Shown here: one piece after another, positions 1 to 64,000 of the stretch
Layout: every line of letters begins with the position of its first letter
Numbering within the stretch: the first letter of the stretch is position 1
NCBI GenBank assembly: GCA_030390025.1
Contig: CM059431.1
Span: forward strand, 118,360,001-118,424,000
Length of the DNA stretch: 64,000 bases
Source: Squalus acanthias
Taxonomy: Eukaryota
Direction of reading: 5' to 3'
The notes under the pieces: generated by a model
The model's input: the letters and a program-made list of their open reading frames with translations, nothing else
The model's database searches: none
What the model was told of the DNA's origin: nothing
Made by a program: the position numbers and the translations under genes

Positions 1-24
1 CACGTTCCACCCTACATAAATATG

Positions 25-520
25 AGGTCATCCAAAACTCTGCTGCCAGTGCCCTAACTTACAGCAAGTCCCGTTCGCCCATCACCCCTTGCTCGCTGAC
101 CTACATTGGCTCCTGGTTAAGCAACTCCATGGTTTTAAAATTCTCATCCTTGTTTTCAAATCCTTCCATGGCCTCGCCCCTCCCTATCTCCGTAATCTCC
201 TCCAGCCCCACAACCCCCCGAGCTATCTGTGCTCCTCTAATTCTGCCCTCTTGAACATCCCTGATTTTAATCACTCAAACATTGGTGGTTGTGCCTTCAG
301 CTGCCAAGGCCCCAAGCTCTGAAATTCCTTCCCTAAACCTCTCAGCCTCTCTACCTCTCTTTCCTCCTTTAAGACACTCCTTCAAACCTTCATCTTTGAG
401 CAAGCTTTCAGTCATCTGCCCTAATTTCTCGTTATGTGGCTCGGTGTCAAATTTTGTTCTACAAGGCTCCTGTGCAGCGCCTTGGGATGTTTTACTATGT
501 GAAAGGCAGTATATAAATAC
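25..520 (+). mobile_element. L2-clade LINE 3' fragment (degenerate)
   Basis: Translates to an L2 ORF2 C-terminal-like peptide (LADLHWL...FKILILVFKSFHGLAPPYL) and ends in an L2-type tail (ggatgttttactatgtgaaaggcagtatataaat). Similar fragments at 2130-2426 and 16885-17250. Confidence 0.7.
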
Positions 521-524
521 TAAC

Positions 525-1432
525 CTAACTTTTTCCAGTTCTGACGAAGGGTCACAGACCTGAAACATTGGCCCAGAAATTTGGCCAAATACGGGAGAGT
601 ACGCACTGTGCACTCTCGCGTATTCGGTCCCGAAGTGCCGGTTTCCTGCATGCACTGCGCATGCGCGGGAAACCGGCACTTCCGATATTGCGAAGGGGGC
701 GGTTCCTAAGTGAACCGCGTGCGCACTACAGGCTGTGCGCATGCAGCATACTTAGGTTTTTTTTCAGGTTTCAACGTGAGGGTAAGTATGCAAGATTTTA
801 CACATGAAAAAAGGAGGAGGTGTAAGACCCCTTTTTAACAAGGTAAGTAGTTAATTAAGTATTATTTTAAATTTTTTTCAACAGGTTTATCTTTTTTAGA
901 GACTTTAAAGAAAGGTAAGTCTATTTTTATAACTTTTTAAAAAGAATTTAATTTTTTTCAAAAATTTAAATTGTTTAAAGTGGTTAATTTATTTAACTAT
1001 AGTTATTTTATTAATGTGATGGTTTTTTAAAAAAATTAATTGAGGTTTAGCTGTTATTTGGGGGCAAGTTGTATTCATAGTTTTGACAGTTCTCATGTCA
1101 AAACTATGAATGAAAGATGGTGTGCTGCCATTGGCTCTAACTGGCCCACGTGATCCCAGAGGTCGCATCGAACTAACTGCGCATCTGGGACACGCACACA
1201 CTGCGCGCCGGCACCAGGGAGAGGCCCAAGACCAGAAGTTCGTGTGGGCCAAAACCATAAAGGTAGGCGCGGAGTGCGATATCGCGGGGGATCCTTACCC
1301 CCGCGGCAACCATCGAAGTCTAATTTCTGGGCCATTAACTCTGTTTCTCTCTCCACGGATGCTGCCTGGCCTGCTGAGTGTTTCCAGCATTTTCTGTTAT
1401 TTCAGAATTCCAGCATCCGCAGTATTTTGCTA
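525..1432 (+). mobile_element. Penelope-like element 3' end/pLTR fragment, split by a MITE
   Basis: 525-569 and 1334-1432 rejoin to ...ttccagttctgacgaagggtcacagacctgaaacattaactctgtttctctctccacggatgctgcctggcctgctgag, matching the Penelope 3' ends at 23290-23400 and 32768-32870 (minus). Confidence 0.8.
570..1333. mobile_element. Non-autonomous PIF/Harbinger MITE
   Basis: TIR GGCCCAGAAATT / AATTTCTGGGCC; 3-bp TSD ATT (567-569, 1334-1336); flanks rejoin into a continuous Penelope sequence; homologous to 3371-4144. Confidence 0.9.
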
Positions 1433-2129
1433 TTGTATATAAATACAAGCTGTTGTTGTTTTTTTTTAAGTTATCCGAGTAATCCTTTCTTCATATTACA
1501 ACTGTTTTTTTGTTTACAAAACTTTGATAGTCGTCAGCAGCGTACAGTGTACAATATCCATGAGATATTGTGAACTTTATTGAGTGGCGAGGGCGGTGGG
1601 CAAATTAAAACAATATTATAACACTTTGCAATTCTGAAGAAATTAAGTGACTATTTTATAGTGTGCTCATTTTATGAAACAAGGTAAAGATTAGAGGTTG
1701 CCACACAATCATGAAAGGGCAGCTGGAATTGTTTTTTTTTCCAAAATGTTAAGCGATGTGGAGAAAAGACTAACATCTTGTGAGCTTCATGTGAGCACTA
1801 ATGTTGTCCATTTAACATAGATCACATTAGGTTCCCCAAAATAAAAGCACTGATTTTAACCTAACTCATCTGTTGCAAAGGGGAACTGTTCAGGTCACAT
1901 CTCAACTGATTTTGCACATTGTTGACTTCAATGACGCATAAAATCAGGCGGGTGTAAAACAGGTGTCCGACCTGGACTCGCCCAGTTTCTGCTGGGTGTC
2001 TTGGATTAAAGTCAAGGCTTTTATATCAAATTTATAAAGATAGGAGTTACAGCTTTTGCAGTTGTGATCAAAAATTTGAAAGAAGTTTGGAACATTAATG
2101 GCTACAACCATTATTTTTCTGCTGTTTTC

Positions 2130-2426
2130 ATTGCTATTCCAATGCTTTCCTGGCTGGCCTACCACTTTCCGCCCTTCATAAACTTGAGCTCATCCAAACC
2201 TCTGGCTGGCCGTATCCTAACTTGCACCAAGTCCCGTTCACCCATCAATCCTGGCCCCTGGTCCAGCAACACCTGGATTTAAAAATTCTCATCCTGGTGT
2301 TCAATATGCTCTGGAATTCCCTCGCTAATCCTCTTCACCTCTCTACCTCTCTCTCCTCCTTTAAGTCGTTCCTTAGAACCAGCTCTTTGACAAAGCTTTT
2401 GGTCATCTGTCCTAATATCTCTTTGT
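2130..2426 (+). mobile_element. L2 LINE 3' fragment
   Basis: Homologous to 25-440 and 16980-17170. Confidence 0.65.
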
Positions 2427-2835
2427 GGTTCAAGTCCCACTCCAGAGAGTTGAGCACAAAAATCTAGGCTGACACTCTAGTGCAGTGCTGAGGGAGGGCT
2501 GCACTGTCGGAGGTGCCGTCTTTCAGATGAGACGTTAAACCGAGGCCCTGTCTGCCGTCTCAGGTGGACGTAAAAGATCCCACGGCATTATTTCGAAGAA
2601 GTGTGGAGGTGTTATCCCCAGTGTCCTGGCCAATATTTATCCCTCAATCAACATAACAGAAACAGATTATCTGGTCATTATCACATCGCTGTTTGTGGGA
2701 GCTTGCTGTGCACAAATTGGCTGCTGTGTTTCCTACATTACAGCAGTGACTACACTTCAAAAGTACTTCATTGGCTGTAAAGCACTTTGGGACATCCAGT
2801 GGCTGTGACAGGCGCTATATAAATGCAAGTCTTTC
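2427..2835 (+). mobile_element. DeuSINE (SacSINE1-like), 5'-truncated
   Basis: B-box remnant ggttcaagtcc; Deu-like core gatgagacgttaaaccgaggccctgtctg...gtaaaagatccc; tail ggcgctatataaatgcaagtctttc. Confidence 0.8.
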
Positions 2836-3370
2836 TTTTTTTCCTTTCTTTATGTGTCAAAATTTGTCTTACAATGCTCTTGTGGAGTGCCTTAAGATGT
2901 TTTATTACATTAAAGGCACTGTATAAATGCAACTTGTTGTTGTTGCTGTACATTTTGCTGCACTACATGTACATAACAATAGGAAAATATATCGGGACGT
3001 TTGAGGTATGTAACACCTCTGATCCAAATGACAGCATTTTGGTCTCCACACTCTCACCCGTGGCTCCTCATAAATATAAACACACAATAATGGCTGTAAC
3101 CTGCAAACTGTTGCAGCTAGCATGCTATCTCTGGTGAGATTAGCCAGCAGATTTTGGTACTCGTGAACAGGGACGCCTGTCTTCCAGTGCATGAAGGCCA
3201 TGTGCAGTAGAATAACCTCTCTAGTTGGTCAGTGGCAGCAAAATTGCCATGACAAAGTATATGCTCTTTAAGGGTATGACTTTGGTGTGAAGTAGGTTCT
3301 GACTGGCCACTCTGGAACGATTTCAAAGGTGCCCATTGCATAATTCTCCCAGAAAACTAGAACACACATT

Positions 3371-4144
3371 GAGGCAGAAATTCGTCTGTTGTCGGGTGAG
3401 TACGCACTGTGTACTCACCCGTGGACGGAACAAAAGTGCCGGTTTCTTGCATGCACTGCGCATGCGTGGGAAACCGGCACTTCCGTTCCCCTGAGGAAAG
3501 GGGTTCAGAGGTCGAACGCGCACACCGGAGGGCCAGCGCGTTCGCCTCACACATCGGGTTTTTTTTTTTTAAAACAGGTTCCGCCGTGAAGGTAAGCACG
3601 GAGAAGATACACTTTTAAAAAGGATGCGCAAGGCCTTCTTTTAACCAGGTAAGTGTTGATTTTATTAAAATTTAAACATTTTTTTCCACAGATTTATCTT
3701 TTTTAATTACTTTAAAGAAAGGTAAGTTTAGTTTTAGCCCCGTTAAAAAATGTAATTAATTTTTTCAAAAATTTAAATTTTTGTTTAAAATAGTTAATTA
3801 ATGTAATTTATAGTTATTTTAAAAATGTGACGTTTTAAAAAAAAAAATTTGTAGTTTTAGGGATGTTTTGGGGCCGATCTGTATTCATAGATTTGACAGG
3901 TCTTCCTGTCAAATCTATGAATGAAAGATGGTCTGCTGCCATTGGCTCTCCATGGCCCACATGATCCCAGGGGACGCATTGCACTAACTACGCCCCTGGG
4001 ATACACAAGCACTGCGCACCAGCAGCTGCAGGAGGCCCAGGAGCTGAAGTCCCCGTGGGCCCAGAGGTCAACGGCAGGCGCGGTAGGGAGGTGCGCGCGC
4101 GATCCTTGCACCCGCGGAAAGCCAGGGAGCCGAATTTCTGGCCC
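3371..4144. mobile_element. Non-autonomous Harbinger MITE (same family as 570-1333)
   Basis: Imperfect TIR GAGGCAGAAATT / AATTTCTGGCCC; TSD ATT (3368-3370, 4145-4147); colinear with 570-1333. Confidence 0.85.
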
Positions 4145-4857
4145 ATTATATTAACATGGAGTACTGGTTGCTAACTGCAGAGCTGAGAGGCGCATAGACA
4201 AGAAGAAAGATTAAAGATTATGACTCAGAAATATGAAGAATCATGAGAGAAGTGTAATGTTCCATTTGTAGTACTTATGATAGTCTCAGAGCACATGCTG
4301 AGAACTAAAAGTCCTTCATTATAGTCCAATCAGAATAACTTATCTCTAGTGCTCAATGCGCCGAGAAGAGACTAAATTAAATGTTTATTTAACGGAGAGA
4401 GTGATGTTTATTATGACCTCAAAATGATTTTCATCAAATGGCCATTTTAACGGGATTTATTTGGAGTTCATAATGTATTACATTCTAGCTGAAATCTTGA
4501 AATCTCAGATGGAAACAAGTTTATGGTAGGGAACCATTTATTTGCCATTAAGAATGTTTGAACACAGAATTCTGACTCCCCTGTCAGCAATAACTATTGA
4601 GTTTTTAACAAGTGAAACAAGATAAAGATCCCATTGTAATCCAAGGCTTGTTGAGCACTTGAAATGGAAGCTTTACCATAGCTCAAAGTTTGGCAATATT
4701 AAATTAATATGATTATACAGGGATGTACAGTTTTAAATATATGTTAGCAGATCTTCCATGGTATGTCTCATGGTAACTCGGAGGTTATGTTGTTTTATAA
4801 CATCAGGGATGTTTTGTCTTGCAGGGATAACAGCATTGAATAAATCATACTCCATAC

Positions 4858-5320
4858 GAGTGTCAGCCGTGGCTCAGTTGGTAGCACTCTTGCCTCAGAG
4901 TCAGAAGGTTACGGGTTCATAGTCCAACACCAGAAACTTAAGCACAATAGATCTAAACTGATTCTCCAGTGCAGTGCTGAGGGAGGGCTGCATCGTCAGA
5001 GGTGTTTTCTTTCAGATGAGAGGTTAAACCAAGGCCCCATCTGCTCTCTCAGGTGGATGTAAAAAATCCCGTGGCACTATTTTGAAGAGGAGCAGGGGAG
5101 TTATCCCTGGTGTCCTGCCCAATATTTATCCCTCAATTGACATCACTAAAGTAGATTATCTGGTCATTGTCACATTGTTGTTTGTGGGAGCTTGCTGTGC
5201 ACAAATTGGCTGCTACATTTCCTACATTACAACAGTGACTACACTTCCAAAGTACTTCATTGGCTGTAAAGTGTTTTGGGACATCCTGAGGTTGGGAAAG
5301 GTGCTATATAAATGCAAGTT
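4858..5320 (+). mobile_element. DeuSINE (SacSINE1-like), near full length
   Basis: tRNA-like head (A box tggctcagttgg, B-box-like ggttcatagtcc), Deu-like core and 3' tail gctatataaatgcaag. Confidence 0.85.
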
Positions 5321-5859
5321 TTTTTCAATATTTATTAAGTGGTAATTAGGAGTTTTTGTTGGTGCTTTGGAGATTGAATTCAATGACTTTATCCATTATT
5401 CTGTGAAAACAGTAAATTCATGGTCTTTAATTGTTATACATACACGACAATCTCCCAATGACATTGCACATGAGAATTCAACAATAAGCAAAGTTAGAGG
5501 CAGGAATAATTGGCCAAGAGCATACAGATGGAATTGAATTCCCATTTTAAAGTTATAAATTCTGAACTTATTTTAATATTTCCATTAAAAAATTCCAATG
5601 TCCAATTCTATAAACGACCAACGTAAACCTACCAGTGATGGCAGTGCAGCCTCTTCACTGGAGGAAGAGTGTAATTACAATGCAGATGTAGGAATTTATA
5701 ACACAAAAAGTTGACAGGAAGTGTGGATGAACATCAGATTTTTAATATATTATTGGTCGATCTCCCATGTGAAGTCGTATTTTATTGGTACATCGCCCAT
5801 GAGGTGTTGACATTGAATGCACTGTTCAGGTGAGCGGGTTTAGGGTTGATAATTGGATT

Positions 5860-6470
5860 AGCAATGAGGGAGTACTGGGATGCTTGAGGGCAGAAAATGC
5901 CAAAGACAGAAGACACAGCAGGGTTAGAAGGCAGGGAGTAGGGAATGTAGATGAGGGTTAGAGGCCTTGAGGAGAAAGGGGGAAGCCAGACCAGGGTTAG
6001 ATGCTGGGAGTGAGTGCAAAGGAAGATTGCACAGGATTCAGAGGTCAGGGGGTGGAGGAAGGAAGGGAAGGCTTTGAAGCTAGGGAGAGGGGAAGAGCAC
6101 AAAGATACAACATTGCAAGAGAGTTAGAGGCCTGAGCAGGCTTGAACCAAGAGGAAGCAACCGCAATAGTGGAAACAGTGATGCCAGTAGAGTAAGCCTG
6201 GTAATAGCAGAGCTGGGTGGGAAAGGGGAATTGGAGGTGGGGGTAGGGGAGGAGGGAGAAGTGAAAGGTGCAACAAAGAGGAGAGGAGAAATGTGAAGAG
6301 AGGGAAGGGAGAAAAGGAGGTGGAAGGAAGAAGGGAAAGGGGGAGAAGCTGGAGAGCAGGGAGAAAGGAGAGGTAGAGGAGGAATGAAGGGAAAAGAGGA
6401 GAAATAATGGGGGGAAGAATGAAGGAGAATGCCGAGGAGAAATGGGTTGGGAAAAAGGAGAGAAGGGTAA
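5860..6470 (+). repeat. Purine-rich (G/A) low-complexity tract
   Basis: Strong G/A strand bias, most marked at 6220-6470; no coherent repeat unit. Confidence 0.6.
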
Positions 6471-8204
6471 GGCTGATGTTAAAAGGTTCTCTATAAATGC
6501 AAGTTTTTGTTGCGTTTCAGAAAGATAGGTGATTATTATTTTGTCAGTGTAGCTGGCATACTATTAATCTGGGGGAAAATGGAAGTCGTGATGTCCATGG
6601 TACAAACAGTTTGAACATTTTGATATAAAGTCCCCACCGCTTATAGCGGGGTTTGGTGTTAATGTGATTTGCCCGCTATATGTAGTGGACAGTATAACAA
6701 GCAACAGGAAGGCTACACCTGTCCTCTGACTGTGACAGCTGGGAAAATAGTGAGACCAGTCTGGATGTGTAATTCCACACTGCGATTCCACGTTCTTCCC
6801 ACTTTCTAATCGAGAGCTACAGTTCCAGCCATTCACTTGCTGAGGGGTCACTCTAAGGAGTACTGGGGTGGGTGCAATTTCTCCATTCCTCCAATCGTGC
6901 AACTTGAGGAGGTTGGGGCTGGGGAAGGAAGGCATTATTACAGGCCCCACGGAAAGGGGAGGGGGGAACTGTAGAACCAAGGGTACCATTAAAGTTCTAC
7001 TTTAACAGAACTATTGCACTTCATGGAAGTGTTCTTTTATCCAAGTGACTGGGAGAGGTCCGAAGTGGCAGAGTAAGAAGGGAAAGCGATACTACAAAGT
7101 ATACCCGAAATATCCGGTGAGCTTAATATGTTAAGTGGTGACTTTGTGATTGACTCCGATGGTAATGACAAATGGTTAGCGCTAGTTGCTTGATATAGGC
7201 GGCTGCTCGTGATAAGCGTGGACGGTATAGGTGGTGACAGTATTTATTAACATGCTAGAAACGGCTTCATTTGATCATGAGATAATGGCATCAATTGATG
7301 AATGTGATCATTAACAATAGAACTCCTTTTTAACGTATAAAGTCAAAGTTAAATCTTTGGCACCTCCATGGGAACTTTTTTACTGTGGTGTGGGAGTAAG
7401 ATTTTACAAAAGAATTCCCTGTCTCTAAGGTTTTGACTTTGATTCTGCTTTTGATTATGGATGTTTGAGTACTGCAGCCAATACATCAGCTGGCCTATTG
7501 AGTGTTCTGGAAGAACAATGAGCACAGGTTGGTTGCATACAAATAAAAGATAAAAATACGTCAAACATGAAAATGGAAATGTTAATTCAGAAGAAAATTG
7601 ATGTTCTGAACATACTGGTGCGAACTAAGGATTAAGATGGAGGGCACGCTAGACATTTCTCAATCGCTGGTACCTGTAAGTCTGATACTACTCTATAAAA
7701 TAATTAAGAAATGATTTGTACTTTGTTAAAAGGCTGAATATAGATTTTCTCTGTGGGAAACCTGGATAAGGCCAGATTTGAATTTAGCAAAGATGATTTT
7801 AGAATACAATGGAATAAAGAAAATAAGTTAATAGAGTTACAAGGCCTATCGACCCCAACTGCAAATGGTTCAAATTTGAAGTCTGAATGTTTTGGTAACT
7901 AAAATGAATTCCAGTGCTGAACTGTTATGTATTTCCCCCAAAGTCTCCATACTTAAAACCACAAATTAGGAACACTAGCCTGATTTACCACAGGATTTAC
8001 AGGATATACATAAAGGCTCTAATCTACTTTTAATGCACAAGTTTAATGCTACAATTTGAAGGATCAGAAAGGATAAAATTCTGTATATTCTGTATACTCT
8101 GATTTTCCTTTCAGAAGCACCAAAGATGAGGTTTTAATCACCGACAGAACGTAATTTCTGACAAAGATAGAAATTTTAAACAATGTTGTGCTAAACAATT
8201 TATA

Positions 8205-8432
8205 AGGACAGCAGATTTCCTTCCCTAAAGGACATTAGTGAACCAAATGGGTTTTTATGACAATCCGATAGTTTCATGGTCACCATTAGTGACACTAGCT
8301 TTTTATTCCAGATTTATTTAATTAACTGAATTTAAATTCTCCGGCTGCCGTGGTGGGATTTGAACTCAGGTCTCTGGATCATTAGTCCAGGCTGCTGAAT
8401 TACTAGCAAGGTGACATTACCACTACGCTACT
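8205..8432 (-). mobile_element. tRNA-headed SINE-like repeat fragment
   Basis: Minus strand begins gtagcgtagtggtaatgtc (A-box-like) ... gagttcaaatcccacc (B box), followed by non-tRNA body. Confidence 0.55.
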
Positions 8433-8967
8433 TCCGCCCCTTATTAAAGGGGAGGGGCCTAGCGCAGCATGACCTGGGCCACCAGGGATCGGAGTGCCGG
8501 CAAAAGAGCCCGGCACTCAAGAGAAGTGCCGGGCTCATGGAGCGCAGCCGGCACCCCATGAGGGGGGCTTCACAGGAGGCCGGGGACAGCAACGGGGGCA
8601 AGTGCTGGCAGGCGGCCAGCAACAAAAATGGCCGCCCGGCACCTCCCCTTTAATTTGCACCACCCCAGCCGCAGGTAGGCCCCTTTGACCCTGTCGGACA
8701 TAGCAACCGGCGGTAAGTCAGGGGACGCTACCAAAGATTGCGGCCGGGGTGCAAGCGGGGTGCTGCGCACAGCGATGACGTCATTGCTGGAGGCACAGCG
8801 CCATGTGGCGCTAACGGTTATCGCCGCCGCTAACCTCCTGCTGAATTTCGCAGGAGGCGTTAGTGGCGCTGTGCCCGGGTGCTAGTTACGTTGCGCCCAG
8901 TTAGCGCCCTCGATAGCGCCCTCTTAGGGTGCTAACAGGAGGCGCAAATCAACCAAATTTTTCCCCC
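8433..8967. mobile_element. Truncated GC-rich Harbinger-type MITE (family of 15018-15696, inverted)
   Basis: Reverse-complement similarity to 15018-15460; ends in TIR aatttttccccc; other end missing. Confidence 0.7.
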
Positions 8968-10144
8968 ATGTTTAAGGAAATGGATAGGTGTTGGAAGTGG
9001 GCAATAAAGGGCCTGACTGACCGTAGCAGAGACTATTAAAGCCCATCTTAAAATAAGAAAGGGTCAGCCAAGTGGAACAGTGAGCAGAGCTAAATTTGAC
9101 AGGAAAAGAAAAGAATCCAAGAGTATTTGTAAGTTTGTGGCTGATGGTAAAGGAAACTAGAATTAATATCAGAGCAAATATCAACAAGTCATGCATAAAT
9201 TAAACACAAGACCTTAAATTACAATCAAAGAGTTTAAAAATATCCCAATTACATTGAGAAACTATTGACAGCAAATTTTTATCTTGGAGCACAACAATCC
9301 TGAGTTCCTGAAGAAGTTAATAGCTCAGCTAAAGTTTACAGGCCAGAACCAAAGTGGTGGGTACTCATTTTCCAGCAAATACTTAATACCATAAACCCAA
9401 ATGAGATTTACCACCAGTCAGGGTCAATTGTCAGTAGACCTAGCTCTATAGTTGCTTTCCTGGGAAAGAAAAATAGGCACTGATTTTCTGAGGTCAGCGC
9501 TCCTTCAGAGTTAACACTGCACTTCAGGCTTTCCAGGTGCATGCACTACACATGGCTAATCTCAACCACATCTTGCATGATTGTCCCCTAATTACACATT
9601 CAAGGCAAGCTCCTGGAATTGCTGGGGATGCAGAGTTCAGGTGGTGGAAGTGCCACGTAAAGGGCTGGAGCAACCATTTACATTAATTTAAAGGCAAGTG
9701 GCTACATGTGGAGGGCAAACATTGAGGACTGATGAAAATCAGTGAAGAGCAAAATTTTAAGGCAGACAAAAGGCTGAAGAGGGGAAAAAAGGCTGTGTTT
9801 AGCCACAACAATTAGACATAGTGCTCTTAAAGGGACAGGACTACTTAAACACAGCTCCAGCCTGTGTGTGAGAGGTTAAAATTACCTCCCGAATTTAGTT
9901 GTTGTTCATTGGGAAGAAACTTGCAGATTGGAAGGTGCTTTAAAATTTCCAGCACCGTATCAGAAAATATAGTATGAAACGATTTAGGAGAATTTTAAGT
10001 TAGTAAGCCACAACATTTTTTATTGGCCCAGATTTTGTTGTAGCAGGGCATCTAACAATGTCTGCTGTAAGTTAGATTTGCCCTTGCACGTTTCGGTTTT
10101 TAAAAAATTTTGCATTAAATTTGCTGAAAGTGCGAGCTGATCTT

Positions 10145-10831
10145 GGCCTGTATTTTCCGATGCCTACGGGTGTGTACGGGCTGTGTACGCTGAAAACCGG
10201 CATTTCCGATCTGTCAAGAATCCTCTTGACAGATTGCATGCCTGCCCTGGAGAAGGGCCTCCGTGGGTGGAGAGTTCCGCTTCTGCAGAACCTTCGCCCG
10301 CTGAAAACCCCTTAGAAATCTTACGCCTGGTAAAAGCAGGCGTAAGGCCTGCTTTTACCAGCATAAGAGTTTTAAAAAGTTTTTAAAAATAATTTTCTCA
10401 TTTATAATTTAAAAATACTTATAAAAAAAGTTTATTTTTAGCCCCGTAAAAAACCTTAATTATTTTTTTCAAAAACTTAAACTTTATAATATTTAATTTA
10501 ATGTAATTTTAACTCACTTTAAAAACGTGATGGTTTTTAAAAAATGTATTTACTGTTTTAGTGTCTTTTTTCAGTGATCTCCATTCAGTTCTAACTGTCA
10601 AAAGTATGAAGGGGGATTCCCTTCTTTCATTGGCTCGCCTGGCCCACGTGATCCCAGGGATGCTTGAGAACCGCATGCACCCCTGGGATACCTGGGCCCT
10701 GCGCATTTCGACTGTGGAGAGGCCCAGGATTGGAATTGGACGGACCTCGGGAGCCCTCAGGTAAGTGCGTAGATTTCTTTCTGATAGGAGGCATCCGCAC
10801 GCAGGAAGCCTCCTATCGGAAATTACAGGCC
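10145..10831. mobile_element. Harbinger MITE derived from the 38943-45714 family
   Basis: TIR GGCCTGTATTTTCCGAT / ATCGGAAATTACAGGCC; both ends align to the termini of 38943-45714 (e.g. aaaccggcatttccgatctgtcaagaa, ggaagcctcc.atcggaa). No clean TSD. Confidence 0.8.
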
Positions 10832-11485
10832 AATGTCACAGCGAGGGAAACAGGGCACCTGGGACTTGAGTGAACAGGGCAAGTAATTGCCTATCTCCCT
10901 AACCAATCAGATTGAAGGATTGTGAAATTAACAGCGCAAGGACTGAGAAGGAAGTGTAAATTAGAGTGGGTGAATTCAATGTGAAATCAGGTGCAGAAAG
11001 ACAAATAAAAAGAGGGAAATAAAGATTGGATTAAGAGAGATTATAAAAGAGACAGCAAGGAAAAGTAAAACAAAAACCTTTAATTTAAAATTTTACATTT
11101 TTTAAATCTCCAACAACAATTAATACCTGAAGGAATGAGACTCCACACTTGTAATAGTTAATTTTCAGTGCCAGAGAGGTTGATTGGCAAAAAGTAACAC
11201 TTATTACGTCAGTAAGAGTGTACTTACACTTCAAATGACAAGACTTAGCTTTCCGTGCTGAGTTTACTTCATATCTATCGCACAAATACAGCAACTTCAC
11301 GCAATTCAATGCATTTCAATGGTGAGGCAGGCAGGGAGAAGCTGTTTTCGGGAAGCTAACAGTGGAGCAGCACAACTTGGAGAGCAAATTTTGGACATTC
11401 GCGTTTAGCCGCTCATCTGCCCCTCGCCTGAAGTTGCTGTAACATTTGCGCGTAAATAACGGCGACCGCCATGTAGAATTCGCAA

Positions 11486-13098
11486 TATATCGCGATTTTA
11501 TTAATAAGGAGAAAACACAGAGTCTCGTTCAAACAGCTTTTATTTCAGCAGAATGCTGTCAGGTTTCTCAAAGTGGACACAAGCAGCCTGTAAAATGGCC
11601 GCCGCACCTCGTGACAGAACATTCTAGACTTTGACAGGCAGACAAGATGGCGTTCCAATAAACATTTGTGCAAGATCGATTAAGATTCAGCACAGTGAAG
11701 ATAATACACGAGACATTATGGGTTTGCAGTATACACAAATACTGAAATCGGTCTCCCAGGTACGAATGAAAGCTATTGTACCAAGTAATCAAGGGCTCAT
11801 CCAAAAGACATTAATATGTAAAATCCCAACGACTCTACGATGAGAGAGCCGTTAGCAGGTAGTTATACAAAACACTTGGAAGCCCCAAAACCCCTCCAGG
11901 GAGAACACCGACCGATTTAACAATGGGAGAAATATTAACAGGTACTCAGACAGTTACGAGTAGCCCCGAAACCCATTAAGAACGGAGATCACCCATACAA
12001 GACATTTGAGCGCCAAACTCAAACAAAAGAAAGGACATTAAGGTTGGGCGGGAAACGGAAGATTTTGTACTATAATTACAAGCTCCAACCGTCCATCTTT
12101 CTCTTATTCTCTTATCCGATCGACTCGTAACCTCGTGGCTGCTCCTGTGTTTTTGACTCGTAGTCTTGTTCCTGCTTGCCTGGTGCCTCTTTGAAAAAGA
12201 CTGTTGAACTTTCTGATCCGTTCGGATCTACCTCGTGTCGCGTAACGAAGACCTATGTTGGTAACTGGCATCGGAACCAAAGGCCCGAGATGAGATGAGA
12301 TGAGATGAGAAGAGAGGAAGACCATACTCATCGCCACGGTCAGTAAATCCCGACCGTGCCTGTAGGTCGAACAGCCAAGTTTTCCTTGCCAGGAAGACTT
12401 CTTTGAACTTGCAAAAACGGATCGTCAAAGATGATATTGACTGGGCTGTATTCGGAAAGTACCTGTTAAACCAACCAACACAGATCTTCATCACAGCAGA
12501 CGGTCCAGCCTGCTAGCCGGAGCAGAAGCAAGTAAACAAGTGGGACCAGGAGACCTCCTGATCGACACATGGGTGCTGCGGTGAAAAACATCCGATCAGC
12601 TATTCGGAATTTCTCCGAGTTATCACGAGTGGTGAGCATGAGTCTAGAAATCCTACAAATCTAGCTAGGACAGATATTGATAGGGGAGGGTTTAAGTATT
12701 AAGGATACTTGTAATGTGTGCCCCTATTTACGGTGTGTCGTTCGTTCCTCGTTTCCCTAGGATCAGCTATATAACTGCTTGTAAGATTGTACTGTCATTA
12801 ATCTGTGCTTATGACATGTATTTCGTAATCTTAAATATCATGCAATAAAGATTTTCCATTTTGTACCATTCAACCGAGTCTACATGAGTTTCATCTCCAT
12901 TACTGCTCTCGCATCTAAGTCCAGTGTCTAGAACCGTAAGGGCGAGTGATTCGAACCACTCACAGGTGTGTCTAGTGCTCCCAGACTGGCTGGAGACCAG
13001 AACAGGCAACAAGGCCTAAACCCGCACTGACATACAGGCTGCACAGAGCCGCGTGAATCTCACAGGCTGCGAGACACGCAGGGTCAGAATCCCTTACA
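11486..13098. mobile_element. LTR-like sequence (possibly solo or nested LTRs)
   Basis: Ends ...cttACA; possible imperfect 4-bp TSD gcaa/gcca; TATA-like tataat at ~12070, AATAAA at 12844, (GAGAT)n at 12287-12310, CpG-retaining. No internal ORFs. Confidence 0.4.
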
Positions 13099-14689
13099 GC
13101 CATTAGCCTCACCGTCATCTTGACAGGAAAATCTGTCCCAATACCTTTATGCTTATTAATACGTTCCTTTTTTCTAAAGGTTGTAGTATGATATCTGAAG
13201 AGTGATGAATTCTTCCAAAATGTTAATGTCTCAGTCATTCTGCATGAACTGGAGAGACAATTTTAACTTGCTGAAATCAGCATTCACGAGGCGGTAAAGG
13301 CGATAAAGTAGACTCACTGCCCTGTTAATGCCAACGAATGGCCCATTGCCACTTTCACAGGGGCCGACTGCTGGGGGCTGAAGCACCTGCCTGTTCAGGC
13401 AGTTGACCCTTTTAATATAAAAATCGGTGCTATGACGTACAGAGGACCCCGATAGCGATTTTAGGATAGAACTGGTCGGAGCGTGTGTCATGACCACTCC
13501 GGCAACAGCGCTGAAGAGGGCCTAGTTTTCAATTATTTTTATGGGGCGAGGAGGAGCAGTAGTGGTCCTCTGGTTGCCACCAAAATAATCTGGGCCATTG
13601 CCACCCTGGGCTCCCCCTCTTTCCACCTTCCCACCCCTCCACCCCTACCACGATCGCGACACGCTCCAAGACTTAGCTTGCAGCCAGCCTGATATTAGGC
13701 TGGCCTGAATGCAGCGAGCTACATCACGATGCCCGTTTGGAACCAGCAGCTAGTCGCTTACCACTTTAATGAGCCTCGGGCCTTAAGGTGGCGCCGGCCT
13801 GTGTTCCCAAGAGGCTTGAATCGACTACAGTTTGTTAAAAATGCACTGAATGAATCTATGAGGTGGTTTGAGTTACCAAAGGAAGTGGAACCTACAAACC
13901 AGATAAAATTAGAAATGGATTGCTTGCTTTATTTAAACAAAGGAACTTAGGAGGGGAAAGTTTACCACGCTCTACCTAACTTTGACAACATTGAACCGTA
14001 CTTTAATAAGCATAGTTAAATTAAAGCTGCAGAAACTTGTTTTACCCATAGCTAATTAATACTGCCAGGTTGACAGAATACATATTATAAAAGAGATTGT
14101 GCTAGCTGCAAATATAAAATAGAAGCCATTGTACATTATGAAATACAATAATCATACTATTGCCTGCATTGCAGAAATATGTTTGCCTCATACTTACAGT
14201 AAATTAAAGTCTTACCACCATGTTATTGAAGTCTCTATGGACAAAGGGTTGAAGAAAAAACAACCAACGGTGGCCACCTTTGCTTATTTGATGTCAGTAA
14301 TGAGAAGTAGCGAATGTGCTTTAATGTAGTGAATTGTGGTATACTCAACAAACACATACAGAAAAAGTAGCATCAACAGGACTATTCAAGCAAACAATCA
14401 GGCTCTTTTTGGGACTTTCATACCTAGGTTTTGAACATTGCAGTTGCTCACTAATTTTGTGCCTATTGCCATGGCAAAACCTCTTGTGGAAATAAAGATT
14501 TTGATGAATTGATTCAGAAATTAGCTCCTGTTTTAGGTAGATTGCTCAGCAATGCTAACAAAGACCACAGATGCAAATATAATTGTGGTTAAGTCATTGA
14601 AGTAAGGGAGTCTTTGATTAAATAATTTAAATTTGGATCAAAAAAGAAGCCAATTCAATTGGGCATATCTGGCAATCCATAAATGAGAA

Positions 14690-16060
14690 CCAGACCAAGT
14701 GCTTGTTGATAAAATTAAGGTACAAGGTATTAAAGGGACTGTGGCAGCATGAATAGGAAGCTACTTAAAGGACAGAAAACAATAGTAGCTAATTGCTGTT
14801 TCTTGGACTGGGGGATGTAAACAGTGGTGTCATCCAGGAGTCATTGTTAGGACTATTGTACTTCTCAATATATAGAAATGATCTGGGCTTGGGTATAGCA
14901 AGCACAATATCAAAATTACTGTGAAGAAGACTCAAGTGATTTCAGGAGGACATAGACAGGTTAATAGATTGACAGATGGACATCAGATGAAATTTAAGTG
15001 GAGAATTAGGAGGCAATTGGAGAAAAATTCGGTTGCTTTGCGCCTCCCGTTAGCACTCCGAGGTGGCACTAACGGGAGGCGCAAAGCAACTCGCACCCGA
15101 GCGTGTCGCCACTAACGACTCCCGCTAAATTCAGCAGGAGGATAGCGGCGGCGGTAGCGCCCCGCGCGATGATGTGATCGGCGTGCGCAGCGCCCCGCTC
15201 GCGCCCCGGCCGCAAACTTGGCTCGTGGCCCCTGACATACAGCCAGACACTATGTCTGACAGGGTCATGGTGGCATTTTTGCAGTCGTGGCGATGATAAT
15301 TAAAGGGCAGGTGCCGGGCGGCCATTTTTCTGGGGCTGCCTGCCAGCACCTGCCCCCTCTTGCCTCCTGCTGGTGCCAGGCTCTTTTGCCGGTACCCCGC
15401 TCCCTGGTGGCCCAGCATGGCCCCAGTGCATGCTGCACTAGGCCTCTCCCCGTTAATTACCAGATGGAAGCCTGCAGTACCACGGCGCTATGTGCCGACG
15501 CGCATGGCGCTGCTGCACGTAGCGCCGCGATATTCCATGGGAGTGCCCCAAGAGGGTGGGGGAGTGCTTCCAGTAGCGCCCCGCCTCCTGCTTGGGGCGT
15601 TACCATTCAATTTCGGGAGCGGGGGCGCTAACTTTTTCAGGGTAGCACCCCAGCGAAGTTATTGTCTCAAAGGGGGCGCGAGCCAATTTTCCCCCCAATA
15701 TATTTGGGGAAGGTGAATAAGGAGAGTAAATAAACAGTAAATAATTAAACTTTAAAAGAATAGAAAAGTGGAGAGACTTCGAGGTTCACATACACAAATC
15801 TTTAAAAGTGGCAGGACAAATTGACAAAGCTGTAAAAAAAAAATTGGCTTCCTGGGTTGTATAAACCAAGGCACAGAATGCAAAAGCAAAGAGGTATTGC
15901 TAAACTTATACAAGTTAGACTGCAGTTAGAATATTGTGGCAGTTTTCGGTGTCTTAATTTACAAAACAAGTTAAGGTCATGTAGAGGCTGCAGAAGAGAT
16001 TCACTAAAACGATACCAGAGAGGAGCAGCTTTAGTTATAAAGCAACTGAGGTCCTTTTAA
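14690..16060 (+). mobile_element. Degraded CR1 RT fragment split by a MITE
   Basis: Similar to 48790-49500 (gtggcagcatg, ggacagaaaaca, atgaaatttaa, gtggcaggacaa, ctaaacttata); interrupted at 15018-15696. Confidence 0.7.
15018..15696. mobile_element. GC-rich Harbinger-type MITE
   Basis: Imperfect TIR TGGAGAAAAATT / AATTTTCCCCCC; TSD AAT (15015-15017, 15697-15699); repeated (A)GCGCC subterminal motifs; relatives at 8433-8967 and 58540-59407. Confidence 0.8.
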
Positions 16061-16884
16061 ACGGAGCAAAAGATCCCATCAGGTAAGTGGCTTTACAGCA
16101 CTGCTTGTGGACCAGGAGAACCAGAAGTGCTTCCCCCCCCCCACCCACCAAGCTTTCCTCCCCACAATCGGACCCCGTGATCGACTAACCACCTCCCTGC
16201 GATCGGACCCACAATATCTAACTCACCTTCCTCCGATGCATGCTCTTCAAAACCCTCTTCGGTCTCTAACTCCCTCTCCGATCTCTAACTCCCTCTCAGA
16301 TCTTCCCCGATCCGATGTATGACCCCCACAATGTCCGTACACTGCCACAGCCTCCCCCCGCCCAACGTCCGCCCTCTCAATCTGGCTGGCTGTGGCTGGG
16401 AATCCCATGCAAAAATTTAAAAATAGGTCCTGCCAATAAAGTATGCCGTTGAAGTTCAGGTTTCCCAGTCACTAAATCACCCCCCGCAACTCCCTTCCCG
16501 CCTCACAGTTATTATTGGATCCTCTGTATTCCAAGCTGGTCTCAATTAACATTCTGCAACTGGCTGCACCGTTTGTCTGATCAAGCCATTTGAACCTGAA
16601 AGTGTGAAATGTTAGGACTTTTAACATTGTCCCACCACAAGCGCTGTGTACTTGAGTGCACCAATGTTTTACCTTTTCTATTTAATTGAAAGCAGCAGGG
16701 GAGTGTACTGAAGTAACTAATAGTAAAGTTAATTCAATAAATTACCAACATTGTTTGGGCTTTTTGTTCGGTGTACAATGGTAGTGGGAGTAGAATGGTT
16801 TGAAGCAATAAACATGAGCTTCAGTGAGAGGGCTTAACAGAAAGGACAAATTGGGCCAGGAGTCAGGAAGTTAAGTAAACTTGG

Positions 16885-17250
16885 GTTTTACTTCCACCTC
16901 TGTAACATTGCCCAACTCTGCTCCTGCCTCAACTCATCTGCTGCTGAAACCCTCATCCATGCCTTTGATGCCTCTAGTCTTGACTATTCTAATGCTCTCC
17001 TGGCTGGCCTTCCATCTTCGACCCTACATAAACTTGAGCTCATCTAAAACTCTGCTGTCCATATCCTAACTCGCACCAAATCTGGTTCACCCATCACCCC
17101 TGTGCTCACTGACCTACATTGGCTCCCGGTCCGGCAACACCTCGATTTAAAAATTCTCATCCTTGTTTTCAAATCCCTCCATGATCTCGCCCCTCCCTAT
17201 CTCTCCTCCAGCCCTACAACCCTCAGAGATCTCTGTGCTCCTTCAATTCA
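16885..17250 (+). mobile_element. L2 LINE 3' ORF fragment
   Basis: Homologous to 25-250 (aaactctgctg...gacctacattggctcc...aaaattctcatccttgttttcaaatcc). Confidence 0.7.
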
Positions 17251-19246
17251 ATAAATACGGAGGAGAGGTAGGTGAGTGAAGGCCATGTCTAACAGACGTG
17301 GTCACTCACGTAGAGAGAAAAAAGAAGAAAGGGTTGTAGTAATGCGTACAACACTTGGGGAAAGGGGGCAGTAATGTCACTTAGTGTGGTGACTCATCAG
17401 GCAAATGTACTTGTGCATTACTTGCACGTAGATGGATCTTATTACCGTCCATTTGGGGAGATGTAATTAACCCGATAAAGATAGAGCACCCTGGAGCTCC
17501 TTTGGGGCTTCTACCTCATCTTCCTTAGACTAGCATGAGCAGGCACGATGACACGCTTATGAGACTCGATAAGTCTATTGCCAGTGAGTGTGACTTGGTA
17601 CCAATCTCATGGGCACTGCATGTAATGGGTTATATGAATGCTTTGATACGTAAAAACTATTAATCAGACATCTAAGAGTTGCCCCATTCTCAAACTTGTA
17701 TCAAGGGGAAGGATATATGACAATATCCTATATACACCCAGCAAGGAGTACAAGAAGCCCATTGGGAATGAATGCAGAGTGCAAGGCAGTGCCGCAACCG
17801 GGGTGATGGTGGGCGGAGGGGTCCCACTAATCCTTTAAAACAGCAATGGGGGTGGGGAGAGAGAAAAAAACTCTAAGAAAGCCATAACACATGCTTAAAA
17901 ATATAAGTTGGAATGAGATTAAAAATGAATTTACCCGAGAACAAAAATCACTTAAAAAAAAGGCATCTATTTGGCAGAAATATTTTTGAAATGTGCTCCC
18001 AGATGCCACTGAGTGCTCAGAGCCTACAACAGTATGCAGGCTCAAAAGCATTTTAAATTGCTCCATAATCATAGAACATCATATTATTGGAAATTCCTAC
18101 CAAAAAACTATGAAAGGGTAGACATTACAAAATGTAACATTGAAAATCCATTGGGACTGCTGACATAAGACTTTTGAATAGAAAAATGACAGGAAATACC
18201 AATTAAATAATATATTGCTAACTATATGAAACAGTTTTATGTTTTTAAATATTTTCCAGTACCATTAAAAGAAATTGTGTAAGAGAAAAGCCAGACTAAT
18301 AATTTGTTCTAAATTGTAGATCAGTAATTACTCCTGATCAAAGTAAATTTATTTGAGTATGAAACATTTTTCCCTTGACAGAAATCAGCTGTAATCTAAT
18401 TTATAAAACCTGAACAAAATTCTCATACACCTTTAATTGCAGGAGATTTCCCAGCATTGCGTGAGCTGAAGAATTATTCTTTTTGTGTTAATGTTATTGT
18501 TTTCTCGGTAAGCACTATAAGAATTCGGAAGGGAATACTGCTAATCTAATTAGAATCATATTAATCAATTATACTAATCGCATATGCAAATTGGGTTAAT
18601 ATGAAAATTGCTTTCTCGATGACTCATAAGTCCTGTCTTTACGAATGCTAGAGGGGATATTTATTCTGCCAAAAGGATGTTTAACATTCAGCAACCTTGT
18701 GATCGGTGCAGTGTATATTGCAGTTTAACAAATAAGATGTGATGGAGGGATAGTCTATAAGCCTAAAAATTCCTGGATCGCACTTATGCAGAAATGGCGC
18801 TGACAGTTTTGCATGTTTCTATGCCGCTCTTGCTGATGGGAACTTACGCCAAAGTTTCCTGTGCAGCTTATTTGCCTAAATTTAAAACCCGTCAGAAAAC
18901 AAGCGCAAATGCAGCACCACCAATAGGGATAATAGCGAGGGGTTCTGCCATGATGGCTCACTCTCAGGGCTGGATTTTGCCAGTGTGGGCGGGCTGGGGT
19001 GTGTCAGGTGGGAATCATGTCAGGACCCCGACTCCGAAGTGAAGTGTTGAAAAATTGCGATTTTCCCTTAATTAGGCAATTGATTTCCAGCGTGTGGGAA
19101 CCCCTGGCCCAATGAGTCTTTTCATACAGAAAGTCGCCTCCGATGATGTCATCAATGCTGCTGGATTCAAGTCCTGCAAGCAGCCTTGCTTCTTCTGGAG
19201 ACTGGAAACACTTTGGAAATTGTATGAAGGACTTCATTTACCGACC

Positions 19247-21175
19247 ATGTCCACCAGCAAGCAAAAGTGTGCACCTCGCTTTGATGAGCCCTCCCTCCAA
19301 GCTCTGGTGCAGGGAGCAAGATCTAATAAGGAGGTGCTCTTCCCTTCCTCAGGGAGAAAAAAGCCACCCCAGCAGACTAAAGCTGTGTGGCTGCAAGTGG
19401 CCGAGGATGTCAACTCCATATCAATGAGCCACAGAACCTGGCTGCAATGCAGGAAGAGGTTTCATGACCTTCTCCGCACAGGAAAAGTGAGTATGACTTT
19501 CCCATCACCCTCAATCTGATCCCCATCGCCTCTCCTCACCAGCACTCTACTTTGCCAACCTCTTGCTCCACATCCCACTTGACACTTACATCCCTTTGCC
19601 TCTCTCTCTATGATCACATTCACTTAACTATTCGACTATCTACCCCTCACACTCCCTATCACTGTAATGCAACAACAACAACTTACAACACACAGGGAGG
19701 GCCCTTAGTCTCCTTCTAAGCATCAATGCTATGCATTCTCTACACACACTCATTCATTCTCACTCAAACTCCACTTGTGTCCCTCATTGCAGGAGAAGAG
19801 AGCCCACAATAAGAGGGAAAGAACGAGGACAGGAGGAGGGCCACCCTCAGTAGCCCAGCTCACCGCTTGGGAGGAGGCGGCCCTGGAAATCGCCAGGATC
19901 GAGGAGGATTCCCAAGTGGGGGACGGACAGACGGGCGCATCAAAGCAAGCTGGTGACAGAATAGTTTGGCATCTCTCTCATTGACATTGCTTGAGTCACT
20001 GAAAATGAATCTGATGCTCTAACAGATTGACTTATGATCATCTGCACTATTCAATGTTCATGTAACCTTGACCTCACATCTCTAACTCTTTCCTTTACTT
20101 CCCCACAGGACCATTGAAAGCCCCCGTCCCCATTGTCCAGGAGGAAGAGCCTGAGCTTCCAGACTCCTCAGAGGAAGCTGCAACCTCTGAGGGCGCAGCG
20201 TCAGCAGAATTCAGCGCACGCAGCACCAGCGCAGACACTCACATCTCGGTGGGACCTTCGCGAGATAGAGTAGTGTTGGCACCTGGTGTATCACGGCTCA
20301 CAAGTGAGCATCAGCAGATGGTGGAGACAGGGACAGCAGTGGAGAGTCCTTGTCGGAGGGCGCAGGACTCTGCCAGCTCGGCTCAGCTGCATGTCGACCC
20401 TGTGCCTCTGGGTCCATCCAGAAGGAGAACAGTGCTGGAACTCCAGGAACAGGTACAGGAGTCTCTGTCAGGGTTTGTCTCCAGGGTCGCTGCGAGTGTG
20501 GAGTGGATGTAAGAGTCCATCGCGAACATGAGCAGAGCCTTTGTGGAGGCATTGGCGCATGAATGCATCACCATGGAAAGGATGGCAACCTCCGTGGAAA
20601 GGATGGCTACGGTAGAGGAGAGGATGGCTGCGGCCATGGAGGAGCTAAGTCGCCAGAGTGTTGAAAACATGGTCATTGTTCAGAATAGACTGGCATCGCT
20701 TCAGGAGCGATGGTCAGCTATTGAGCATAGAAACTAGACCTTCATGGAAGTCCTCTGGAGTAGGACTTCCAGTGCAGAAACAGGTCCTCATGGCCCCCCT
20801 GAAGTGCAGCAAGGTGCTGTCAACCCACTTGCTAGCTCTGAAGTGGGGCTGACCCATGAGAGGGATGTTGGTGGCAGACAACAAGGAAGTGGGGGCTCCT
20901 CTCCACGCGCTCACATGACCATGCCACTGCAAAGCCCTCAGTCAGAGCCCCACCAGAGTCCTCACCCAACTGAGATGGGCTTCTCATCTCCTGCACAGCC
21001 GCAGGAGCAGTAGACTGTTGCCGAGCCCTCACAGGTTCGCAACCCCAGAGGACGGCCGCCAAAGGTGTCGAGATAGGAGCAGCATGAAAGTGAGCAAGGG
21101 GCCTCCACATCTGCTGAAGCCACAGGGGAAGCACTATGTAGGAGCACGCGTAAGAGGATGATAATGCACAAGTAG
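19247..21175 (+). pseudogene. Harbinger Myb/SANT(MADF) DNA-binding protein gene, 3 exons, with nonsense mutations
   Basis: Exons 19247-19486 (APRFDE...W..VAEDV...RTWLQCRKRFHDL), 19793-19952 (EKRAHNKRERTRTGGGPP) and 20109-21175; GT-AG introns in consistent phase; premature stops at 20510, 20735, 21011 and 21075. Confidence 0.88.
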
Positions 21176-21418
21176 TCACAAGGGTAGTCACTTGGGTTTT
21201 ATGTTGTGTTTATTTTTGAAATGCCATCAGTTGCTTGTTGTGATAAAAATTGCTGATGGCAAACTGTTGAAGTTGTGACAAATTGGACTTCACATTGAGG
21301 ACTTAGAGCGACTTGCATTTGTCAGTATGGTGGTCAGTGTGATAGGAATCCGCAGGTTCTTGTCCATTGTCGATGCTCTGGTAAGAATGTGTGAGGCAAA
21401 AGTGTTTGATTGTGCAGG

Positions 21419-21624
21419 CTAAGCAAATCTGGCCAACATGAGTGCGTCCCTTGTATCCCAGGCAGCAATGTGGTCGCGCTCTGGCGCCTTCTGGCCTGTG
21501 CAGTTTCAGGTGGGTGAGCAGCAGCTTGGCGCTCCTGCTGTTGGTGCTGCTGTTGTTCAGGGTTCTGCTGCTGGTCTTCGTCCGAATCTGATGTCCAGGA
21601 GGAAAGGAAATAAATGGTTCCCAT
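21419..21624 (-). pseudogene. Harbinger transposase remnant (N-terminus fused to extreme C-terminus, about 1 kb deleted)
   Basis: MGTIYFLSSWTSDSDEDQQQ... matches 52577 onward; it then jumps to sequence matching 53715-53760 (cacattgctgcc...gccagatttgctta). Confidence 0.8.
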
Positions 21625-22949
21625 GCTTCTGCTATATACCTCAGTTGAGGAAGTGCTCAGTCAAGGTGGGGAGAGGGGTTTCCCAGGAGGTCACACTGGA
21701 GATGGGTCTGAGGCTCCAAACATCCACAACAATGAGTAGGCCTGCTAAGAGTTCCCCCAGACCTGAGACAACAAAGTTCTGCCACCTGCAAATGATGATT
21801 GCTGAAAACTCCTTTTTAATGGTGGAGCTGCAGCTGTTACTAAGCAATCCACTTGTGAGGCTGCCAGGATTACCTGGCGTGTTCCAGAGGAGGCGTGTAG
21901 GATGGGGTAAATGTCTAAAAATCAGAAAGGCCTCTCAAAATTGGATTATAGAGGCAGTATAGAGGCCTTAAGGGCCTATCCCGCGGGGTGGAAACGGGGT
22001 CTGAAACCCCGATTTTGGGTAAATTGCTTGGAGGCGGGATCGGGCCCGCACACCATTTTTTTTGCGATTTTAACACTTCACATGCCTCCAATCCCGCCTC
22101 CTCGGCCCTGGCAAAATCGAGCCCTCAGAGCCTTTTGCCTCTGCTGCACCTCTTCCTCCTACTATTATGCAGAAAGGGCTTGTCCACTGGGGAAGCCATT
22201 CCAGCTGCTTAGTCCTACTGAACGTGTGGAGGAGGCAGTGATCTGAACACGGAGACTGTCAGCACTTTAATTAAGTGTAATATGAAAAGTTAAAAAATAA
22301 ATCGTGAAAAAAATCACTATTAAATTCCAGAAACGTCAGTTACGCCGACATCAGGTGATTTGGGGCCTAAATTATTGGCTGTAAATCTATGCCAACGCAT
22401 TACTGGAGTAAATGCGTGACATTCGAGTGAGCTGGGTTAAAATGACACAACTGAGTGGCAGAGGGTTTATTGCTGGATGTATATTGGAAGTGGCACAATT
22501 GATCGAGGAAATTTGCATATACCAGTGTATTACCGTAAACCTGACGCAACTCAGATATGTAAAAGTTTCCTCCGAACAATATGGTGCAGCGCCGCTCTTA
22601 TGCCGTAGTTATGCAAAAAGGTCAGGGAAATTCTGGGCCAGTCAGTCTACAGTGTGTCATATCGTATGTTCACTTATCCATTTACTGCTTGTCAAATATT
22701 TTTAACAGTTTATAACTTAAGCCACAGTCTGGTGAAAATGTTATTTTACTGCCTTCTGAAATTGAGGAAAATCACAAGAGGGCATGTGACATAACCATTA
22801 GCCAAAATACAGGCTTTTGTTCAATTACTTGGCTCACCACAAATTGCCCGGATATTGAGCAGGTAAAGGTATATTCTGGGTCTTAGATAATGAGGGCCCT
22901 TCAATGGGAAGGAATGGCTGAAATGTTGAATTTGAGAAAAACCTCAACT

Positions 22950-23400
22950 TAATGGTCGCCTGTCACTTTAATTCACCGCTTCACTCCCACTCTGCTCTCT
23001 CTGTCCTCGGCCTATTACACTGTTCCAATAAAGCTCAACATAAGCTCGAGGAACAACACCTCATCTTTCGATTAGGCACTTTACAGCCATCTGGACTCAT
23101 CATTGAGTTCAACAATTTCAAACTATAACCCCTGCCCCCATTTTTCATGCTGTATGATTTTGCCATTCCCATTTGCAACATTTTATCTTTCCTGCCTCTT
23201 ACAAAAGCACAGTATGTTCCTTCAATTCCTTCCTCTCCTCCCACCATCCCCCCCTGTCTCTGCACCTGCTTAATATCTGTTACATCTCCAGCTTTTTCCA
23301 GTTCTGATGAAAGGTCCCAGACCTGAAACGTTAACTCTGTTTCTCTCTCCACGGATGCTGCCTGGCCTGCTGAGTATTTCCAGCATTTTCTGTTGTTATC
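22950..23400 (+). mobile_element. Penelope 3' fragment (GIY-YIG C-terminus + pLTR)
   Basis: VACHFNSPLHSH...KLEEQHLIFRLGTLQP; homologous to 33149-33320 (minus); duplicated at 30100-30530. Confidence 0.85.
23300..23336 (+). ncRNA. Minimal type I hammerhead ribozyme motif (Penelope-type, family A)
   Basis: agtt-CTGATGA-a-aggtc(cca)gacct-GAAA-CG-TT-aact: stem I agtt/aact, stem II aggtc/gacct, palindromic stem III ACGT. Confidence 0.75.
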
Positions 23401-24275
23401 TCAACTTAACAGTGACCACGATCACTGGATGATACAGACCAGTGAGTGCTTCCTTGGGAGCTATTATAATTCCTTCATTTTAAGGCAATTAACTTCAGCA
23501 CCCTTATTTGAAGGGAGTTGAAGAGTGAATGAATTGCTCCTGGAAGATTAAGGCTACTTAATGCACTAACCATGGACTGAAGCTCATACACAACCAGAAT
23601 GATTAGTGAGCATACCAATAGAAGGCTAATTTAACTACAATGGGCAGCCTTTTAGTGGCCTGGGCCTCATTACCATTCTGCCAGCCAAGTGGGCTTGCCG
23701 GTTCTAGGTGCCATGCTGGACCTCCACAGGATCCTGGCCTTCAGAAACCATGATCACTTGCTCCTCCTCAGCTGCGCACTATGACTCTCCCTTCTCAACC
23801 TTGCTAAATACAACCTCTGAGGGATGGGGAGTTGTAATTGTGATGGTTCTTGACGGAGGTGTTGATCGTGATGCAGGGTGCAATCGGTTATGGCCTCCAT
23901 GAAGACCCAGGTAGTGCCTACAGCTGGTTCTTTTATTTCTGATAAAGCAAAAGAGAACAGAATGCTTCAATGATGCTTCAAATAGCAACCATTCAGCATT
24001 TATTTCATTGCATGAGACTGTGGCCACAATGTTAATGGGGAGGCGGAGATAATGTGGGTGAGGCCGAAATCAGCCAAAGAACCCAGAAAGTCTAGGGACA
24101 TGGAGGTCCTGCCGATCTCAATGGCAGGGCCTCATTAATATATTGTAGCGCTGCCTACCGCCCAGCTGCCAGCCAAGTGGACAGCCTGGTCAAGGGTGGG
24201 ACGGAACACCAGCAGCAGGTGGCCGCAGCCGAGGACCCGTGGGGACGATCCTTGGCACTTGGACGGGAGCTCCAG

Positions 24276-25210
24276 TCGGGAGGGCTGGGGGGCAGGCTGG
24301 AGATCGGGAGGGCTGGGGGGCAGGCTGGAGATCGGGAGGGCTGGGGGGCAGGCTGGAGATCGGGAGGGCTGGGGGCAGGCTGGAGATCGGGAGGGCTGGG
24401 GGCAGGCTGGAGATCGGGAGGGCTGGGGGGCAGGTTGGAGATCGGGAGGGCTGGGGGCAGGCTGGAGATCGGGAGGGCTGGGGGCAGGCTGGAGATCGGG
24501 AGGGCTGGGGGCAGGCTGGAGATCGGGAGGGCTGGGGGCAGGCTGGAGATCGGGAGGGCTGGGGGCAGGCTGGAGATCGGGAGGGCTGGGGGCAGGCTGG
24601 AGATCGGGAGGGCTGGGGGCAGGCTGGAGATCGGGAGGGCTGGGGGGCAGGCTGGAGATCGGGAGGGCTGGGGGCAGGCTGGAGATCGGGAGGGCTGGGG
24701 GCAGGCTGGAGATCGGGAGGGCTGGGGGGCAGGCTGGAGATCGGGAGGGCTGGGGGGCAGGCTGGAGATCGGGAGGGCTGGGGGGCAGGCTGGAGATCGG
24801 GAGGGCTGGGGGGCAGGCTGGAGATCGGGAGGGCTGGGGGGCAGGCTGGAGATCGGGAGGGCTGGGGGCAGGCTGGAGATCGGGAGGGCTGGGGGGCAGG
24901 CTGGAGATCGGGAGGGCTGGGGGGCAGGCTGGAGATCGGGAGGGCTGGGGGCAGGCTGGAGATCGGGGGGGGCAGGCTGGAGATCGGGAGGGCTGGGGGG
25001 CAGGCTGGAGATCGGGAGAGATGGGGGCAGGCTGGAGATCGGGAGGGCTGGGGACAGGTTGGAGATCGGGAGGGCTGGGGACAGGTTGGAGATCGGGAGG
25101 GCTGGGGGCAGGCTGGAGATCGGGAGGGCTGGGGGCAGGCTGGAGATCGGGAGGGCTGGGGGCAGGCTGGAGATCGGGAGGGCTGGGCGCAGGCTGGAGA
25201 TCGGGAGGGC
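24276..25210 (+). repeat. G-rich minisatellite, 24/25-bp unit GGGAGGGCTGGGG(G)GCAGGCTGGAGATC, about 38 copies
   Basis: Direct tandem repeats, nearly homogeneous; explains the long low-complexity ORFs on both strands. Confidence 0.97.
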
Positions 25211-25524
25211 CAGTGGTGGAGGGATGGAGGCTAGAGTTTGAAGCTGGGGGAGGCCAAATGCTTCCTTGAGGGGCCTGGGGGAGCACTCCTGCTCCGCCTG
25301 GCCCACAAGGAGTACTAAAGAAGCCACTTACCTTCGGGAGCCGGCAGCTCCAGCCTCGGATCAGCTGCCAGTAATCCCTAAAAGCAGTGACCATATCATA
25401 GAGCTGCACAATTTCCGAGCAATCTGCATACCACAAATTGAGGGTACATTTATTTTGTCTGAAGATACTTAAAAAATGATTACTTAGGAACTAACTGCCA
25501 TATGCAGCTCCTAATTGTAACTTT

Positions 25525-25968
25525 AAAAGAAAGAAAGTCTTGCATTTATGTAGCGCCTTTCACAACCTCAGGACATCCCAAAGTGCTTTACAGCCAATGA
25601 CGTACTTTTGAAGTGTAGTCACTGTTGTAGTGTAGGAAATGCAGCAGCCAATTTGCACACAGCAAGCTCCCACAAACAGCAACATGATAATGACCAGATA
25701 GTTTTTTTTTAGTCATGTTGGTTGAGGCATAAATTTTGGCCAGGACACCGGGGAGAATTCTCCTGCTCTTCCTATTACAACAGTGACTACACCACAAAAA
25801 AATACTTCATTGGCTGTAAAGTGCTTTGGGATGTCCAGTGGTCATGAAAGGAGTTATATAAATGCAAGTCTTTCTTTCTTTCAAAATACTGCGATGGGAT
25901 CTTTTACATCCACCTGAGAGGGCAGACGGGGCCTCGGTGTAATGTCTCATCCAAAAGACGGCACCTCC
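25525..25968 (-). mobile_element. DeuSINE (minus) containing an inverted SINE 3' fragment (25773-25880, plus)
   Basis: Minus-strand SINE body interrupted by ttacaacagtgactacac...atataaatgcaagtctttc in the opposite orientation; duplicated at 35338-35780. Confidence 0.8.
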
Positions 25969-26359
25969 GGTACACTTCCTAAGTATTCCTATTGAAATAA
26001 AGTAAATCTTGCTTTCCTTACTCTACTGTACTTCCATTCCTTAGCATCATTGGTCAGATAATATCTTGACCTCCCCAGAGACATTTCAGCTGCTTGAGAA
26101 ACTCCTAATAGCAGTTAACAGTTTAGGCTCTCGATTATTACTTCTTCCACTTCATTGGATGGTCGCTGCATGGGTATTGAAGTGCACCTACTGATATTAA
26201 TAAATTATGTGTTATACAGCTTTCTTTCAAACCCTCAAAAACCCAAAGCAACAATCACATACACTAAAACCCCCTTTTCAGTGCTTCCAGCTTCAGCAAA
26301 ACTCTCCCATTTTTTCCAGAGCTTCAACTAATAAGACCCCCACCCACCACACCATGGTC

Positions 26360-27485
26360 TGTAAGCGGTTTTGATCCGAGCCCAATTGCTAGACGGATGG
26401 TTCGAATCACCCCCGCCTTACGAAAGTTCTATACCCGGGAATTATTCAGAGTGTAAATGGAATAAGTCACGGACAGGAATGCGTCGGTGAAAAATCAAAC
26501 TTATATTTATTTGGTCTAACATACACTGGCTAAAACATGCACCACTAAACAAAATCACTGTCTCTGTGGAGAATAAGATCCAGGTTACAAACAACATACA
26601 TACAGTACACAACTGGGGACTATAACATGCAGTAATTCCCTTGTTGCTATGGTGGACTAACTCCACCCCTACCAATGAATTACCCAGTCGCATAAGCCCC
26701 TTCGCCTGGCTGAACCAAACGAAGCTTCCACCCCGGAATAGCCCCAAAAAACTTCACTTCTGAGAAAAACCCTGAGCCCTTACACCTCACCCAGCTCGCC
26801 TGGGATATCTGGTTACCGGCTTGGGACACGCGAGACCATGCTTACCACCACACACAGTCGGTCTCGATCGCTCCGCTCAGCTGTGGGAAGTCACTGCCTG
26901 GAGGCCGTTCTCTGTGAGGGGTATGCGGTTCTCAGTCTCAGCGGCTTCTTCCTCTGGTACTTCTTGTTAGGTCGATCTTGGTGGAGCGAGAGCGAGAGAG
27001 AGAGAGAGAGAGAGAGAGAATGGTGGAAAAGGATTATAGGAATTCTTGCTACCCCAATCTTTCCCGCCAATCTTGAAGATCCTTTTGTTTCTAAGCACTC
27101 CGGTGCTTAGTCAGTGATGGGCCATTATCAGACCCATGAGTATTCCATGATTGGATTAATGGCCCTAAGTCTGGGACATATCTCAGTCTTTGTGTTGGGA
27201 AAAACTGGCTCCTCTTCGGCTGGCTAGGCTAGTGGGTTCATTGTTCAGCTTCTCTTCTGAGATGGAGGTGAGAACTGCTTTTGCATATTAGAGTGGCTTT
27301 CTAATAGGTTCAAGTTAACGGGTGCCTCAGAGTCCTCAGCCCCTTCGTCAATGCCCCCGCCCCTTCCTTTTTCCAGGACTGTCGTGCGAACCCATACATT
27401 CTGGATGACTGACAGTTCTTTTGTCACAGCCAACTGCCATGCGTTCTCTGGAGTTTTAACAAACCAGTTTTTCACGTATCACACA
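26360..27485 (-). mobile_element. Solo LTR
   Basis: TGT...ACA termini; 4-bp TSD GGTC (26356-26359, 27486-27489); polyA signal on minus (tttatt ~26506); paralog at 36171-37440. Confidence 0.75.
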
Positions 27486-28982
27486 GGTCGATCCCATCAC
27501 AGGGAAAATACCCTCAGAAAAATCCCATAAAATCTACAAAATATTCTCGACTGAGTCCATTCTTTAAACAGAGACTTTGCGATCTCTTCAGGTCTCACAC
27601 CCCTTAACCCCTGCTCCCAGTACTCCTACACCCAACCTCCACATCCCAGCACCACCCTTCCAGCAGTGCAACGACTCAATCATTATCCCACCACTTCTAC
27701 TCCCAGACCTTTGAACTCCCTTTCACTATTCCCACCCTCTCCTGCTGCTGTCCCAGTGCTCCCACCCCCCAAGAAGACCTTGTCATCTTTGATCCCCTTC
27801 AGTGTGCTCCCATTACCAAGGACTCCTCTAATTGGTTTGACACCTTAAGACACCCATCCCACTCCTACCAGAGGCTTGTAGTGTCTTCCTATATAACCTT
27901 CCACTCCACTACTACATCACAACTATACATCACTCCAGCATCAAATATCCCCTCCCTTGCAGATACCAGTACCCAGATTCCCAGAGGTCCCATATTCCAA
28001 GACAATCATCCCAACATTAAAATAACACAAACTCCCACTCTCTAGTATTACATCCCTCTGATGCTGCCAGACACCACTACCTCCCATCTGTGCTCAAACA
28101 CCCAAGAACCTCCCAATACTACACAATGATATGGTTCTCTCCAATGCCCAGTACAGCTATGATTAAACCCTGTAACCTACTCTCTGCAGAACTGCATCCT
28201 AGAATATCTCATTATCATCCGCCTCTGTATTCTGGACTTTAAATAAAAGTACATGAAAACGATTGACTTACAAATTGTCTAAGGTGAAAAGAAATTCAGA
28301 AGCCTATGCCAGGAAAATGTCTCTGCAGCTTTCCCATAGAACAGCTGAAGATTGCTCTAAAGATCGCTGGAAATGGCTGCCTCCCAACTTGTATTGCCTG
28401 TGGACATCTGGAAATGACGCTCATTAGGCGAGCAGAGACGCCAGGGTCTTAGTTGTGTCACTTGACCCCTGTCAGCATACATGTCTGTTTCTGATAACAG
28501 CGCCATTCACCAGGATACAGATCCATCCAAATCTCAGGTTGGCTGTTAACGCAGTGGTAAGTCAGCGCGACTAACCACTGCTTGATTTTGGTTCTCCTAT
28601 CAAATGTAATCGGAGTGGTAACAACAACAAAATCACCCCCATGATAATTATTAAGTCCACTGATTTATACTTTCCAGACAAATATGTACATAATCATGCA
28701 ATTCAACCTAAAAATACCACAAGCCTACTGACAATACTGTGTAATAAAAAAAAAATGGAATTTAATCAATCACTGCAAATAGTGGCCTTGATGATATATA
28801 ATAAATTACATGGGCTATAATAGCATAGTTTATGACTCTCCATAATAAAAACATAATTTGATTTATTCAATTACCAGGAATCAGTAGTGCTATAATATAA
28901 TGTTTACCATCATTATAAAACAGCATATCCTCCAAATCACCATGGGAGATCCACTAGTACATACAATGGAAAAGTCCATAAT

Positions 28983-29852
28983 GGCCCGGATATTCCGATC
29001 GGAGGCTTCCCGTGGGCGGAAGCCCCCGACCTGCAAAAAAGAACTGCACCGACCTTAATGCTCAGGGCACACGTAAACTTCCGATGTAATCCTGAGGTCT
29101 CCTGGGCAGCGTATGACGTCATGGCGCCCAGCGTGCGCGGAGCCTAGGGTTTCGCGCGTAGGGGAGACCCGCCCTCAAAAGTTATATTTGCATAGGCCAC
29201 GCCCCCAATTTTTCTCAACTCTTCAGAAACATTGGCAACTGAAAGTAGCTGCAAAACTCAATGGTAAGTTGTTTTTTTATAGTTTTTTGAATCTTTTGTA
29301 AACTTTTAGAAACTTTTAAAGACTTTTACATGGATTTGAAGAATCTTAAATAGTTTTAAAGAGATTTGAAGCAATTTAAGAGTTTTAAAACCACTGAAAA
29401 CATTTTTTTCATTCATTTTAATTACAGGAAACTCTATTAACCGGCACCCAAATATCCAGAAATCTCTCTTAACCGGCAAAATTTTTGAGTAGGTAACCGG
29501 GGTTTTCCTTCATCTCTCGTTTAAAATTAACTTAAAAAAAAACCCCGAGGCGTTTGCCTTGTATTGGAGCAAGTAGATTGGGAGGGGATGTGCAGCCCGG
29601 GTAGGCAGCGGACACGACAGATGGTCAGCTGGCAGTTCCCGGGGAGACGGAGCTCCGAATGCAGGCGCATGTCAATGTGTACGGGGCTCTCGTACGTTGG
29701 GAGATATAACTCTCCATTATCCGGACTTTTTGATTAACCGGCACCACGCCGGTCCCGGTTAATAAAGAGTTTCCTGTAATCAGCAAAGTGAAATGGAAGG
29801 ACTGAGCACAATTCGCATCATTAAGAGAGCTCAGAATTTCAGTGACGATGAC
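28983..29852 (+). mobile_element. Left end of Harbinger H2, truncated by the duplication breakpoint
   Basis: Same TIR GGCCCGGATATTCCGATC and sequence as 38943-39465; stops inside MADF exon 1. Confidence 0.9.
29425..29776. mobile_element. Tc1/mariner-pogo (Tigger-like) MITE
   Basis: TIR CAGGAAACTCT(T)TATTAACCGG, TA flanks (29423-29424, 29777-29778); absent from the paralogous site at ~39390. Confidence 0.85.
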
Positions 29853-30441
29853 TTAAGCCACAGTCTGGTGAAAGTGTTATTTTACTGCCTTCTGAAATTG
29901 AGGAAAATCACAAGAGGGCATGTGACATAACCATTAGCCAAAATACAGGCTTTTGTTCAATTACTTGGCTCACCACAAATTGCCCAGATATTGAGCAGGT
30001 AAAGGTATATTCTGGGTCTTAGATAATGAGGGCCCTTCAATGGGAAAAAATGGCTGAAATGTTGAATTTGAGAAAAACATCTTGAATAAAACCTCAACTT
30101 AATGGTCGCCTGTCACTTTAATTCATTGCTTCACTCCCACTCTGCTCTCTGTCCTCAGCCTATTACACTGTTCCAATGAAGCTCAACATAAGCTTGAGGA
30201 ACAGCACCTCATCTTTCGATTAGGCACTTTACAGCCTTCTGGACTCCACATTGAGTTCAACAATTTCAAACTATAACCCTTGCCCCCATTTTTCATACTG
30301 TATGATTTTGCCATTCCCATTTGCAACATTTTATCTTACCTGCCTCTTACAAAAGCACAGTATGTTCCTTCAATTCCTTCCTCGCCTCGCCTCGCCTGTC
30401 TCTGCACCTGCTTAATATCGGTTACATCTCCAGCTTTTTCC

Positions 30442-30478
30442 AGTTCTGATGAAGGGTCCCAGACCTGAAACGTTAACT
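30442..30478 (+). ncRNA. Minimal hammerhead ribozyme motif (family A, duplicate of 23300)
   Basis: agtt-CTGATGA-a-gggtc(cca)gacct-GAAA-CG-TT-aact. Confidence 0.72.
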
Positions 30479-30914
30479 CTGTTTCTCTCTCTCCTGGCCT
30501 GCTGAGTATTTTCAGCGTTGTCTGTTGTTATCTCAAATTAACAGTGACCACTATCACTGGATGATACAGACCAGTGAGTGCTTCCTTGGGAGCTTTTATA
30601 ATTCCTTCATTTTAAGGCAATTAACTGCAGCACCCTTATTTGAAGGGAGTTGAAGAGTGAATGAATTGCTCCTGGAAGATTAAGGCTACTTAATGCACTA
30701 ACCATGGACTGAAGCTCATACACAACCAGAATGATTAGTGAGCATACCAATAGAAGGCTAATTTAACTACAATGGGCAGCCTTTTAGTGGCCTGGGCCTC
30801 ATTACCATTCTGCCAGCCAAGTGGGCTTGCCGGTTCTAGGTGCCATGCTGGACCTCCACAGGATCCTGGCCTTCAGAAACCACGATCACTTGCTCCTCCT
30901 CAGCTGCGCACTAT

Positions 30915-31596
30915 GGGCTGGATTTTGTCTTGGGGTCGGGTTGGGGTCGTGTAATCCGCATTTCGTGTCTCCCCCCCCCGACTCCAGATTAATGTGGATG
31001 CCTGATGCAATTTTCACTTAATTGGGCAATTGAGTTGCAGCATGTGGGAACCCATGAACTAATTAGTGGTAAAGTCGCCTCTGATGATGTCATCATTGCT
31101 GACTGCCTGCTCTCAGAGGTTGTCTGGCTACTGGTGAGAGAGGATCTGTCTGCATTGCTTCTGATGTGAGTGGACCTGGATGCAAATGAGAGAGAGAGCG
31201 AGAGAGAGAGAGAGAGAGAATGAATTTTCACCTAATACTACTACTACCACCTTCATCACATCTCCGTTGTAATAGTGGACTTACAGCTGATAGTCAGCTA
31301 CCCATTTGTGCTCCCGCCAGGTTTCACTGGAGTGTTTCACACCAGGTGTGCTTCACATCAGAAAAGGGTTAAACTAGCTACAACGTTTCAAAATAGCATT
31401 ACAGAGCCAATTTAGGGCTTGTTAAGGGCTTTAATGGCCTCTCCCACCTCTTGGAGGCGGGACGGAGATGGGAACCCCGCAACTGATTTTGTCAAAATTG
31501 CATGGAGGCAGGATGGGGTCGGAAACCCCGACCCCGCAAATTTAACCCCCCACACGCCTCCAAACCCGACTCCATGGGTCATTCAAAATCCAGCCC
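30915..31596. mobile_element. Harbinger MITE of the H1 family
   Basis: Perfect TIR GGGCTGGATTTTG / CAAAATCCAGCCC; TSD TAT (30912-30914, 31597-31599); empty site cactatgactctcc at ~23777; shares gtgggaaccc...aaagtcgcctc.gatgatgtcatca with H1. Confidence 0.93.
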
Positions 31597-31805
31597 TATG
31601 ACTCTCCCTTCTCAACCTTGCTAAATACAACCTCTGAGGGATGGGGAGTTGAAATTGTGATGGCTCTTGACGGAGGTGTTGATAGTGATGCAGGGTGCAA
31701 TAGGTTATGGCCTCCATGAAGACCCAGGTAGTGCCTACAGGTTGTTCTTTTATTTCTGATAAAGCAAAAGAGAACAGAATGCTTCAATGATGCTTCAAAT
31801 AGCAA

Positions 31806-31923
31806 AATTGAGAGGTTGCACAACACCAGGTTATAGTCCAACAGTTTTATTTGAAATCACAAGCTTTCGGAGCTTACTACTCCTTCGTCGGGTGAAGTAA
31901 AAAGATACAGAATCGCCACCATT
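31806..31923 (-). mobile_element. 118-bp Penelope-derived micro-insertion with hammerhead motif (family B; core CUGA mutated to CCGA)
   Basis: TSD AAATAGCAA (31797-31805, 31924-31932); empty site at ~23980; hammerhead-like 31857-31895 followed by AATAAA on minus. Confidence 0.8.
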
Positions 31924-32219
31924 AAATAGCAACCATTCAGCATTTATTTCATTGCATGAGACTGTGGCCACAATGTTAATGGGGAGGCGGGGATAATGTG
32001 GGTGAGGCCGAAATCAGCCAAAGAACCCAGAAAGGCTAGGGACATGGAGGTCCTGCTGATCTCAATGGCAGGGCCTCATTAATATATTGTAGCGCTGCCT
32101 ACCGCCCAGCTGCCAGCCAAGTGGACAGCCTGGTCAAGGGTGGGACGGAACACCAGCAGCAGGTGGCCGCAGCCGAGGACCCGTGGGGACGATCCCTGGC
32201 ACTTGGACGGGAGCTCCAG

Positions 32220-32767
32220 TCGGGAGGGCTGGGGGGAGGCTGGAGATCGGGAGGACTAGGGGTAGTTTGGTGATTGGGAGGCCTGGGGGCAGGCTGGTGA
32301 TCAAGAGGGCTGGGGGCAGGCTGGTGATCGGGAGGGCTGGGGACAGGTTGGTGATTGGGAGGGCTGGGGGCGACGCTGGTGTTCGGGAGGGCTGGGGACA
32401 GGTTGGTGATCGGGAGGGCTGGGGGCAGGCTGGTGATCGGGTGGGCTGGGGGCAGGTTGGTGATCGGGAGGGCTGGGGGCAGGCTGGTGATCGGGAGGGC
32501 TGGGGGCTGGCTGGATATTGGGAGGGCTGGGGGCTGGCTGGAGATTGGGAGGGCTGGGGGCAGGCTGATGATCGGGAGGGCTGGGGGCTGGCTGAAGATT
32601 GGGAGGGCTGGGGGCAGGCTGGTGATTGGGAGGGCTGGAGGCAGGTTGGAGATCGGGAGGGCTGGGGGCTGGCTGGAGATTGGGAGGGCTGGGGGCAGCC
32701 TGGAGATTGGGAGGGCTGGGGGCAGCCTGGAGATTGGGAGGGCTGGGGGCAGGCTGGTGATTGGGAG
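32220..32767 (+). repeat. Minisatellite copy B, part 1 (diverged units)
   Basis: Same 24-bp unit with many substitutions; continues at 34818-35020 beyond the Penelope insertion. Confidence 0.9.
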
Positions 32768-32829
32768 TAACAACAGAAAACGCTGGAAAAACTCAGCAGG
32801 CGAGGCAGCATCCGTGGAGAGAGAAACAG

Positions 32830-32866
32830 AGTTAACGTTTCAGGTCGAAGACCTTTCGTCAGAACT
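32830..32866 (-). ncRNA. Minimal hammerhead ribozyme motif (family A) in the Penelope 3' end
   Basis: Minus strand: agtt-CTGACGA-a-aggtc(ttc)gacct-GAAA-CG-TT-aact. Confidence 0.78.
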
Positions 32867-33148
32867 GGAAATAGCAGGAAATGAAATAGATTTAAGGCAA
32901 GGATAAAGCTGGGAAAAGGGGGAGGGGATGAAAGAACAAAAGGAGAGATTAAGGGACATTAAGAGATATTAAGAGATATTCAAGCAAGAGGTGGTGTTAA
33001 TGTGACAGGTTAAGGCTAAAAGAAGTGTGAAATGCACTGGCAGAATGAAGGACAGCTGCCAGCTTCTAGGAGGGTAAAAAAAGGGGCGGGGGGGTGCAAA
33101 CAAAAGGGTGGATGAAAAAATAAAATATAAATGTGATAGGGGCTGAGG

Positions 33149-34817
33149 TTATGATCTAAAATTGTTGAACTCGATATTGAGTCCAGAGGGCTGTAGCGTG
33201 CCGAAACGAAAGATGAGGTGCTGTTCCTCGAGCTTACGCTGCGCTTCCGTGGAACAGTGTAATAGGACGAGGACGGTGAGGTCAGAGTGGGAGTGAAGCG
33301 GTGAATTAAAGTGACAGGCGACCGGGAGCTCAGGGTTCCCCCTTACGGACTGAACGGAGGTGTTCCGCAAAGCGGTCACCCAATCTGCGTTTGGTCTCCC
33401 CAATGTAGAGGAGACCACATCGTGAGCAGCGAATACAGCATACTAAATTGCAGGAAGTACAAGTAAATCGCTGTTTCACCTGGAAGGGGTGTTTGGGGCC
33501 CTGGACAGTGGGAAGAGGGGAGGTATAAGGGCATGTGTTGCATCTCCTGCGCTTGCACGGGAAGGTGCCGGGCGAAGGGGAAGGGGTGCTGGGGGTGGTA
33601 GAGGAGTGGACTAGGGTGTCGCGGAGGGAGCGGTCCCTGCGGAATGCTGAAAGGGGAGGTGAGGGGAAGATGCGTTTGGTGGTGGGATCACGCTGGAGGT
33701 GGCGGAAATGGCGGAGGATGATCCGTTGAATGTGGAGGCTGGTGGGGTGAAAGGTGAGGACAAGGGGAACTCTATCGTGGTTCCGAGAGGGAGGGGCAGG
33801 GGTGAGGGCAGAAGTGCGGGAGATAGAATGGACACGGTCGAGAGCCGTGTCGACCACGGTAGAGGGGAATCCTCGGTTGAGGAAAAAGGAAGACATGTCG
33901 GAAGCACTGGTATGGAAGGTGGCATCATCAGAGCAGATGCGGCGGAGACGGAGAAACTGGGAGAATGGAATAGAGTCCTTACAGGAGACGGGGTGGGAGG
34001 AAGTGTAATCCAGGTAGCTGTGGGAGTCAGTGGGCTTGTAGTGAATGTTAGTCAATAACCTATCCCCAGAGATGGAGACGGAGAAGTCGAGGAAGGGAAG
34101 GGAAGAGTCGGAGATGGACCATGTGAAGGTGAGGGAATGGTGGAAATTGGAAGCATAGTGAATGAAATTTTCTAGTTCAGGGCGAGAGCAGGAGACGGCA
34201 CCGATACATTCATCAATGTACCGGAAAAAGAGGTGAGGGAGGGGACCCAAGTAGGACTGGAACAAAGAGTGTTCCACATATCCCACGAAAAGGCAGACAT
34301 AGCTAGGACCCATGCGGGTACCCATAGCAACACCTTTAATTTGGAGGAAATGGGTGGAGTCAAAGGAGAAGTTGTTCAATGTGAGAACAAGTTCAGCCAG
34401 GCAGAGGAGGGTGGTGGTGGATGGGGACTGGTTGGGCCTCTGTTCAAGGAAGAAGCGGAGTGCCCTCAGGCCATCCTGGTGGGGAATGGAGGTGTAGAGG
34501 GATTGTACGTCCATAGTGAAGAGGAGGTGGTTGGGGCCGGGAAACTGGAAACTGTTAAAATGGCGGAGGGCGTCGGAAGAGTCGCGGATGTAGGTGGGAA
34601 GAGACTGGACAAGGGGAGAAAAAATAGAGTCGAGATAGGAAGAGATAAGTTCTGTGGGGCAAGAACAGGCTGAAACGATGGGTCTACCAGGGCAGTCCTG
34701 TTTGTGGATCTTGGGAAGGAGGTAGAAGCAGGCTGTGCGGGGTTGGGGAACTATGAGGTTGGCGGCCGTGGGGGGAAGATCTCCAGAGGAGATGAGGTCA
34801 GTGACGGTCTTGGAAAT
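33149..34817 (-). pseudogene. Penelope reverse transcriptase + GIY-YIG endonuclease (truncated)
   Basis: FYLLPKIHK..PGRPIVS, TMDVQSLYTSIP, GVAMGTRMGPSY, RYIDE (YIDD expected), YKPTD, CSRCGLLYIGETKRRLGDRFAEH; frameshift at ~33340. The track ORF 33330-35120 has an N-terminus read from the minisatellite. Confidence 0.92.
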
Positions 34818-35020
34818 GTGATTGGGAGGGCTGGGGGCAGGTTGGTGTTCGGGAGGGCTCGGGGCAGGCTGATGATCGGGAGGGCTGGGGGTGACGCTGG
34901 AGATCGGGAGGGCTGGGGGCAGGCTGGAGATCGGGAGGGCTGGGGGCAGGCTGGAGATCGGGAGGGCTGGGGGCAGGCTGGAGATCGGGAGAGATGGGGG
35001 CAGGCTGGAGATCGGGAGGG
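34818..35020 (+). repeat. Minisatellite copy B, part 2
   Basis: About 8 further 24-bp units. Confidence 0.9.
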
Positions 35021-35337
35021 CCAGTGGTAGAGAGATGGAGGCTAGAGTTTGAGGCTGGGGGAGGCCGAATGCTTTCTTGAGCGGCCTGGGGGGAGCACTC
35101 CTGCTCCGCCTGGCCCACAAGGAGTACTAAAGAAGCCACTTACCTTCGGGAGCCGACAGCTCCAGCCTCGGATCAGCTGCCAGTAATCCCTAAAAGCAGT
35201 GACCATATCATAGAGCTGCGCAATTTCCGAGCAATCTGCATACCACAAATTGAGGGTACATTTATCTTGTCTGAAGATACTTAAAAAATGATTACTTAGG
35301 AACTAACTGCCATATGCAGCTCCTAATTGTAACTTTA

Positions 35338-35780
35338 AAAGAAAGAAAGTCTTGCATTTATATAGCGCCTTTCACAACCTCAGGACATCCCAAAGTGCTT
35401 TACAGCCAATGACGTACTTTTGAAGTGTAGTCACTGTTGTAGTGTAGGAAACTGCAGCAGCCAATTTGCACACAGCAAGCTCCCACAAACAGCAACATGA
35501 TAATGACCAGATAGTTTTTTTTTAGTGATGTTGGTTGAGGCATAAATTTTGGCCAGGACACCGTGGAAACGCCCCTGCTCCTCCTATTACAACAGTGACT
35601 ACACCACAAAAAAATACTTCATTGGCTGTAAAGTGCTTTGGGATGTCCAGTGGTCATGAAAGGAGTTATATAAATGCAAGTCTTTCTTTCTTTCAAAATA
35701 CTGCGATGGGATCTTTTACATCCACCTGAGAGGGCAGACGGGGCCTCGGTGTAATGTCTCATCCAAAAGACGGCACCTCC
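35338..35780 (-). mobile_element. DeuSINE with inverted internal SINE fragment (duplicate)
   Basis: Paralog of 25525-25968. Confidence 0.8.
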
Positions 35781-36170
35781 GGTACACTTCCTAAGTATTC
35801 CTATTGAAATAAAGTAAATCTTGCTTTCCTTACTCTACTGTACTTCCATTCCTTAGCATCATTGGTCAGATAATATCTTGACCTCCCCAGAGACATTTCA
35901 GCTGCTTGAGAAACTCCTAATAGCAGTTAACAGTTTATACTCTCGATTATTACTTCTTCCACTTCATTGGATGGTCGCTGCATGGGTATTGAAGTGCACC
36001 TACTGATATTAATAAATTATGTGTTATACAGCTTTCTTTCTAACCCTCAAAAACCCAAAGCAACAATCACATACACTAAAACCCCCTTTTCAGTGCTTCC
36101 CGCTTCAGCAAAACTCTCCCATTTTTCCAGAGCTTCAACTAATAAGACCCCCACCCACCACACCATGGTC

Positions 36171-37440
36171 TGTAAGCAGTTTTGATCCTAGCCCAATTGC
36201 TAGACGGACGGTTCGAATTGCCCCCGCCTTACAAAAGTTCTATACCCGGGAATTATTATTCAGAGTGTAAATGGAATAAGTCACGGACAGGAATGCTTCG
36301 GTGAAAAATCAAACTTATATTTATTTGGTCTACCATACACTGGCTAAAACATGCACTACTAAACAAAACCACTGTCTCTGTGGAGAATAAGATCCAGGTT
36401 ACAAACAACATACATACAGTACACAACTGGGGACTGTAACATGCAGTAATTCCCTTGTTGCTTTGGTGGACTCTAACTCCACCCCGACCAACGAATTACC
36501 CAGTCGCATAAGCCTCTTCGCCTGGCTGAACCAAACGAAGCTTCCACCCCGGAATAGCCCCAAAAAACTTCACTTCTGAGAAAAACCCTGAGCCCTTACA
36601 CCTCTGAGAGGTCGCACAGCACCAGGTTATAGTCCTACAGTTTTATTTGAAATCACAAGCTTTCGGAGCTATCGATCGCCCCTTCCTCAGGTGAAGTAGC
36701 CTTACACCTCACCCAGCTCGCCTGGGATATCTGGTTACCGGCTTGGGACACTCGGGACCATGCTTACCACCACACACAGTCGGTCTCGATCGCTCCGCTC
36801 AGCTGTGGGAAGTCATTGCCTGGAGGCCGTTCCCTGTGAGAGGTATGCAGTTCTCAGTCTCAGCGCCGAATGGCCTACTCCTGCTCCTAGATTCTATGTT
36901 TCTATGTTTCCTCTGGTATTGCTTCTTGTTAGGTCGATCTTGGTGGAGCGAGAGCAAGAGAGAGAGAGAATGTTGGAAAAGGATTTATCTTTATAGGAGT
37001 CTTGCTACCCCTATCTTTCCCGCCAATCTTTAAAATCCTTTTTGTTTCAAGCACTCCAGTGCTTAGTTGGTGATGGGCCATCATCAGACCCATGAGTATT
37101 CCGTGATTGGACTAATGGCCCTAAGTCTGGGACATATCTCGGTCTTTGTGTTGGGAAAAACTGTCTCCTGTTCAGCTGGCTAGGCTAGTGGGTTCATTGT
37201 TCTGCTTCTCTTCTGAGATGGAGGTGAGAACTGCTTTTGCATATTAGAATTGCTTTCTAATAGGTTCAAGTTAACGGGTGCCTCAGGGTCCTCAGCCCCT
37301 TTGTCAATGCCCCCCCCTCTTCCTTTTTCCAGGACTGTCGTGTGAACCCATCCATTCTGGATGACTGACAGTTCATTTGTCACAGCCAACTGCCATGCGT
37401 TCTCTGGAGTTTTAACAAACCAGTTTTTCACGTATCTGCA
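36171..37440 (-). mobile_element. Solo LTR (duplicate) carrying two micro-insertions
   Basis: Paralog of 26360-27485; contains 36605-36699 and a CR1 tail fragment at ~36865-36908 (ccgaatggcctactcctgctcctagattctatgtttctatg). Confidence 0.72.
36605..36699 (-). mobile_element. 95-bp Penelope-derived micro-insertion with intact hammerhead motif (family B)
   Basis: TSD CCTTACACCTC (36594-36604, 36700-36710); empty site at ~26778; minus strand tcac-CTGAGGA-a-ggggc(gatcgata)gctcc-GAAA-GC-TT-gtga then AATAAA. Confidence 0.85.
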
Positions 37441-39387
37441 AAGACGATCCTATCACAGGGAAGTTACCCTCAGAAAAATCCCATAAAATCCACAAAATAT
37501 TCTCAACTGAGTCCATTCTTCAAACAGAGACTTTGCGATCTCTTCAGGTCTCACACCACTTAACCCCTGCTCCCAGTACTCCTACACCCAACCTCCACAT
37601 CCCAGCACCACCCTTCCAGCAGTGCAATGACTCAGAATCATTATCCCACCACTTCTACTCCCAGACCTTTGAACTCCCTTTCACTATTCCCACCCTCTCC
37701 TGCTGCTGTCCCAGTGCTCCCACCCCCCAAGAAGACCTTGTCATCTTTGATCCCCTTCAGTGTGCTCCCATTACCAAGGACTCCTCTAATTGGTTTGGCA
37801 CCTTAAGACACCCATCCCACTCCTACCAGTGGCTTGTCGTGTCTTCCTATAGAACCTCCCACTCCACTACTACAACACAACTATACATCACTCCAGCATC
37901 AAATATCCCCCTCCCCTTGCAGATACCAGTACCCAGATTCCCAGAGGTCCCATATCCCAGGACAATCATCCCAACATTAAAATAACACAAACTCCCACTC
38001 TCTAGTATTACATCCCTCTGATCCTGCCAGACACCACTACCTCCCATCTGTGCTCTAACACCCAGGAACCTCCCAATACTACACAATGATAAGGTTCTCC
38101 CCAATGCCCAGTACAGCTACGTTTAATCCCTGTAACCTACTCTCTGCAGAACTGCATCCTAGAATATCTCATTATCATCCGCCTCTGTATTCTGGACTTT
38201 AAATAAAAGTACATGAAAACAATTGACTTACAAATTGTCTAAGGTGAAAAAAAATGTAGAAGCCTATGCCAGGAAAATGTCTCTGCAGCTTTCCCGTAGA
38301 ACAGCTGAAGATTGCACTAAACATCGCTGGAAATGGCTGCCTCCCAACTTGTATTGCCTGTGGACATCTGGAAGTGACGCTCATTAGGCGAGCAGAGACG
38401 CCAGGGTCTTAGTTGTGTCACTTGACCCCTGTCAGCATACATGTCTGTTTCTGATAATAGCGCCATTTACCAGGATACAGATCCATCCAAATCTCAGGTT
38501 GGCTGTTAACGCAGTGGTAAGTCAGCGCGACTAACCACTGCTTGATTTTGGTTCTCCTATCAAATGTAATCGGAGTGGTAACAACAACAAAATCACCCCC
38601 ATGATAATTATTAAGTCCACTGATTTATACTTTCCAGACAAATATGTACATAATCATGCAATTCAACCTAAAAATACCACAAGCCTACTGACAATACTGT
38701 GTAATAAAAAAAAAATGGAATTTAATCAATCACTGCAAATAGTGGCCTTGATGATATATAATAAATTACATGGGCTATAATAGCATATTTTATGACTCTC
38801 CATAATAAAAACATAATTTGATTTATTCAATTACCAGGAATCAGTAGTGCTATAATATAATGTTTACCATCATTATAAAACAGCATATCCTCCAAATCAC
38901 CATGGGAGATCCACTAGTACATACAATGGAAAAGTCCATAATGGCCCGGATATTCCGATCGGAGGCTTCCCGTGGGCGGAAGCCCCCGACCTGCAAAAAA
39001 GAACTGCACCGACCTTAATGCTCAGGGCACACGTAAACTTCCGATGTAATCCTGAGGACTCCTGGGCAACGTATGATGTCACGCCGCCCAGGAGCGCAGC
39101 GTGCGCGGAGTTTAGGGTTTTGCGTGTAGGGGAGACCCGCCCTCAAAAGTTATATTTGCATAGGCCACGCCCCTGATTTTTTTCAACTCTTCAGAAACAT
39201 TGGCAACCGAAAGTAGCTGCAAAACTCAATGGTAAGTTGTTTCTTTATAGTTTTTTCAATCTTTTGTAAACTTTTAGAAACTTTTAAAGACTTACATGGA
39301 TTTGAAAAATCTTAAATAGTTTTAAAGAGATTTGAAGCAATTTAAAGGGTTTTAAAAGCCCTGAAAACATTTTTTCCATCCATTTTA

Positions 39388-39859
39388 ATGAATCAGCAAA
39401 GTGAAATGGAAGGACTGAGCACAATTCACATCATTAAGAGAGCTCAGAATTTCAGTGACGCTGACAACAGCACACTCCTCAATGAAATTGAGGCGAAGCG
39501 CCCGCGGATATTTGGGAATGAGAAGTCCAGGGCGCCGCGCAAAGGACAGATGATAGCTTGGTCAGAAGTTGCCCAGGCTGTCAGCGCAAACTCCACCATT
39601 CCACGGACAGCGGAACAATGCCATTACTTTGACTCCCGCAGAACCGCCCTTACCTGCTCCCAGCGCAGAAACAGTGCAGGCCCATGAGACAGCAGCTCCG
39701 CCAGTCCTGATGCAAGCAAACGTTGCCTTTCAGCAGCAGCAGCAGCAGCAACCCTGTCAGGAGGCAATTGCTGAAGGGCAAGAGATGGCACACGGGGGCC
39801 TTTCAATTGGCAGCAGAGGGCTCCGGTCACGGGGAAGGGGAAAGCGCAGGAGACAGTAG
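39388..39859 (+). pseudogene. Harbinger MADF/Myb-SANT gene, internally deleted
   Basis: KRAQNFSDADNSTLLNEIE...AWSEVAQAVSANSTIPRTAEQC, then loss of the expected RKR..DL helix and a frameshift into a basic C-terminal tail (RGLRSRGRGKRRRQ*). Confidence 0.8.
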
Positions 39860-40392
39860 GTTGTCACCTTTTGCACAATCCACCTCCTTTGACCCTCAGA
39901 CACAGATGCGAGGGGGCAAATCATTCAATTCTTTAATGTTTCGTTTTATTCAAATGTTAAATGTTGTCGTTGCTTTTTTTATTGAAATATATATTTGTGA
40001 CTGAAAGTGTATGTAACCGTTTTGATTAAAAAATACAGCCTCTAGTCACTTTGAAAAAAATTTCAACTTTTTTATTTGCAAAAATATTTAAAATTACAAC
40101 TGTTTAAAAATTAGAAAATAGCTAGTTTCCATCATGAATGTCTTTATTGCACTAAGAAATCAAAAAAGTCACTTTAAACTGTTTACAAATTTTATTCAAA
40201 AAAGTTATGTTTGCGAATGTTTGAAAAGTAGAAAATAGCTAGTTAACATTTAAAAGTTAAAAACTAAGAACATCAAAACTGAAACTCAAAAGTCTTTGAT
40301 GCTGCAATAGAAGTTCACTGTTTCACTTTAAATTGTGTCTGTTCCTTTCTTTGCCTTGCTGGGGGAGGGGGAGGTACAAGGCAACACTATCA

Positions 40393-40719
40393 TCACCTTG
40401 TGAAGGTGTCGGCTGCTAGCAGTTCCCGAGCAGCCTTACTTTCGGCAGCACTTGGCTCCTCCCCATCAGGCCTGGCCACAGGCACATTGGCATTGTCCAT
40501 GTCCTCCATTTCAGCAGGGAGATCCTCTGCAGGGTTAAGGGTCAATCCTTCCCGCAGGGCAAAGTTATGCAAAGCACAACAGGCCACCACAATCCTTGCC
40601 ACTTTCAGAGGAGAATACTGCAAGGTCCCCCCTGACCTGTCCAGGCACCGGAAGCGTGATTTCAGAACCCCGATTGTCCTCTCCACCATTTGCCGTGTGG
40701 ACACGTGTGCCTGGTTGTA
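40393..40719 (-). pseudogene. HARBI1-like Harbinger DDE transposase, C-terminal fragment
   Basis: [37 protein letters not shown]...IVVACCALHN; upstream part replaced by the CR1. Confidence 0.9.
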
Positions 40720-40956
40720 TAAGAGCATAAGAACATAAGAACTAGGAGCAGGAGTAGGCCAATCGGCCCCTCAAGCCTGCTCCGCCATTCAATAAGATCA
40801 TGGCTGATCTGATCCTAATCGCCAATCTACTATCTATCACAGAACCATCTCCTGCATCTAACAGAATTGCACACACGAAATAGGAGCAGAATCAGGCTAC
40901 ACGGTCCCTGGGTCCGCTCCACTACCCACAGGGCCATGACCGATCCGAACCTAGAC

Positions 40957-43908
40957 TCATGTCCAAATTCCTGCCCGCTCCCCGTAACCCTTAATGCCCT
41001 TTACTTCTAGGAAACTGTCTATTTCTGTTTTAAATTTATTTAATGATGTAGCTTCTACAGCTTTTTGTGGCAGCATATTCCATGGACCTACCACCCTCTG
41101 AGTGAAGTAGTTCCTCCTCATCTCAGTTTTGAAAGAGCAGCCCCTTATTCTAAGACTATGTCCCCTAGTTCTAGTCTCACCCGTCATCGGGAACATCCTC
41201 CCCGCATCCACCCGATCCAACCCCTTCACAATCTTATATGTTTCAATAAGATTGCCTCTCATTCTTCTGAACTCCAATGAGTAGAGTCCCAATCTACCCA
41301 ACCTCTCCTCATATGACCACCCCCTCATCCCCGGGATTAACCGAGTGAACCTTTTTTGCACTGCCTCGAGAGCAAGGATGTCTTTCCTTAAGCAAGGACA
41401 CCAAAACTGTATGCAGTATTCCAGGTGCGGTCTCACCAATACCTTGTACAACTGAAGCAATACCTCCCTATTTTTATATTCTATCCCCCTAGCAATGAAA
41501 GCCAACATTCCATTTGCCTTCTGAATCACTTGCTGCACCTGCATACTAACCTTTTGAGTTTCGTGCACCAGGACCCCCAGATCCCTTTGCACTTCAGTAC
41601 TCTCCAGTTTCTTGCCATTAAGATAATAAATTGCTCTAGGATTTTTCCTGCCAAAGTGCATCACCTCACACTTTCCAGTGTTGTATTCCATCTGCCAAAT
41701 CTCTGCCCACTTACTTAGCCTGTCTATGTCCCCTTGCAGGTTTTTTATGTCCTCCTCACTCACTACTTTCCCTCCCATCTTTGTATCATCTGCAAATTTT
41801 GATATGTTACACTTGGTCCCTTCCTCCAAATCGTTAATATAGATTGTAAAGAGTTGGGGACCCAGCACTGACCCCTGTGGAACACCACTAGTTACTGATT
41901 GCCAGTCTGAGAATGAACCATTTATCCCAAGTCTTTGCTTTCTGTTAGATAGCCAATCCTCTATCCATGCCAGAATATTACCCCCAATCCCGTGATTTTT
42001 TACCTTAAGCAATAATCTTTTGTGTGGCACCTTGTCAAATGCCTTTTGGAAGTCTAAATACACTACGTCCACTGGTTCCCCTTTATCCACTCTATATGTT
42101 ACTTCCTCAAAGAACTCCAGCAAATTTGTCAAACATGACTTCCCCTTCATAAAACCATGCTGACTTTGTCCTATTAAATTATGATTATCCAAATGTCCTG
42201 TTACTGTTTCCTTAATAATGGACTCCAAAATTTTACCTACCACAGATGTTAGGCTAACCGGTCTATAGTTACCAGCCTTCTGTCTACTGCCCTTTTTAAA
42301 TAAGGGTGTTACATTAGCAGTTTTCCAGTCTGCCGGGACCTTAGCGGAATCCAGGGAGTTTTGAAAAATTATTACCAATGCATCTACAATCCCTACCGCC
42401 ACTTCCTTCAAGACTCTAGGATGTAAGCCAACAGGTCCAGGTGATTTATCCGCCTTGAGTCCCATTATTTTACCGAGTACCACTTCCTTAGTGATTTTGA
42501 TCGTGTTTAGCTCCTCTCCCCCTATAGCCCCCTGTTTGTCCAGTGTTGGGATATTCTTAGTGTCCTCTACTGTAAAGACTGATACAAAATATTCATTCAG
42601 TGTTTTTGCCATCTCCATATTTCCCACCATTAATTTCCCGGTCTCATCCTCTAAGGGACCAACATTTACTTTAGCCAACCTTTTTCTTTTTATATAACTA
42701 TAAAAACTCTTACTATCTGATTTTATATTTTTTGCTAATTTACTTTCATAATCTATCTTCCCTTTCTTAATCAATCTTTTTGTTATTTTTTGCTGCCTTT
42801 TAAAGTTTTCCCAATCCTCTGTCCTCCCACTAGATTTCGCTACCTTATATGCCCTTGTTTTTAGTCGAATACTATCCTTAATTTCTTTACTTAGCCATGG
42901 ATGACTGTCCTTTCTTTTACACCCTTTTCTTTTCAGTGGAATATATTTTTTTTGGAAGTTGTAAAATAACTCCTTGAATGTACACCACTGATCATGTGTC
43001 ATCTTACCCTTTAATCTATTTTCCCAATCCACTCTACTCAATTCCGCTCGCATACCTTCATAGTCTCCTTTATTCAAGCTTAGCACGCTTGTTTGAGATC
43101 CAACCTTCTCACCCTCTAATTGAATATGGAATTCAACCATGTTATGGTCACTCATTCCAAGGGGATCCTTTACTAGGACATTTTTAATTAATCCTGTCTC
43201 GTTACACAGGACCAGATCTAAGGTTGCTTGCCCCCTGGTCGGTTCAGTTACATACTGCTCAAGAAACCCATCCCTAATACACTCAATGAACTCATCCTCA
43301 AGGCAGCCCTGCCCCATTTGATTTGTCCAATTAATATGATAGTTAAAATCCCCCATAATTATAGATGTTCCCTTATTACATGCCTCAACTATTTCCTGAT
43401 TGATACTCCGTCCAATAGAGTTGCAACTGTTCGGAGGCCTATAGACTACGCCCACTAGTGTTTTTTTCCCCTTATTATTCCTTATCTCCACCCAAACTGT
43501 TTCATTATCATGATTTTTTGACCCAATATCATTACTCTGTATTACAGTGATTCCTTCCTTTATTAACATAGCCACCCCACCTCCCCTTCCTTCCTGCCTG
43601 TCCTTCCTGATCGTTAAATAACCTGGTATGTTTAATTCCCAGGCATTGTCACCCTGCAGCCATGTTTCTGTAATGGCCACAATATCATAACCATATGTAG
43701 TTATTTGTGCCATTAACTCGTCTATTTTGTTACGAATGCTACGTGCATTCAGATAGAGAACTTTCAAATATGCTTTGTGGCACTTAGTTCCTGCTTTTTC
43801 ACTTTTTACCACTTTACCTTTTACTCCACACACTCTGTCCCTTCCTGCCACGCTCTGATTTGTGATTCCCCTACTGCTACCTATGTCTATGACCCTCTCT
43901 GTTGTCAT
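40957..43908 (-). CDS. CR1 ORF2: apurinic-like endonuclease + reverse transcriptase (983 aa, uninterrupted)
   Basis: EN motifs YLNARS, AITETWL, VYRPP, MGDFN, SDHN; RT motifs NYRPVSLTS, QHGF, YLDFQKAFDKV, GVPQGSVLGP, FADD; CR1 C-terminal LEFRRMRG.LIETYKI, TRGH. Confidence 0.97.
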   Translation of the reverse strand: MTTERVIDIGSSRGITNQSVAGRDRVCGVKGKVVKSEKAGTKCHKAYLKVLYLNARSIRNKIDELMAQITTYGYDIVAITETWLQGDNAWELNIPGYLTIRKDRQEGRGGGVAMLIKEGITVIQSNDIGSKNHDNETVWVEIRNNKGKKTLVGVVYRPPNSCNSIGRSINQEIVEACNKGTSIIMGDFNYHINWTNQMGQGCLEDEFIECIRDGFLEQYVTEPTRGQATLDLVLCNETGLIKNVLVKDPLGMSDHNMVEFHIQLEGEKVGSQTSVLSLNKGDYEGMRAELSRVDWENRLKGKMTHDQWCTFKELFYNFQKKYIPLKRKGCKRKDSHPWLSKEIKDSIRLKTRAYKVAKSSGRTEDWENFKRQQKITKRLIKKGKIDYESKLAKNIKSDSKSFYSYIKRKRLAKVNVGPLEDETGKLMVGNMEMAKTLNEYFVSVFTVEDTKNIPTLDKQGAIGGEELNTIKITKEVVLGKIMGLKADKSPGPVGLHPRVLKEVAVGIVDALVIIFQNSLDSAKVPADWKTANVTPLFKKGSRQKAGNYRPVSLTSVVGKILESIIKETVTGHLDNHNLIGQSQHGFMKGKSCLTNLLEFFEEVTYRVDKGEPVDVVYLDFQKAFDKVPHKRLLLKVKNHGIGGNILAWIEDWLSNRKQRLGINGSFSDWQSVTSGVPQGSVLGPQLFTIYINDLEEGTKCNISKFADDTKMGGKVVSEEDIKNLQGDIDRLSKWAEIWQMEYNTGKCEVMHFGRKNPRAIYYLNGKKLESTEVQRDLGVLVHETQKVSMQVQQVIQKANGMLAFIARGIEYKNREVLLQLYKVLVRPHLEYCIQFWCPCLRKDILALEAVQKRFTRLIPGMRGWSYEERLGRLGLYSLEFRRMRGNLIETYKIVKGLDRVDAGRMFPMTGETRTRGHSLRIRGCSFKTEMRRNYFTQRVVGPWNMLPQKAVEATSLNKFKTEIDSFLEVKGIKGYGERAGIWT

Positions 43909-43946
43909 TTTTATTTTTTGCTCTCTTGAAACCTCCCCCCCACTAA

Positions 43947-44903
43947 TTAGTTTAAAGCCCTCTCCACAGCCCTGGTTATTCGATTCGCCAGGACACTAGT
44001 CCCAGCACTGGCCAAGTGAAGTCCGTCCCAACGGAACAGCTCTCTCCTGCCCCAGTACTGGTGCCAGTGTCCCAAGAAGCAAAACCCATTTTTCCCACAC
44101 CAGTCTTTGAGCCACGCATTCAACTCCCTGATTTTATTTACCCTAGCCAAATTTGCTCGTGGCTCAGGTAGTAATCCAGAGATTATTACCCTTGAGGTTC
44201 TGCTTTTTAATTTGGCCCCTAGCTGCTCAAACTCCCTCAGCAGAACCTCTTTCCTTGTCCTATCTATGTCATTGGTACCAACATGGACCACGACAACTGG
44301 ATCCTCCCCCTCCCACTCCAAGTTTCTCTCCAGCCCAGAGGAGATGTCCTTAACCCAGGCACCGGGCAGGCAACACAGCCTTCGGGACTCTCGCTCTTGG
44401 CTGCAAAGAACCCTATCTATCCCCCTAATGATACTATCCCCTACCACTACAACATTTCTTTTTACTCCCCCCACTTGAATGGCCCCCCTTACCACGGTGC
44501 TGTGGCCAGGTTGCTCATCCTCCCTGCAGTCCCCGCTCCTATCCACACAGGGAGTAAGTGCCTCGAACCTGTTGGACAAGAGCAAGGGCTGCGGCTCCTC
44601 CAACTCTACCTCCTGGATCCCTGTACCTGCCTCACTCGTAGTCACACCTTCCTGTCCCTGACCACGGGCTACTTCTGAATTAGTTACTCTAATTGGTGTG
44701 ACTACCTCCTGAAACACGGAGTCCAGGTAACTCTCCCCCTCCCTGATGTGTCGCAGTGTTTGAAGCTCGGACTCCAGCTCATCAACACGGAGCCGGAGTT
44801 CCTCGAGCAGCCAACACTTACTGCAAATGTGTTCACCGTGAGCATCAATGGTGTCCACCAGCTCCCACATATTGCAGCAGTAACACATCACCTGCTCTCC
44901 CAC
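43947..44903 (-). CDS. CR1 ORF1: zinc finger + coiled coil + SGNH/GDSL esterase
   Basis: CYCC..WE...HICSKC, LRLRVDELESELQTL, VVVGDSII, CLPGA, VHVGTND, DGLHL. The annotated start is GTG; the first ATG is 5 codons downstream. Confidence 0.92.
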   Translation of the reverse strand: MGEQVMCYCCNMWELVDTIDAHGEHICSKCWLLEELRLRVDELESELQTLRHIREGESYLDSVFQEVVTPIRVTNSEVARGQGQEGVTTSEAGTGIQEVELEEPQPLLLSNRFEALTPCVDRSGDCREDEQPGHSTVVRGAIQVGGVKRNVVVVGDSIIRGIDRVLCSQERESRRLCCLPGAWVKDISSGLERNLEWEGEDPVVVVHVGTNDIDRTRKEVLLREFEQLGAKLKSRTSRVIISGLLPEPRANLARVNKIRELNAWLKDWCGKNGFCFLGHWHQYWGRRELFRWDGLHLASAGTSVLANRITRAVERALN

Positions 44904-45118
44904 TCTATGTAATTAATTAAAAATTTATTATTTACCCATCAGTTAATTTATGCCAGCAGTCTCCGCTACACCACAGATACCCGAGAAACTATAAACTATG
45001 GAATTGAAGTTTTGTATAAAAAAAAGAGAAATACTCACCAACCAATCACTTACCTGCTTTCTGGTGACGTCACACTTCGATTATTTTTTACCTCTCTCCT
45101 GCTCTCGGCTTGGTGAAA

Positions 45119-45343
45119 GCCTACCTGGTCGCTGCCGCCTTTTACTGCCGCCGCCTCGCCGCTGTTGCTCCACCCAGGTCCGCCGCCTCTGTGGGCCTAC
45201 CTGGTCGCTGCCGCCTTTTACCGCCGCCGCCTCGCCGCTGTTGCTCCACCCAGGTCCGCCGCCTCTGTGGGCCTACCTGGTCGCTGCCGCCTTTTACCGC
45301 CGCCGCCTCGCCGCTGTTGCTCCACCCAGGTCCGCCGCCTCTG
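45119..45343 (-). repeat. 76-bp GC-rich tandem repeat x3 (CR1 5' monomers)
   Basis: Units start at 45121, 45197 and 45273; near identical and CpG-rich. Confidence 0.92.
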
Positions 45344-47039
45344 TTAAAAACTTACCTCAGGCTTTCTACAAAGAACTTTGCTCACTTTCACAATTAAAAA
45401 TGTTCTGTTTCCAAGCTGAAAGAGTTCTTCTTCCTGGAGCTTCTTCCGGTAGAATGCAGGCTGTACGCCTGCTTTTACTAGGCGCAGCTATTTCGGATGT
45501 ACCTGGACTGAAGCATTTGAGAAAAAATCAGAACTTTTAGCCGGTAGCGCTGCCTATCCTGCGCATGCGTTTGATCTGTCAAGCCCTTTCTTGACAGATC
45601 GGAAATGCCGGTTTCCAGCGCATGCGCTGTGCATGCCTGAAACCGGCATTTCCGATGTCCCTACAGGTGAGTACACAGCACATACCCAGCCGTAGGGATC
45701 GGAATATCCGGGCCATTTGTCAATTACCCTTTGTAAGACTAGTTTCTGACTAGATTCATTGGTCTCTGTTAAATAGCGAGCAAAGTGCTGATTATGGTTT
45801 GCAAATTGAGTGTACTTCCATCCTCTCCACGCAACTCGTCCTCAGGCAAGGCTTGCTTGTCTCAAAATTCTCATTTGGTTTGAGCAATTGCTTTTGAAAG
45901 AACACTTATACTTTTTCAAATTCCTTGCTTTTATCCCCATAGATGTCTAAACCAACACGTCTGTGAACCCCTTGATGTAGGATTCCTGGAAAATCCCCGC
46001 AATATTTCATACTTGTATCCAGTTAACCAATACAGTGGTGAATATTCAAGAAAGATGGGCACACGCTGCATATTTACACTGAAAATCTTCACATTGGGAC
46101 AAACCCAATTCTTTTTAATTAAAAAAACAGTGATGTAATTAAAAAAAAGCTTTCACCAAAGACTTGATCTGATTTTATAGTAAATGAAACAAGCACTTCA
46201 AACTTTGTTGCATGTGCCATGAGATTGACTAACTCAGCAGAGACCAGTCATTTAATGTGGGACCTTCTTGTCTGTATGCCTCAATATCACACCAGATGGT
46301 ACATTTAACAACTAAGCTATCAAGGTAACTATAAGCAACATTTATTACCTTGGCAGTCCAAATGAATGGAAGGTTTTGCTTTAACTATGAAGATATCACT
46401 TTGGTTAAGTAAACATGGATAATTTAGGTTTGACGCTAATTTTTTCATCTTTTTTTATCTCTTCACTCTTTCTTTGCACTTAATCATCTGCTGTTTCTAC
46501 AGCTGTTGCAGAAAAGATTATTTTGCACTCATCAAGTTGATGTGACTTTCTATTCATTTGATCGATTCATCTGTCAATCACAATCACTGAGCAAGAGAAA
46601 ATCTTAGTTTTAAAGAACTGTTATTCATAATGACACTTATCTTTGTTAGATGGGATGCAGTAGAAAGCTGAAGATTATAATCATGAGTTCGGTGTAGCAA
46701 CCGGCCTTTCACAAAATGTGTATTCAACAATGAGCAACTGTCAATATGGTGAACACGATTCCTGTGGCTATGTGAGCACTTGCGCTTAAGCATTTCCAAT
46801 GATGCTTCATTGAAACGACCACAATCAGCAGATATTAAAGCTTTCAAATTTGAACGACTAAGTAGGAGGCTCTGGTGGATGGGGAGGGGATATCCATGCA
46901 GCCAGCAGGTGGTTTGACACGCTGGACCCCCTGGGACACATCTCATTGTCTTGGCTGTGCTCTTTGTTGTAGCGAATAATGTGAATAGATTTTGTCTGGG
47001 TTTAAATTGTGAATTCTGGGAGATTCTCTCATTGCTAAC

Positions 47040-47077
47040 TTACCTGACGAAGGAGCGATAGCTCCGAAAGCTTGTAA
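47040..47077 (+). ncRNA. Minimal hammerhead ribozyme motif (family B) in a Penelope pLTR fragment (to ~47167)
   Basis: ttac-CTGACGA-a-ggagc(gata)gctcc-GAAA-GC-TT-gtaa, followed by AATAAA and ggactataacctggtgttgtg as in the 31806 and 36605 inserts. Confidence 0.82.
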
Positions 47078-47491
47078 AATTAAATAAATCTGTTGGACTA
47101 TAACCTGGTGTTGTGCGACTTCTCATTTTTGTCCACCCCAGTCCAACGCCGGCATCTCCACATCATGACCTCTAATAAGTAGGAAAGGCAAACCATAAGA
47201 GTTTTAAACTGAAGAAACAGCACATTATTAATAATATTAGTGTAACAATCCTGAGGGATTGTGCTATAGGAAGGTAAAGTTATGGCTTGTTCTATGCTTG
47301 GGTATATAAGGCAAAACCCAGGAGATTTTGTGGAGAGAGAGAAAGTGGGGGAGAGAACGAAGGCAAAGTGCTGTTGCAGTTGCTGGCTTGTAACATTGTT
47401 GCTGGTTATTATTAAATGCACTCTGTTCTATAGACATAACCATGGTATGTTATCAGAAGAAGTTGAAGATGCTGCTATCCAGTGTTTAAAA

Positions 47492-48425
47492 AGAAAAAGA
47501 CTTGCATTTATGTAACGCCCCTTTCACGACCACCAGACGTCCCAAAGCACTTTAAAGCCAACAAAGTACTTTTGACGTGCATTCATTGTTGTAATGTAGG
47601 AAACGCGGCAGCCAATTTGCGCACAGCAAGGATATACTTGCATTGGAGGCAGTTCAGAGAAGATTCACTAAGTTAATTCCTGAGATGAAGGGTTGTCTTA
47701 TGAAGAAAGGTTGAGCAGGTTGGGCCTATACTCATTGGAGTTTAGAAGAATGAGAGGTGATCTTATTGAAACATACAAGATTCTGAGGGGGCTTGACAGG
47801 GTAGATGCAGGGAGGAGGATTCCCCTCGTGGGGGAATCTAGAACTAGGGGGCATAGTTTCAGAATAAGGGGTCGCCCATTTAAAACAGAGATGAGGAGGA
47901 ATTTCTTCTCTCAGAGGGTCGTGAATCTTTGGAATTCTCTACCCCAGAGAGCTGTGGAGGCGGAGTCATTGAATATATTCAAGACGGAGATAGACATATA
48001 TTTGAGCTACAGGGGAATCAAGGATTATAGGGAGCTGGCGGGAAAATAGGGTTGAGGCCAAGATCAGATCAGCCATGATCTTATTGAATGGCGGGGCAGG
48101 CTCGAGGGGCTGAATGGCCTACGCCTGCTCCTATTTCTTATGTTCTTATGTTCTTATGTTCTCCTACAAACAGCAATGTGATAACGACCAGATAATCTGT
48201 TTTTGTGATGTTGGTTGAGGGATAAATATTGGCCAGGACACTGGGGATAACTCCCCTGCTCGTCTTCAAAATAGTGCCATGGGATCCTTTACGTCCACAT
48301 GAGAGAGCAGACGGGGCCTCGGTTTAACGTCTCAACCAAAAGACAGCACCTTCGACAGTGCAGCACTCCCTCAGTACTGCACTGGAGTGTCAGCCTAGAT
48401 TTTTGTGCTCAAGTCTCTGGAGTGG
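47492..48425 (-). mobile_element. DeuSINE split by a CR1 3' fragment
   Basis: SINE halves at 47492-47629 and 48161-48425. Confidence 0.8.
47630..48160 (+). mobile_element. CR1 3' fragment
   Basis: SYEERLSRLGLYSLEFRRMRGDLIETYKI...; (TTCTTATG)n tail. Confidence 0.9.
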
Positions 48426-48629
48426 AATGAGTGGAGTCTTCCAAGTTCATGTGAATCTTCACACGTGGCTGTTAAGCGGGACATTTTTAATGTAAAGTGA
48501 CAAATATATCGATCACATATGCTGTGATGTCACCTCCAACTACTCCAGAATATGCTTTCCTATTTATTCTATGATTTAATTGGACTATAAATTTTAATCT
48601 GAAACAAGAGTTTCTCATTTAATTGTATT

Positions 48630-49925
48630 AAATAAATGAAAGCCAGCAGGGATTTGTTAAAGTCAAATCGTGTTTGACTAACTTGATTGAGTTCTTTGAT
48701 AAACTAACAGAGAGAGTTGACAAGTGTAGTGCAGTTGATGTTGTGCATATGGACTTTCAAAAGGCATTTGATAAAATAGCACATAATAGACTTGTTAGCA
48801 AAATTGAAGCCCATGGGATTAAAGAGGCAGTGGCTGCATGGATACAGAATTGGCTGAGGGACAGAAAGCAGACAGTAGTGAATGGTTGCTTTTCAGACTG
48901 GAGGAAAGTGTGCAGTGGTGTCCCCAGGGGTCGATGTTGGGACCACTGCACTTTTTGATATTTATTAATGACCTGGACTTGGGAATACAGGGCATAATTT
49001 CAAAGTTTGCAGATGACACAAAACTTGAAAATGTAGTAAACAGTGAGGAGGATAGTAATAGAGTTCAGGAGAACATAGCCAGACTGGTGAAATGGGCAGA
49101 CAGATGTCAGATGAAATTTAATGCAGAGAAGTGTGAAGTGATTCATTTTGGTAGGAAAAATGAGGAGAGGCAATAAAAACAAAATGGTACAAGTTTAAAG
49201 AAGGTGCAGGAACAGAGAGACATAGGGGTGCACAAACACAAGTCTTTGAATGTGGCAGGACAAGTTGAGAAGGCTTTTAAAAAGGCATACAGGATCCTTG
49301 GTTTTATATATATAGGCATAGAATATAAAAGCAAGGGAGTTATGCTAAACCTTTATAAAACTGCAGTTAGGCCTCAGCTGGAGTATTGTGTCCACTTCTG
49401 GTCACCACTCTTTAGGAAGGATGCCAAGGCCCTTGAGAGGGTGCAGAGGAGATTTACTAGAATGGTACCGGGGATGCGGAACTTCAGTTACGTGGAGAGA
49501 CTAGACAAGCTGGGATTGTTCTTCTTAGGACAGAGATGGTTGAGGGGAAATTTGATAGAGGTATTCAAAATCATGAACGGTTTTGATTGATTAAATGAGG
49601 GGAAACTCTTTCCAGTGGCAGAAGGGTTGGTAACCAGAGGACACAGATTTAAGGTAATTAGCAAAAGAACCAGAGGTGACATGAGGAAAAAATATTTACA
49701 CAGAGAATTGTTATGATCTGGAATGCAATGCCTGAAAGGGTGGTGGAAGCAGATTCAATAATAACTTTCAAAAGGGAATCAGATAATTAGTTGAAGCGTA
49801 AAAATTAGCAGGGCTATGGGGAAAGCAGGGGATTGGGATTAATTGGATAGCTCTTTCAACGAGCCGGCACAGGCATTATGGGCCGAATTGCCTCCTTCTG
49901 TGCTGTATGATGCTATCATTCTATG
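48630..49925 (+). mobile_element. CR1 RT and 3' end fragment, degenerate
   Basis: MDFQKAFDK, FADDTK, RPQLEYC in shifting frames; (ATTCTATG)-like tail. Confidence 0.9.
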
Positions 49926-52777
49926 ATTTAATATAAGACTCTTTTTTCACTTGTTTCTTACGTTGTGTTAATGGTTTGGATCATGATGTAGTAAATTATC
50001 ACTTTTCTAATTATTTTAGATTGACACACCACTTCAATTATTGAAGACCTGTGAAGTGAGGGTTTTACATTTTGCGTGACCTTTCATAGATTTTTACATA
50101 TCTATACAGTATTGCACCTCAACCTTCAGTGATGGTAAGCCATTACTGTTGATTTTATGAGCAATCTTCCAATGCATTTAGTTTTCCCTCACTGTTAAAA
50201 TATTACAATCTATTACTTTTACTGTATCTGAGTATTCTTTTAATAAAGTCCTCCAAGAGATGGCTAAATTCTATGAGTGTTATAGTACAGCCTATGTTGC
50301 TAAATTGAAGTTTGCTGTGAATTTACAAATAGATAAACTGCTTTCTTGTTCTCTAGAGCTGGAAATTGCCTCTACTAAATGAATGTTTTAGCTTTGAATG
50401 CAATTCTTTGTAAGGAGCATATAGGTCAGGATGTACAAGCTGCGCCTCTCACTTGAAGTGCAAAACTAGAGTTATTAAAAGGTTGATATGGTCATTTCCT
50501 ACTTCTTTGATGGAAAAGTGCCTATATAAATTTCAAATGAGGTTGTTAGAAGTTTAGGATCTTGCCTTAGATGTTCTCTTAGTTACAGCAGTGCTAGTTA
50601 TTCCTGTAAATGGCCTGAGCAGCTTAAGTTTTGGGGTATACACATACTGCCCAACATCTAACTATACAAAGCATAACCCAGGGGTGTAACAATTATGATC
50701 TGAAATGGATATTTAAGTCTTTTGCATTTGTGCTTCTTCAACATTGCCGAAAGCGGGCCAAGCAAACACTTGGTGAGATGGGGCCTGATATGATTCATTA
50801 AACTGTTTTATTTCACAGTGCATGAACATAAAGAGCATCAGTGTAATTGGATACATTTATTTCAATCAGTACAACTTGTCTTTGCATAATAATACAGAAT
50901 AATGAACACCTATGCTTTCTTACATCAGTAGGTCAACTTCCTTCACAAAATAAAATAATTCCTAACTTCTCGCTCCTGCATTCTAACCTTCTTGCAGCTT
51001 TTCCTGGGCCTAATTGTCTCTCAGCTTTCTAGTTCAAAAACTTGACCGACTGGCTGTGTCTCTGTATTTTGTTTCTGTCTCTTCACAGCCAGAAAAGAAT
51101 CAGAGATTTTTCAACACTTTAGGTGGTTGTTGTTCTCATATCTTCACACTTTTACCTTGGAGAATAATGTGAAGTAGTGGAGGGATTCACAGGCTGAATA
51201 ACAGTCTGACAGGCCGCGACGTGAACGTTGCCTCCATGGCCGTGACCATCTTATAGTATGGTTAGACTTATATGGCGGGAGGGTTTGATGGGCTTCCACA
51301 ACCCATACAATGAATATCCTGTTGGATGTCAACCCAGAATTCAGAGTCAGAGCTCAGGTCTCCACGCGACGGATTGTCTGGAGCGGGGTTTGAACGCTGC
51401 ATTTTCTGACTCCGAGGCGGGAATACTACCACTGAGCCAAAGTCAACACATTGGGTGTGAGGCACATTACTGAGACAAATCGCTTATTATTTACGGTTTA
51501 TGGGGAAACAACATGAAATCCAGCTCATTAGCATCTTAAATACCTCTCATCTCAGAGCATTCTGTTTAGTTATGTAAATACATTACACTTGAACAGACAA
51601 TATTTAAAGATAAATATTTTTTGTTCAAAATCTTTCATTGGAAAAATGGTCTAAAGATCCCAAAATATAACGTATCAAGAATAAGGTAAAGTGGAATGTG
51701 CTGATCACTGTTAAATAATAAGTAATTATAATAGGGTCAACTGTAACCACTGATATAACATAAACAAAAGGAAGAATTGCATTGATAGAGCGTTTTCACA
51801 GCCTCAGGACATTCCATAGTGCTTGACAGCCAATTAAGTGCTTTTTGAAGTGCAGTCACTGTTGTGATAATAACCAGATAATCTGTTTTTGTGATGTTGG
51901 TTGAGGGATAAATATTGGCAGGACACCGGGGACAACTCCCCTGCTCTTCTTCAAATAGTACTATGGGATCTTTTACGCCCCATCTAAGAGGGCAAATGGG
52001 GCTATGGTTTAACATCACATCCGAAAGACACCGCTCCCTCAGTACAGCACTTGAGGCCGCGATTTTATCGGCACTGAGCGGGCGGGTTTGGAGGCGGGTC
52101 CGACGTTAACATTTTTTGATTGACGGCGGGTTGCGATCCCGCCGTCAACCCGCCTCCATGCCACTTTGCGAAATGCCGGCTCTGGGAGTCCCGATCAGTC
52201 CCGCCACCAAGCGACGGGAGAGGCAGCTTGTTAACTGCCTGGATAAACCTATTTTAACAGCGTTTTTCGATTTTTGCGCATTCTCTGCGTGTTCAACACT
52301 GTTCCCAAACCACGCCAGCTGATTGTGTCGGGTTCACCAAGTGCCTGACTTCTTGACAGCTGCAGCTCCAGCATAAAAACAGAGCTCTAACATGGCTGAC
52401 TTACAGATGAGAGAACTTTGTTTTTTGAGGTGTTGGAACACTTTTTGCAGGTCTACTGATCTTGTACGTGGTGAAGCTGAGATCCACCTCCAGTGTGACC
52501 TCCTGGGAAAACCCTCTCCCCACATTGACTGAGCACGTATAACTTCTAGTCCTTAACTGAGATATATACCAGCAGTAGGGGAACCATTTATACCCTGTCA
52601 TCCTGGTCCTCAGAATCAGAGGAAGAGCAGCAGCAGAACCAGGTACAATAGCAGCACCAGCAACAGGAGCGCCAACCTCCTGCTCACCCACCTGATGGTG
52701 CACAGGGCAGAGGGCGTCAGCGCAGGGCCGCACGTCGCCGCAGAAGATACCCCCAACACAGGGTTTACAGGCCGAGG

Positions 52778-53752
52778 ATGAGCTTCCTCAACATGAGTGA
52801 GCAGCAGTGCCAAAGGAGGCTGAGCCTTATACGAGAGGTAGTCGCTGACATCTGCGCAATGCTGCACCAACACCTGGAGCCCAGAGGAGCGGGTGGCCAT
52901 CCCTTACCAGTGGTTTTCAAAGTCACCACCGCGCTCAATTGTTTTGCTTCAGGGTCCTTCCAGGGCTCATCAGCAGACATCAGCGGCATCTCCCAGTCAG
53001 CCGCACACACTTGCATCACGCAGGTAACCGATGCGCTCTTTGCAAAGGCGCACAATTACATCCACTTCTCCACGGATCAAGCAAGTGTAACCGCGCGTGC
53101 AGTTGGCTTTGCAAAGATGGCAGGCTTGCCAAGGGTGCAGGGCATCATAGACTGCACACATGTGGCCATTAGGGCACCCCATCACAACCCAGCTGTATTT
53201 GTCAACCGCAAGGGCTTCCACTCCCTTAACGTCCAGCTGGTGTGTAACCACAGGAAGGACATTATGCATGTTTGTGCAAAGTACCCTGGCAATTGCCATG
53301 ACTCATTCATCCTGCAGCAGCCTACTGTCCCTCCAGTCTTCAATCCGCCAACACAACTTTCCAGATGGCTATTTGGAGACAAATGCTATCCCCTGAAGAC
53401 ATGGCTAATGACGCCGTTGAGGAGGCCATCAAACGAAGCTGAGGAGCGCTACAATGCCAGCCACATTGCCACCAGTGCTATCATCGGCTTGCTCAAAATG
53501 CAATTCAGATGCCTCGACAGATCAGGTGGAGCCCTACAGTACTCAGCAGCCAGGGTCTCCAGAATCATCGTGGTCTGCTGTGCACTGCACAACATCGCAC
53601 AGCATCGTGGCTTGCAGCTGCCTGAGGAACAAGTGGCTCAGCACATAGCCTCCTCAGATGAGGAGGTGGAGGAGGAAGACTTGTGGAGGCGGATGAGCCA
53701 GCTCCAGCAGCACGCGAGCACATTGCTGCCCGTGATGCAAGGAATGCACTAA
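52778..53752 (+). CDS. HARBI1-like Harbinger DDE transposase (probably inactive)
   Basis: [81 protein letters not shown]. The ancestral start is at 52577 (ATG>AGG) with a downstream TAG; the third catalytic E region is deleted; C-terminal frameshift. Confidence 0.92.
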
Positions 53753-54217
53753 TCTTTGCCAAATTTGCTTACGAAGACAAATCAAACACATGTGGCTGAC
53801 ACCTTCTTATCACACCATACACAATGTACAAGCTGTGGGTTCCTATCACTCTGACCACCATCATTACAAATGCAAGTCGCCCTGAGCCCTCAATGTGCAA
53901 CTTCCATGTCCCAGAACACAATAGGCCAGAACTTCAAATCTTTGCCATCACTTCTGTGTAATAAATACCCAAAAAGGATGACAATGGCAAAAATTAAACA
54001 GAACCAAATACAACATAACAGAACACCCAAGTGACTAACCTTGTGACTAACTGTGCTTTATCTTCCTCTTACACATGCTTCTACATGGTGCTTCCCCTAT
54101 GGCTTCAGCAGATGTGGAGGCATCTTGCTCACTTTCATGCTGCTCCTGCTTCGACACCTTTGGTGGGCGTCCTCTGGGTTTGCGAGCCTGTGAGGGCTCG
54201 GCAACAGTCTGCTCCTC

Positions 54218-56422
54218 CTATGGCTGTGCAGGGGCTGAGATGGCCATCTCAGTTGGGTGAGGACTCTGGTGGGCCTCTGACCGAGGGCTCCGCAGTGGCA
54301 TGGGAGTGTGAGCACTTGGAGAGGAATCCACACTTTCTTGTTGCCTGCCACCAACATCTCTCTCATGGGTCAGCCGCACTTCAGTGCTGGCAAGTGGCTG
54401 GACAGCACCTTGCTGCACATCAGGGGGGCCATGAGGACCCGTATCTGCACTGGCAGTCCTCCTCAAAAGGACGTCCATGAAGCTCTGGTCTCTCTGCTCA
54501 ATAGCTGCCCATCGCTCCTCCAGAGATGTCAATCTATTCTGAACAATCACCATGTTTTCCTGACTCTGGCAACTTATTTCCTCCATGATCGTAGCCATCC
54601 TTTCCTCTGAATTAGCCATCCTTTCCACGGAGGTAGCCATCCTTTCCATGGAGGTTGCCATCCTATCCATGGTGGTGCATTCATGCGCCATTGCCTCCAC
54701 AAAGGCACTGCTCATGTTAGAGATGGACTCCTCCATCCTCTCCACACTCGCAGTTACCCTGGATGCAAAACCTGTCAGAGACTCCTGCACTTGTTCCTGG
54801 AGTTCCAGCACTGCTCTCTTTCTGGATGGTCCCAGAGACACAGGGTCCACATGTAGCTGAGCAGAGCTGGGAGTGCCCTGCGGCCTCCGACGAGGACTCT
54901 CCACTGCTGTCTCTGTCTCCACCATCTGCTGATGCTCACTTGTGAGCTGTGATACGCCAGGTGCCAACACTACTCTATCTCGCGAAGGTCCCACCAAGGG
55001 CATATCTGTGCTGTTGCTGGGTGCCCTTAATTCTGCTGACGCTGCGCCCTCAGAGGTTGCAGCTTCCTCTGAGGATTCTTCAGGCTCTTCCTCCTGGACA
55101 GTGGGGAGGGGGGCTCTCGATAGTCCTGTGGGGGAGTAAAGGCATGAGTTAGACATGTGAGATTAATGTAGCATGCACATCGAATTGTGCAGATGATCAG
55201 AACTCAATCTGTATGAGCATCAGATGCCATATCAGTCACTCATGCAATGTAAATGAGAGAGATGCAAATCTATTCTGTCACCAACTTGCTCTTCTGTGCC
55301 CTTCTGACCGTCCCCCACTTCCAGATCCTCATCACCTCCTATGATCTCCAGAGCAGCCTCCTTAGCGGTGATCATATGGGCAATGGAAGATGGCCCACCT
55401 CCTGTCCTGGCCTTCTCCCTCTTATTGTGGGCTTTCTTTTCCTGCAATTAGGGACACAAGTGGAGTTGGAGTGAGAATGATGGAGTGAGTGTAGAGACTC
55501 CATAGCATAGAAGCTAAGAAGGAGACAAAGATGGAGTGAGGTGCCAATACCAAGGGCCCTCCCTGTGCGTTGTTAGTTGTTGGCATTGCATAACAGTGAT
55601 AGCGAGTGTGAGGGCTGCATAGTCGAATAGTGAAGTGATTCTCATTGAAACATATAAAATTCTGACAGTGCTAGACAGACTGGATGCAGGGAGGATGTTT
55701 CCCCTGGCTGGGGGGTCGAGAACGAGGAGTCACAGTCTCAGGATACGGGGTAGGACATTTAGGACTGAGATGAGGTGAAATTTCTTCACTCAGAGGGTGG
55801 TGAACCTGTGGAATTCTCTACCACAGAAGGCTGTGGAGGCCAAGTCACTGAATATATTTAAGAAGGAGACAGATCGATTTCTAGACACAAAAGGCATCAA
55901 GGGATATAGGGAGAGAGCGGGAATATGGTATTGAGATAAAGGATCAGCCATGATCATATTGAATGGCAGAGCAGGCTCGAAGGGCCGAATGGCCTACTCC
56001 TGCTCCTATTTTTCTATGTTTTCTATATTTCTATGTATCTGTACATAGAGAGAGAGGGTCGATTAAGGATGCAAGGGTTGTAAGGATAAAGTGGGATGTG
56101 CAGGAGTAGGTTGACAATGCAGAGTGCTGGTGATGAGAGGAGATGGGGAGCAGATTGAGGGTAAGTGTGATGTTATACTCACTTTTCCTGAGCGTACCAG
56201 GTCATTAAACCTTTTCCTGCACTGGACCCAGGAGCGAGGACACAACGATCTGGAGCTGACCTCCTCAGCAATTTGCTGCCAGGCTGCTTTGCTTTGCTGA
56301 GGTGGTTTCCTCCGTCCAGAGGGTGGGATGAGTACCTCCTGGCGCCCTCTGACTCCATCCACAAGAGCATGGAGGGAGTCATCATCAAAACGGGGTGAGG
56401 CCTTGGCTCTTGCAGCAGTCAT
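54218..56422 (-). CDS. Harbinger Myb/SANT(MADF) protein, 3 exons (about 435 aa open)
   Basis: Exons 56422-56183, 55441-55282 and 55125-54218 with GT-AG boundaries identical in phase and length to H1; premature TAG at 54218-54220; ancestral stop at 54047-54049. Confidence 0.87.
55648..56037 (+). mobile_element. CR1 3' fragment in MADF intron 1
   Basis: attgaaacatataaaattctg...tttctatg tail; absent from H1 intron 1. Confidence 0.88.
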
Positions 56423-56549
56423 GGGTCTAGTTGCCAACACCAAAACCAGCAGAAAAGGATGAGAATGGAACAAGGCTGCATGGGCCCCTTAAAAGCAGCT
56501 GGCTGACAGAAGTCAGCAGAGGCGAGCAGCAGACCCGAAACCACTAATT

Positions 56550-56709
56550 GGGCCGGGTAGCGCGCACGCAGGGATTCAATGGGCCGGGTAGCGCGCACGC
56601 AGGGATTCAATGGGCCGGGTAGCGCGCACGCAGGGATTCAATGGGCCGGGTAGCGCGCACGCAGGGATTCAATGGGCCGGGTAGCGCGCACACAGGGATT
56701 CAATGGGCC
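56550..56709 (+). repeat. 31-bp tandem repeat x5 in the H3 subterminal region
   Basis: GGGCCGGGTAGCGCGCACGCAGGGATTCAAT, almost identical units. Confidence 0.95.
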
Positions 56710-57009
56710 ACTTAAGGTAAAATTTCAAATTCTGACCGGCTGAAAGCGGCAGCGGGACCGGAACCCGTTTACCAACTGACCCGCACCCAACCCACCACCA
56801 ATGATAAAATCGCGGCTCAGTGTCAGCTTAGATTTTTGTGCTCAAGTCTCTGGGGTGGGACTTGAATCCACACCTTCTGACTCAGGCTAGAGTGCTCCCA
56901 CTGAACCAAAGCTTTCACTTAAGCATAGCAAAAAATGTAATTGAACATCTTGAGCAAGTAAGTAAAACTTGAAGAGTATGATGACAAAGTGCCGGATTGC
57001 TTCTTACTA

Positions 57010-58539
57010 CAAAAAGAGTAGGAGCAGAGTGGGAGTAGAGCGGAGCGGCTGTTTAAAAAGAGCAGGAGCAGAGCGGAGCGGCTGTTTAAAAAGAGCGAGC
57101 CCAGAGCAGCGCCAACCGACCTGGGAGGGTAAGAAGTAGAAAGATTCAAAATGTGACGTCACAGGAAAGCAGGGAAAGGATTGGTTGGTCAGCATTTCTC
57201 TCTTTTTCTTGGGCATTGGTTTAAATTAAGAGCCGGGATTAAAAACTAAACGTTCAAAACTTAAACACTTAATTAATTAAATACATTAGAGATGGCAGGG
57301 CAGGCGATGTGTTACTGCTGCAACAGGTGGGAGCTGGTGAACACCATTGAGGTCCACGGCGACCACATTTGCAGTAAGTGTTGGTTGCTCGAGTAACTTC
57401 GGCTCCGTGTTGATGAGCTGGAGTCCGAGCTTCAAACACTGCGACACATCAGGGAGGGGGAGAGTTACCTGGACGCTGTGTTCCAGGAGGCTGTCACACC
57501 CCTTAGATTAATTAATTCAAATTTGGTTTGTGGTCAGGGACAGGTGGGTGTGACTACGAGCGAGGCAGGTATGGGGACCCAGGAGGTAGTGGTGGAGGAG
57601 CCTCAGCCCTTGCTCTTGTCCAACTGTTACGAGGTTCTTACTCTCTGTGTGGGCGAGAGCAGGGACTGCAGTGAGGATGAGCAAACTGACCACAGCACCA
57701 TGGTACAGGGAGCCATTCAAGTAGGGGGAGCAAAAAGAAATGTGGTAGTGGTAGGGGACAGTATAGTTAGGGGGATAGACACTGTTCCCTGCAGCCAAGA
57801 GCGTAAGTCCCAAAAGCTGTGTTGCCTGCCCGGTGCCAGGGTTAAGGACATCTCCTCTGGGTTGACGAGGAACCTAGAGGGGGAGGGGAAAGATCCAGTT
57901 GTCGTGGTCCATGTAGGTACCAATGACATAGGTAGGACAAAGAAAGGTTCTGCTGAGGGAGTATGAGCAGCTAGGGGCTAAATTAAAAAGCAGAACCACA
58001 AAGGTAATAATCTCTGGATTACTACCTGAGCCACGTGCAAATTGGCATAGGGTAAATAAGATCAGAGAGATGAACAAGTGGCTCAAAGATTGGTGTGGGA
58101 GAAATGGGATTTGAATCTTGGGGCACTGGCACCAGTACTGGGGTAAGAGGGAGCTGTTCCGTCAGGACGGTTTTCATTTGAACCAGGCTGGGACCAGGGT
58201 CCTGGTGAATCAAATAACTCGGGCCGTAGATTGGGCTTTAAACTAAATAGTGGGGGGGAGGGATCTGCTGAGCAGAAATTTAAAAAGTCAAAGAAAAATG
58301 AGAAGGCAAAAGTGCAGGGTAGCGATAGGGGTAATGATAACCAGAGTGTGACAGGAAGGGACAGAGCATATACACATAAGAGTGCATCAGAAAGAGGGGT
58401 CAGAGTAGGGAAAAATAGTAAAAAGACAAGATTAAAAGCTCTATATCTGAACGCATGCAGCATTCGTAACAAGATAGATGAGTTGACAGCACAAATAGAA
58501 ATAAATGGGTATGATCTGATAGCCATTACAGAGATGTGA
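57010..58539 (+). mobile_element. CR1 5' portion: 5' UTR, disrupted ORF1, start of ORF2
   Basis: ORF1 from ATG 57292 homologous to 43947-44903, with a stop and a frameshift; ORF2 start LKALYLNACSIRNKIDEL...AITE. Confidence 0.9.
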
Positions 58540-59407
58540 TTGCAATTATCGGCCGGGCGCAAAGATTAGCGCCTGGCACTAATTATCGCCTCCGACTGCA
58601 AACTTGACTTTTATCACCCCTGGAGGTGATTGAAGAGCTAAATCAGGCGCTACACATCTGTCTTAAGGCGCAAAGGCCAAGGAGCGACGTGCTAACTCAG
58701 AGCACTGGCGAAGCTCATGTGATGTCAGTCAGCAATGGAACACAGACACAATGGCGCCAGCCAGTTCTTAAAGGGGAGGGTTGATCTTGCTTTCCATCCA
58801 CATCCTGCTCATTGCAGCCTTGAATCTTGGCCTGGAGAGACCTGTACATCAAATCTGCTGGAAAGAACAATGGAGAGGCCCAGGGAAAGAGCTCAGAGTG
58901 CAGCCCCCAAAGTCTCTTCTAAATCGATACAAGGAAGGGCAAATCAAAATGAACCTGCAAAGTGCTGCTCAGTACACAAAACTCCTTCACACAGCATTGA
59001 ATCTCTCCAGAAGTCTCTCTCTCTCTCTCTCTCTCTCAGAATGCGTGGTTCAAAAATGTCACCAACAAAAAAAGGCAGGAAGCGGTCGCCTTTAAATAGC
59101 GCTCCCCCAGTCCCTTCCTGACTGCAAAACGCTCCCCTCAACCTGTCGTTGCTAGTGGCAGGCGGTAAGGCAGGGGGCGCCACTCAATATCCGCTCCGGG
59201 GCGCTACCGGGGCGTTGCGCACTCGACTGATGTCACGATCTGCTGGCGCAGGAGATCGTGGCGGTAGTGTTTAGCGCCCCCGCAAAATGTCTAGTTAATT
59301 TCGCGAGCGACGCAAACATCGCTGCACCTGGACGCTAGTTGCTTTGCGCCCCAATAGCGCCCTCTTAAGGCGCTAACAGGAGGCGCAACCAACTGAATTT
59401 TTCCCCC
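58540..59407. mobile_element. Harbinger-type non-autonomous element, one end missing
   Basis: Right end homologous to 8870-8967 with TIR aatttttccccc; internal MERPRERA-like MADF start relic; no left TIR. Confidence 0.7.
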
Positions 59408-59783
59408 ATAAGATTCTGAAGGGGCTTGACAGGGTAGATGCAGAGAGGATGTTTCCCCTCGTGGGGGAATCTAGAACTAGGGGGCATCATTTCAGAATAA
59501 GTGGGCACCCATTTAAAATGGAAATAAGAAGGAATTTCTTCTCTCAGAGGGTCATGAATCTTTGGAATTTTCTTCCCTAGAGAGCTGTGAAGGCTGGGTC
59601 ATTGAATATATTTAAGGTGGAGATGGACAGATTTTTGAATGGTAAGGGAGTCAAGGGTTATGGGGAGTGGGCAGGGAAGTGGAGTTGAGGCCAAGATCAG
59701 ATCAGCCATGATCTTATTGAATGGCGGAGCAGGCTCGAGGGGACAAATGAACTACTCCTGTTCCTACGTTTTATGTTCTTATG
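59408..59783 (+). mobile_element. CR1 3' end
   Basis: ataagattctgaaggggcttgacagggtagatgc...ttcttatg tail. Confidence 0.88.
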
Positions 59784-61897
59784 TACTTGAGTTTTTTTCC
59801 ACAGTTCCTAAAGACATGGCAAATTATTTTTTCTGGTAGCAACACAAATTGAGATTGAGATTGAGAATCGTGGCCCAGATGACAAACTCTATACATGGAG
59901 ACTATGGACTGTTGTCATCTTGAATAACAATTATTACCGGCAAAAAAATACCAAACTGAAAGTAGGCCATGAACTCTATTTATATGAACAAAATAGCAAA
60001 GGCATTAGAGAGTTTGAAGGTTGTGATCCCATTTTGGGGTTCAAATGAAAGTTAGAATTTGCTTAAAGTCTGCTGTCACAGATTGCTTGTAATAGCTTAT
60101 TGGTATCCGTTCCTCTAAGTTAATGAGGACAAAGGCAGAGGGCACTTTGATTCTTCTCAGTATGTGTTGGGAATTCTCTGTAATCTTTCTCTAGGGTGCC
60201 TGTTTCAAAATCCCTTCAGAATGGATTCAATATTAAAGTCATTGACTTCAAATATTGCTTGTTTCATCAACAAACATCGTCTGAATGTGTAGCTCTGTAG
60301 CTTGTTAAAGGCGGAAAAAGTATTTTTCAAGTAAATGCAACCTAGACAAAGGGTTACGTTTTATAATTTAGCATTCCTGGCGCAGAGCTCTGTTTAGAGA
60401 GAGCACATATTGGGAATTCAGGCACAGTCAGTCAGTTTGTGGTCTGCACAATTCATTCATTTTAATGGTAGAAAATTAAATGGGTCCCAAATCGGGCTCA
60501 TAGGCCTCCAGACTCAAGTTCCCAGTACGCACTCCCATCATGAGAACCCCTGCATCAGGGGCTCCAAATGACAGAATTTACCTCATAGCTGATTAAATAC
60601 TCCATGGAATACCTTGGTTTCAGTCCTAATGGGATAGTGGGAATGTCTTTGCTAGCATATATATGGTTAAGGTTGCACAATAAGTGTTGGACTGATACCC
60701 CTGGAAATTCCCACCGTTGCTTTTCTGGATAAGGAAAAAGTTTAGAGTATCGAATTTTTGGAAGTTTGCCAGTTCACCTCCCTCAGGAAATTAAATAATT
60801 TAGACATGGTCTGTTGGAAGGAGTGGGTTCAATGAGCAAAATTCTCACTCCATATATTCTTACAGCCTTAAATTGCTTGTCAGCTGTTGTACAAATAAAA
60901 AAGCCATTCTTGCCGCTTCAGTTTCCTGCAATAGGACATCAGAGCTGTGTTAGTGCTGTGATACAGCACAGTGCAAGCTGAAGAGCAGTCACATGGATCT
61001 TCAGTTACTGGACAGACTGTCTCACAGGGAAATAGTGCTGGTGTGATGGCTGATGATATGACAACTGGAAATATGATTTATATTCCTACAGTTGCTGGAC
61101 CACGAGTGTGTTGTAAATCATTATCTGCTCATTTGACCAATGTACCAGTTATCTCAAAAGTATTTTGACAAGAGAAACTAACTGACTTACATTGTCACCA
61201 AAAGGAGTCTGAAATAAGCCAGTGGTGTTACAGTCACCTTAAGTGCCCCTGTCGCCACATAATTATGAGCTGTCTGCTTTTCCACAACGATCATAGATCA
61301 CTTGCCTATACATTACAGATTCCAAGGAAGGAATGTAATGCAATGGCTACTAGTACAGGTCAGAGGCTGGTTATTCTGTGGCAAGTGACTCACCTCCTGA
61401 CTCCCCAAAGCCTCTCCACCACTTACAAGGCACAAATCAGGAGTGTAATAGACTGCTCAGCACTCATTTGAATGGGTACAACCACAACAACACTAGAAGT
61501 TCAACACCACCCAGGATAGTGCAGTTCACTTGATAAGGACCCCTGACACTAGACTCAATATTCACCCCTTCAATCAGTGGCCTACTGTGGCTGCAGTATG
61601 CCTTATTTTTTATCATACTCGGGAGCTGGGTGTTGTTGCCACAGCTGGCATTTATTGTCCATTACTAGTTGCTCTGAGAAGGTGGTGGTGAGCGGGAGAA
61701 CAAAAGCTGAAATTCTACGCCAATGTGTATATTTTAGTTTGGTTAATACTCCCATTAGAATACCAAGAACTTTATACAAAATGTTTAACATTCATATGCT
61801 AATATCACACAGTGGAATTTCACGGTTTAAGTGTTCAGTATAACAGACCTAAAAAGCAAAACATTTGTCATTTGATCACTGTTCTAAATTCTACCAC

Positions 61898-62343
61898 ATG
61901 TCAGCTGTGGCTCAGTTGGTAGCACACTTGCCTCTGATTCAGAAGATTGTGGGTTCAAGTCCCACTCCAGGGACTTGAGCACGTAAAGCGAGGCTGACAC
62001 TCCAGTGCAGTGGAGTGCTGCACTGTTGGAGGTGCTGTCTGAGGCCCCGTCTGCTCTCTCAGGTGGAAGTAAAAGATCCCATGGCACTATTTTGAAAAAG
62101 AGTAGGGGAGTTATCTCCGGTGTCCTAGCCAATATTTATCCCTCAACCAACATAACAAAAACAGATTATCTGGTCATTATCACATTGCTGTTTGTGGGAC
62201 CTTGCTGTGTGCAAATTGGCAAATTGCCGTATTTCCCATATTACAACAGTGACTCCACTTTAAAAGTACTTCATTGACTGTAAAGTGCTTTGAGACGTCC
62301 GGTGGTCGTGAAAGATGCTATATAAATGCAAGTCTTTCTTTCT
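61898..62343 (+). mobile_element. DeuSINE (SacSINE1-like)
   Basis: tRNA-like head (tggctcagttgg, ggttcaagtcc), Deu-like core and tail gctatataaatgcaagtctttctttc. Confidence 0.85.
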
Positions 62344-63124
62344 TTATTAATCTTTAACTCTATTTATAAATTGGATTCAAATATAAGTGGTCCAGATATG
62401 TACTTTCAAAGTCAAAGGCCCAATCTCCGGAGATTAATTTTAAACTAATTTGAAGAAGGAGATTGGCAACAGTCTGACATAAATACCTGATGGAAATCTC
62501 CTGTGTCATTCTGCTGCCAACAAAATAATGTGGCCAGAAGGTGGACTGAACTGTGAAAGTACAATTTATGAATGTTAGCGGGCTTCATTGCATACCGACT
62601 TGAATGTGAGCTTGTGAAGGGCCGTTGTTTTGAATATTGGTTTATATTAAACCATTTAAAAATGTATTTCCATCCAACCCAAAAACACCGACTCATGCTG
62701 GAATACAGCTCCATGGTTACTAGACACCATCCGGTGCTTTGCCCAAGTAACTATTCTTCGTATGTTAGCCTAGTCACTAATGGTTGTTGAGTAAGGAAAG
62801 AAGTACACTGAACCGTGATTTCTCTTCAGCCTCTGACAATTCATGGTTGAGTCTATTTCATTCCTTACTCAACAACCATTTTCCAACAGGAGTTATTGGA
62901 CAGTGATCAGGAGCAGGGACCCTATATTATTCTTCCCTCCTTGCCCAGAGCACAGAGGTCAGATTATGCATCTTAACACTGCCCCAGCTGAGATCAACTA
63001 ACTCAGCACAATATTGGGATTGAACCTGGGCTATGGTTTACTTCCACATTGGCAGTACTATTACCAACAATGCCGTCATGTAAGCAATCTGCTGCAAATC
63101 TAAAATTTTTATATTTGAATTTAT

Positions 63125-63462
63125 AGATGCTGAGAGGCTGTTTCCCCTGGCTGGAGAGTCTAGAACTAGGGGTCATAGTCACAGGATAAGGGGTCGGCCA
63201 TTTAGGACTGAGAGGAGGAGAAATTTCTTCACTCAGAGGGTTGTGAATCTTTGTCCCATAGGGTTGCAGATGCTCAGTCATTGAATATATTGAATATATA
63301 AGACAGATCAATAGACTTTTGGACACTAAGAGAATCAAAGGATATGGGAATAGGGCGGGAAAGTGGAGTTGAGGTTGAAGATCAGCCATGATCTTATTGA
63401 ATGGCAGAACAGGGTCGAGGGGCTATATGGCCTACTCCTGTTCCTATTTCCTTATGTTCTTA
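63125..63462 (+). mobile_element. CR1 3' fragment
   Basis: gagtctagaactaggggtcatagt...cttatgttctta. Confidence 0.85.
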
Positions 63463-63539
63463 ACCCGAATGATTATCCAGAGTACAAGTGAATCTCTCAT
63501 GGCCTTATGGTTAGTCAGAAGAAATGAAATGACTGGATT

Positions 63540-64000
63540 TACATTACATAGGATTACATAGCATATACGGCACAAAACTGGCCATTCGGCCCAACCAGTC
63601 CATGCTGGCGTTTATGCTCCACTCGAGCCTCCTCCCGTCTTTCCTCATCTAAATCTATCAGCTTAACCCTCTTCCCTTTTCCCTCATATGCTTGTCTAGC
63701 CTCCCCTTAAATGCATCTATACTATTTGCTTCAACCACATTCCACATTCCACATTCTCACCACTCTTTGGGTAAGAAAGTTTCTTCTGAATTCCCTATTG
63801 GATTTCTTGGTGACTATCTTATATTGATGGCCTCTAGTTATGCTCTTCCCCACAAGTGTGAAAATTCTTTCTGTATCCACTCTATCAAAACCTCTCATAA
63901 GTTTAAAGACCTCTATTAGGTCACCCCTCAGCCTTTTTTCAAGAGAAAAGAGACCCAGCCTGTTCATCCTTTCCTGATATGTATATACCCTCGCATTTCA
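63540..64000 (-). mobile_element. CR1 3' fragment (runs off the window)
   Basis: RLGLFSLEKR-LRGDLIEVFK...TRGH..K...FLTQRVVRMWN; tail at ~63540-63565. Confidence 0.85.

Follow-up and report, generated by a model that had tools for sequence, protein, structure and literature searches.

A 95-bp hammerhead-bearing insert in a solo LTR of Squalus acanthias and its relation to an abundant Penelope-like family

The insert, its host LTR and the hammerhead motif

We analysed a 64,000-nucleotide stretch of the Squalus acanthias assembly GCA_030390025.1 (contig CM059431.1, positions 118,360,001 to 118,424,000 of the forward strand), referred to herein as the window, in which a solo LTR carries a 95-nt insert. 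The features at the locus are listed below; the hammerhead parts are predicted.

36171..~37550, minus strand: host repeat, a solo TG..CA LTR, ERV-like, about 1.23 kb without the insert (paralogue at 26360-27594)
36594..36604, plus strand: target site duplication (TSD) copy on the 3' side of the element
36605..36699, minus strand: whole insert, from the alignment and genome matches very probably a short solo pLTR, i.e. the 3' end, without tail, of a Neptune/Nematis-type Penelope-like element (PLE)
36605..36635, minus strand: last 31 nt of the insert; of the two 3' end sites in the family, the insert stops at the first, without the 36-51-nt tail
36642..36647, minus strand: AATAAA hexamer, conserved element sequence and putative poly(A) signal
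36653..36656, minus strand: hammerhead stem I, 3' strand GUGA
36657..36664, minus strand: GAAA, palindromic AGCU and U17
36665..36682, minus strand: stem II, GGGGC, loop GAUCGAUA and GCUCC
36683, minus strand: extra A, placed after A9 of the core and before G10.1
36684..36690, minus strand: hammerhead core CUGAGGA, with N7 being G, C or A depending on the subfamily
36691..36694, minus strand: hammerhead stem I, 5' strand UCAC
36693..36699, minus strand: initiator-like heptamer CTACTTC, in which the A at 36697 is the predicted +1
36700..36710, plus strand: TSD copy on the 5' side of the element, CCTTACACCTC
26778..26788, plus strand: target site without an insert, in the paralogous unit

When 26700-26860 and 36510-36780 were aligned globally, a single 106-nt gap appeared, made up of the 95-nt insert (36605-36699) and one TSD copy. 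This bears out an earlier note on the same DNA, which had described a 95-bp insert with an 11-bp TSD that is missing from the paralogous site. The duplicated 11-mer, CCTTACACCTC, is exact on both sides of the insert (36594-36604 and 36700-36710) and occurs once in the paralogue, at 26778-26788. Only one of two tandem units, which are ~96-97% identical, is occupied; the solo LTR was duplicated with its flanks in the local tandem duplication and the insert came later. That order of events, which the note had proposed, is supported by the empty paralogue and by the host LTR elsewhere in the genome, where 40/40 scored matches (of 537 candidates) span the empty site and direct reading confirmed it in 5/5 fetched loci. 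Paired copies of the LTR found elsewhere, 10-13 kb apart, have gag-, protease-, RNase H- and integrase-like pieces of ORFs between them, and we therefore regard the 1.23-kb repeat as the solo LTR of an ERV-like element. Another copy of this LTR, L123, also holds a two-armed stub of the same Penelope family.

Read on the minus strand, the insert has the order UCAC - CUGAGGA - A - GGGGC GAUCGAUA GCUCC - GAAA GCU U / GUGA, followed by AATAAA and 37 bases, and the predicted cut site lies between 36657 and 36656. The type I hammerhead layout claimed for it stands, with a conserved core, covariation in the stems and a candidate palindromic helix III. A hammerhead pattern search matched 115 of the 133 family copies collected. 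Among these 115, the extra A and GAAAGCTT were found in every copy, although the GAAA of the latter was fixed by the search pattern and only its GCTT was free to vary; N7 and loop II are variable. Stem I is UCAC/GUGA in 98 copies and UUAC/GUAA in 10, and stem II, whose loop varies in length, shows a compensatory change from GGAGC/GCUCC to GGAGU/ACUCC (C-G to U-A) in 14. Each stem has one such change, each a single inherited event (10 and 14 copies). The core departs from consensus by U4C in 15 copies.

Comparison with hammerhead models, which had been proposed as a check, gave a divided result: the pattern search succeeded, but an Rfam scan of the insert returned no ribozyme family at E<=10, and its two chance matches at E 4-6 were not ribozymes. 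An absent Rfam score would be expected of a motif that has no monomeric helix III. The minimum-energy fold of the whole 95-mer is not a hammerhead; stems I and II do form in the 52-nt part. For two copies of this 52-nt motif, the co-fold has an energy of -35.1 kcal/mol and pairs stems I and II across the molecules, and the best dimer fold differs from the classical AGCU/AGCU double hammerhead. As predicted from its sequence, helix III is possible through the palindromic AGCU only between two molecules, and the hammerhead of the stub, which cannot form this helix alone, is probably inert here.

The insert had also been read as ending in AAUAAA and a short tail. The hexamer is present at 36647-36642, but the next 37 nt are conserved element sequence rather than A-rich, and no poly(A) was found in the 95-nt insert; both the hexamer and the "tail" are ordinary element sequence. 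Loose poly(A) ends numbered 0 among the RNA contigs listed, which as contigs cannot show ends.

The hammerhead motif is not rare in this region, as two more copies lie within the 64-kb window. A second short solo copy, of another subfamily, occupies 31804-31923 on the minus strand; it starts at about -20 relative to its initiator-like A, has a 7-bp TSD (AAATAGC) and is absent from the paralogous unit. A third, older family copy with a longer 5' part and a full tail lies at ~46880-47170 on the plus strand. A different Penelope-like family, with 34% amino-acid identity to the ORF of the family copy L066, is found at 33330-35126 on the minus strand with its 3' region running to ~32770; this copy is inserted in a 27-bp minisatellite of the second unit and has a hammerhead-like motif of its own. 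Harbinger-type remnants, with a Myb/SANT ORF on the plus strand and DDE_Tnp_4 on the minus strand, lie at 39346-40770, and an insertion of ~680 bp with a short CTATGA-like flanking repeat is present in the second unit only (30915-31593).

The family and the ends of its copies

The last 31 nt of the insert have 19,435 exact matches in the genome, against 0 for a control. The whole insert as query gave 46 matches (40 scored of 485 candidates); the closest copy among those scored, L002, is identical at 94/95 positions and continues at least 354 nt upstream, and other copies continue into a 3' UTR and an RT-EN ORF. Pfam placed RVT_1 above cut-off in this ORF and returned no GIY-YIG match, and the endonuclease call comes from motifs and the Atlas, in which the endonuclease segment scored 0.97 against GIY-YIG clusters. 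The ORF gave 0 matches in a PDB sequence search. Its motifs are DKG, YIDD, a CX4CxxC linker and VY..C...C..YIG, a GIY-YIG-like segment with two internal Cys. The linker, CHGKLCKTC, precedes the GIY-YIG segment and fits the CX2-5CxxC motif that defines the Neptune/Nematis clade (PMC8557442; for this and every other paper cited, our statements concern the passages covered). We assign the element to the Neptune/Nematis type, from these motifs rather than from an RT tree.

The remaining features are also those of EN+ PLEs, namely an ORF with RT and C-terminal GIY-YIG, partial tandems and pLTRs, inverted 5'-truncated arms, an optional tail and TSDs of variable length. Copy L066 consists of an inverted arm, a short 141-bp 5' pLTR, the ORF, the 3' UTR, a pLTR and the tail, and tandem copies occur with a period of 3138 bp. 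The TSD is 11 bp at the insert and most solo copies have words of 6-16 nt; a repeated word of at least 6 nt was found at 26/30 copies with a genomic junction, the shortest possibly by chance.

To describe the ends, we used a sample of 101, consisting of 100 listed places of the 31-nt match (first 13 Mb, contig C1) and one neighbour. The sample is anchored on the 3' side and is thus not conditioned on the hammerhead. At the 3' end, 60/101 stop 0-11 nt behind the anchor, 40/101 stop at 36-51 nt and 1/101 reads into the ORF. The family therefore has two 3' end sites ~40 nt apart, and the insert uses the tail-less one. An inverted junction is present at 65/101 ends, by an automatic classification of junctions that is not free of error (it took one long paired arm for genomic, and one 30-nt "TSD" is a flanking repeat). 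Every head-to-head pair (29/29) combines a tailed with a tail-less arm. The arms are alike in subfamily in 25 of the 26 assignable pairs and mixed in one, with three pairs unassignable; the mixed pair, L114, joins arms of two subfamilies, from which we conclude that a single insertion can draw on two RNA molecules. PLEs with a tail on just one end have been described (PMC3846280, PMC8557442), a feature that PMC11167929 links to internal priming at two sites.

Several independent insertions (L046, L061, L075, L077, L084 and others) have near-identical targets, which lie within other repeats. The target CCATCAAA recurs in 5 TSD calls, and CTATGAGATA, ATAGAATA and CTATTTATGAA were also seen. This suggests a target preference aided by homology to the start of the tail.

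The 5' ends lie 5-3067 nt upstream of the anchor (101 ends, three of which reach the edge of the fetched DNA), extending into the 3' UTR and RT-EN ORF, which supports the suggestion that the insert is an extreme 5' truncation of a Penelope-like element. The initiator consensus is YYANWYY, and we measured 5' ends from the A of the initiator-like YYACTTC at the 5' edge of the hammerhead. On this scale 39/101 fall between -10 and +17, 6/101 lie 3' of +17, none lies in -11..-25, and 56/101 occupy a broad stretch from -26 to -3005. The insert starts at -2. A number of junctions precede the predicted +1 by 5-10 nt, which counts against an RNA start at that base. The continuous range of truncations that the earlier note, together with a lack of self-cleavage, had held to count against a separate micro-retroelement is thus present in its span but is not smooth. 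Likewise, a preference for particular ends is borne out in part: the 3' ends are bimodal and the 5' ends are piled up at the hammerhead 5' edge, but the latter scatter over 27 nt.

The rate of ends per base in -10..+17 is 7.5x that of the flanks (6-9x against both sides, tailed and tail-less alike). Copies with a genomic junction show the same peak, with 11/30 in the interval (scan-corrected p 0.003; the interval was chosen after seeing the data, and the correction covers these 30 solo copies only). As 19/41 tailed and 20/60 tail-less copies end in the interval, the site is fixed in the sequence and not in its distance from the priming site. On other chromosomes, 7/29 loci obtained with the insert query start at -9..+7. 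TATATA begins 31-34 nt upstream of the initiator-like A in 43/43 copies with at least 150 nt upstream, these being members of six related subfamilies and not independent; the insert has no TATATA, the TATA box lying outside the short unit. About 5/101 ends are near the predicted cut site (cluster +33..+42), and at most 3 of these could result from the cut itself. Only 2-3/5 solos, a very small number of copies, show an added G ahead of +1 (a cap signature). A raw-read RNA run from another organism gave 0 matching reads. The depth of RNA contigs rises toward the 3' end, a gradient that reflects how other subfamilies have diverged and from which starts cannot be read.

A minor cluster of 5' junctions lies at -26..-39 (7/101; L049/L050, L004), some of which fold back perfectly about the TATA region, which is self-complementary. 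A splice acceptor was considered as the cause of the 5' edge and ruled out, since solo copies are joined to target DNA without a shared upstream exon.

As a control, we anchored copies on the tail and the ORF start; these second-pass copies represent cDNAs that had passed through the ORF and so reached the motif again. Thirty of 41 matches were examined. Five of the 30 end at +40..+73, and of the other 25 none falls in -10..+17, the nearest being at -11, -14 and -16. With L066 moved to the second-pass class, 1/26 second-pass ends and 38/94 of the others are in the interval (p 0.0002), which indicates that the pile-up is mainly a first-pass effect. The contrast has a p of 0.0016 when collapsed by locus, 0.02 with the interval widened to -16, and 0.014 and 0.051 in three matched subfamilies.

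Origin of the short copies

Taken with its family, the insert is very probably the tail-less 3' end of an abundant PLE lodged in a solo LTR, and likely a dead run-off copy; as a dead stub, it is likely to be one among tens of thousands. A single insert of this kind matters little, but the stub population bears on where PLE RNA starts, on the role of the hammerhead and on the origin of tandem and inverted copies.

In PAc, the Poseidon of Anolis (Frangieh et al. 2024, PMC11167929), an endonuclease nick is followed by internal priming at two sites, with uncleaved RNA as the main template, and the first ~172 nt of the ORF are needed on the template. By analogy, the dogfish element would nick its target and prime internally just before the ORF start. 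If linear transcripts begin near the initiator-like A, priming at the first pLTR-ORF junction would copy only 90-140 nt before the enzyme runs off the RNA 5' end, leaving a stub headed by the hammerhead; longer copies would arise from templates in which upstream sequence continues, whether tandem read-through or circles. We lean slightly towards this reading of the sequence, in which a transcript start near the initiator-like A would limit first-junction copies to 90-140 nt and longer copies would need continued templates. The small number of ends at the predicted cut agrees with uncleaved templates (PMC11167929). The Adineta Pen2a pLTR has TATA and initiator-like motifs (PMC8557442, PMC3846280), whereas the TATA-less internal promoter in the pLTR of D. 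virilis Penelope (PMC2377424) counts against a TATA start. Since a stub has neither the TATA box nor the ORF start, neither transcription from its own promoter nor recruitment of the enzyme would be expected.

The same pile-up could have another cause. The element may be what we describe, with its reverse transcriptase blocked at a protein-bound or dimeric hammerhead beside the priming site and the cDNA joined there, on the first pass only because the protein sits at that junction. Such a block would account for the lack of a peak on the second pass with no need of a second template pool, and it fits with the PAc hammerhead, which cleaves only with the element's protein (PMC11167929), and with the co-folding of the 52-nt dimer at -35.1 kcal/mol; a quasi-palindrome in the core region could in addition help inverted arms to join (28/65 inverted junctions are in the interval). 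However, an enzyme halted by the fold would be expected to stop on its 3' side, which it meets first, and only 6/101 ends lie 3' of +17. The sharp upstream edge fits TATA-initiator spacing instead, and solo copies, which cannot use the palindrome, peak alike (11/30). We consider this explanation possible but doubtful. That the copies are truncated at random, with no special site and a peak due to sampling or length, is improbable. Heavy 5' truncation is a known rule for PLEs (PMC8557442) and would describe the 56/101 ends spread from -26 to -3005, but not a per-base rate that is 6-9x higher in the interval in tailed and tail-less copies, from a sample anchored at the 3' end and so not conditioned on the hammerhead; these data largely refute it.

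The earlier note had offered an independent retrozyme or SINE-like unit as its other option, to which we add short RNAs mobilised in trans from many promoter-bearing 3' ends. Short TSD-flanked solos are indeed many (26/30 with the repeated word), short copies are over-represented in two subfamilies, and non-LTR retrozymes are traced to PLE pLTRs in a 2026 preprint (bioRxiv 10.64898/2026.07.22.740005). The share of short copies is uneven between subfamilies (chi-square p 0.03), being 6/9 in the insert's own. Against this, each of the six scored subfamilies contains copies of both kinds, short and long, the nearest relative among scored matches (L002) is longer, and the 101 sampled ends include 0 head-to-tail arrays of the short unit. 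Its 5' ends are scattered over 27 nt rather than fixed, short arms are fused to long arms that match them in subfamily in 25/26 assignable pairs, tailed arms run to and into the ORF start, and the short unit itself is without TATA box and ORF start. The independent unit is not supported by these data, and we regard it as highly improbable.

Returning to run-off from a start near the initiator-like A, plain run-off predicts that full-length copies also stop at the start site. They mostly do not, so a second template pool is needed. Circles have been proposed as PLE templates (PMC4209133), and we offer tentatively, as an unlikely but specific extension, that linear TATA/initiator RNAs yield the 90-140-nt stubs (~40% of ends) while hammerhead-cut, ligated unit-length circles yield long, full-length and tandem copies. 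If this were true, an end-less template would explain why the motif is crossed a second time without a stop, the copies would be genomic evidence for a rolling-circle role of PLE hammerheads, and the 29/29 tailed/tail-less pairs would represent a two-subunit enzyme priming once per initiation site. A pile-up confined to the first pass, in a family that is young and has many identical copies, also provides a cheap and sharp handle for tests. Finally, a stub origin would account for many of the solo minimal hammerheads in genomes without a separate retrozyme.

Comparison with known systems

The literature already describes solo minimal hammerheads of truncated PLEs as well as solo pLTRs, tails and inverted arms. 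Our literature search, in which most matches were covered by passages only, returned no paper in which 5' ends are mapped as piling up at the hammerhead. Cervera and De la Pena (2014; PMC4209133) described minimal hammerheads in metazoan PLE pLTRs, mostly as single motifs of truncated copies. The dogfish motif shares with these the type I layout, a 4-bp helix I, the extra nucleotide between 9 and 10.1, G10.1-C11.1, a palindromic 15.2-16.2 and the presence of many sequence families, as well as solo motifs and opposite-strand pairs 100-700 bp apart. Nothing essential differs, and in the parts covered the 5' ends of the copies are unmapped.

EN+ Neptune/Nematis PLEs form partial tandems with an inverted 5'-truncated arm, and one end may carry a tail of 30-40 bp (PMC8557442, PMC3846280). 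They resemble the present family in their DKG and YIDD RT, CX4CxxC linker, C-terminal GIY-YIG with two internal Cys, TSDs and solo pLTRs; in the present family the rule of a tail on one arm is counted (29/29), and its first-pass-only 5' pile-up is absent from the passages covered. Non-LTR retrozymes (bioRxiv 10.64898/2026.07.22.740005) likewise have a type I hammerhead, are related to pLTRs and are non-coding, but they are tandem units each with a hammerhead, whereas the insert is a monomer and no array of its short unit was found in the 101 ends.

PAc belongs to a different clade, so that its mechanism is carried over by analogy, and its ORF starts inside the hammerhead, whereas the ATG of the dogfish family lies at the end of the tail (PMC11167929). 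The two are nevertheless alike in having two 3' end sites ~40 nt apart, ~52-60 and 90-100 nt behind the predicted cut, and few copies that end at the cut.
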